A stretch of 64,000 bases of DNA. Source: the human T2T-CHM13v2.0 reference genome, Homo sapiens. The translations under genes and the position numbers were made by a program. The DNA lies in the NCBI RefSeq assembly GCF_009914755.1, contig NC_060946.1. One strand, written 5' to 3'. Shown one piece after another: positions 1 through 64,000 of the stretch. The notes below the pieces were generated by a model, which was not told where the DNA came from, did not search any database, and saw nothing but the letters and a program-made list of their open reading frames with translations. The stretch's first letter is position 1. The number at the start of each line of letters is the position of its first letter.

Positions 1-109
1 TAAGTTTTATTTTTCAGGTGGTGAAGCAAACAGATTGGGAGAAGACTGACTTGAAAAGATAGTTTGTTAAACTCATAGTTCTGAAAGGAGGTGTAGCAGG
101 CCACTCAGG

Positions 110-184
110 GCCATGCCATGCCACGCCATGCCACGCCACGCCACACCATGCCAAGCCACGCCACACCATAGCACACCATGCCAC
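110..184. repeat. pentamer tandem repeat (GCCAY)n, about 15 units
   Basis: ccatgccatgccacgccatgccacgccacgccacaccatg... Confidence 0.9.
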
Positions 185-267
185 AGAAGGCCACATGGAA
201 AGCACTAGTGTGAGGCAGAGGCAGAAGGAGCAGGGCTAATGCCTTTATTTGATATTTTATGTATATA

Positions 268-556
268 TTTTTTGAGATAGAGTCTCACTCTGTTACCCAA
301 GCTGGGGTGCGGTGATATGATCACAGCTCATGGCAGCCTTTACCGTCCAGGTTCAAGTGATCCTCCTGCCTTAGCCTCCTGAGTAGCTGGGACTACAGGC
401 ATGTGCCACCCCGCCCACCTAACTTTTTAATTTATTTGTAGAGATGGGGTCTTGCCATGTTGCTCAGACTGGTCTCCAACTCCTGGGCTCAAGCAGTTCT
501 CCTGCCTCGGTTTCCCAAAGTGCAGGGACTACAGATATGAGCCACTGCGCCTGGCC
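268..556 (-). mobile_element. Alu (AluJ-like)
   Basis: tttttgagatagagtctcactctg ... gagccactgcgcctggcc. Confidence 0.9.
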
Positions 557-705
557 CCAACACCCTTACTGTGGCTTTCTCTGAAGGAATGGGCAAGGCT
601 GGGTGAACAGGCCTAGGCCTGGCTTGTTGGAATCGTTTCACTGGGCTTTGCGGTGCAGGAGCTGTCCTGAGTCTTCTCAGTAAGAAGACTCTTCTTCTTC
701 CACAC

Positions 706-746
706 CACGTGGCGTGGCGTGGTATGGTGTGGCGTGGCGTGGCATG
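706..746. repeat. pentamer tandem repeat (GTGGC)n, inverted relative to 110-184
   Basis: cacgtggcgtggcgtggtatggtgtggcgtggcgtggcatg. Confidence 0.85.
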
Positions 747-992
747 TCCCCAGGGCCAGGGGAGATTAGGGTGAGGATATTGGCTGGGAGTGTAGGAGCC
801 CCGTGAGAGCCCAAGGAAAGAGGTGGCTGGGGACTCTGGGCTCTGCGGCTCAGGCTCTGAGTGGTTTTCATATGAAAGGTGTGCTCACAGAGGGTGGTTT
901 ACCATCTCTAGGAATTAGCTTGCCCTGGAGGTGCAATCTCTCCAGAGTCAGCAAGGCCCCGAGATGCCAAGCACCAGAAAATACAGAAAACA

Positions 993-1310
<318 letters not shown>

Positions 1311-1708
1311 TTAATATGCTTCTTCCCTTTGGGCCAGCCAGAGCTGCCCGCGGCCTGGGCTTGCAGGGTGGGCTCTGCCAAGTGGCCCAGGCCCCTGCGC
1401 TCACTGCCTGATGTAATGGGTAACAGCCAAGACACATTTTCCTTAAAGTGTGTTTTGGGATCTAGCTGATCTGGAAGGCATTTATGGAACATTCTGCGTA
1501 TTTCCAAACCCTGGTTCGAAGGGAAGTCCCGGTTCATCCCTTTTTTGTGGTTTCCGTGACGAGGCCAGGCCAGCAAGAGCTTATGGAGAAGAAACGCCGA
1601 TGCAAGTTCAGCCGCCAACCGACCCGAAGCCAGAGCTGGTGATGCTGCCTGAGGTCGCACCAGGGTCCACGGGGCTTTCTCTCCCTCCGCTTAGAAGAGA
1701 GTGGCCCC

Positions 1709-2178
<470 letters not shown>

Positions 2179-4584
2179 TTGAACTCACTCACTGAATATT
2201 TGCACAGCACCTGATTCTTTCTGAAGTCCTCTTTGTATATTTCATATCCTTTGGGCTCATAAATGTCATCATTGTAGCGAATATTGGGGGTCCACTGTGA
2301 ATGCTTCTACTCCTCAGTCCCTTCAGTGACCCTGTGAGGTGGGTTGTATCATTATCCCCATTGTACAGATGGGGAAGCTGAGGCACAGATCTAAGATCAC
2401 AGAGATCACTAGTAAGTGCCAAAGTCTTGAACCCCGGGCATTTTGCCCCCAGAGCTAGGCTCCTCCCCCTGCTCTAGACCCTCTCAGTGAAGATGGTGGC
2501 CCTCATCAGAGGTGAGTAGGACAGGTCCCTGTCCTTGGGCACGTTTTATTGCAGCTGGCTATGACGCACAAGGTGGGGAGGGCGGGGGCTCGGTTCCCAC
2601 AAAACACTGGCACAGAGATACCACCCTGGCCTCTGGGCACTGCTTCTCCTCTGACTGAAGTGGAGAGAAACCTGAACCAGGCCCACCTAGCCTGTGTGGA
2701 CCCAGACCTGCTGAAGATTCTGAGCCCATGTCTGACCCCCCGGCACCCCCTGGATGGAGCAGCGCTTGCTGTACCCACTGTGGTGTCCCGGGACTGTGGG
2801 CTCCTCGAGGGGTCCTGCCTCAGTCTTGGAGCCACCGAGAGGAGCATGGCACAGTTTAGCGACCACTAAAGTCACACAGCTCAGAGATGGCATGGCGGCT
2901 GGTGTCTGCTCTCAGCTTCCTTTTAGGAAAAACAAGGAGCCTCTCACAGCCCTTTTCTTCTCTCCCAGAGTCCCTGGAGTCCTGTTCCTCAATGCAGGAT
3001 GTCAGAAAGTCCCAGGGCACTTGGCAGTGAGGGTTCCTGGCCACCCGAAGACCTACCAAATGGGAGTATGCGGGCCCAGGCCCCTCTGCTTTAAACATGC
3101 CTGCAGTGACTCCGGGGCCCACTGAGGTTTGGGAATTGCTCCCCTCTAGGCCGCGTGAGCAGCCCGTAGCAGACTGAGGGCCATGATGTGCAGTGGCCTG
3201 CGGGGGTTTCATGTCCAGGGTCCCCGGTCAAGGCTAGCAGGTCATGAATGCTGACAGGCAGCAAGGGCTGACTGTGAGCTCTGGAGCCCCCAGATACAGA
3301 GGTGTTTCTCATCTGGAGCAAGCGCCTGCTCTGAATCAGGCCCCTGCCCCGTGAGACGCAGCTGCTCCCTGGTCTGTGCAGAGCCTCTGATTCTGGCCTA
3401 CTGTCACCATCACCAGGTGACCAGGAGATCCCGGCGGGATCTGCAGACATGGACACACTGCCACACATAGCTGCCTGCCTGGGGCCTGCTGTCCACCCTC
3501 TCAGGCCCACTGTTCCCCTCTAGGCGGGGTCAGGAATGAAAGCTACCCCACGGGGACAGGTAAAGACCGGAGATGCCTCTGAGAAAGTGTTTGGTAACAG
3601 TAAGCCTCGAAACGGCATCTCTGTCCTCCACCTTTCACAGTCTCTGGGTCAGACGCCCCATTCCTCTCAGTGGTCCCGCCGACTGAGGCAGGACCCCTCA
3701 AGAAGCACACAGTCCTGGGACATCCGAGCCACCATGGCATGCTGCCCAGTCTGGGGTCAGACGTGGGCTCAGAGCCTTCAGGAGGGAGCAGCGAGTTCCC
3801 TGTGGGGGCCACATGAGCTGGGCGGGCCCGAATCTTGCTTCTCCTCAGTTCAGCGAGAGCAAGGTGTGGGGACATGCTAGATAGGGCAATGCTGAGATTT
3901 TTAGTGTGGGTTGAAGGGGATGTTTCCAGAAACGGGCTCTCTGAAGGCTGGGATTGGGTAGTGACCTGCTCACTCTCCGTCCTGCACCCCCTCTCATACA
4001 CGTGTGGACTCACGGCCTGGCCCTGCTCCTTGCCCGCCTGAGATGGGTGGTCCAGAGGGGGTCTCAGACATGGGTCACACAGGCACACAAAGTCCTCTTT
4101 GGGGCTGGAGAGCTTGGAAGATTTGGCATTCGGGCTCAAGGATCTCAGCTGGGGAGCTGAGGTCTGAAGGGTGAAGGAAACATGGGCCAGGGAGAGAGTG
4201 TCAGACAGCGGGAGCAGGTGCCAAGGCTCAGGGCAGGTGGCAGCAAGGCTTCAAGGAGTGAGGGAAGGCCGGATGGGCTGGAGCAGATTGCACCAGGAGG
4301 GCAGGAAATGAGGCGGGAGAGGGGCCTTGGAGGCCACATGGAGGACGCCGGTCTTGATCCCAGCAGGAGTGGGAGGCTGCGGAGGCCTTTGCAGAGATAT
4401 CATCAGGACTCCCGAGAACTCCCTGCACATTACCTGGAGTGTCCTTTTCAGGCATCAGATCTGTATGACTTCAAAATTAGTTTCTCCATGTTGTCAGAGT
4501 TTACACTCTGCTGCCGGGAAGTTGCATCACATCCGTGTCAGCAGCAAAGTTTCACTCAAAGCCATTTTCTTTCTTTCTTTTGTA

Positions 4585-4740
4585 TTTTATTTTATTTTAT
4601 TATTTTATTTATTTTTAAAAATAGAGACAGGGATTTCACTATGTAGCCCAGGTTGGTCTGGAACTCCTGGGCTCAAGCAATCCTCCCGCCTCAGCCTCCC
4701 AAAGTGCTGGGATTGTAGGCAGGAGCCACTTACGCTCAGC
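4585..4740 (-). mobile_element. Alu monomer (FLAM-like)
   Basis: T-rich tail then atagagacaggg...cccaaagtgctgggatt. Confidence 0.8.
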
Positions 4741-5818
4741 TTCAAAGCTGTTTTCATTCTGACCGACATGGTCAGTGTCCCCAGCCCCATGGGAGCCTGT
4801 CTGGGCTCTGGGACCCTGGTCTCAACTGTGTCCTGGCCATCTCCACTTGTATGTCCTGGGGGTAACTGGCTTCTGCCTGGAGCCCCTCTTGTGCCTTTTT
4901 TCCTCTTTAAGAGAGAGGTGTGGTATAGAGCCTCCCGGTGAGTGGAGCCTGGGCCCCACCCGACCCATGCTCTGTGCAGGTCCCGGAGCTGGACAGTGTG
5001 GCAGCCTGAGACCCCCTTGCCCTTCCCTGTGTGTGTTCAGAGGTGCTCGGCGCCCGCTGGCTTCTGTGTGGTGCTGGGCATTTCTGCTGTGGAGCACGCC
5101 TAGCCTTGGTGGGTGCCCCCTCCGCAGTCCCGCCTCCCCACTGTCTCCACGGCACTGTCCTCCATGACGGGCTCAGCTGGCTGCCTGGTGTCTGTGGGAT
5201 CCAGGCTGAAACGTGGAGGGAAAGCAAACAGGTAGAGAAATAGAAAGAGGGTGAGGCTGAACACGTTTTGCTGTTACACATCATCCCCCCCCACCTTTTT
5301 TTTTGCTATTTATTTCTCAATATTTTTTCTGCATGTTATTTTACATACAACATTGCATATTGATTCTTTTCCATGGAATGTACCAAACATTTTCCATTTC
5401 ATTATAACCATCCAGACTCTTCAAATGTATTTATAAATAGTGGCCACAGGGAACTACCTGGTGCCTGAAGCTTTCCCACATACCAGATTCCGGCCAGCGG
5501 AGGCATCTCATGCCCTGTGAATGCTGCTCTCTCCTTATTTCTCCTGAAAAATGGAAATGGTTTGGACCAGCTGCTGGCGGAGTCTGGGAGGAGCGAGGCC
5601 GGGCAGAATGATGAGTTTGACTTCATCCCTTTCCAGAAGAGGGGAAGGCGGGAGGATGCCCCATCCACCTTCCAGAAGGCGGTTCCTTGCAGTCACCCTC
5701 CCCTAGTGCTGGGTTCTCTGCTTCTCCATTTGTCAGAGATGAGTTGGCCTCCCCCTGGTTCCCCGTGTCCCTGCCACCCCCACAATCGCTGACCGTGACT
5801 TCCTTTTGTCCCTGGCAG

Positions 5819-5889
5819 AGGAGAACGAGGAGCGCACGATGATTGACCCCACTTCCAAGGAAGACCCCAAGTTCAAGGAACTGGTCAAG
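5819..5889 (+). CDS. PARVB: beta-parvin coding exon 3 (71 bp; (E)ENEERTMIDPTSKEDPKFKELVK)
   Basis: Acceptor tccttttgtccctggcag|AG and donor AAG|gtaagg; peptide matches recalled human beta-parvin; phase 0 joins to 24307. Confidence 0.97.
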
Positions 5890-6893
5890 GTAAGGAGCTC
5901 CGTCTTGGTTGGAATCTTCCTCTTAGGGCGAGGACTTGGCTTTGGGGTTCAGGGCTCTCATGGACAAAGGGAGCTAAACCCGGGGCTCCTGAAAGGGATG
6001 TTGGTGCTGCATGAGAAGGTGGGCAGACATGTTGGCAGAGGAGGACGGCAGAGAGGATCCAGCCCGAAGTGCCAAGCGCCTCCCATGTGCCCTGCTCGGC
6101 TGGGGCTTTAACGACCAGTCTTGTGAACTCTTTGCTGGACAGAGCTCGGCAGGAGGGGATTTTAGGATTAGGAATGAGTGCTGGCGTGAGCTAGTGTAGT
6201 ACCTTACAGATGGAGTTGGAACTCCGTCTGGAGCCTGGTGGGGTCTAGATTCAGATTTAACCCTGAAAAGCAGGAGGGGTCACCCTGGCCACTCCTGGCC
6301 AGGAGCCATCTGATGCCGATGCCTGCGCTGAGTGGACAGTCAGTTTCCACCACGTCTGGAGGCGTGAATCCCAGCTGGGCGAGGAACCTGGCTGCCCCGC
6401 TCCCAGAAGTCAGGGAACAGTGAGGGAAGGGGCCCATGGTGCTGGCCTTCTTGGGCAGCGGCTGTCCTTCTCCAGCGTGGCTCCTGCTCACCGTGAGGCA
6501 GTGCTTGTGTGGGTCCAAGGACAGATTGCAGTTTTGGTTGCTCTGATCGAAACCACGGTAGGGCTTGAGAGAGAATCCCCTGAAGAGGAGAGGCTGTGGG
6601 CTCTGCCTGACCTTGGTGAACCCAGGGTGGGCTCTTGGGCACACGGCTGTGGCAGACACTTGGCTTCCATAGCCCACGGCGAGCTTGGGCACCCCGGGAT
6701 TCTTGAAAATGCCGATGGTGACAGTGTCTGCCAGAAACAGACATTTTTCTATTAAAAGTGCTTTTTAAAAAGCTTCTCCACCTTCACCACCACAGTGGAC
6801 CCAATGCTGGGCTGTACAACTGTGTTTTCATGAGGGCTCATTCAGAATAAGTAAGACGGCTTGCAAGTTATGTTCTTTTAAAATCTACATTGA

Positions 6894-7535
<642 letters not shown>

Positions 7536-7729
7536 ATTCCAAATGTCAGTTTTAGGGTCCACCCAAAGATGTTGATTATTAATAACTTAAATTATTTAAT
7601 TTGTTTTATTTTTTCCCTCTGAATACCCACTTTGTTATTTCAAACAGAAGAACGTTGATGAGGAAAGTCACTGTCTTTTAGCCACGAAAATGTTGTTCTT
7701 GGGGGATATTTAAGCAAGGGATGCATGAG

Positions 7730-8175
7730 AATTATCAGGCTTCTACAAAGAAACAGACCCAATTGTGTCAATATCTAGAGAGAGGTTTATTATGATATTG
7801 GCTCACTTGACTACGGAGGCTGAGAAGTCCCCCGACCTGCCATCTGCAAGCTAGAAAGCTGGAGGGCCAGTGGTAGAGATGCCAGCCTGCGTCTGCAGCC
7901 CTGAGTACCGGGAACAGGGTGGGAGAAGATCCAGGTGCTGGCACTAGCAGTCCCCGGCAGAGAGAGGTGAATCCCAACTTCCTCCACCTTTTTGTTCTAT
8001 GGGATCAGATGAGGCCCACCCGCTTTGGGGAGGGCTGTCTGCTTTACTCTATCCACCAATTCAAATGCTCATCTCCTCTGAACACCATTCCAGACACACC
8101 CAGAAACAATGTTTCATTGGCTATCTGGGCACCCCAGAGCCCAGGCAAGTTGACACAGAAGATGAACCATCCCAT
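7730..8175 (-). mobile_element. MLT2-family (ERVL) LTR
   Basis: ggaggctgagaagtcccccgacctgccatctgcaagct ... agacacacccagaaacaatgttt ... caagttgacacag. Confidence 0.75.
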
Positions 8176-8321
8176 GCACCTTTCTAAAGATTTTTTTCTT
8201 TGATTTTTGAGCAATGCTTGAGAGTTCACAAACTCCATTCACAGGATTATCTCCTTGAAACAACACCCTGGGGAGCTGTGTCATTCTTGCTTCCATGTGG
8301 AGACTCAGAGAGAGGTGAAGG

Positions 8322-8625
8322 GGCTGGGCGCCATGGCTCACACCTGAAATCCCAGCGCCCTGGGAGGCCAAGGTTGGGGGGAATCACTTGAGCCCAGGAG
8401 TTCAAGACCAGCCTGGGCAACATGGTGAAACCCTGTCTCTACCAAAAAAAAAAAAATTAACTGGGTGTGGTGGGAGGCACCTGTAATCCTAGCTATGCAG
8501 GAGGCTGAGGTGGGAGGATTGCTTGAGCCCCGGAGGTCAAGGGTGCAATGAGCTAAGATTATGCCTGTGAATAGCCACTGCACTCTAGCCTGGGTGACAG
8601 AGCAAGACCCTGTCTCAAAAAAAAA
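8322..8625 (+). mobile_element. Alu (AluJ-like)
   Basis: ggctgggcgccatggctcacacctg ... gcaagaccctgtctcaaaa. Confidence 0.9.
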
Positions 8626-9294
8626 GACAGGTTTAAGTAACTCCCCACCCCCAGGTGCTGGGGTTAGTGATGTGTCTGGGCTTGAATGGCTCTGTCCATT
8701 TGGTGCTGTGTTCACTGAGCCAAGTTGAGTGCGTGTGGGGTCCTGTGCTGGGCCCTGGGATTCGGGGATGGATAAGTGACTTCCCTGCTATGCAGGATTT
8801 GATTTATGTTCCTCCTGGATGTCTGCAGTGCCACCCACCCCTGCCTTTGCTGCTTTGCTGCCAAAGACCCCCAGGCTGTTTTGGCCTTGGTGGGGCGAGG
8901 GCTGGCTGCTGCATGTCTTCCAGGTTTCAGATTGAGAAGAAGGCCACATTGAGGGGCATGGGGTGGACTGATGGGAAAGCTAATTAGCATCCTTTGGGGC
9001 AAAGTACAACTATGGGGCAAAATACAACTAAGAACAGGAAGGAGCTGAGGAATAAATGCCTCTCCCCGACTTCCCTGATGTGGGCTTCTGAGACCATGGC
9101 TCATGGAGATGGGCTGCATGGCTGATCATCAGCTGGGTTTTCTTCTGAAGCCATAGCCAGCTCATGCACCTGCCTCACCTCCCTTCCCCTCCCTGTTGCT
9201 CGTCTAGGGTGCCCTCCCCTCACCCCCAAACCCCTGCCAAAGAAAAGGCATCAGCAGTGAGCTTTGTCCTGGCTCTGTTTTTCAGGGAACCTGG

Positions 9295-9800
9295 GCCAGA
9301 ATCATGGTCCCCAAAGATGACCATGTGATAATCCCTGGAGCCATTGACTATCATCTTACATGGCAAAGGGACATGGTGGGTGTAGTTAGTGACCTTGCAA
9401 TGAGGAGGTCATCCTGGATGATCCAGGCGGGCCCAGTGTGTTCGCTAGTGTCTGTATAAGAGGGACATGGGGAGCTTTGACTGCCCATGAACATGGCAGC
9501 TTGACCCTGGAGGCAAGGTGGTAGCTTCTGGCTCTGAAGATGGAAGAAGGGGCCATGCACTAATGGATGCAGGCGGCCTCTGCCTCTAGAAGTGGAAAAG
9601 ACAAAGAAATGGATTCTCCACTAGAGAACCCAGAAGGAACCCTGGAGCCTCCAGAAGGAACCAGCCCTGCTGACACCTGGATTTTAGCCCAGTGGAACAG
9701 ATTTTGGACTTTGACCTCTAGGACTGCAAGAGAATCCACTGAGCCGTTGGAAGCCCCTGGGTTTGTGTTAATTTGTTACAGTAGCCACAAGCAACTAACA
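9295..9800 (+). mobile_element. MLT1-family MaLR LTR
   Basis: agaatcatggtccccaaagatg ... ggattctccactagag ... ctgacacctggattttagcccagtg ... aatttgttacagtagcc. Confidence 0.75.
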
Positions 9801-10544
9801 CCATCCTGTTCTCCAGGCTGCTGCCTCCAGCTGCAGCTGGCGTGCCCTGGCCACTGGGGCCAGGCAGGGTGGGTTTTGATACCTGCAGCGGCAGCATCCT
9901 TGGCCATTTCCTGGAAGGGCCAGTTGCCAGACACTGAGATGCCTGTTACTGCAACTGTCCCACCAGCCTGGAGCACGTGTTTCTGGAGACAGGCAAATTC
10001 TGGAAGGCTCCACCTGCTCTCAGACTGCGGGTTGCGTCTCAAAGCAGGCTGGCAGACATTTTCCACTCTTGATCAATCATTTTCCAAAATAAGCATAGAC
10101 ACAGCAACCCGGAGAGCAGCTTCGGTTTGGCTGTCGGTGGCGTGTTAGTTACTGTAGTGGTGGCACAGAGGCGATATACGTTAAATATTAGTTCTCACTG
10201 ACTATAGCCTTTTAAACAGAGCAGCGTGTGGGTGGCAGCAGGTGAGTTGGCTATACTGAGCTTGGGCTGCCCTTGGTTGATTCTTGTTTGTCAGGCATGC
10301 AGGGGGCTCTCTGTGCGTCCAGGCATATTCCCTGTCTGGATTTGCTTGTGTTCATGGATTTTCAGCACCTCCTTTCTTCTGGTTTGGGAATGAGTCAGGT
10401 CCTCACTACACAAGGCCAGAGCAGTATGCGTGTGTGGGTAGGGGTGAGCAGGTGTCATTCCCTGCCTCCCCTCCTCCTTCACTGCCCCAGCCACCCTGAC
10501 CACCTTGCTGTTCTGAGGACACACTGAGCCAGTGCCCACTGGGC

Positions 10545-11145
10545 ATCAGGTGAAAGGGGACATCCCACAAGCCCACCCTCACTTCTGACACCAATGGCAA
10601 GTTCAGGATCTCCAACACTGCCCTGAGGTTTGGTCATTTGCTAGAGGGACTCCCAGAACCCACTTAAAGCTGTCACCCTCACAGTTACAGTTTCTGATGG
10701 TGAAGGGATACACATGAAAATCAGCCGAGGGAAGAGTTGCCCAGGGCAGAGTTGAACGCACCCACACAGCACCTCCATTGTCCTTTCACCATGGGGTCAT
10801 AGGCAGCGTTACTCTCCCGGTGATGTGGGACAATGCGCATGCAGTATTGCCAGCCGGGGAGGTCATCTGAGCCTCCGTGTCCAGAGTTTCTGCTGGAGCT
10901 CACTTGCATGGGTGTGGCTGACTGTCCACATGGCTCATCTGTCTCCAGCCCCTCCAGCAGCTGGCTGATAGAGTGCAACCCAAAGCCCCCTCCCTGAATG
11001 ACATAGTTACTCCCTGGCTGGCCCGAGGGCCCCAGGTAAGCAGAGGTACTTTATCTGGCAGGGCATTTCGGAGCTTAGGAGATCACCTCCCAGGGGCTGA
11101 GGTCACAGGCCCAACCTCTCTGTGGGCAAGGTTAGGTTCATTATC
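10545..11145 (-). mobile_element. MER21-like LTR
   Basis: acttctgacaccaatggcaagttcagg...ttgctagagggactcccagaac...aaaatcagcc resembles antisense MER21C. Confidence 0.6.
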
Positions 11146-11466
11146 ACGTACCTGGTCTTTGGACTTTCAAAGGCCCATGCCTGGAGCTGTCTTCAACACT
11201 TCTTTCAGTTTTCTCTCAATGCTTCCTCCTTGGAGACGTATTTCCTGCCCCTGTCACTCCATCACTCTCCTCCTAACCCCAGTTACTTTTTCTTTGCTGG
11301 GCTTGCTGCTGCCTGGAGTCATTTCCTATTTACTAGTTTGTTTTTGGTCTTTCTCCTCCCCTAGAATGTAATCTTATGCTGTGAGGGACCATGACCATTC
11401 TCTTCCCAGCTAAATCCCCAGGGCTGGAGTTGTGCTGCACATGCAGAGCTAATTCATCCTTGATAG

Positions 11467-11897
<431 letters not shown>

Positions 11898-11904
11898 AGA
11901 TGTG

Positions 11905-11935
<31 letters not shown>

Positions 11936-13474
11936 CTACCCCAAACCTGTGAGATGGCAGGGAGGAGGCTCTGGGAAGAGGGGGTGAGGGTTGGGGTAAA
12001 CCTGTGGATTGGATGCTGATGTAGGTGGTCCCAGGTGCTCCCTTGGGAGGAGATGGACAGTCCGGATGGTGCAGACAAAACACCTCCATCCACATTACCT
12101 GCGTAATTCTCTTTGCTTTCCAGAACATCCTTTGTGTACTGTGGACTGTGATGATCTAATGCTAGTGGATTACATCTAAGTAGGCCTTAGTAGAAGCCAC
12201 CTCCCAGTGGTTCCTCGGAGGCATTTGGTCCAGAAGCAGATGATTTTAGTGCAAAGCACAGACCGTATGCAGGCCTGAGCAGATCAGGGGACAGACAGAT
12301 CTGGCTGACATCCTGATCCGCTGGCTGTGGTGGTGTGGCCATTGCTTGTAGCCACATTGCAGTCTTGAATGTCCCCCTTGGAAATGGGGGACATTTCCAA
12401 GGATGCCTGCCTGGTCCTCTAGTTTTCTCTTTCTCTGTTCTCTGTCATCTGCACTTTTTTCCTCTTGTCTTGATTGCTTGTCCTGTCTCCCCTAGTAGAC
12501 ACCCCCTCTGACCTCTGCTGCCTCAGGACTGTTGCTGTATAAAATATTGTGAGATGCCCTCTGCTCCTGTTTAAAAAAAAAAAAATCCTTAGCTCTGGGT
12601 AAGCTAGGCACTGAGAATGAGGCCAGTCATTCAAAACTTGTCTCTGAGCATTGATTATACTCATGTATTATACTGTTAAGGGGTGAAGGTCGGCTCTAGG
12701 GTCAGCTTCCTGGATTTAAATCCCAACTCAGATTAAAGTGGGAGAATAATAGCACCAACGTGACAACCTCAAAGTGTCATTTGTAAGGATAATGTTAGAT
12801 CATACACTTGATCACCCGTTAGCAGTGTAAGGGCAGTGTGGGAACATGAGCATGAACAGGGCAGCCCAGAAGGGAGTTGAATGGACAGATGGGCAATGCC
12901 AGTTTGGAAGTGGGTGCATGCATCCGGTGGGTTCAGGAGCCTGGAAGACTTATCCAAAAGTCATCTTTGCTGGTGTTTCTTCCTGTGTATTTTCTCTAAC
13001 CTTCTCCAGCAGTGACCTGAATTACTTATGGGTGAACACTGAATGCTGCCCAGGCAACTAGAGGTTTATAGATGAGATACTTAAAATTTTTAATGATTCT
13101 TAAAAGAGGGAGTGGCTATTCTTATGCTTTCCAGAATGAATAGCCAAGGGAAACCTGTACAGTTGCCATATAAGGAGAAACCTAGACCTGGCCTTAGCCT
13201 CTAGGTCCTGGTGCAGATTCTTAGCACGTAGCGCCTAAAACCTTTGCGATTTCCTGAGTGATAGGAGCGTCTTTTGTTATTCATAATGAGATCTGGGTTT
13301 ATGCTAACGAGGTGACTCAGGGTGGGGGCTGGCCCCAGAGTAACCAACACAGGATTAGAGGGTTGGGGCTATCAGTCCTACCCACCCCCAGCCTCTGGGT
13401 GGGGTGGAGAGGGGCTGGAGAGTGAATCAAATCACCAATAGCCAATGATGTAATCAGTCACACTTACATAATGA

Positions 13475-13958
<484 letters not shown>

Positions 13959-14236
13959 TAACCTTTATAGTAAGTTGGTAATCCTCAGTAAAATGCTTTT
14001 CTGAGCTCTGTGTGTTCTGCCAAATCACTGAACCTGAGGTGAGGGCCCTGATTTGTAATCAGTGGGAAGAGGCTCAAGTAGCCTGGGAGCCCCATCTGCA
14101 GCTGGTGTCTGGAATGAAGTCAATTTGGTGGGACTGAGCCCTCAGCCTGTGGGGTCAAGTGTAGCTAGTGTTAGAATCAGACTGAACTCTAGGACACCCC
14201 ATTGGTATCAGATAATCAGAGAATTGCTGTTGGAAT

Positions 14237-14677
14237 TTTCATGTGCGTCCGTGTGAAGAGACCACCAAACAGGCTTTGTGTGAGCAACATGGCTGTTTAT
14301 TTCACCTGGGTGCAGGCGGGCTGAGTCCGAAAAGACAGTCAGCGAAGGGAGATAGGGGTGGGGCCGTTTTATAGGATTTGGGAAGGTAATGGAAAATTAC
14401 AGTCAAAGGGGGTTGTTCTCTGGTGGGCAGGGGTGGATCTCACAAAGTACATTCTCAAGGGTGGGGAGAATTACAAAGAACCTTCTTAAGGGTGGGGGAG
14501 ATTACAAAGTATATTGATCAGTTAGGGTGGGGCAGGAACAAATCACAATGCTGGAATGTCATCAGTTAAGGCTGTTTTTACTTCTTTTGTGGATCTTCAG
14601 TTAATTTAGGCCATCTGGATGTATACGTGCAAGTCACAGGGGATGCGATGGCCTGGCCTGGGCTCAGAGGCCTGACA
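14237..14677 (-). mobile_element. solo LTR7-family (HERV-H) LTR, LTR7Y/LTR7B-like, 441 bp
   Basis: Minus strand reads TGTCAGGCCTCTGAGCCC ... CACACGGACGCACATGAAA; perfect 5-bp TSD GGAAT at 14232-14236 and 14678-14682; TATAAAA at 14367-14373 and AATAAA at 14296-14301 on the minus strand. Confidence 0.93.
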
Positions 14678-15636
14678 GGAATGACACATTGGGTGTCAGA
14701 AAAAAAACACAGAAAACTCCCTAAGCAGATTGGTTGAAAGCAGGCTGACTGCATGTCATCTGGGGGTGCGTCTCCCCCCAAGAGCAGGTTTCACATCTCA
14801 TTCCCCGGTTGATTGGACAAGACCCTTCCTGTCTTTAAGTTCTGTTTTCTTCCTCCCTTTGTCTCTCCGAAGAAAATCAGCTGCATGAAAACGATCCTCT
14901 GGGCAGAAATTGGTGCTGTTGGAGCCGCACAGAGGTGCCCTCCCGTGCCCCCTGGCCCCCACCGGGCCGTGTCTCCTCCTGCCTGTTGCAATCAGCCCTC
15001 GTCCGACTCTTTTTGGAAGTGATTAAAACATAACTGTCATAGCTCTGGGGGAGACAGGCTGCAGATCCTGATTATAATTCAGAAGGATCTAAAGAAAAAG
15101 TAATTTTTTAAAAAAATTCTGGTTAAAGCCAAAGCTCATAAGACGTGTGTGATGGAGTGGTATGCATGAGCACAATTAATGTATGTCCTAGACATCTGCC
15201 CACAGGATTCAGGGCTGGCAAATGAGTGCGTCCCTAAAAATAATGACTAGTGCTATCTTTAAAAAGTCTTTTGTGGCATAGCAGATTAAGATGGATGGCC
15301 TGGGAAGTACAGTGGCAGCGTGTGCTGTGGTATCCAGGAATAAGTTGTACCTCCTCGGGGTGGCAGTGGAACTGGGCCGTGAACAGCTTTTGCTTCCCAG
15401 AGAGGACTGCCATGGCCTGCTGCATGGAATTTGATTTTAATCTGTTTGTTATTTTTGGGTTTGGTCTTGGACTGGGTTTGAAATCCAGATGTGACTTTTT
15501 TTTTTCTTTTTTCAGTTTTCTTTATAGCAGCAATGTTGTATCTTGTGTGTTTCCTAACAAGACTGAGCTCTGAGCAAGGCAGCCTCTGGAACCAAATGTC
15601 TGCAGGCCCAGGAGACCTTTCTAGAAAGTTCATAGG

Positions 15637-16168
<532 letters not shown>

Positions 16169-16349
16169 TTATCTTGGACACCCCTTTCTGTTCCGTGGGT
16201 CTGTGTCTGCCTTGATGTCAGTCCCACAGTTTCGACGACTGGAGCTTTGTAGTCAGGTGTGAAACAGTGGAGTGTGGGTCCTCCAGTTTTGTTCATCTTT
16301 TTCAGATTGTTTTGGCAATCCAGGAGTCCTTTGAATTTACATATGCATT

Positions 16350-16726
<377 letters not shown>

Positions 16727-17195
16727 TAAAAATGATACTTATTATCTTTTTGAACTGCCAAAGTAATATATGCTGCTGAAAACCTGGAAGACAGAAAAAT
16801 CCAATAGAAGGCAGGGCTAATTTTTTTTTTTTTTCCATGTATGTCCCTTCAGGCTTCTCTGTGTTTTTCATTTTTCCTACACAAATTTGGAATCATTCCA
16901 GAGCTAGTAAGCATCTAGGGCCACATTTGGACTAGTACCTTGGGATAAATTAGAGCTGGAATTGCCGGGTCATATAGTGTGCACAGGGCTAGGGACTGAC
17001 TTATTTTCCTTTCTGAATGAAGACTCTGAGGTCTAGAGAGGTTAAATGAGTGACTCAAGGTCACACAGCTAAAACTCTGGTGGAGCTGGGTCTTAATGCA
17101 GACCCTACATATTCATGCCATGCTGTATTTATACAGGCATGTACACCAGCGGGTCGGGATTTTAGGGGGTGTTTTAAAATTCTGCCTGCAAAACC

Positions 17196-17496
17196 TTTTT
17201 TTTTTTTTTTTTTTTTTGAGACAGGGTCTTGCTCTGTTGCCCAGGCTGGAGTGCAGTGTCACCATCACAGCTCACTGCAGCTTCCTCCCAGGCTCAAGCA
17301 ATCCTCCTGCCTCAGACCCCTGAGTAGCTGGGACTACAGGTGTGCACTGCCCCACCTGGCTAATTTTTAATTTTTTTTGAAGAGATGGGGTCTCATTTTG
17401 TTGCCCAGGGTAGTCTCAAACTCCTGGGCTCAAACACTCATCCTGCATCAGCCTCCCAAAGTGCTAGGATTGCAGGTGTGAGCCGCTGCCCCAGGC
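17196..17496 (-). mobile_element. Alu (AluJ-like)
   Basis: T-tail, gagacagggtcttgctctg ... gccccaggc. Confidence 0.9.
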
Positions 17497-18310
17497 AAAC
17501 CCATTTTAAAGCCATGAGCCAAAAATTATAAAAGACATGCAAAATATTATGAGTAGTCACTTATCTAGTATTTGCGGCATCTCTCAGGCTTGGGGCTTTG
17601 CTGGGAGCTCTGAGGGGGTGGAAGAGGCTCTGTCACTGGCCTTACCTGGCTGTCAAGGGCTGAGTGTTTGGTGGAGGGAAGACGTCTGCAGCCTGGGAGG
17701 CTGCGGGTCAGAAGGAGGTCAGCCGGGGAGCTGGGAGGATCGTGGGGAACCCGTGGTGGAAATCAGCATGGCGAGAGAGTGGAAGCAGGCAGAGGAGGGC
17801 TTTGAAGACCAAAAAGGGTAGTTAGGATTGCTGCTCTGTGTGTCTGTAAACTTGGTGTTGTCTCTCGAATTTAAATGACATGCTTTGAAAACAAAAAAAC
17901 AAACAAAAACCAAACCCATAAAATCTCACTAAGTGGCCAGAGCAAGTTCCCGGGGGGTGGCGCATAGATGCAGCGGTCTGGGTTCTGTGGCTGGGGGAGT
18001 TGGCTTGGGGTCCGTGGCTGGGTCAGTCTTCAAGAGCCACCCTGGGTGGCACTCCAGGTCTCTTGGTCTGGGGGGAATACCCTGACCCCAGCGGTTTCAC
18101 GGCCTCCTCCCCACTCAGCCTGGGGGAGAGTCCAGGGTCGGCCCTGTCCCCCTCCCCCCACTCCTGTCACTATCAGTCCCCTGTGCTCAGCTTACTGGCA
18201 GGGTTCCTCCTGGCTGTCCCCTCTGCCTCCAGCGCTCTTTCCTCAGGTGTCCACGCAGCTCGTCCTCACCCTTTTCTGTCTCTGCTCAGATGCCGCCTGA
18301 GGCTCCCAAA

Positions 18311-18404
18311 ACAGGGTCTCACTCTGTCACCCAGGGTGGAGTGCAGTGGTGCAATCACAGCTCACTGCATCCTTGACCTCCCAGGCTCAAGCGATCCTCC
18401 TGCC
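18311..18404 (-). mobile_element. Alu right-arm fragment abutting the VNTR
   Basis: acagggtctcactctgtcacccagg...ggctcaagcgatcctcctgcc. Confidence 0.8.
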
Positions 18405-18412
18405 AGCGAGCT

Positions 18413-21280
18413 TGTTACAATTCCTGCACCAACACGGATACATTGTTACTAAAGCCCTGTACCAACACAGATAGATTGTTACTAAGGCCCTACACCAGAA
18501 CGGATACATTGTACATTGTAACTAAAGCCCTGCACCAACACGGACACATCGTTACTAAGGCCCTGCACCAACACAGATACATTGTTACTAAGGCCCTACA
18601 CCAACACAGATACATTGTTACTAAGTAAGGCCCTGCACCAACACAGATACATTGTTACTAAGGCCCTGCACCAACACAGATACATTGTTACTAACTAAGG
18701 CCCTGCACCAGGACAGATACATTGTTACTAAGGCCCTACACCAGCACAGATACATTGTTACTAACTAAGGCCCTGCACCAACACAGATACGTTGTTACTA
18801 AGTAAGGCCCTGCACCAACACAGATACATTGTTACTAAGTAAGGCCCTGCACCAGCACAGATACATTGTTACTAAGGCCCTGCACCAACACAGATGCATT
18901 GTTACTAACTAAGGCCCTGCACCAACACAGATACGTTGTTACTAAGTAAGGCCCTGCACCAACACAGATACATTGTTACTAACTAAGGCCCTGCACCAAC
19001 ACAGATACATTGTTACTAACTAAGGCCCTGCACCAACACAGATACATTGTTACTAAGGCCCTGCACCAACACAGATACATTGTTACTAAGGCCCTACACC
19101 AGCAAAGATACATTGTTACTAAGTAAGGCCCTGCACCAACACAGATACATTGTTACTAAGTAAGGCCCTGCACCAACACAGATACATTGTTACTAACTAA
19201 GGTCCTGCACCAACACAGATACGTTGTTACTAAGTAAGGCCCTGCACCAGCACAGATACATTGTTACTAAGGCCCTGCACCAACACAGATACATTGTTAC
19301 TAAGTAAGGCCCTGCACCAACACAGATACATTGTTACTAAGTAAGGCCCTGCACCAACACAGATACATTGTTACTAAGTAAGGCCCTGCACCAACACAGA
19401 TACATTGTTACTAACTAAGGCCCTGCACCAACACAGATACGTTGTTACTAAGTAAGGCCCTGCACCAACACAGATACGTTGTTACTAAATAAGGCCCTGT
19501 ACCAACACAGATACATTGTTACTAACTAAGGCCCTGCACCAACACAGATACGTTGTTACTAAGTAAGGCCCTGCACCAACACAGATACATTGTTACTAAC
19601 TAAGGCCCTGCACCAGCACAGATACATTGTTACTAAGGCCCTACACCAGCACAGATACATTGTTACTAACTAAGGCCCTGCACCAACACAGATACGTTGT
19701 TACTAAGTAAGGCCCTGCACCAACACAGATACATTGTTACTAAGTAAGGCCCTGCACCAGCACAGATATGTTGTTACTAAGGCCCTGCACCAACACAGAT
19801 ACATTGTTACTAAGTAAGGCCCTGCACCAACACAGATACATTGTTACTAACTAAGGCCCTGCACCAACACAGATACGTTGTTACTAAGTATGGCCCTGCA
19901 CCAACACAGATACATTGTTACTAAGGCCCTGCACCAACACAGATACATTGTTACTAAGTAAGGCCCTGCACCAACACAGATACATTGTTACTAACTAAGG
20001 CCCTGCACCAACACAGATACATTGTTACTAAGGCCCTACACCAGAATGGATACATTGTACATTGTTACTAAAGCCTTGCACCAACATGGACACATCATTA
20101 CTAACTAAGGCCCTGCACCAACACAGATACATTGTTACTAAGGCCCTGCACCAACACAGATACATTGTTACTAAGTAAGGCCCTGTACCAACACAGATAC
20201 ATTGTTACTAACTAAGGCCCTGCACCAACACAGATACGTTGTTACTAAGTAAGGCCCTGCACCAACACAGATACATTTTTACTAAGGCCCTGCACCAACA
20301 CAGATACATTGTTACTAAGTAAGGCCCTGCACCAACACAGATGCATTGTTACTAACTAAGGCCCTGTACCAACACAGATACATTGTTACTAGCTAAGGCC
20401 CTGCACCAACACAGATACATTGTTACTAAGTAAGGCCCTGTACCAACACAGATATATTGTTACTAACTAAGGCCCTGCACCAACACAGATACGTTGTTAC
20501 TAAGTAAGGCCCTGCACCAACACAGATACATTGTTACTAAGGCCCTGCACCAACACAGATACATTGTTACTAAGTAAGGCCCTGCACCAACACAGATACA
20601 TTGTTACTAACTAAGGCCCTGCGCCAGAACGGATACATTGTTACTAAGTAAGGCCCTGCACCAACACAGATACATTGTTACTAACTAAGGCCCTACAGCA
20701 ACACAGATACATTGTTATTAACTAAGGCCCTGCACCAACACAGATACATTGTTACTAAGTAAGGCCCTGCACCAACACAGATACATTGTTACTAACTAAG
20801 GCCCTGCACCAACACAGATACATTGTTACTAACTAAGGCCCTGCACCAGAACGGATACATTGTTACTAAGTAAGGCCCTGCACCAACACAGATACATTGT
20901 TACTAACTAAGGCCCTACAGCAACACAGATACATTGTTATTAACTAAGGCCCTGCACCAACACAGATACATTGTTACTAAGTAAGGCCCTGCACCAACAC
21001 AGATACATTGTTACTAACTAAGGCCCTGCACCAACACAGATACATTGTTACTAAGGCCCTACACCAGAATGGATACATTGTACATTGTTACTAAAGCCTT
21101 GCACCAACATGGACACATCATTACTAACTAAGGCCCTGCACCAACACAGATACATTGTTACTAAGTAAGGCCCTGCACCAACACAGATGCATTGTTACTA
21201 ACTAAGGCCCTGTACCAACACAGATACATTGTTACTAAGTAAGGCCCTGCACCAACACGGATACATCCCATTACTAACTA
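18413..21280. repeat. large VNTR/minisatellite, about 80 units of 33/37 bp: GGCCCTGCACCAACACAGATACATTGTTACTAA(+CTAA or +GTAA)
   Basis: Read directly; near-identical head-to-tail units with three length/sequence classes. Confidence 0.98.
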
Positions 21281-21670
21281 TGGAGGTGCTTTATTCAGAT
21301 ATCCTCAGTGTCACCTGTTCTCCTTTGGCCGTCTCAGGGTTCCTCCCAGGACACCACATTGCATTCAGTCCTGAGGCTTCTCTGGGCTCTGACAGTTTCT
21401 CAGACTTTCCTTGTTTCTGTTGACCTTGACAGTTTTGAGGATTACTGCTCAGAGAGTTTGTAGACTGTCCCTCTGTTGGGGTTTGTCTGATGCTTTCTTC
21501 ATGATTCGATCAGGTTGTCACTTTGGGGAGGAAGTCTGTGAGGTCAAGTGCCATTTTCATCGCATATCGGGGCACACCCATCTGCACACCTTCGCTATTG
21601 GCGTCGGTCGTCATCACCTGTGCAGGCGTGCTCACCCGGTTTCTCCACTGGATCCAGCTTTATTTTCCTT
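21280..21670 (-). mobile_element. L1MC-like 3' fragment continuing from the VNTR
   Basis: ctttattcagat...gacagtttctcagactttccttgttt...gaccttgacagttttgagga...gaggtcaagtgccattttcatc resembles recalled L1MC3/4 3' UTR (antisense). Confidence 0.7.
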
Positions 21671-23339
21671 TCTATCAACCATCACAACCTGAAACTGTGG
21701 GCGTCCGTGTGTCTCTTGGAGTCTAGTAGAATGTAAGGCCCTCAAGGCAGAGGCCTCGTCTGTCCTGTTTGTCACCAGAGCCTGGTCCGCAGTGGTGCCT
21801 AGTAAGTTAGTCCACCCATTCACCACATCCTTACAGAGCTCTGGCGCCAGGCAGCAAGTGCCGGTGCTGCGGACAGAGCCACAGACAAGCCGGTCATAGC
21901 TTCTGGCCTCATAGACCTTGGAGTCTAACAGGGGAGAGCCTTTCAAAGATTTGCTCCCATTGCTAATGGGACAGGATGAGACAGGGTGCTGGGGGACTGA
22001 GAGCTGTGACGGGGGATGCTCCCTGGAGGGCTGGGGTGGTCTGAGCTCTGGAGGAGGAAGTGCTGCTCAGGCAGTGAGGGAGGGGGTGGTATCTGGGTTA
22101 GGGGAAGTGGCGTGTGCAGAGGCCCCGTGGCGCAGATGAGCTTGGGCTATTTGAAGAACCCCAGCGAGGAGGCAGGGTGTTCGGGTGGCTGTGGCCGTGG
22201 CCCAGGGGCAAGAGGGAGATGGGGAGGAGTGGAACCGGTTAAGAAGTGGACAGAAGTAGGGTGAGAAGGCAAAGTCCAGGATCTGAGACAGGAGGATGGT
22301 GGCCTTCCTGCCTCCCTTCCTTCCTGCCTTCCCTGGAAAGGAGCACGCCTGGGGTGTGGTGAGTCCTGTTAGAGATGCTCACGGAACCCCCCCTCCCCAC
22401 CCCGCCCCGTGGCAGGGGCATGGAGAGGCGGGCCCTGTGCTTAGGGGGTCCTGGGTTAGGGACGGCGCTGGAAGTTGCAGGAGGGCAGAAACCGGCCTCT
22501 GAAGAGAGTGGGGAGGGAGAAGGGGAGCTGTCCAGGGCCCTCAGGCATGCATCATGTAAGGGTCAGGGGAGTCAGGGAGGATCCCCCAAAGGAGGCTGTA
22601 GAGGGTGAAGGAGGAGGGCAGGAAGCCAGTGAGTGTGGGGGTCTGTGGGCCATGGGGGGTGGGGGAGGCAGCTCTTTGAGAACTGAGGGGGTTCGGGTGC
22701 AGCCCTGGGACTCCCAGGCCAGTGCTCTCCCTCCCCCTGCCAGCCACCTCGCAGAGAGATCCCGGGGTGGAAGCAGGGTAGTTGGTGCTGTGCCCTGACC
22801 TTCAGAGGTGGCATTGACAAGACCAGAATGCCACAGGGCCATGCACCTCTCCCTGCAAACCGCCCTTTAATTTATTTTTACCTCTGTTCCTTGTGGGCTT
22901 GTGTGTCAGGTTCGATATTTTTATGTTACTGGGAAAATAGAATGTGCTTCACAGAAATTTGCCTTGTGGCCAATATTGCAGGTTGCAGCTGTTTCAGAGT
23001 GACAGGGGACGGTATATTCTGGACTTGTGCCCTTTTGTTCATCTCTGAGAGGGGCCATAAACTCCCATTTCCGAGAGGTTACTGGGACCAATGAGATCAT
23101 TGTATTAGTTTTCCTTGCACAGGAAAATCACACACTCTGTGCCATTGATTGAGTCCATTTTATTTTGTGGAATAGACATGTCAGAAGCAGGATTGGCCAG
23201 GTGGAATTGTGTTTGGCAGGAGTCCTGTCTTTCCATAGGTACTTTCATAATGGAAGCAATCTCCTTCTGAAGTGTATCACCCGGTGAACTGAATGGAAAA
23301 TCTCTTGTGAAAAGGCTTAAGAGGAAGGCTGGCCTGGAA

Positions 23340-23705
23340 AAATGAAACTCACATCCACAGAGAGACTTGTACCTGAATGTTCATGTCAGCACCACTCACA
23401 ATACCTAAAAAGGGGTGATAACCGAAATAACCATCAACCAAGGGATGGAGAAACAAAATGTGGTCCCCCATGAGATGGAATATGATTCAGCGTAGGCACG
23501 AAAGAAGGACGGAAACATGCTATAACATGGATGAACCTTGAAAACATGCTCAGTGAAAGAAGCCACACATGAAAGGGCAGACATCATCGGCTCCTATTAA
23601 TATGAAATGTCCAGAAAGCCAAATCCGTGGGGAGGGGAAGTAGATCGAATCACACGCTTTTAAAGGATGAATTGTGTGGAGTGAGAATTCTGTCTCAATA
23701 AGGAT
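23340..23705 (+). mobile_element. old L1M(B/E) 3' fragment
   Basis: gacttgtacctgaatgttcat ... acatggatgaaccttgaaaacatgctcagtgaaagaagcca. Confidence 0.75.
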
Positions 23706-23916
23706 GCATACAAAATGCAGCTGACGGTGGTCACACCAAGCCTGTCAGTAATGATGCATAACTTCCCTTTGCTGTCCTGGGTTAGGGTGGGTTGAGACTT
23801 AGGGTGACCAGGGAGGAATGGATATCTTGTGGGTCACCTTGACTGTCTTGGGGTGATGAGAGGGCAGTATTACCAATGCTTAATCATTTGCCCCCATACC
23901 AAGGTGAACACGAGAT

Positions 23917-24240
23917 GCTCTGGTCCTAGTGGCTGCAGAGTTGTGCAGCCTCTGTCCCTGTGCTAGCTCTGGACCTGGTGGTGGCCGCAGAGCTGTGTAG
24001 CCTCTGTCTCTGTGCTTGCTCTGGTCCTGGTGGCCACAGAGCTGTACAGCCTCTGTCCCTCCACTTGCTCTGGTTCTGGCGGCTGCAGTGCTGTGCAGCC
24101 CCTGTCTCTGTGCTTGCCCTGTCCTTGTGGTGGCTGCAGAGCTGTGCAGCCTGGCCCCAGAGCTGTGCAGCCTCTGTCCCTGTACTTGCTGTGGTCCTGG
24201 TGGTGGCTGCAGAGCTGTGCAGTCTCTGTTTCTGCACTTT
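23917..24240. repeat. degenerate minisatellite, about 50-bp unit x about 6 (ctctggtcctggtggctgcagagctgtgcagcctctgtccctgtgcttg)
   Basis: Read directly; ends about 65 nt upstream of exon 4. Confidence 0.85.
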
Positions 24241-24306
24241 CCCTGGTCACTGCCTCATTGCCGTGGCGCTGGTGGACTGAGGCCATAATGCCTGCGTCTC
24301 CTGCAG

Positions 24307-24409
24307 GTCCTCCTCGACTGGATTAATGACGTGCTGGTGGAGGAGAGGATCATTGTGAAGCAGCTGGAGGAAGACCTGTATGACGGCCAGGTGCTGCAGA
24401 AGCTCTTGG
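24307..24409 (+). CDS. PARVB: beta-parvin exon 4 (103 bp; VLLDWINDVLVEERIIVKQLEEDLYDGQVLQKLL), CH1 domain
   Basis: ctcctgcag|GTC ... TTGG|gtgagt; parvin CH motif DLYDGQVLQKLL; frame continuous with neighbours. Confidence 0.97.
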
Positions 24410-25939
24410 GTGAGTTCACAGCAGGGACAGCTCTGTCCCACCCCCATCTCCCTGCAGCGGCCCTGGGCTGGGCCAGGATTCTCTGCATAGTGACATCGGC
24501 CACAGGTCCTAGGAAGACACTCAAAGCTGCAGTGTGCATCTCCCAGGTGGTGCCCAGGCCCTGGGCTGTGGCTTCAGGGTCCTCTCTCCCCTTGCCGTTT
24601 CTACAGAGCACCCAGCCATGGGGCAGCAGCAGGTTGGGGACAGCTTCCAAAACTGCCTGCGGCTCCCATCCTGTTGGGTCTCAGGCCCACTTTGTGTCCC
24701 TGCCACCCTCTTTTGACTTGAACTCCTTCGGTTCAGGATGGGAGGCAGCAGGAGGGAAGCGGGTCTGCAGCAATATTCTGTGAGTGAATGTGTCACCAAA
24801 TACATGATAGCTCATGTTCCCTCACCAGGGGCGGGCTCTAGTGTCTGCATTTGCTGGGTGAAGGCAGTTTAGTGATCTTCCCGGGACTGACTGATGCATG
24901 GTTTGATGTGCAGACAAACCGGTTGTTTATTCATCAGATGTTGGATGAGTCCCGAGGGCTGGGTACCAGGGATACGGTGATCTTTGAAACAGACGTGGTC
25001 CCTGTCCTCAGAACTTACAGTCTGTCTGAAAAGACAAATATTTTTGAATGGTTACAGTTACTGTTCAGATTGCTTGTGATGAGGGCCTTCGGAGATGCCG
25101 CAGGTTCTGAGTAGAGGACGCCGGCCTGGCCTGGGGGTGGGGCGGCCTTGCAGCTCATATGGAAGAACGAGCGAAGAGTTGCCAGGCAAAGAACCGAAGA
25201 GCAGAGTTCGCAGATGATGCATGAGAGGAATTCTTGGACTTGTAGTGGGTTCTCACGATGCCTGGCACTGTCATGTCTCATTGTCACAATGGTCCTAGGG
25301 GGCAGTACTGCCATCGCCTTCGACAGGTGGGGACGTTGGGGCCCACAGTCTCCTGGTGAACAGCCGGGCAGCCTGGCCCCAAGCATAGCTCTTGAGCCCG
25401 GCCGCGGGGCCTTTCTCTGACCTGTCTACGGAGCAGCCCCAGGTACAGGGCCTGGGTCAGGCGCTCCTGCATGATCACAGCTGGTTCTCACAACAGCCCT
25501 GGGGGTCTGGCTGAATGAGCAGATGTCCCTGGTTGTCCCCACGATGCCTTTTGTTTGGATCCAGGAGTGAATCACACATGAACGTTTGTCTCTTCTTTTA
25601 GGCTTCTTTCATCTGGAACCGCCTTCCCTTTCCCTCTCTCCGTTCTGTTCTGTCTTTCTGTCTTTTATGACGTTTTGGAAGGGTCTGGGCCTCTTGTCTT
25701 GTAGAATATCCTCCCATCGGGATCTGTCTGTCTCCTCACGATGAGATCTGGGTCACATGTTTCTGCTGAGAGTGTGACTGCGCTGCCTGCTTGTCCTCCT
25801 GGGGGCATCGTATCAGGAGGAGCACACAATGTCAGGCTGCCTGTCATTGGTGGTGCTGACAGTTTGATCACTGGGTTAAGGCAGTGGCCTATGGGTTTCT
25901 CCATTGTAAAGGTGCTTCTTTCCTGTTAAAAAAACCACT

Positions 25940-26570
<631 letters not shown>

Positions 26571-27479
26571 CTTCTTTCCTTTTTAATACATGGTCTCTAG
26601 AGGGGCAGACTCTGGGACTTTGTGAACGTCCTGTTCACCCATGATGCGCTCCCAATGATTTTATCATCTGCTGATTATCATTCTCTAAATTATGCTAAAT
26701 ATCATCTCTAAATATTATGCTGGAGGTTGCAAAATAGTGATTTCTGTATCTTTATCATGGCTTCCCCACTTATTAGCTGGCATTTTCTTCTGTAAATAAG
26801 TGCTTTTCTTCTCCTGTGTCCTTTTTAAAAAAAAAAAAAATCCCCTAAAATAGAATAACACATTCCCCTGGACTGATGAATTATTTTATGTTCAAAAGAG
26901 AATGGTAATTAGATAGCAAAATCTGGGCCTTATGGGTGCTTGTGGCTCCTGGGGTGTCATTGCTTCTAGTCTCTTTAAGCCAAAAGAGGTAGCAAATATA
27001 TAGTTTTTTAAAAATTGTGAGTTCACACTGCTACTTCTAATTCCAGTTCAATGCTACAAGTTTATCCCTTAACTGTCAGCATTCAGTATTCCAGTCTCCA
27101 GGGAGAACCTTGGTTCCAGAAATATATTTGCTATTTACTCTGATTGCATACAAAAATAGTGTCAGAATTACAATACCAATACCTCTATCAACTACAAACA
27201 TGCTAGGTACAAGATTTCTTTGCCATTATTTTTTAAGTACAATATATCCACTAAGAGTATATAGTCAGAATTCTGTGTCCAGAACTTAACTGAATTATTT
27301 TCTTTTTGAGTGGTCATGTCATCCATTTAATGTATAAATAAATTAATTTGTTTCTCTCTGTATTTAGTTTTTGTGTATATGTTTACATTTAATTTTATTT
27401 AATATTACTTTTAAAAATGTAAAGCATTTACATGCTTCAAAAGTCAAAACTATGGAAATGACATACCTTGAAAGGTCTT

Positions 27480-27860
<381 letters not shown>

Positions 27861-28671
27861 GTCTCACTGCTTTCTCTCCCACGTATACACTCCCAGGTAA
27901 CAATTTTCAATGGATTCTGATTTTATCCTTCTTATGTTTCTTTACAAAAATGTCCATATACACACCTACTCATTTCCCTTTTATTCCTTGCATAAAAGGT
28001 GATGTATTTTGTACATTCTTTTACACACCCTGCTTGTTTCGCTTAATATGTTCTAGGAATCCTTGCATGTGGAGATCACCTTTCTTTTTCTTTATGGCTG
28101 CATTGTACTCCACTGTGTGGATGTTCCTTCGTTTATTCACCCAGTCTCCTATGTGGGGCATTTTTGTCATTTCTAATATTTTTCTATCACCAGTAATATT
28201 GTGGGAATATCCTCGTGCAGATGTTACAGAAACTAGAATTGTTGACCTCAAGTGTAATGGGTTGCTTCCTTGAGCTGACCACTGTAGAGGAAGGAATTCT
28301 CAAATTCTGAGAGGCTTCACCTCTCTCACCTCTGGCCTTCCCAGGTCTGTTGTGCCTTGGTTGATCTTTCCTGTAGCCACTTTCTGTCTTCCCTGGACTG
28401 TTCAGTGTGCAGACATGATGTAATATTTCCATTAAAAAATGGCTCCCTTGCTCCTGCAACACTCCAATTTCTCTGCATCACTCAAATGTATTGACCATTA
28501 GATTTGGCACCGGATGGGTCATTGGTGGCCCAGATGAGAGCAGTTTTGGCGCAGTGGTGGGGGTAACACGCTGATCGGGGAGGGTCCAGGGGCAGAGAAC
28601 TGTGCCTTTGAGGTACATAATTTTGAGAGGGAGAGAGAGGAAGGGAGTGAACCTGTGGTTGCTGCAGCTGC

Positions 28672-29081
<410 letters not shown>

Positions 29082-29700
29082 TAGTAGCTCCTTTTCATGT
29101 CTGTCCACTGGGAACCATGCAAGCTGCCTGCTGAAATTACGTGGATGGAGCCCCTGGCACAGTGCCTGGCACAGGTCTGTCGTCAATAAGCAGGAGTTGT
29201 TATTGCTGTTGTTTTTTAAACAGACAAATAAATGCCAAGAGCAGAACTAAGGAGTATCTGGTTCGCTGCTGGGTACCCCATCCACCCCAAGTCCCCTGGG
29301 TGACTGGCACATGACAAATATTTGTTGATTAAGTCAATGAAAGAATTCCTGCAGTTTCATTACCTATGAAGATTGTGGGGTCCTCTTGTGGGACATGAAA
29401 GGGGGACAGATAGATGAGTATTGTTTGGATTTTTGGTCCTCAGTGCCATCCACAGACTCCAGAAGGGATCAGCTATTTGCTGAACAATCTTTCAGTTCTC
29501 ATAGAGCCCTGATATGTTTTCAGGGTCCACAAATGCCTGTGACGGTGGCCTCAAGAACCCAGTGTCCCCTTGTAGGTGGGATAGCATACCTCTTAAAGGT
29601 CAGCATGAGATTCCACCCATGTCATCCCCAGCATTGGTGGGGTCAGCAGATCCTCTCTCTGGGGTTTCTTTTCTGCTCAACCTCCCTGCTTTGATGGACT

Positions 29701-30006
29701 GCACAGACAAGCCCCATCTTGGTGGAAGGGTCTCCCCATGGGCTGTCCTGGAGGGTCACTCCCACAGATATGCCCCATCCTGGTGGAAGGGTCTCCCTGG
29801 GGGCTGTCCTGGAGGGTCAGTCCCACAGACAAGCCCCATCCTGTGGGAGGGTCTCCCCGTGGGCCATCCTGGAGGGTCAGTCCCACAGACAAGCCCCATC
29901 CTGGTGGAAGGGTCTCCCCGTGGGCCGTCCTGGAGGGTCACTCCCACAGACAAGCCCCATCCTGGTGGAAGGGTCTCCCCATGGGCCATCCTGGAGGGTC
30001 ACTCCC
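29701..30006. repeat. minisatellite, 60-61-bp unit x5 (cccacagacaagccccatcctggtggaagggtctccccgtgggccatcctggagggtcact)
   Basis: Units start at about 29701, 29761, 29822, 29882, 29943. Confidence 0.95.
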
Positions 30007-31438
30007 TCAGGGCAGGGCTGGTGACTGGGGTGGGATCATGTTTTTCTCCGCTGTTGTGACAGAGGAGTATCTGCTGCAGGGGATACGTGGACTGCGGGGG
30101 GACTGCCACAAGGATGTGAATGGGTAGGGGGTGGGGTGCTGTTTAGGAGAGAGAGAGACTAGGGGAGCCCCTGCCAGAGAAACTTGGCCCTGAAAACACA
30201 GGGGTGCAGCATCTGTAGCTGCCTCTGGACAGAGTTTGCACACTCTGCACAAATGGCTCTTACAGACCAGCTCTTGGAGGGAAACCTCCTAGGCTTGTGA
30301 CAGGTGGTGGTGAGGGTGGGGGGATGAGGTGCTGGGGAGGCCATGTCCCATAACTCACTCTGAAGGACACAGTGATGCTTGGACCACATTGTTTGTCCTT
30401 ATTCATCTGGCCCTCAGAAAGTATATTTGGAGGGAAACATGTCTGTGTTTGTTTTGGTCACACATTCATTCATTCATCTGATGAATGAATGTTCATTGGC
30501 TTACATGTGTCGGGTGGCTCTTGGCTGTAGAGACACAGTGGGAAACAAGAGAGATGAGCCCCGCACCCTGCGCCTGCCCACTCCCCCAGCACACATTCTA
30601 GCAGAGTGAAGAAAGAGAAGTATTATGGGGTGGAGTGGTTCAACTTGAAACCTAGATGATGTTTTAAAGGAATGACAAGTGCTAGGAGGAAAGTAATAGA
30701 AGGTTATGGGGTACAGTGGTGGGTGGGGGTTGGGGAAGGCAATCCAGGGAAGCTCCTCTGGGGAGGCGACATCTGAGCACATGTCTGCACAGTGAGCTTG
30801 GGAAGGGCGTTCTGGGCTGAGGCTCTAAAGCGAGAAAGAGCCTGTTGTGTTGGAGGAGCAGTGAAAAGAAGCGGAGGCGGGGCCCAGGTGGCAGAGAGGG
30901 AGGGAGAGAGCCAAGAGATGAGGCTGGGGCCAGATCTCATTCAGCCCTGCTAGACAACAGTCTATTCCAAGTGACAGGAAGCCATTGGAGGTTTTGGGTA
31001 GGGCTGTGACGTGGATTGGGTTAGAGTTTAAAAGGTCACTTAGGCTTCTGGGTGCAGGATGGATGGGGAGGAGAGTCAGGAGTTGGAACTGAGAGATCAG
31101 TCAGGACACCATTGCCATGGCCCAGGCATCTGATGAAGTAGCTCAGCCCCCAGAGTGGAAGGGCAGACATGGGGAGGTACTGTACAGTTAAACTGCCATA
31201 GGAACCAAGACTGATGGCCAGGTTTGTGGCTTGAGCAACTGGTAAATGGGAAGCCCTTGGGAGTAGGGTGGGAGGTTGGGAAGGCGGGGGTCTGTGTTGT
31301 ACATGCTGGGGCTGAGATACCTGCCCTCTTGGAGGTGATGCTGAGCAGGTGAGCCTGGAGTCCAGGCTGCAGTGTACGTGTGAACCCAGCAGCACTGAGC
31401 TGATGTTTAGCACCGTGGGACTGCACGGCTTCACCCAA

Positions 31439-32802
31439 AGAGGGTGTTCCAAATTTTATTTGGCTGAATGCCGAATGCCCAAGAATTAACATCTATATTT
31501 GGCTAAGGTGAGAATCCCCATCTTAGAATGAGATCCCATGGTACAAGAATAAGTCTGAAATGTTCATCAAGATTGTGTCATAATTATCACAATTTTATTA
31601 TTAAAAACGTTAGTGGCCAAAGTTTTGATGTTTTGCATTGCAGTATCAGTACAGTCACACCCAGCACTGTTGGGTACCACTTGCTCTTGAGGTCTTCAAA
31701 CCAGACATTTGTGATGCTAGATGCTCACTTTCAACTCAGAAGGCTGGAGGAGCACGTGGACCTTTGGCTGATGCTGTCTGAAGGGATACTCCTCATGTGA
31801 AGCTGCCCCTGGGCTGTCAGTTTTTCTCTCTCTGAGTGGCTGGTTATGGTAGAGACTTACCTCCTCTTTGATCTTGGATGTGAAGATTGGGCTGTTGCTG
31901 GTGATGGCCCTCTGTTGAAGCAGTCCCCCCAATTGGTACTTTGCTCCCTACCTGAAGCAGATATTTTCTAATATTTTCAGAAGCAAACTTGAGTGTTTTG
32001 TTCACTTTCATTTTTTATTTCTGATTCTTTTGCCTGCACCTGTGGCTTCTCCCACCCAATGACTTGAAACAGTATGTCAGCAAGCCTTGTATCTGGCAGC
32101 CTGGCTGTGGGACTGGCCCTCAGAATCTCAGGACAGGCTCTGAATTTGCATCTGCATCTCAGCCGTGGTTGCCTGTAAACCATGCCAGTGCCTTCTATAG
32201 AGTAGAATTACAGGGGCATCTTTAAAGCTGCATCTTCCCCTCTCAAGGCACATCCTTTTGGTTCCCTCTTCAGTTAGTGCTAGCAAATGCAGCACTTACT
32301 CCGGAGTTGCTGTGATTGTCCATGAGTCCTGCTATATCAGTTGTGTTATCCATAAAGTATAACATGAGGCTTCCTTTGGCTCAAGCAGCCTTTTTCTTGT
32401 GGAGTAGCTGCTGTTCCATCTTGTTTGAATAATCACATAAGCACTTGAGAAGGCAATTCTAAAATCTCTTGAGTGTCAAGTGGTTTGACATATTAAAACC
32501 ACTTTTTTTTTTGTACTGAAAAAAAGAACAATGGACTAGAATATTCAGATAGTAACACAGCATCAGAATGTCTTGCCTCATTTTGTGAATGTTGTTACAC
32601 TGAAATGACATAATATACTGTTGATGTGATATTCTCTTGATGTGATACTACTGATGTGATCACCTGATCCTTGAGCTCCAGGATGCCAGGAATGACACTG
32701 ATGTAGGCATTCAGCTCTTTGGCTTTCCAAAGGCAGAAGCCCAAACCAAATAGGAGATTTTAGCTGAATACCAAGGTCAAAGCCAACTTCTGTGCATCCG
32801 TA
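31439..32802 (-). mobile_element. degenerate hAT-superfamily DNA transposon with transposase remnants
   Basis: Minus-strand translation gives, in order, TRWNSSYSTRKRLLEPKEA (32424-32368), VLHLLALTEEGTKRMC (32295-32248), EEVSLYHNQPLRERKTD (31866-31816), APPAF*VESEHL (31753-31718); decayed GCCGAA-like subterminal repeats at both ends. Confidence 0.7.
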
Positions 32803-32991
32803 GTAGAGAAGAGGTCTGAGGACTGGGTCTGGGCTGTCAGCCATTAGTGGTCAGGAAGAGGAAGTTCTGGCAAAGGTCAGTCACAAGGGAGGGGGAGCCA
32901 GAGGAGTGTTGCATTCAGGAAGGGTAAAGGAGGTGTTTCTAGGAGGTGAGAGGAGGAAAGAAAACAGACTTCTGGTTTGGCCATGTGGAAA

Positions 32992-33284
32992 TTTTTTTTT
33001 CTCTTGAGATAGTGTCTCACTCTGTTGCCCAGGCTGGAGTGCAGTGGCGTGATCACAGCTCACTGCAGCCTTGACCCCTAGGCTTGGATGATCTTCCCAC
33101 CTCAGCTTCCCCGGGAAGCTGGGATCACAGATGCATACCACCATGCCCAGATAATTTTTGTATTTTCTGTAGTGCTGAGGTTTTGCCATGTTGCCCAGGC
33201 TAGTCTTGAACTGGGCTCAAACGATCCTCCCACCTTGGCCTCCCAAAGTGCAGGGATCACAGGGATGAGCCACTACACCCAGCC
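32992..33284 (-). mobile_element. Alu (AluJ-like)
   Basis: gagatagtgtctcactctgttgccc ... cacccagcc. Confidence 0.9.
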
Positions 33285-33939
33285 GAATCCCTCTTCTTGA
33301 GAGAAGATTCTGGAAGCAGCTGCCGGGTTCTCTGCCACATGCCAGGTTTCTGGGGGTGTAGCTCCCCTGTGTTTGCAGTGCAGCCCTCAAGGTAGACTGC
33401 ATATGGCCAGAGTGAGGTGCCCGTGCTGTGGGAGCTCCTGGCTGTCGTCCTGCTGGTCACTCACGGGCACACCCTCTCCTTGTGAAGGTGAAGTTCTTCA
33501 TCACATGTGTACTCAACCCCCATGTGGCCATCACTCAGGGTCACCTGCTACATGGGAGAATCCTCCCCAGTTTTCTCTCTTTCTGTGCTAGGAAGATAGG
33601 GGTCCTGGCCACAACAGAGCCCTGAGCTGCTCCTGCGGCCCCCGCCAGTGGGCACAGTGATGTCTGATGATGCAAGTGATCATGTGCCGTATTCTCTGTT
33701 GCACAGGAGTCACCCAAGACCCAGCCTAAGGCAGCACACAGGCATGGCCAGTCTCTTTGGTCTCTGTTGCCTGCTGTTTCCACCACCAAATTCATATTTT
33801 CAAGTCCTACATGCAGGGCCCACCCATGTGACCTCATTTTACCTTAACTGCCTCTTTAAATACAGGCACATTGCAAGGTATGAGAGCCTCGCCCACTAGG
33901 AGAGATGGGTAGCCTGGCAGCCTCCCACTGTCCCTGCTA

Positions 33940-34596
<657 letters not shown>

Positions 34597-36224
34597 GTGT
34601 CCTCCGCTCCTCTGCCGACTCCTCTTCCTCCACCCTGGGTGACGTGGCCATGTTCAGTCTGCGGGGCCGGATGGTGGCAGGTGCAACGGGGGCGCATCAG
34701 GCTTCCCATCTCCCTGGTGGGCGAGGCTCTCAGACCACCCAGTTCTGTATGATCCTATCTCTCTCCTTCCTTCTCCAAGCTGCCCTGCTCTGCCCTTTCC
34801 ATGGTTGTTGAACACCTGTGGAACCTACTTGCTCTCTACTTCCAGGGCGCAAATTCAGACAGACAGCTGTGGATGACTCAGCGAGGAGCTGTTAGATCCA
34901 GATGGAGGGAAATCAGATGAATAAGCGGGAATCGTTTCCACTCCCCTGCAGGATGCATTTTGTTGGGCTGCTTTGTTTTTTCTCTTGCAGTCATTGCCAC
35001 CCAATCAGATGTTTTTTACGGGTGTTTATCTCCCCACTAGGGACCTCTGTTATCTGTGCCATATCCAGCACCTAGGACAGTGCCTGTCCCATAGTAGGTG
35101 TTCAGTCCCTATCTGTGAGCCAACAAACGCATGATCGAAGGGGTATTCCGAGCCCAGCAGGCCTTGCTCTAGAATTTTATTATCTTGAAAGGGATGCCAA
35201 AGCTGTTTGTTTTCTAATTGAGGGAGGGGAGGCTGCTGGGGAGATAACACTGAAGACATGGGGGCCTCCAGCTAAAATGTTTTAAACAGAACTTTGTGCT
35301 GGGAACCACTTGCAAAACAGAAACCCCATTTGTGACTGGCCTGGACTTGATTGCTTTCATGATGGCATGTCAATGCCGCGTCACTGACAGCAGCTGTGTA
35401 TTGAAGGCTCTGTGCTGAGTGCTTGCAGTCACCCTCCCAGTGAACCATCTCACGATGCTCTGTGACGTCGCTTTTGTTGTTTTGCAGAGTGGATCTATCA
35501 GTAAACACTGGAGTCTTAGAATCGAAGACTAGCAGGGAAACTGGGGGTCCTTCCTGCTGTGTGGCCCTGCAGCGGGCGTGGGGTGGGGCGCTGGTGGCCG
35601 GCACCTGCCAGTACCTACTGCTAACAAAAGGGAAATTGAAGGAGGTGCAGGCTGGGCTGGAGCTCAGTCTCAGTAATTGAATCTTGATGAAATGTGACAG
35701 TTCTTGTCTGTGCTCCTCCGGATTGTTTCCTGTTCATTCTTGGTAATAAAATCATCGCCAGTTCTGTGAATATCTAATCTAACTTCCTATTGTGGCATTA
35801 GAATGTTTAAGAAACAAGAATGGGAGCCTCAGGTGTGTGGGGAGGCAGAGGCAGCTTTTAAGACCTTTTTTAAAATTATCTTTATCAGTCCTCTCCCTTT
35901 TGGGACCCACAGGGACAGTCTTCTCACCTCCTGACTCCCACTTTCATTCTTCCCAGGTAACCTCCTTGCCTCTCAACTACATCTTATTATGTTTTTTCCA
36001 TTTTGTATGCATAGAATGTTCCCGAGTATAACACCCACAGTTTTATCCTTAACTATTCTTCCCTTTTCAATCTGGCGTCATTCTCTAAGGAAGATTAGTG
36101 ACCTGGAAGCTCAGCGTTCATGGTTCAACATCTCAAGACGCCCCCATGGCCACATGGTAACCTGCCCCGCTTCGGGGACCTCCTTGAGGCTGGGGTCTTG
36201 GTGGTTTTGAGTTCCTCCAGTATA

Positions 36225-36641
<417 letters not shown>

Positions 36642-36686
36642 CTTCCAGCTTTTTCTGACCCTCTTCTCTTGTGCTTCTCATTGCAG

Positions 36687-36827
36687 AAAAACTGGCAGGG
36701 TGCAAGCTGAATGTGGCTGAGGTGACACAGTCCGAAATAGGGCAGAAACAGAAGCTGCAGACGGTGCTGGAAGCAGTACATGACCTGCTGCGGCCCCGAG
36801 GCTGGGCGCTCCGGTGGAGCGTGGACT
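36687..36827 (+). CDS. PARVB: beta-parvin exon 5 (141 bp; EKLAGCKLNVAEVTQSEIGQKQKLQTVLEAVHDLLRPRGWALRWSVD)
   Basis: ctcattgcag|AA ... GACT|gtgagt; phase 1/1. Confidence 0.97.
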
Positions 36828-38093
36828 GTGAGTTCCACGCCACAGGGGGAGGGACTGTCTGGAGGGAGCCCGTCCTCTCGACATTCGTCATCCACATTTG
36901 TCATCCACATTCATCATCATCCCATCTGGCCTTGCATCTTAAAATTGGGTTCATCTCCCTGCTCTGTAAGAGGTAGAACATTGCAGGGGAGAAGAACAGG
37001 AGAAGGGTTAGGGAGATCCTAGAAAAGGGACCTAGTCAGGCCACAATTCTCCATCCTCCCCATGCTGCAGAGGAGAGAGGCAATGTTTATGGATGGGTGG
37101 ATCAGAGGGACTTTGAGAGAGAGAAGCAGCCTTGGGGGGTTCTTGTTGGGACTCAACCCCAAATGCTGGTGGCAGCAACACCTAGTGGGCTGTTTGTCTA
37201 TGACCCTGGCATTATGAGATGTGACATCACGGTATTTTCAGCCAAGACATGAACCCGGCAGGTGAAAGACTAAACCAGGAGAAGCTGGAAAGTTCTCCTC
37301 GGTCCTGCCCACTCCTTCCCCACCTCCCTCCCCTGGAAGCAGGGCCATGAGGGTGTGGCTTCAGGGCTCTCTGTGCTGGGCCAGAGGTCTCCGTGCTTTG
37401 GTGAGCTGGGCTCTCAGTGGTAGGCAGGAGACCCTGGAGCCTGGCCTTGCACCCAGTTTCTTGGTATCGAGACCTTGGGCAGACCCAGGCTGTCTCGTGG
37501 GTGGCTGGGTCCGTGGGTGGGGAATCGGGTGCCTTGTAAACTGTAAAACCCTGCAGGAGAAGTGGTGATGTTGACCAAACCTGAGTCCGCATGCTGAGGA
37601 AGAGAGAGGACAGACTCAGGCAAGGCAGGGGCTAATGTCTAATGTCCCCAGAGTGGCCTCTGCTCTTGGCAGCCTACCCTTGTTGGGATGGTTCATTGCG
37701 GAGAGGGAGCCCTTTTTTAGTGCCAGAGATAATAACGCACATCCTTGTGATGGGTAAGTGGCCGTGACCTGCTTTCCATGCTCTTTTCCCTTCTGTGCTA
37801 ATTTTACTATCCTGTTCCTTTCCCTCATCACTGCCCAATTTATTGCTTTTAAAAACATTGTGCTTCTAAAAGTGGTTGCACAAGTCACCTTAGGCCAACA
37901 GGAAAGGAGACAGTGAAGCTAGAAGTAAATTCACCAGGTTGCTCATCAGCTCTCTTGATTTGTCCACACTTCGCTCCATCCTTGTCTCGCTGGGGTCTCA
38001 TTTAGATGCTGTGTCTCTGTTGCCTTCTGCACGTGGGCTCAGGTTCCTGTGTAACCTGATCTAAAGCGTCTCCCTTCCTCCTTCCTCCTGCAG

Positions 38094-38209
38094 CAATTCA
38101 CGGGAAGAACCTGGTGGCCATCCTCCACCTGCTGGTCTCTCTGGCCATGCACTTCAGGGCCCCCATCCGCCTTCCTGAGCATGTAACGGTGCAGGTGGTG
38201 GTCGTGCGG
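38094..38209 (+). CDS. PARVB: beta-parvin exon 6 (116 bp; SIHGKNLVAILHLLVSLAMHFRAPIRLPEHVTVQVVVVR)
   Basis: cttcctcctgcag|CA ... CGG|gtgagt; frame continuous. Confidence 0.97.
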
Positions 38210-38699
38210 GTGAGTATAACCGAGTGGTCGGCCTGCCTGTAACTCCGCCAGAGAGGCAACATCTTCCTCCTGCAGTTTTCCTGCCCTCCCCCTCCTTTTT
38301 TCCCCCCAGGAGGCTACCTTCTATTTTTCCCTTTTGACAAAATGTGTGTCTCACCCTGGCTCCGAGATAAATGATTGGAACGGGAACAATGGCATTGATT
38401 TGATGAGAGGCAGAAGCAGAGGCATGAGGGTGTTGAGGTTTAATTTTCCACATTTTTGAAAAGAACATTCATTTCTCTCCAAAGCCAACTGGTTGGAATT
38501 CAATCCCCTTGAATGTGCTTATTACTCATTGGAGGAGGTTGGCCCCGCGGGATGAAACAGACACCCAAATTAAAGCCGCTTTGCATTCGTTGGGGATTAT
38601 TCATCATGCCCCATCATCTCTTTTTTTGGGTTCATTTCTCTTGATTCACTTGGAGAAATGGAACCAGAACCCAGGTCCTTCTAACAGAGGGTGAAGTAG

Positions 38700-39036
<337 letters not shown>

Positions 39037-40405
39037 TTATTTCCCTTACATTTAAGTGGACAGTCGCTGCCTAGGGTTCGTGTGTGCAGTTTCCCTCAGT
39101 AAATGTGCAATGAGCGCCTACTATTCTCTAAGCACTCAGCATAGGCTGCCGAGCCACTAAAGGAGGAACACATGCCTGGCGTCTGTGGGGGTGACCACTG
39201 CGGCCAGAGTTGAGGTCACGCTCGGAACCTTGGATGCCTCTGTGTTTATTTTACTCGAGACATCCGGCTCCACTTTCCTCTGGTTTTTAAACTTCTCAGT
39301 CCCGTGGTCTCTGTGGTCGGGGAGGACCTGGCTGTCACTGTGTTTTCCGAACCCATTCTGGCCCCTCTGTTACCCTGGGAGCTCAGTCTTGTCCGGACGG
39401 GAATGCTCCTCTCTGGCATCCGGCAAGGGCCACCTGCCATGTGTCCATGTTTCCTTCCTAAGGAGGATGTTTGTGGCTGGTGGTGGTGACTCGGGACCTG
39501 GGGGGCCATTCCTATGGCCCTGTGTCTTGGCCACTGGTTCACAGGCAGCCGGCCTGAAAAGGCTTCCCTAGGACACATTGGGATGTGGTTCCCAAGCCTA
39601 CCTACATCAGCTCGGGGCCCCAGGAGCCCTGTGCAGGCTCAGAAACTGGAGTATTTCCTTTCAGGCTTGCACTTGGGTCCAAGATAATCTTTGCGGTTTG
39701 CAGAAAGTTTGAACCAGGCAAGCACTTGCTGGTGCTTCCCGCCATAACGGGTTAGAGGAGTGTTGTTTGGCCACGACCAAAGCAGAATGAAACGGGAGCA
39801 GGGGGTCCTGTGAACCGGGCGCAGTTACTCCCCAGACCTTAGAGCCGCCTTCTGTCTTCTCTGCAGCCCCCTGGCCTCTGAGCTTGCTCAGGGGACCCCT
39901 TATCTAACCCCAGATGGAATGGTTGGTGTAAGGGATGTGGCATTTCCAGGGTGGAAGGAAGGAAGGAAAGGGCCTTATTTACTGCCTGGCCACGTGGCTT
40001 TGGGCTGATCACTTGCTTTTGCTGAGCTGCAATGCTTTTCCCCATAAAACCAAGATTTTACTACAAACCTGTAAAACATCCAGCTTCATGTCTCCAATCC
40101 TAGACCTGGGCCCAGCACCTGGTGGGTGCCTCAGGCATGTTTGATCCTTGACTAGGTGAACACCATGTCTGGACCTTCCTTGGCAGGCACTCCTGAGAAT
40201 CAGGATAAATGTCACCCACACTGTTGTTCAATAACAAGCACCAACCCTGAGTATTCCATGGAGGTCAAACTCAGGAAAGGGATGGAAGCCCAGATCTTGG
40301 TGGTGTCCACTGTGGGCTGGCCCAGCGGGAAATGAGTTCCCAGTCCCTTGAGGGGTTCAGTGGTGGTTGGATTAGCCACCCAGGCTCCATCTGGAGCTCC
40401 TGTGA

Positions 40406-40757
<352 letters not shown>

Positions 40758-40807
40758 TCATTGCTTTTCTATACCTGCCACGCTCTGGGAGAAGTGTGAC
40801 ATATACT

Positions 40808-41265
40808 GTGTCAGTTTCCTAGGGCAGCCATAACAAAGTACCACAAACCAGGTGGCTTAAAACAGCAGACATTTATTCTCTCGCAATTATGGAGGCCAGA
40901 AGTCTGAAATCAAGATGTTGTCAGGGTAGGATGTCCTCCCTCATGTCTCCTCCTCTAGGGGAGGGGTCTTCCTGCCTCCTCCAGCTTCTGGTGGTGGCTG
41001 TCAGTCCTTGGTGTTCTTGGCTTGTGGCCACATCTCTCCAGTCTCTGCCTCTGTCATCACATGGCCTCCTCCCTCTGTCTGTTTCTGTGTCTGTTTCCTC
41101 TTCTAATAAGGAGGTGAGCCATATTGGATTAAGGAGGGGCTCACCATAATCCATGATGACCTCATCTGAGCTAGTATCTGCAAAGACCCTTATTTCCAAA
41201 TGAGATCATGTTCTGAAGTTTGTGGTAGATATGAACTTTGGGGGACCCTCTTCAGTCCCGTGCAC
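40808..41265 (-). mobile_element. MLT1C-like MaLR LTR
   Basis: cagtttcctagggcagccataacaaagtaccacaaaccaggtggcttaaaacagcag ... tctgcaaagacccttatttccaaat. Confidence 0.8.
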
Positions 41266-41659
41266 ACACATGATTGCAGGGGATGTTCCCTGTTATTTAT
41301 GTTCCTTCCAATTGCATGCCTCACCTCTCCTGGCTGCAAAGCATAGAGGATCCCTTTGGGGAATCCTGACCTGGGGTGTTTCTCCTGAGACCCACACAAA
41401 TGCCAACTCTCAAGGCCACGTGGAGACCAGAGGGTGGGGAGGAGGATAGGGACAGGTTGTGGTCGCTGAAAGGCACCCTGCCCAGGGTCCCCTGCTGTGT
41501 ACTCACCCAGGCCTGGCATGCGTGTTCAACACCACCCCTCCTTCTCCTGTTGCTCTTTTCTAAGATGATCTCCGGCCCCGCAGCTTCGTCTGCCCTGTCA
41601 GTGCATCTTTCCTCAACTCTCCACTGCCTGATTTTGTATGTTTATTTTGGGGTTTTCAG

Positions 41660-41718
41660 AAACGGGAAGGCCTGCTGCATTCCAGCCACATCTCGGAGGA
41701 GCTGACCACAACTACAGA
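41660..41718 (+). CDS. PARVB: beta-parvin exon 7 (59 bp; KREGLLHSSHISEELTTTTE)
   Basis: ggttttcag|AAA ... ACAGA|gtaagt. Confidence 0.96.
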
Positions 41719-42677
41719 GTAAGTGGACCCCTGTCTTGCCCTTCCAGGCCCTGCTGCCCCGAGTGAGTGGGACCCCAGGCTGCCACTTCAGCCAGGGACA
41801 CCAGCGCCCATGGGGCTGCTCCCGCTCCACACCCCTTCTCTGTAGCATGTGATTCTCATGCTGGTTCCCACCCCAGCTCTCCTCCCTCTGCACACTTTCT
41901 TCAGAGTTTTTAACATTAGAACTGAGTTACCTTCCACAGACTTTGAATTTTTTCATTCCTATCTTAAAAGGTGAGCTGTAAGAACATTGCAAAGTGGGGC
42001 AGGCAGAGAGAGTTCAGGATGGTTAGAGAGAACCATTGTCTCAGTTCATTTATCCATCTACATTAGCCCCATCAGAGGTGGGAGCTACATCTTTAAACCA
42101 GAACTTTCCTTTGACAGACACTACTAAGCCATCTGTTATCTCCTAGAGAAAGCCAGAGGGCAGGTGTTCAGAAGTCTAAAAGGCTTCAAATCTATTGAAA
42201 ATAGCAAATCAAACAGTATCTGTGGTATGTGGTTTTAAGGACTCCTTGTGATAACCTGCTAAGAATCTTTAGAATTCACTGCATTTGTGCCTCTTGACTA
42301 AACCTGTTTCAGATGAAACAGAACATTTAAAAATTGATTGTCTCAGCTAATCCATCAGCTAAGTTCACAGAGTGATTAATTACTGTGTTGTGAATTCATG
42401 GATGGTATTTCAAAAATTGGAGCTGACACAGGAAACCACTCGTGGCTTGCAAGCTCTCAGGGAAGATGATGGGACAGTGGAGTGCAGGCTGATGCATGTG
42501 CAGAGGCCCATGAAGAGGCCTCCCAGTCTGCCCCAGGCCCACGAAGGGAACAGGGAGAGCTGGAAAAGGGGAGGATGAGAATGTGGTTCTTTGCCCAGCA
42601 CAGTGGGCCTTTGGCAGCAGCTCTGCCTATTCAGCAGTAGGAGAAGGGCTGCTCGTGGGGAACTGGGATTGGGCTGG

Positions 42678-43130
42678 TGTCTTAGTTGTTTATTGTTGTG
42701 TAACAAATCACCCCCAAAGTCAAGTGGCTTAAAACAACATCTGTTTCATTTGCTGCTCACAATTCTGTGGGTCAGCAATTTAGGCTGGGCTCAGCTGGGC
42801 GGTTGTTCAGCCAGTCTCGCCTGGGGTTGCTCATATGATGCAGACATCTGAAGGCTGGATGGAGGCTGGGGAGGCTGAGATGGGCTCCCCCTACCTCTGG
42901 TGGTTGGTGTTGGCCTCCCCTGGGTCTCTTTCCTCCTCACAGTGCTGGGCATCTTCCCAGGGTGCTCTCAGGGTCCTGAGAGAGTGAGAATGCAGCTGCA
43001 GTCCCCTTGAGGCCTTGTCTTGGACATCCATACCTATGTCCTCAATTCTGTGAGTCAAAGTGAGTCACAGGTCATCCTGGATCAAGGTGCAGGAAACAGA
43101 CTCTGCCTCCTTGTGCAGGAATGGCCTGTG
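42678..43130 (-). mobile_element. MLT1-family MaLR LTR
   Basis: ttattgttgtgtaacaaatcacccccaaagt...gtggcttaaaacaac ... ctgtgggtcagcaatttaggctgggctcagctggg. Confidence 0.65.
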
Positions 43131-44389
43131 CACATTGTTGGGTGGTGGGCATGCTGTGATAGGAGTTCCCCTCTAGGTGAGGGGGTCCCATATGAGGACA
43201 GCAAGGAGGAGCTGGGCCCCCTGCCATAAAACTAGAATGGTCCAGAGACAGAGAATGAGCAAGTGGGTGGGAGAATTGTCTCAGCTATTCATCAGCAGTA
43301 AGTGGCCCCAAGGACCTGCTGCATGCCAGCCTCCTTGCTGGATCAACAGAGACACTGAGAGGTGGGCTGAGTGCAGTTCTTTTCCTCCAGGGCGACCCAT
43401 CCTGCTGATGAGAAAGGATGCATCCACAGACATGTACAGTCTAACACAGGGGCTTGTGGGAAGTGCCTCGGGGCCCTAAGGGAATTTCCAGGAGGAGGGG
43501 AGCACCCCAAAGTCAGGGAAGGGGAGATTTCAGTGAAAGCCACCTCAATCAGATATCAGATGGCCCTGAGCAGTGAGGAAGGGAGTTGGGATTTTCTAGC
43601 CTGAGTCAGTGTCCCTCTGCCAGCCAGGGTCAGGGTAAAGGAGAGGCTGGGTCACCTCTCCAGGATGATGCCCCAGGTAGGTTCTCCTCAGGGCTGGTCA
43701 TCCCATCCTTGTCTCCTGTTCCTTCCCCTCCCCGTGGCTGCGGAGGCTCTGACGGAACATTTGAATCATTGGATGTCTGCTGAAAACCAGCGGCCCAAAG
43801 ATCCACATTCAGTTTCCTAAGGCAGCATTGCCACCTCCTATCCAGTCTCAGTGTTCCCCTTTCTCTTTCAAGAGGTGGCTATGAGGTCACCCCTTCCAGG
43901 AAGCCCTCCTGTCTGCCAAGCAGGAGTGCTTGGCTTCCTGTTAGTTCCCTTAGCCTCTGGACACATGTGGCCAACATTGAAATATTGGCTTATGAGGTCT
44001 GTCACTCCCAGGCATCCTGAGGGCAGGGCCACATAGTGTTTATCTCCAGGGGATGTTAATTTCTGTATCTGCACAGCCTGCACATAGTAGGTACTCAAGT
44101 AAGTGCTTGTTAAATAAGATGGAGCCAAAGGACTTGAGCCTAGAGGGATTTGGGGACAAAGTAAAGACTTCCTTGCCTCTCAGGAAGGCAGTGCATGGAA
44201 AGGATCTGTGCACTCACTCACTGGGAATCTTTGAGGAGAAGCTGCTCACCACTCCCGTCTCCCCCATTGCTTCCGCTGCCGCCTGCCTGAGATCAGGGCC
44301 TGGCCTCGTGGTTCTCCAGGATCCTTTAGTTCCACAAGTCCTGCAAGTACATTGTGTTTACTCCTGGAAACATGAGTAACCTGCAACCT

Positions 44390-44950
<561 letters not shown>

Positions 44951-45224
44951 CAGCCTGTGTTTTGAGCGTTCCACGGCTGCTGGAAGACCTGTTGTCTGCT
45001 GAAATCTTCATATTAACCACTCTTCTGATTTAAGTACCTCCCCTCCAAACAACATTACCAGGGTGGTTAATGTGCAAATAGAGATGGTGATTTGCTGCTG
45101 ACCTTGTGCAAACATTAATAATTCACACAAGCACCTCTCGTTTATAATTAGAGCAGGCTGGAACACAGCACCATGTGACTTGCGTTCTTATCAGTAGGCC
45201 TTTACCTGGGCAGCGAGGGCCCAG

Positions 45225-45286
45225 CTTTCTGGCTGGCTCTGTCCCTCATCCTCCACTTTCTGGCTGGCTCTGTCCCTCATCCTCCA
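45225..45286. repeat. perfect 31-bp tandem duplication
   Basis: CTTTCTGGCTGGCTCTGTCCCTCATCCTCCA at 45225-45255 and 45256-45286. Confidence 0.95.
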
Positions 45287-45354
45287 TTGTGCTGCTTGTG
45301 AAACTGTGTTCTGAGTGACCCATCTCATGGCTCTCTCTGTGTTCTTGTTTGCAG

Positions 45355-45374
45355 GATGATGATGGGCCGGTTCG
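45355..45374 (+). CDS. PARVB: beta-parvin exon 8, 20-bp micro-exon (MMMGRF)
   Basis: ttcttgtttgcag|GATGATGATGGGCCGGTTCG|gtaagt; needed to join phase-2 exon 7 to phase-1 exon 9 (TTTEMMMGRFERDAF). Confidence 0.95.
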
Positions 45375-46457
45375 GTAAGTAACCCCAGGGAAAGTGGGGA
45401 GATGGAGGCATGTTAGGGCTCCCCCAGGAAGCTCCCAGAGAGTGTACATGGTTATCTGGAGGGAGTGGGAAACTAGATGGGTCTCACTGCCCCCATAGTT
45501 CTGGAATCCTAGAGAAAGTGCACAGCCCACCCCCACCTTTCTGTATAATGGGCTTGTTTCTCAGAGCTGAGAGTGGCTGGGTTGTGCTAGGAGGAGTGGG
45601 GTGGAAGGCTGGGTGACCAGCTAGGGGAGCAGGAGGGGCCTGGGATGTAACACTGGCTGGAACTGTCAGGGGCTGGAGCAAGAGTGGTTGAGGGTAAAAG
45701 GGAGGGAGGAGAGGCAGCCAGCACATGGAGCGTCGTTAGCTGGCTGGAAGAGAGTGGCTCAGCTCTGTGGATGTCCTTCCATGTGTATTATTTCCTCCTG
45801 GAAACCACTGGTTTAGCAGACTTCCTTAGAGTCAGGCAGCCAGGGCTCATTCCTGGCTGGTGGCTTGTGGCCTGCCCCTTCCTCTCTCTGCTCCTCATCC
45901 GTGAAATGGGAGTGTAAAAGGCTCTCCCCAGGCAGGGGCTGCTGTGAGTATTGGGTGAGATCACAGGTGAGTGCCCTGCTTGGCCGGGGGACAGCCCTCT
46001 ATGTGGGCTGGTTTTATTAGTGTTGGTTTTCAGTGGCTCTTCCCAAAGAGAGAGAGGTAATCACTCTCTCTTCCCTCATGAAAGCCTGAGACCTCATCTT
46101 CATCTCGGTGAGGGATGGTAACGTTTCAACCCTCAGTACCAGGATACCCCGGCCCTCGGCCTGGCCAGCCTCAGTGCTTTGGGAAGCATTTCAAAAGAGA
46201 AACCTCTTGACCCCCAGATACCCTGTTCTCCAGTGAGCAGGGAGGGGAGAACAGCTCTTAAAAGGAAAAATGGAAACCAGATAGAAGTCTCCCACCTGCC
46301 TCTCTAGCGGAGCTGATATCTGTCTTTTGGGGGCCCTCTGGGTGGGGGTGCCACCCCCTGAGTCCTATACAATGAGGGCTGGGCCAGCTTGGCCATGGGG
46401 CTCTGTAACCTCAAGTTATTATGGGGACCAGCTAGGATGCCATTGCTGCTTATCTAT

Positions 46458-46897
46458 TGTATTAGGGTTCTCTAGAGGGACAGAACTAATACGATAGATA
46501 GATATATATAAAGGGGAGTTTACTAAGGGTATTAACTCACACGATCACAAGGTCCCACAATAGTCCTTCTGCAAGCTGAGGAGCAGGGAAGCCAGTTTGA
46601 GTCCCAAAGCTGTAGAACCTGGAGTTTGATGTTCGAAGGCAGGAAGCATCCAGTATGGGAGAAAGATGGAGGCTGGGAGACTAAGCCAGTCTAGTCTTTT
46701 CATGTTCTTCTGCCTGCTTTTTATTTTGGCTGTGCTGGCAGCTGATTAGGTGGTGCCCACCTGGATTAAGGGTGGTCTGCCTTTTCCAGTCCACAGATTC
46801 AGATGTTAATCTCCTTTGGCAACACCCTCACAGACACACCCAGGAACCACGCCTTGCACCCTTCAATCCAATCAAGCTGACAGTATTAACCATCACG
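46458..46897 (-). mobile_element. MLT2A-like (HERV-L) solo LTR
   Basis: tgtattagggttctctagagggacagaactaat ... cttcaatccaatcaagctgacagtattaaccatcac. Confidence 0.85.
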
Positions 46898-47326
46898 CCT
46901 GTGGAGAGGGGAAGTGGCTCAGATCCTGCGGGGCTTGAATTGAGAAGATGCAGCCAGCGTGTCCCCCCTAGGCTTTCTTTACTAGACCTTAAGCTGTGCT
47001 GGGAACATTCACAGGCCTTCTCTGTTTTTTGTTTGTTTGTTTGTTTGTTTTTAAGGAGAATTCCAGCTCTTTTAAATTGTCTCTATTATTAAAAAACAAA
47101 TGCAGGAAGAGAAAGAGAAACATCCTGTATATAGTTGCTGAGGGAGGCGAAACCGCAGTGGGGTCACAGCTCATGGGACCGGGGTGAGGCGTCTCCCCAC
47201 CCTGCGTCTAGGTAGAGGCGCGTTTTGGGGGCCCAGTGCCCCCCTCTGTCACCTCCTCTCCATCTTTTCTTCCTGGAGGAGGCTCAGAACCCCTTTGGAA
47301 TTGTAGAGGCCTAAAGATGAGGAGAG

Positions 47327-47649
<323 letters not shown>

Positions 47650-49735
47650 TCAAGCATTTTTGAGTCTTTTTGTTTTTTTTGTGGCGCTGTCACTTTTGTG
47701 TTTGGTTCAGGCCTTGTTGGAGGTTTAGGGAAAAGACAGTCTGTTCAGTTCAGTTGGGAGCACATGGGCCTCAGGCTGTGTATAGCACCCTGTGGCCCGA
47801 GGGCCCAGAAGCCTGGCCCCGGAGCCCCTGCCACCCCATGAATGAGCTTTAGGGTCTGATGGCTGGGGCAGTGGCTCCCTAGGTAAGAGCCAGGTGTCAC
47901 ATGTGAAAAGTGGACCCAGCTGCCACTCCAGGGGTGGGAGGACTGTGGAATCGCAAGACCATGTACAAGAGGCCGATGGAATTGTTCTCGTTACTTTGTA
48001 GGCTTTATGTGCTGTGCTTGAGAAAATGCAAACAGGCTATTAGTCGGTGACAGGCAATTAGTTCCACCCCCGGCCTTGCTGCTTCTGCTGACGCAGGTTC
48101 CGAAGTCTCCTGGTTACCCAGCCTGGCACCCTCAGGCACAGCAGGGTGTCTGGCCCGGCACCCGCCCCTGTGGGGGCAGCAGCACGCCTTGTCTTCGCTT
48201 CCCTGCCATGCCATTCCCCTCCTTCAGCCCCCGAGAGCACCCCAGGGTGCTCCCTCCTCCAGCAACCTTCACCTGAATGCTCTCCCTCTAGATTACCCCA
48301 TGGCTCACTCTTTCAGCTCTGCCAGCTCTTGGTTCAAATGTCACTGATCAGGGAGGCCCTCTCTGACTCCACTGCCCCAAACTGGCCTCCACTGGCTCTC
48401 CTCCCCACCCCTGCCTTAGTTCTTTCTGTACTCATGTGACACACCAAGCAGCACTCAGCTCATGGGGATGGCCTGGCTCCTCTTCCCTGTGCCAGTGTTT
48501 ACACAACGAAGCTTGCACGTGTCTGGCAGACACTGGTGCCAGCAAACTTTCAGGGGCACCCACAGCCCCTGCCTTTCTCCTTTCACACATGGCTCCTTGA
48601 CCCAGAGGTGCTCTGTGGGCTGGAGCTGACCCTTCCTCGGGGTGCACCCCACCCCCTGCCAAAGCAGCCAGCCCTGGCCACAGTCTGCACGCAGCTGGGG
48701 GCAGATGTTTTAGGAGCTTCTGGAAGGCCGGGCAGACCCTCCTTGGCTAATGTGCTGGGCTTTGCCAGGAGTGGTCTTCTGGGCCTCAGTTTCCCCACGA
48801 GTACCCTGAGCCAGGGAGGGATGGGGACTCCATTCTGCCCACTCCCCATCATTCCGGGGAGGGAGGTGGCTCCACAGGTCCTCGCTGCCTCCTGACAGCA
48901 TCACTGTCCTGGATGAGGTGGGTGAGGAGGCTTCTCTCCACGGAAACAAGTCTCAGGGGTTCCAGGGAGGTTGCAGCCTGGTCTCCATGGCAATGGGTGA
49001 GCTGGTGCGGCTTCTCCGCGGGCGGCCCTTCCCCCTCCTGGGCCTGCCCTGGGCTGGAGGCTCTTTCTGAGGCAGAGGGGAAAGAAGGGGGATGTGCCTT
49101 CCTCACTCTCTTCCCCCTCATTGTAACTCCTAGTAATTCCCCTTCACGTCTCTCCCATTTCTGCCAACAGGGCTTGTTCCAAAACCTCTGGCTCCATCCC
49201 ATCACCCGTGGCTCCTGACTGTGCCCTCCATAACTCCCACGTTGCAGGCCACAGCCCCTGTTAACCCCTCTCACAGTCCACCCGGCTCTTGAACCTGCGC
49301 TGGGCTTTCTGGCATCTCTCTCTCCTTGTGCCTGCTGGTCCCTCGGTGGAGCGCCTTTCCTCCTCCTCTTGCCCCAGCAAGCCTGGCTTGAACCCCAGGA
49401 CTGCTTTGTGAAGCCTTCCTCAGGTCCCCCCAGCCCTTGGTTCATGGGTCCCAGACTCAGGTGTCTCCAGGGACCAGGCTGATAATATAAAAGAGGAGAG
49501 TGTCTAGATTATGCAATGATAATGTCATCTGCCCCTTCACCCCAGGGCTGGGTGGCAGTGGGGAGTGGTGGGGTCTGGCGCAAGCTGGAGAGTCCACACC
49601 CCCATCCCCAGGGGCAGCTTATTGCTGCCAGGTGGGAGTGCAGGCTCACTGTTGCCACAGCCTCCAGTTCTTCAAGAGAAGCCAGAAGTTAAGAACTTTT
49701 GGACAAACTTTCCAATTTAAGAACTGTTCGCTCTC

Positions 49736-50076
<341 letters not shown>

Positions 50077-51290
50077 TCAAAACATTACAGCGACCAAGCT
50101 GAGCATTCCTGCAGATTGAGCTTGGGCAGCCCTGGCATATGGTCAGGTCGGTTGGCCCCCGTCTGGCTTCGTCTTTTCTGACACTAACAGGGTTGCACTA
50201 TCATAGTTTACTCCCTCTCCAGGCCCTCCCCCAAGTCTGTGCCTCTTCCAAGAGAGGAGTCCCTCCTTGTTTATCTCTGTGATGTCCCCAGAGCCTGCGG
50301 AGGCTCTGGGGGACAGGACGAGCGGGAGCTGTAAGGACTGAGGACCGACAATGCTCCTGCCAGGCTCCATGCTCCTGCCTCTACTCACTGCCCCACTTAG
50401 TTCCACACCAAGAGCGAGGCAGGGGCTGTGAGAATGCTGCCTTTATGGAGGAAGAAAGGGGGTCGGAGAGGGAAGGATTTGCCCAGTCATGGGGTGTGAA
50501 GTGGGGCAGCTAGAACAAAATAGGATTTATTTTCGTTCCCAAGGCCAAGCACATCACAGGGGTGCAGTATGCTCTCTCTGTCTCTCTCTCTCCCCTAGGT
50601 CAGGGTGGTCCCTGGGGAGGCCCCTGGGTTACCCCAAGACAGGTGGGAGGAGCTTCCTACCCGACCCTCTTCCTGTCAACCTGGGCTCTGCGGCTCCCAG
50701 GGCTGCTCCTTGTATTGGGGCCCCAGCCTGGCTGGTAACAGAGGGTCCCTCCACTGGGCTCAGTCTTCTGAGCATGCTCTGCCCCCAGGAACCTGGAGGA
50801 TGGAAGTTGGGGGCCCTGGGTCCCTTCCAAATGCCCTTGGGTCCTGTGCCTGGTCCCCAGTGCCCATTTTCAGAGCCCCTGGCCCCTCCCTGCCTTGTGG
50901 ACTGTGTGACGTGATGCCAGTCCCCTGGGTCCAGGGGCATGGCAGCCGGCGGAGAGGCCTCTGCGGCCCCGATGTCTCCTTGAGTGGCTTGACTCTGCCA
51001 GCCCAGCGGTGGCCCAGCTAAATATACCCTGGCTGACGTCAAGCACTCTTCTGCTCCTGGGGTTTTTCTTAAGCTGCATTTATAGTTTGCGTATTGCTTT
51101 GTAAAGATGTAAAAATTTCACTTTTTTTTTTTGTTTTGCCCCTTAGCAGACTGTCTTATTGAGTGTAGTCTTAGATGATTATGAAAATCATTTACAGCTG
51201 CCGCATTAGGAAGCTGGCGTGTGTGCAGAGGCAGGGCATTTTGGTCAATGTTGGTCTTTAGGTGAAGAAAACTTCCCTCCCTTCCCCCAG

Positions 51291-51689
51291 TCACGCACAT
51301 GCTCACACACGCACACATGCGCTCACACAGGCACACACACGCTCACACGTGCTCACACATGCACACACGTGCTCACACGTGTACACACGCTCACACCGCA
51401 CACACGCACACCCGTGCTCACACGCACACATGCTCACACATGGACACACGCTCACACACGCGCTCACACGTACACACGCTCACAGCACACACACATGTTC
51501 ACACACACCCTCACACGCACACACGTGCTCACACACGCACACATGTGCTCACATGCACACACGTGCACACAGGTGCTCACACACACACATGCACACACGT
51601 GCTCGCACACGCACACATGCTCACACACGCAAACACGTGCCCACAATGCACACACATGCTCACACGCGCACACACACGTACACATACAC
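51291..51689. repeat. degenerate (CA)-rich repeat, about 400 bp
   Basis: cacgcacatgctcacacacgcacacatg...; alternating purine-pyrimidine. Confidence 0.95.
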
Positions 51690-53088
51690 TTTCCTTCTCT
51701 CCTTTCCTCTTTGTTTCTCACCACCTCCACGAGGCCACGGAAGGGGCTACTTGGGCTGGGCTGGGCAGGGGGGTGTGAGCTGCCTCCTGGGGCCCAGCCT
51801 GGGAGGAAGGGTCAGCATGCTTCCTCTGGGAGGAGGCTTGGCCAACTTCTCTCCGTAGGTCTCTGGCTTACCTGGGCCTAATCCCTTCTTTCTTTTTCTG
51901 GGCTCTCTTTGTCTCTCTCCTAGGCCAGGGCGGTCCCTGAGGAGGCTCCCCTAGGCCACCCACTAGACGGGTGGGAGGAGCTTCCTACCCCACTCTCTCC
52001 CTGTCAAGCTGGGCTCCGCAGCTCCCAGGGCTGCTCCTTGGGTTGGGGCCCCAGCCTGGCTGGTAAAAGAGGGTCTCTCTGCTGGGCTTGGTCCTCTGAA
52101 CATGCTCTGCCTCCAGGAACCTGGAGGATGGAAGTTGGGGGGCCCTGGGCCCCTTCCAAATGCCCTCCTCCCTGTCTTTTCTGCCCTGGCAGTGATGCCC
52201 CACAGCTCTGTGTCTACCTGAAGACCTCAGCCCTCTGCTTGGGGTCCAAGTCTCTGTTCCATATGCCCCTATGGAACTCCCCCCTCCATGGCAGCAGGAG
52301 CAAAGGCTCTGAGGCAAGTGTGCACCAGTGTCAGCAGGAGCAGCTGGGAGGCCGGTTGGTGGAGTGAAGTCAGGGAGGGTGCATGTAGGAGGATAACGCT
52401 GAGTCTGAGTGTCCCATGGCACGTGGGAGAGAGGATGGATTTTATCTGAGTGTCCCATGGCTCGCAGGAGAGAAGATAGATTTTATTCTAAGCATGATAA
52501 GAAGCAGTTGGAGGGTTTTAGTTGTGGTGGGAGTGGAGGGGGGAAACAAATGATCCTGTTTGCACTTGGAAGGGCTCACTCTGCCTGCTGGGGAGAAGGG
52601 CTCAGGGGCCAGGAGTGGAGTAGGAGGCTGCAGCTGCTCCCAGGCGAGGGGCAGTGAGGCGTGAGCAGGACATGGCCACCGTCACGGGGGAAGTGGTTGG
52701 ATTCACAGGTGACATTTGCCAGTAGACAAGGAGTGTGGGAACAGGGAGAATTCAGGACGCCTCAAGTCCTAGGACGTGGCAGGGGCAGATGCCAGATGCC
52801 ATCTATGTGTTTCATATGAGAAGGTAAAAAGCAGGTGGAAGGGACCCTCTGCAGCCTCTAGTCCACGCTGTTCTGGTTGTTCCCAAGCGCTCTTGCTCGC
52901 CTTGGTTTGGCCGGGACTGATCATCAGGGTCAGCCCTTTCATTCTGGTAGGAATTGGAAGGATTCTAGGCAGGTGTGGGAGTTGAGGCTGAACCTCCTGA
53001 GGGATCAGAAGCTGGCAGGGCCCTGGATTAGGGCAGCACCACGGGTTTCCATAAACGCTCCTTCGTGTCTCTCTTTGCATGTCCTCAG

Positions 53089-53150
53089 AGCGGGATGCCT
53101 TCGACACGCTGTTCGACCACGCCCCGGATAAGCTCAGCGTGGTGAAGAAG
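53089..53150 (+). CDS. PARVB: beta-parvin exon 9 (62 bp; ERDAFDTLFDHAPDKLSVVKK)
   Basis: tttgcatgtcctcag|AG ... AAG|gtgagc; conserved parvin motif RDAFDTLFDHAPDKL. Confidence 0.97.
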
Positions 53151-55103
53151 GTGAGCTATTGGTGGGATGTTGGATGTGCTCTCCCCTGGCTCGCGGCTTT
53201 TTGACAGCACAAACGCCCCGCTGGGAAGAAGGTGGGAAAATGTTTGGAATCTCAGAAATGTTTGCCACATGGATTGAAATGTAATTACAGTCAAAAACCT
53301 AACCACAGTGCATAAAATCAGCGCCTTTTAACTCAACCTCCCTGCTCCCTGGGTGTCTTCCTGCCCGCCCGCTCCGCTTCTGTTAAGTGAATTACCCAGC
53401 CCCCATTTCTTTCTGACTCGAGACCTTTTTTCAATGTGGAAATGTTTTTAAGCATGTCAGCCTGCTGCTCTCGCTGGCCTCATTTACCATCTACAGCCTG
53501 CCCAGTAAACACGCAGGCCTGTGCGGCTGAGCTGTGCCATACATGGATTTGGCCCGTTTCCCTCCAGACAGAGAATGGGCCCTCACTAGCCCAGGCAGCC
53601 TGCTGGTCAATCTGTGGATGGAAAAATCTCCGAGGCTCTGGAGTTGGGGGCTGGGTGTGATCAGCTTCTGGGGGATCTGCCAGGGAGGCTTGTTCCTGTC
53701 AAAAGGAACTGGAGCCCACTGGCTGCTCATTAACTTATCCGAGTGCCTGCAGGCATCCCATTCAGGAGGCTGCTGCATCCCTCCTTCCCATAACATCGGA
53801 GGAGCGCTCATTTCAACCCATGGTGCAGGCAAGAGAGTTCTCCTTTGTCTAGGACAGCTTACCCAAACAGCTTTCTTAGTGCAAGACTTGTCAGAACCTT
53901 TAATAGGCTGACCTATACTGTACTTCTCCAAGAGGGAGCTTGGTAGGAAGCATTTTTCAAACTTGTTTGTTTATAGTGGGATTTATTTATCTATCAATTT
54001 TGGGGTAGGACGCATTGTATTTTAGTGGAACCCACTTTTGGAAAATGTTGGCCTGGGTTTGGACGATGAGATCATTCATTTTTGGAAGCATTTTGCAAAA
54101 GGCTGTTGGAACCGTGCTAATGGTCCTTCTGGGACAAAGCCTTCCTAGCACTCTTGGGTGGTGAGGGATATACTTGGAGCATCAGAGTCCCCCACCTCCA
54201 CCTCGTCACATGTGGCCCCCAGGGACCCTGACAGAACCGGTTCAGGGAATGAATCAAATCCAGCTTCCCCACTTATCAGCTGTGTGACTTCTGGCGAAGG
54301 GCGAGATTATACCCCCCAGCCTCAGTTTCCCCATCTGTCAAGTGGGGACAGAGATGTTACCCACCTCTCAGGGCACTGTGAGGATAAACTGGGATTCTCT
54401 CTGTGCATGGGCTTAGCCGGCAGCGTATAGTCACTGGTAGCATTGAGAATGGTGTGGCCTGAGATTGCTTTCATCTCTCGGTAGATACCATGTTAATTCA
54501 TTCTGCGAAAGACACATTTTCGGCACTGGAGCCACCAGCAAGGAAGAAGACAGAATCCTTTGATTTGCCTGGTAGCTTCCCACTCCAGCCTGTCCCTTCC
54601 TCACCTCCACATTGCAAGTTTAGGTGTCTGTAGCTCTCTGTGCCCCAGAATGAAGTCAGGGGCCCCTGCCCACCTCTGCAGGTTTCTCCCTGGGTCGTCC
54701 CCTCCTACTCCTCCCCATCCCACCCACATCCAGCCACAGCCTGAAGACCCCAAAGGGTTTGCAGATGTGTCTGGGTGCCCACTCGGCTCACTCTCACCTT
54801 GCACTGGCCCACCCTCAGGCCCAGCTCCAATGCTCCCTCTCCATGGTCTTAACGGGGGTCCGCACACCCGTTAATGGCTCATGAAATCTCCCCTGCATTG
54901 CGTGTTTCCCTGTAGTGCCCTATCTCTTGACTTCTCCGTCCCACCACTACACGCATATGGAGAATTACATCACAGGCCCTTTGGCGGGGGCCAGGGGTGG
55001 AGCTCTCTGACTGTGTTTGTGTCCTTAGCACCAAGCAGCATGCCTGGCACATAGTAGCTGCTCAGTAAATTTGAGCAGAATGGGTAAGAAATCATCATGG
55101 GCA

Positions 55104-55433
<330 letters not shown>

Positions 55434-55614
55434 TCATGGGCAGTGGTGGATGATATTGAGTTTCTATCAAAGTTGGCTTTGGTCACTGAGGAATTACAGG
55501 TGACAGGTTTTAAGCTTGTGCCGGAGAGAAGCCAGTGCCCCTTGGTACTTACATAATAGGGCTCAGAGAGATCACCCTGGGTGGATCTCCCCATGTATTG
55601 CAAATCGATAGGCA

Positions 55615-56307
<693 letters not shown>

Positions 56308-56717
56308 TCAAGGCAGCACTTTCCTCAGTCTTCTGAGTATGCCGTTTATTGTTCCAGGTCACACCTAAGATACATTTGCAAATGTAATGATCCTCCCCTG
56401 GCAGTTTCATCTTTCTTAAGAGCACAGGGTGCTCTCCAGTATGATTGTTAAATATGTCATGCGTGCATGGATTGGCATATGTGTGCATGGGTTGGTGAGC
56501 AGAGACGTGTAGCCAGGATAGATGTGGGCATTATGCCATGAAAACTAGGGGCTACTGTCAGGATATTGAGTTTGAAACATGGGCTTTTTATTTTAGCAAA
56601 CAGGAGATGATGAAAGCGTTTCACAGAGCTGGGGCTGGCAAATGTCAAGCCTGCCCCTCCAGATGGGACCTGCATGCGGGCCATTCATGGCTCCTGTGTC
56701 TCTTTTATTCTTGGCAG

Positions 56718-56786
56718 TCTCTCATCACTTTTGTGAACAAGCACCTGAACAAGCTGAATTTGGAGGTGACGGAACTGGAGACCCAG
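56718..56786 (+). CDS. PARVB: beta-parvin exon 10 (69 bp; SLITFVNKHLNKLNLEVTELETQ), CH2 domain
   Basis: ttttattcttggcag|TCT ... CAG|gtatgt. Confidence 0.97.
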
Positions 56787-56949
56787 GTATGTGCTGCTTT
56801 GGCTTGAAGGATCCTTTGTCCACCGCCATTTTCAGTCAGTGTTTTGATCCCAGGTGGGGCGCGTGAACAAAGCTGGCGCCATTTTGTTCATCTCACAAGG
56901 AACTCCCGTGGTGCAGGCAGAAATAACCACCGTGGCCTTCTCAGCCCCT

Positions 56950-57982
<1,033 letters not shown>

Positions 57983-58554
57983 TGATTTTCCCAGGATTAG
58001 CAGGGTGCTTGAATGCGGAGGTTTTTGAGCTCTTGGTACAGACATCCCTAATGCACAGCTGATCCTTCTTAAACCCCAAGGTGAATGCATTCATTCCCTT
58101 CTCTTTCTTTAACTTTCCTCATTTGCTTTTCTAATTAAAAAACTAATTCAGGTTCATTGTAGAAATGTCTGAAAATGCAGATAAGCAAAACAAATAAAAA
58201 TCACCCATAATCCCGTCACCCGGAGATGAATGCACAGAGGGTTTTGTTCAGGCCTTTTCTCTACACATATAGCGAGTCATGGACAGTGTGGGTCTGTATA
58301 TAAAAGCATCACGGTCTGTTTTTAATGTATATATTTATTTGTGTATCGTTGGCCAACACATTTCTTATTTTCCGCAGTTTACAAATGTTGCACATTTAGC
58401 CTCAGATTATTTTCTGTTTGAGACGTTAGCACCCCAGAAGCCACTGAGGTGAAAAGTAAAAATCTTCCTTTCTCTTTTTCTGGAGACCTCCCCCTTCAGA
58501 CTCTCCAGGGGCAGCTAACTGCAGTTCATGGTTGGATGTGTATTTTTCTAGATA

Positions 58555-58853
58555 TTTTCTTTTTCTTTCTTTCTTTTTTTTTGAGACAGAGTCTCATTCT
58601 GTCCCCCAGGCTGGAGTGCAGTGACACAATCTCAGCTCACTGCAACCTCCACCTCCTGGGTTCAAGCAATTCTCCTCCCTCAGCCTCCTGAGTAGCTGGG
58701 ACTACAGGTGCGCCTCACCATGCCTGGCTAATTTTTTTGTATTTTTAGTAGAGATGGGGTTTCACCATGTTGGTCAGGCTGGTCTCGAACTCCTGACCTT
58801 GTGATCCACCTGCCTCAGCCTCCCAAAGTGTTGGGATTACAGGTGTGAGCCAC
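58555..58853 (-). mobile_element. Alu (AluS-like)
   Basis: T-tail, gagacagagtctc ... aggtgtgagcc. Confidence 0.9.
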
Positions 58854-59673
58854 ATTTTCTATGCACAAAGGTATTTTTCTAAATAACAGTGGATCTTACC
58901 GCCCACTGTTTTGTAATGTGTTTTGTGTCACTAAATACACTGTGGGCATCTTTTGGTGTAAGAGAAAGTGTGTGTTTGTGTTTCTATCTGATCCTTTTTC
59001 CCTTGCTCTATCTATCGGTCTGTCTATATTTTGTCACTTTTAATGGGAAGTGTATCTCATCAGCGGGAAGGCTGCACTGCACCTCATTAAACCAGTGCCT
59101 CACGACTGGATGTTTTTCTGCTCCTGTAAACAGCAGTGCAGAGAGCAGCTTTGTGCACGGCTGTCTGTGCTCGTGCCTGCTTCCTCGGAATAAAAGCCTA
59201 GAAGTGGAGTCATTAGAGCGAAGCCTGCACCGCACACTTTGAAGGCTCAGGAAGATTTGCTGTGTGGGGGCCCCTGGTACTGTCATGGGGCGTGTGAGGG
59301 GCACTGCTCCCCCACATCCATACCAGCTGTCCCCACAGCCCTTCTCAGAGGTGTCTGCACATCAGTATTAGCAGCTGAGCCTCTTACATTGAGACTCTAA
59401 AATTAAATTTGCATTTGTTTTTATTTACTCAATATCTTCATTTTTTCCCCCCGATTAATCGTACTATATAGAGTCTTAAAAGTACATTTAACCACTGGTC
59501 CCCCAGAAAAGGTCGCTGGTTACAGAAATGCAGGGATTTTTGTTTTGTTTTGTTGCAAAGGAATTTGGGTATTTTTATAAATACCATATATCATTTATGA
59601 AGACTGTAAATCATTAACGTCTTGATGCCCTAGGAGTCGGAGAGGCCCTGGTTTAATTTCTTCAATTTCTATT

Positions 59674-60260
59674 TGTGTGTGGGTGAGTGTGGTTTATGTA
59701 GTCTGGTATGTGTGGTTTATGCAGTCTGTTGGGGGTGTGTGTGTGTGTGTGGTTTATGTAGTCTGGTGGGTGTGTGTGTGTGTGTGTGGTTTATGTAGTC
59801 TGGTGTGTGTGTGTGTGGTTTATGTAGTCTGGTGTGTGTGTGTGGTTTATGTAGTCTGTGTGGTGTGTGTGTGTATTTGTGGTTTACGTAGTCTGTGTGG
59901 TGTGTGGTGTGTGTGGTTTTCGTTGTCTGTGTGGTGTGTGTGTGGTTAAGTAGTCTGTGTGGTGTGTGTGTGGTTTATGCAGTCTGTGTGGTGTGTGTGT
60001 GGTTTATGTAGTCTGTGTGGTGTGATGTGTGTGTGTAGTTTTTGTAGTCTGTGTGGTGTGTGTTGTGTGTGTGGTTTATGCAGTCTGTGGTGGGGGTGTG
60101 TGTGTGTGGTTTTTGTAGTCTGTGTAGTGTGTGGTGTGTGTGTGTGGTTTATGCAGTCTGTGTGGTGTGATGTGTGTGTGTGTGTGTGGTTTTTGTAGTC
60201 TGTGTGGTGTGTGTGTGGTTTTTGTAGTCTGTGTGGTGTGTGTGTGGTGTAGGTGTGTGT
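59674..60260. repeat. (TG)-rich compound minisatellite, core GTGGTTT(A/T)TG(T/C)AGTCTG plus variable (TG)n
   Basis: Read directly; about 17-20 units. Confidence 0.95.
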
Positions 60261-61031
60261 TTTCCCTCCTTTTCCAAACCATTCTTACATTGCGGACAGC
60301 GTCCCAGCTCTGTGATGGTGAGTGAACTCCTCAGCCTCCCTGAGCTTCTGTCCACAGAATTAAACTGGAGGCGATGGGCAGTGTGAGGACTGGGTGAGAT
60401 GGCGCACTGAGATCAAGTGGGCAGGGCTCGGTAGGGGTTAGCACTGCGGATGAGGAGGCGGTGGTGGGGCCTCTGGGCCTCCGTGGGGATTCTGCTCCCT
60501 GCTGAGCTAGACAGCAGGTTGTGGAGAGAGGGCACCACGCTGGGTGCTTGTGAAAGTGGAGGGTCACCCGCTCGCAGCTGGGCCCCCCAGCCCTGCCCTC
60601 TCCTTGTGGCCGTCCCTCCCTCCTTCCTGTGAGCCCGTGTGCTGGGACAGTGAGGAGACACCACGGAAGGAAGAAAAGACTCAGCAGGCTCAGGGCCTGC
60701 GGGAGCAGCGGCGTGGCCACCCCAGACCTCCTGGGGAGAGGTGTGGGTTGGTGCCTTCATTCACGTGGCAGCTTCCATTCCCTGGAAGTTAGTCCATGGA
60801 GACGTGGGCATGGCAGCTCAATGTTGTTCTGCTGGGAAGGTGCCAGCACGCTTAACCAGGGTGCTGTGGGCATGAAGCTTCCATGTGGAGACACACTTAA
60901 AAGAATTCTTCAAACCCGTCTGATCTCCTTAATGATAGGAGTGGCTGGCTGCTTTGTGGTGTGGAAGGCTGAGGGCATGTGACATGGAGGCCAAGTGCCA
61001 TTTGCCCATCAACTGACAGCGTGTTGAATTT

Positions 61032-61297
61032 CCGGGCGCAGTGGCTCATGCCTGCAATCCTAGCAGTTTGGGTGGCCGAGGTGGGTGGATCATGAGGTCA
61101 GGAGTTCAAGACCAGCCTGACCAACATGGTGAAACCCCATCTCTACTAAAAATACAAAAATTGGCGGGTATGGTGGCACGCGCCTGTAATCCCAGCTACT
61201 CAGGAGGCGGAGGCAGAAGAATTGCTTGAACCCAGGAGGCAGAGGTTGCTGTGAGCCGAGGTTGCAGTGAGCCGAGATCGCACCACTGCACTCCAGC
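61032..61297 (+). mobile_element. 3'-truncated Alu with a short internal duplication
   Basis: ccgggcgcagtggctcatgcc ... gttgctgtgagccgag-gttgcagtgagccgag. Confidence 0.88.
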
Positions 61298-61438
61298 AGG
61301 GCCCAGACCCTGTCCTGAGTCCCTTAAGGGACTGTTGCCCACTGGCACTAGCTTTATGCTTTACAGCTCTAGCTGCAGCTCTCCCTGCTAAAGGTCAGGG
61401 CTTCTGATATTGGATGTTTGTGATTTTGACTTTTCATC

Positions 61439-61731
<293 letters not shown>

Positions 61732-61774
61732 TAGAAGTTTTTACTTTTAATTTTTTTAAAAATTCAAATTTAAG

Positions 61775-62215
61775 AATTCTGGAGATTGTTTGTACAATAA
61801 CGTGAATGCACCTAACATGATTGAACTGGACAGTTAAAAGTAGTTAAGATGGTAAATGTTATGGTATATTTTATGGTATATTTTACCACAATTTAAATTA
61901 ATTAAAGAGAAAGGTTAGCATAAGCGAGACACAAAAGATAAATGGATATGCGATTCCACTTACGTGAGATACCCAGAGGAGTCAAATTCATAGAGACAGA
62001 GAGCAGAATGATTGGTGGTTCTCAGGGGCTGGGGGGAAGGTAGAATAGAGAATTGGGGGACAGAGTGTCACTTTGGTAACATGAAGAAGTTCTGGAGATG
62101 GGTGGTGGTGAGGGTGACCCAACAATGAGGATGTACTTAATGCTACTGGCCTGTGCGCTTACACACGGTTAAGATGGTACATTTCAGCTTATGTATATTT
62201 TATCACAATAAAAAA
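61775..62215 (+). mobile_element. L1MB-like 3' end fragments
   Basis: gattccacttacgtgagatacccagaggagtcaaattcatagagacaga ... gttctggagatgggtggtggtg ... ggttaagatggta. Confidence 0.8.
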
Positions 62216-62756
62216 TAAGTTAGCAACATTCAAACAAAAACATTTTAATTTAAATAGCTGCATGTGGCCATTGGCTACCATGTTGCATAGCAGCTCCAGA
62301 GGCCCCCTGGAGAATGGGGCCACAGTCACTGTGGTCTCTGCTGCAAGACAGAGTGGTGAGGGCCACCAGGTCCCAGCTCTGCACCCTGCAGATTTGAATG
62401 AATCCTTCCAGCAGCTGATGCTGATGGAGCACTCACGTGTGCCAGGTGCTCCCTCCCAGCCGTCTCGCTGTGTCTTCACGACAGCCCTGAATGATGGGAG
62501 TCACTACTATCCCTGGGGTCAGGAGTGGGGGACAGTTCCAGAGGCACGGTCCTAGCCAGGCAGCTGCACTCAGCTCCAAACACTCATCATATTTGGTCTT
62601 TGCAGAGCCCCATGTGTTAGAGCCCCCTCCCCTTTTGCTTTTTTCTAGGTTAGGAGCCAGGTCTCAAAAGACTTCACATTCAGGCCTTCACTTGATTCCA
62701 GATTCTCCTGCCTAAAGTGAGAGGAGGGATGGATTGCTTTACTTTAAAATATTTCC

Positions 62757-63063
62757 AGCTGGGTACAGTGGCTCCCACCCGTAATCCCAGCACTTTGGGA
62801 GGCTGAGGCAAGTAGATCACTTGAGCCCAGGAATTTGAGACCAGCCTGGGCAACATGGTGAAACCCTGTCTCTACAAAAAATACAAAAATTAGCCGGGCA
62901 TGGTGGTGCGTGCCTGTAGTCCCAGCTACTTGGGAGGCTGAGGTGGGAGAATCGCCTCAGGGAGGATCACCTGAGCCTGGGAGGCCGAGCTGCAGTGAGC
63001 CTTGATTGCATCAGTGCACTCCAGCCTGGGTGACAGAGTGAGACCCTGTCTCAGAAGAAAAAA
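62757..63063 (+). mobile_element. Alu (AluJ-like) ending about 78 nt upstream of exon 11
   Basis: gctgggtacagtggctcccacccgtaatcccagcac ... gagaccctgtctcagaa. Confidence 0.9.
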
Positions 63064-63141
63064 TATGCCCCCCTTAAGTTTGTGCAAAGCATTTGCCAAC
63101 TCCTTACCCTGCCCGGAAACATCACAAGTCTTTCTCTGCAG

Positions 63142-63243
63142 TTTGCAGATGGCGTGTACCTGGTTCTGCTCATGGGCCTTCTGGAAGACTACTTTGTTCC
63201 TCTCCACCACTTCTACCTGACTCCGGAAAGCTTCGATCAGAAG
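63142..63243 (+). CDS. PARVB: beta-parvin exon 11 (102 bp; FADGVYLVLLMGLLEDYFVPLHHFYLTPESFDQK), CH2 domain
   Basis: ctttctctgcag|TTT ... AAG|gtatgt. Confidence 0.97.
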
Positions 63244-64000
63244 GTATGTGCATGGTCTCCATCCTTGGTAGGGGCTCAAGAAATGCTCATTGAAATGCAG
63301 AGCATAGACTATCCCGGCAGCTCTTCCTGCAGCCTGGCTGCATTCTTCAGAAAGTAAAAAATGCACAAGTGATATTGCAATTAGATGTAACTCTCAGCAA
63401 AAGAAATAAGAAGCCCATCAGCCGTCCACAACGCATCCGAGTTTTGTTTGCCACATTTTCTTTGCGGTCTTTTCCATGGGACCGTGTAGTTTTTAATAAT
63501 TGTGATCACATCTCGGTAGAGTTGTAAACCCTTCCCCCATTCTGCTGCAGCTCCACCACCTGTGGTTTTCCCTGCTGCTTCCCAAGCTTTCCAAATACCA
63601 TCTCCAGTGGTGGCACGAAGTCCCAAGGATGGCTCTGTTACCAGCGTCTTTCCATTCCCCATTCTTGGGCAGTCAACTTGAACATGTTTCTATTGTTTTT
63701 CCCTACTGAAACAACAGAGCATCTTTTTGATACAGATTTTTTTTTTCATTCCTGTGGATTGTTTTCTTAGGAAAATTTCTCAAATAGGGTCAAATTTGGG
63801 GCATTCCTTTCAATCTGGGCTGGCCCACGCCACCCGGTCCCGCTGTCACTGCCCTCGTGCGTGGGCCTCTCCCTGCTGTCTGCCCTCTGTCCAGGGCTTC
63901 CCGCAGCCAAGCCTCTCACAGCAGTATTTAGCACATTGCCTTTAAAAACTTGGCCATGGATGGTCTATGTTGCTTTGGATTCATGGGCATCTGTCATTTT

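What the first reader, a model, noticed from the sequence alone, without database searches (positions are those of the whole stretch)
18413..21280. Intronic VNTR is a sense-strand array of about 25 perfect UACUAAC motifs (possible QKI/SF1/U2 sponge with copy-number tuning)
Seen: the 33-bp core ends in GTTACTAA and is followed by nothing, CTAA or GTAA. Each CTAA variant spells TACTAAC on the PARVB pre-mRNA strand; I counted about 25 by hand in 2.85 kb, and nearly every unit carries ACTAA. Established: UACUAAC is the optimal U2/SF1 branch-point sequence and contains the QKI core ACUAAY; QKI is a STAR-family splicing regulator active in muscle and heart. Inference: the nascent intron could be a multivalent platform or decoy for QKI/SF1, with strength varying by VNTR allele length and unit composition.
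Basis: partly seen in the sequence, partly recalled or inferred. Interest (0 to 1): 0.8.

Follow-up and report, generated by a model that had tools for sequence, protein, structure and literature searches.

The report
Transposon-born intron minisatellite carrying branch-point motifs
A 2.85-kb tandem repeat inside a PARVB intron really does spell 25 perfect copies of the optimal splicing branch-point word, but they are copies of one chance word from an old transposon, and nothing yet shows that they do anything.

Summary
Window 18423-21266 is a 33/37-bp tandem array (TRF 78.6 copies) on the PARVB sense strand. It holds exactly 25 TACTAAC; the other 61 kb holds none.

The count comes from amplification, not from 25 independent events. 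The unit is homologous to a roughly 37-bp segment of an old interspersed repeat that continues on both sides of the array. Ten aligned copies of that repeat elsewhere have no TACTAAC at this place. Only 25 of 79 units keep the word. The rest lost it by a C-to-G change (GTAA units) or a 4-bp loss (short units).

The genome holds denser TACTAAC arrays (205 and 42 copies). Outside one of them, such clusters are about as common as a reversed control word.

- **For binding:** the 7-mers are predicted to be unusually unpaired.
- **Against strong QKI binding:** 0 of 25 cores has the bipartite QKI half-site.
- **Against use as a branch point:** the annotated 3' splice site lies 3 kb away, and the local pyrimidine tracts and 5'-splice-site-like words are weak.

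The sponge idea has a published precedent, the tandem UACUAAC repeats of Gomafu/MIAT. No print or held supplement links this repeat to PARVB expression.

Verdict: most likely a neutral minisatellite born from a transposon. Its sites are plausibly bound, but function is unproven.

The parts
18423..21266 (+). Tandem array of 33/37/40-bp units: 78 units plus a lead unit. It lies in the 18.4-kb PARVB intron between exons 5819-5889 and 24307-24409. It starts 12.5 kb after the 5' splice site and ends 3.0 kb before the 3' splice site.
   Evidence: TRF period 37, 78.6 copies, score 4228. Unit parsing. The only place in the genome matching a 201-bp piece of the array.
18689..21278 (+). The 25 exact TACTAAC words. 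The first starts at 18689 and the last at 21272. Spacings run from 37 to 218 nt, and only two neighbouring pairs sit 37 nt apart.
   Evidence: Positions and spacings. Predicted unpaired probability, median 0.515.
18411..18452 (+). Lead-in: the 5' edge of the array, homologous to the same old interspersed repeat that forms the 3' flank (TTGTTACAATT..GATACATTGTTACTAAAG).
   Evidence: Local alignment to 10 repeat copies. In 6 of 10, no shuffle of 200 reached the real score; in 3 of 10, 3 of 200 did; 1 of 10 showed no signal.
21287..21600 (+). 3' flank: an old interspersed repeat with 72-85% identity to many copies genome-wide. Its upstream continuation in other copies aligns to the array unit.
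   Evidence: 1665-2175 first-look candidates, 40 of 40 scored matches. Alignments.
18310..18408 (+). Partial Alu-like piece in antisense orientation, abutting the 5' edge of the array.
   Evidence: Read by eye. The Alu identification is recalled; no tool named it.
20578..21021 (+). Two tandem 222-bp (6-unit) blocks, 99.55% identical. This is a recent multi-unit duplication inside the array.
   Evidence: blastn. A second block pair (19999-20218 and 21022-21245) is 96.9% identical.

Best explanation
This is a minisatellite that grew by tandem duplication of a roughly 37-bp segment of an old interspersed repeat lying in a PARVB intron.

That segment reads approximately TTATTAACTAAAG in other copies of the repeat. 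In this copy it read TTACTAACTAA, which happens to spell the optimal branch-point word. Unequal exchange then multiplied the unit and its variants into 79 units.

- The CTAA form looks ancestral.
- The GTAA form is a C-to-G variant.
- The 33-bp form has lost one CTAA.

The 25 UACUAAC words are therefore one chance word copied many times, not a selected set of sites.

On the nascent intron these words are probably single-stranded and could be touched by SF1, U2 or QKI. Most likely this has no measurable effect on PARVB splicing or expression, and none on the nuclear pool of these proteins.

Shown: the anatomy, the origin, the counts and the predicted accessibility. Inferred: neutrality, and the stoichiometric argument against a sponge acting in trans.
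For: Origin:
- The 3' flank from about 21287 is an old repeat.
- In 10 copies whose match reaches the query's first 8 bases, the sequence just upstream aligns to the array unit and to the array's lead-in. For the unit, 8 of 10 copies score z >= 3.3. For the lead-in, 9 of 10 score z >= 2.7.
- 0 of 10 of these copies hold TACTAAC in that segment.
- Both edge units of the array already carry the C of TTAC.

Turnover:
- A 222-bp block is duplicated at 99.55% identity, and another block pair at 96.9%.
- C and G units alternate: 15 G-to-C and 12 C-to-G neighbours.

No sign of constraint on the word:
- Only 25 of 79 units keep it.
- In CTAA units, mismatches to the unit consensus are 3/189 in the motif columns and 30/810 elsewhere. 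GTAA units, which lack the word, show the same pattern at 1/210 and 24/900.

Base rate:
- Other arrays hold 205 and 42 TACTAAC.
- Genome-wide triple clusters number 452, against 265 for the reversed control. One chr3 array supplies most of the excess.

Weak fit to a working site:
- 0 of 25 bipartite QKI elements.
- The annotated 3' splice site is 3,028 nt beyond the array.
- The pyrimidine proxy is 10-11 of 20 (T 2-6), against 13-19 of 20 (T 6-13) at the nine real 3' splice sites.

No print link:
- PARVB plus VNTR gives 2 papers, neither on this repeat.
- UACUAAC plus VNTR gives 0 papers.
- PARVB is absent from the held supplements of three VNTR-expression studies.
Against: - 25 perfect copies of the highest-affinity SF1 word on the sense strand is not trivial. 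A lncRNA with only 7 copies binds SF1 and changes splicing kinetics in vitro (PMC3116199, abstract and section 6).
- The words are predicted to be far more accessible than the rest of the array or its flanks: 0.515 against 0.076 and 0.016.
- The motif columns are among the least variable of the unit, although this also holds in units without the word.
- Neutrality is inferred, not shown. I could examine no CLIP, lariat, long-read allele or expression data.
- One supplement file of PMC10234305 was not searched and another was cut when stored.
- Bakhtiari 2021 did not include this long intronic array among its targets.
Confidence: 0.75

Rival explanations
1. The nascent intron is a multivalent platform or decoy for SF1, U2 snRNP and/or QKI, and its strength scales with the number of CTAA units. 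It acts mainly in cis on PARVB pre-mRNA, for example by slowing removal of the 18.4-kb intron or by QKI-linked nuclear retention.
For: - 25 exact UACUAAC on the sense strand, predicted unpaired with a median of 0.515.
- UACUAAC gave the highest SF1 binding among the branch-point variants tested, and the tandem repeats of Gomafu bind SF1 (PMC3116199, section 6).
- QKI competes with SF1 at ACUAA sites and represses splicing (PMC13004596, abstract).
- Recent block duplications make length variation between people likely (this is an inference).
Against: - 0 of 25 cores have a UAAY half-site within 1-20 nt. Only two pairs of cores are as close as 37 nt. In RAI14, QKI binding needed both ACUAAC elements, 9 nt apart (PMC13004596, section 6 and the heading of section 8).
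- The word is a transposon-derived accident that was amplified. It has been lost from 54 of 79 units.
- Denser arrays exist elsewhere.
- An intron is short-lived, and SF1 and QKI are abundant nuclear proteins, so titration in trans is stoichiometrically implausible. This rests on my own knowledge and was not computed.
- Tsuiji et al. found that multiple UACUAAC were not conserved outside Gomafu and were not sufficient for nuclear retention (PMC3116199, section 6 and one passage of section 7).
Confidence: 0.1
2. The array matters at the DNA level. It would be a length-variable block of transcription-factor sites or a chromatin feature that modulates PARVB or a neighbouring gene, as proposed for many expression-associated VNTRs.
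For: - The unit carries CATTGTT 60 times in the array, against 2 in the other 61 kb. That this is a SOX-type HMG motif is recalled, not tested.
- VNTR length and motif composition are reported to associate with expression of nearby genes genome-wide (abstracts of PMC10234305 and PMC8024321, seen in the listing).
Against: - Any word in the unit is multiplied about 60-fold by the array, so the same amplification caveat applies.
- The RefSeq enhancer intervals given by the hub do not overlap the array.
- PARVB does not appear in the held supplements of PMC10234305, PMC8275641 or PMC11701250. One file was unsearched and one was cut when stored.
Confidence: 0.07
3. The array is a field of pseudo splice sites. 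A CTAA unit gives a branch point and an AG 22 nt later. The next GTAA unit gives a GUAAG 15 nt after that. Together they would make decoy micro-exons that engage the spliceosome unproductively or yield rare cryptic exons.
For: - 24 of the 25 TACTAAC have an AG at least 12 nt downstream. In 18 of these 24 the branch A to AG distance is 22 nt, and in 10 of 24 a GTAAG follows exactly 15 nt after that AG.
- AAGTAAGG occurs 28 times in the array and 0 times elsewhere in the window.
Against: - The GTAA-unit site pairs weakly with the U1 5' end: -5.0 kcal/mol. 20% of 3,652 GT sites outside the array do as well. The nine real sites range from -5.5 to -13.4, so all nine are stronger.
- The pyrimidine proxy is poor: 10-11 of 20, T 2-6.
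- A 15-nt exon is too short for ordinary exon definition (my own knowledge).
- The selected transcript has no exon here. I could not see the other 11 transcripts.
Confidence: 0.04

Closest known systems
Gomafu/MIAT lncRNA tandem UACUAAC repeats (Tsuiji et al. 2011, PMC3116199; review PMC9221589)
   Same: Both have several exact UACUAAC words in one nuclear RNA. For Gomafu, SF1 binding was shown, QKI interaction is reported in the review, and the proposed effect is on the local availability of splicing factors.
   Different: - Gomafu carries 6-7 words (human MIAT 7) in an exon of a stable, nuclear-retained RNA, and the feature is conserved from chicken to human.
- Here there are 25 words in a short-lived intron, made by a recent tandem array from a transposon.
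- Conservation, binding and effect were all untested here.
RAI14 intron 10 dual ACUAAC branch sites, where QKI competes with SF1 (PMC13004596)
   Same: Both have perfect ACUAAC words in an intron of a gene expressed in muscle-type cells. The same two proteins are at issue.
   Different: - In RAI14 the two words are 9 nt apart and sit 34 and 43 nt from a real 3' splice site. Both are needed for QKI binding.
- Here the words are at least 37 nt apart, lack a half-site (0 of 25), and lie 3 kb from the annotated 3' splice site.
Functional intronic VNTRs, such as TERT intron 6 VNTR6-1 with a 38-bp unit (PMC11830802, abstract)
   Same: Both are intronic minisatellites with a unit of similar length. 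In TERT, copy number changes an RNA/DNA feature and thereby splicing.
   Different: TERT VNTR6-1 acts through an expandable G-quadruplex, supported by deletion, ligand and association data. The PARVB array is 44% G+C, has no such data, and the proposed feature is a protein-binding word.
Ordinary transposon-derived minisatellites
   Same: The unit is homologous to an internal segment of an interspersed repeat, the repeat continues on both flanks, and there are higher-order blocks and variant units.
   Different: Nothing differs structurally. The only unusual point is which 7-mer was amplified.

Membership tests
Minisatellite / VNTR | Head-to-tail copies of a unit of 7 bp or more | tested here: met
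   TRF period 37, 78.6 copies, 87% matches.
Minisatellite / VNTR | Copy number varies between individuals | not testable with these tools
   Only one human assembly is held. Recent internal block duplications (99.55% and 96.9%) make variation likely but do not show it.
Transposon-derived minisatellite | The unit is homologous to a segment of an interspersed repeat that continues into the flanks | tested here: met
   For the unit, 8 of 10 repeat copies score z >= 3.3 against shuffles. For the lead-in, 9 of 10 score z >= 2.7. No tool named the repeat's class: 0 of 24 upstream ORF pieces hit Pfam.
Gomafu-type UACUAAC-repeat RNA | Multiple exact UACUAAC on the transcribed strand | tested here: met
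   25 on the + (sense) strand.
Gomafu-type UACUAAC-repeat RNA | The repeats lie in a stable, mature, nuclear-retained RNA | tested here: not met
   By the hub's annotation the array is intronic, between exons 5819-5889 and 24307-24409. Exon frames were checked. No Rfam family matched.
Gomafu-type UACUAAC-repeat RNA | The repeat feature is conserved across species | not testable with these tools
   No other vertebrate genome is held.
Gomafu-type UACUAAC-repeat RNA | SF1 (or QKI) binding is shown | not testable with these tools
   No CLIP or pull-down data are available here.
Quaking response element (bipartite, ACUAAY-N1-20-UAAY) | Core ACUAAY | tested here: met
   25 ACTAAC in the array.
Quaking response element (bipartite, ACUAAY-N1-20-UAAY) | UAAY half-site 1-20 nt from the core | tested here: not met
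   0 matches in either order in the array. The definition is as quoted in PMC13004596, citing Galarneau and Richard 2005, which I did not read.
Working intron branch point | Lies tens of nt upstream of a used 3' splice site with a pyrimidine tract | tested here: not met
   The annotated 3' splice site is 3,028 nt beyond the array. Local AGs lie 22 nt downstream in 18 of 24 cases, but the pyrimidine proxy is 10-11 of 20, against 13-19 of 20 at real sites. Use of cryptic sites was not testable.
5' splice site / U1 site (GTAA units) | Strong complementarity to the U1 5' end | tested here: not met
   -5.0 kcal/mol. 20% of 3,652 other GT sites do as well, and all nine real sites are stronger. The U1 motif was recalled.

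The most novel reading that the evidence does not exclude
A transposon-born intronic VNTR works as a cis-acting, allele-tunable landing pad for SF1 and QKI. The more CTAA units an allele has, the longer the nascent PARVB intron is held by these proteins, for example through QKI-linked paraspeckle association. This would shift intron removal and PARVB output in QKI-rich muscle and heart. It would be an intronic, polymorphic counterpart of the Gomafu UACUAAC repeat.
Probability: 0.07. Interest if true: 0.65.

Novelty: new member of a known kind. Interest (0 to 1): 0.3.

Why it matters
If the array were functional, it would show that unit composition, and not only length, of an intronic VNTR can set the dose of a splicing-factor binding platform. 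It would also give a human, polymorphic test case for the SF1-QKI competition model in a gene tied to heart and muscle.

As it stands, its main value is cautionary. Tandem amplification multiplies every word in a unit. Here that means 25 TACTAAC, 28 AAGTAAGG and 60 CATTGTT, so motif counts inside a VNTR are not evidence of selection.

The genome-wide look also turned up two denser arrays of the same word. These are better starting points for anyone wanting to test the sponge idea.

Tried and rejected
- **SVA-like element (antisense Alu piece followed by a VNTR): rejected.** The array matches only its own locus in the genome, and its unit is homologous to a different old repeat.
- **Known structured RNA: rejected.** 0 Rfam matches over 17500-22000.
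- **Coding repeat: rejected.** No stop-free frame of 50 aa or more runs through the array. The longest piece overlapping it that is not just flank is 83 aa, at its edge.
- **Strong U1 sites in GTAA units: rejected**.
- **Constraint on the motif: not seen.** Low variability of these columns is shared by units that lack the word.
- **Naming the flanking repeat's class: failed.** Then 24 of the 54 stop-free pieces of 45 aa or more, taken from 7 repeat copies, gave 0 families. My recollection that it resembles the 3' end of an ancient LINE-1 is unconfirmed.
- **Link to the PARVB 50-bp deletion associated with hypertensive heart failure (PMC12622093): rejected.** That deletion lies in an AG/AGAC run (supplement passage). 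The window has such a run at 27759-27860, 6.5 kb downstream of the array in the next intron.
- **Literature searches:**
  - PARVB+VNTR: 2 papers, neither on this repeat.
  - PARVB+'tandem repeat': 10 listed, none on this repeat judging by title and abstract.
  - PARVB+QKI: 6 listed, none relevant judging by title and abstract.
  - UACUAAC+VNTR: 0 papers.
  - QKI+sponge+ACUAAC: 9 papers, on circRNA tools or MIAT, judging by title.
  - A 4-term search with min_terms 2 was swamped by VNTR+minisatellite papers and told me nothing.
- **Supplement searches for PARVB:** 0 hits in PMC10234305, PMC8275641 and PMC11701250. PMC8024321 lists two other short PARVB repeats only. A coordinate search in PMC10234305 returned 28 hits; the two passages shown were both on chr19.
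Full report
**What is there**

Window 18423-21266 is a single tandem array with period 37, 78.6 copies and 87% matches. It has a 144-bp higher-order period (sequence read). Splitting it at the conserved unit start gives 78 units plus a lead unit:

| Unit type | Count |
|---|---|
| Exact CTAA, 37 bp (…GTTACTAACTAA) | 24 |
| Degenerate CTAA (TATTAAC twice, TACTAGC once) | 3 |
| GTAA, 37 bp | 28 |
| Degenerate GTAA | 2 |
| Short, 33 bp | 17 |
| 40 bp | 3 |
| Terminal partial unit | 1 |

Exact counting gives 25 TACTAAC on the + strand: 24 in CTAA units and one in the terminal partial unit. There are none in the other 61.1 kb of the window, and none of the reverse complement anywhere. 78 of 79 units hold ACTAA.

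The + strand is the PARVB sense strand. The nine annotated exons, joined in order, read open in one frame with 0 stops. The array sits in the 18.4-kb intron between exons 5819-5889 and 24307-24409. It ends 3,028 nt before the 3' splice site.

**Where it came from**

A 201-bp piece of the array matches only its own locus in the genome. The 3' flank, from about 21287, is an old interspersed repeat. It gave 1665-2175 first-look candidates, and all 40 scored matches had 72-85% identity.

I took the 10 copies whose match reaches the query's first 8 bases and aligned what lies just upstream of the match. That upstream segment, of the type …GAACCAATATTGATACATTATTATTAACTAAAGTCC…, is homologous both to the array unit and to the array's lead-in at 18411-18452.

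- For the unit, 8 of 10 copies score z >= 3.3 against 200 shuffles each.
- For the lead-in, 9 of 10 score z >= 2.7.
- One copy (L032) gave no signal for either, and L031 gave none for the unit.

The old repeat therefore runs through the array. The array is a tandem multiplication of about 37 bp of it.

None of the 10 copies holds TACTAAC in that segment. They mostly read T where the array reads the first C. The long form with AACTAA is what the parent repeat and the terminal unit have, so the CTAA unit looks ancestral. The GTAA unit is then a C-to-G variant, and the 33-bp unit has lost one CTAA. This ordering is my inference.

No tool named the class of the parent repeat. Of 54 stop-free ORF pieces upstream, I sent 24 to Pfam and got 0 families. 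My recollection that it resembles the 3' end of an ancient LINE-1 is unconfirmed. A partial antisense Alu-like piece abuts the 5' edge (by eye).

**Turnover**

Blocks 20578-20799 and 20800-21021 (six units each) are 99.55% identical. Blocks 19999-20218 and 21022-21245 are 96.9% identical. C and G units tend to alternate, with 15 G-to-C and 12 C-to-G neighbours. This is the signature of ongoing unequal exchange. It makes length and composition variation between people likely, but with one assembly I could not show it.

**Is the motif count meaningful?**

The 25 words are copies of one word, so they are not 25 independent events. Three checks speak to selection.

1. *Retention.* Only 25 of 79 units keep the word.
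2. *Variability.* In CTAA-type units the 7 motif columns differ from the unit consensus in 3/189 cells, against 30/810 in the other columns. GTAA-type units, which lack the word, show the same pattern at 1/210 against 24/900. The low variability belongs to that part of the unit, not to the word. The numbers are small and the units are not independent.
3. *Base rate.* Three TACTAAC spaced 20-50 nt apart occur 179+273 times in this genome, against 141+124 for the reversed control word. Most of the excess comes from one 31-bp array on chr3 (TRF 218.7 copies) with 205 TACTAAC on its minus strand. Another array on chr2 holds 42 TACTAAC, 165 ACTAAY and 162 bipartite QKI elements. The PARVB array never has three words in a row at that spacing, so it is less dense than any locus in that list.

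Amplification also multiplies other words of the unit: 28 AAGTAAGG and 60 CATTGTT, against 0 and 2 elsewhere in the window.

**Could the sites work?**

*In favour.* A local-folding calculation (150-nt window, 100-nt span) gives a median probability of 0.515 that the UACUAAC 7-mer is unpaired. The figure is 0.076 for all 7-mers of the array and 0.016 for the flanks. UACUAAG in GTAA and short units scores 0.040 and 0.026.

Papers read:
- Tsuiji et al. (PMC3116199; abstract, section 6 and one passage of section 7) show that the tandem UACUAAC of Gomafu pull down SF1. UACUAAC bound SF1 best among the variants tested. Human MIAT has 7 such words. Multiple words in other transcripts were not conserved, nor were they sufficient for nuclear retention.
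- Pereira de Castro et al. (PMC13004596; abstract, sections 6 and 11, passages) show SF1-QKI competition at ACUAA branch sites. In RAI14, two ACUAAC elements 9 nt apart form the high-affinity site for dimeric QKI.
- The Gomafu review (PMC9221589, passages) reports QKI interaction with Gomafu.

*Against.*
- No core in the array has a UAAY half-site within 1-20 nt, in either order (0 of 25).
- Only two pairs of cores are as close as 37 nt.
- The words cannot serve the annotated exon, which is 3 kb away.
- As cryptic 3' splice sites they have the right branch-to-AG distance: 22 nt in 18 of the 24 words that have a usable AG. But the pyrimidine proxy is poor, at 10-11 of 20 with 2-6 T, against 13-19 of 20 with 6-13 T at the nine real sites.
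- In 10 of 24 cases a GTAAG follows 15 nt after the AG. That site pairs weakly with the U1 5' end (-5.0 kcal/mol). 20% of 3,652 other GT sites in the window do as well, and all nine real sites are stronger.
- A sponge acting in trans is implausible on stoichiometry: a few short-lived intron copies against abundant SF1 and QKI. That is my own reasoning, not a computation.

**Other checks**

There was no Rfam family, and no open frame runs through the array.

**Print**

- PARVB+VNTR finds two papers, neither on this repeat.
- The All of Us long-read preprint reports a 50-bp PARVB deletion associated with hypertensive heart failure. Its supplement places the deletion in an AG/AGAC run. The window has such a run at 27759-27860, 6.5 kb downstream in the next intron.
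- No paper in the searched library holds both UACUAAC and VNTR.
- PARVB is absent from the held supplement text of three VNTR-expression or VNTR-motif studies. One file was unsearched and one was cut when stored.
- The adVNTR study lists two other short PARVB repeats only.
- bioRxiv supplements were closed, so the read-depth VNTR study listed could not be checked.

**Verdict**

The anatomy is real and neat: a transposon-born intronic minisatellite that happens to amplify the optimal branch-point word on the sense strand in an accessible context. The best-supported reading (0.75) is that this is a neutral by-product. The sites may well be touched by SF1 or QKI, without regulatory consequence.

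It fails the bipartite-QKI test and has no supporting data. A DNA-level VNTR effect (0.07) and a pseudo-splice-site field (0.04) are weaker rivals.

The array is a new member of known kinds: transposon-derived minisatellites and RNAs with repeated UACUAAC. Interest is modest.

Noticed in passing
L054 (G000:C3:200183000-200192999), array at locus 3155-9870: A 6.7-kb array with a 31-bp unit (TRF 218.7 copies) carries 205 exact TACTAAC on its minus strand, eight times as many as the PARVB array. Its gene context and direction of transcription are unknown to me.
   Followed up: partly
L055 (G000:C2:239367000-239376999), array at locus about 4007-5605: A TTAGTA-type array has, on its minus strand, 42 TACTAAC, 165 ACTAAY and 162 starts of the bipartite QKI element ACTAAY-N1-20-TAAY. 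If transcribed on that strand, it fits a QKI platform far better than the PARVB array.
   Followed up: partly
window 27759-27860: A 102-bp AG/AGAC run. It matches the repeat in which the All of Us long-read preprint (PMC12622093, supplement passage) places a 50-bp PARVB deletion associated with hypertensive heart failure. It lies 6.5 kb downstream of the VNTR, in the next intron, and is unrelated to it.
   Followed up: partly
window 20578-21021: Two adjacent 222-bp six-unit blocks are 99.55% identical. This is a very recent duplication within the array.
   Followed up: yes
window 18413-21290: CATTGTT occurs 60 times in the array and twice in the other 61 kb. I recall it as a SOX-type HMG site. 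AGATAC occurs 63 times against 10.
   Followed up: no
window 18310-18408: A partial antisense Alu-like fragment lies directly against the 5' edge of the array. This gives a superficial SVA-like look that the unit homology does not bear out.
   Followed up: partly
window 18413-21280: The 2.85-kb array is not among the hub's 'longest masked' stretches, although it would be the longest by far. It appears to be unmasked in NCBI's file.
   Followed up: no
window 18486, 20032, 21055: The rare 40-bp unit and its diverged neighbour occur three times. The interior copies read TG or CA where the edge copy has CG. This suggests an old edge block was copied inward and has since lost CpGs.
   Followed up: partly
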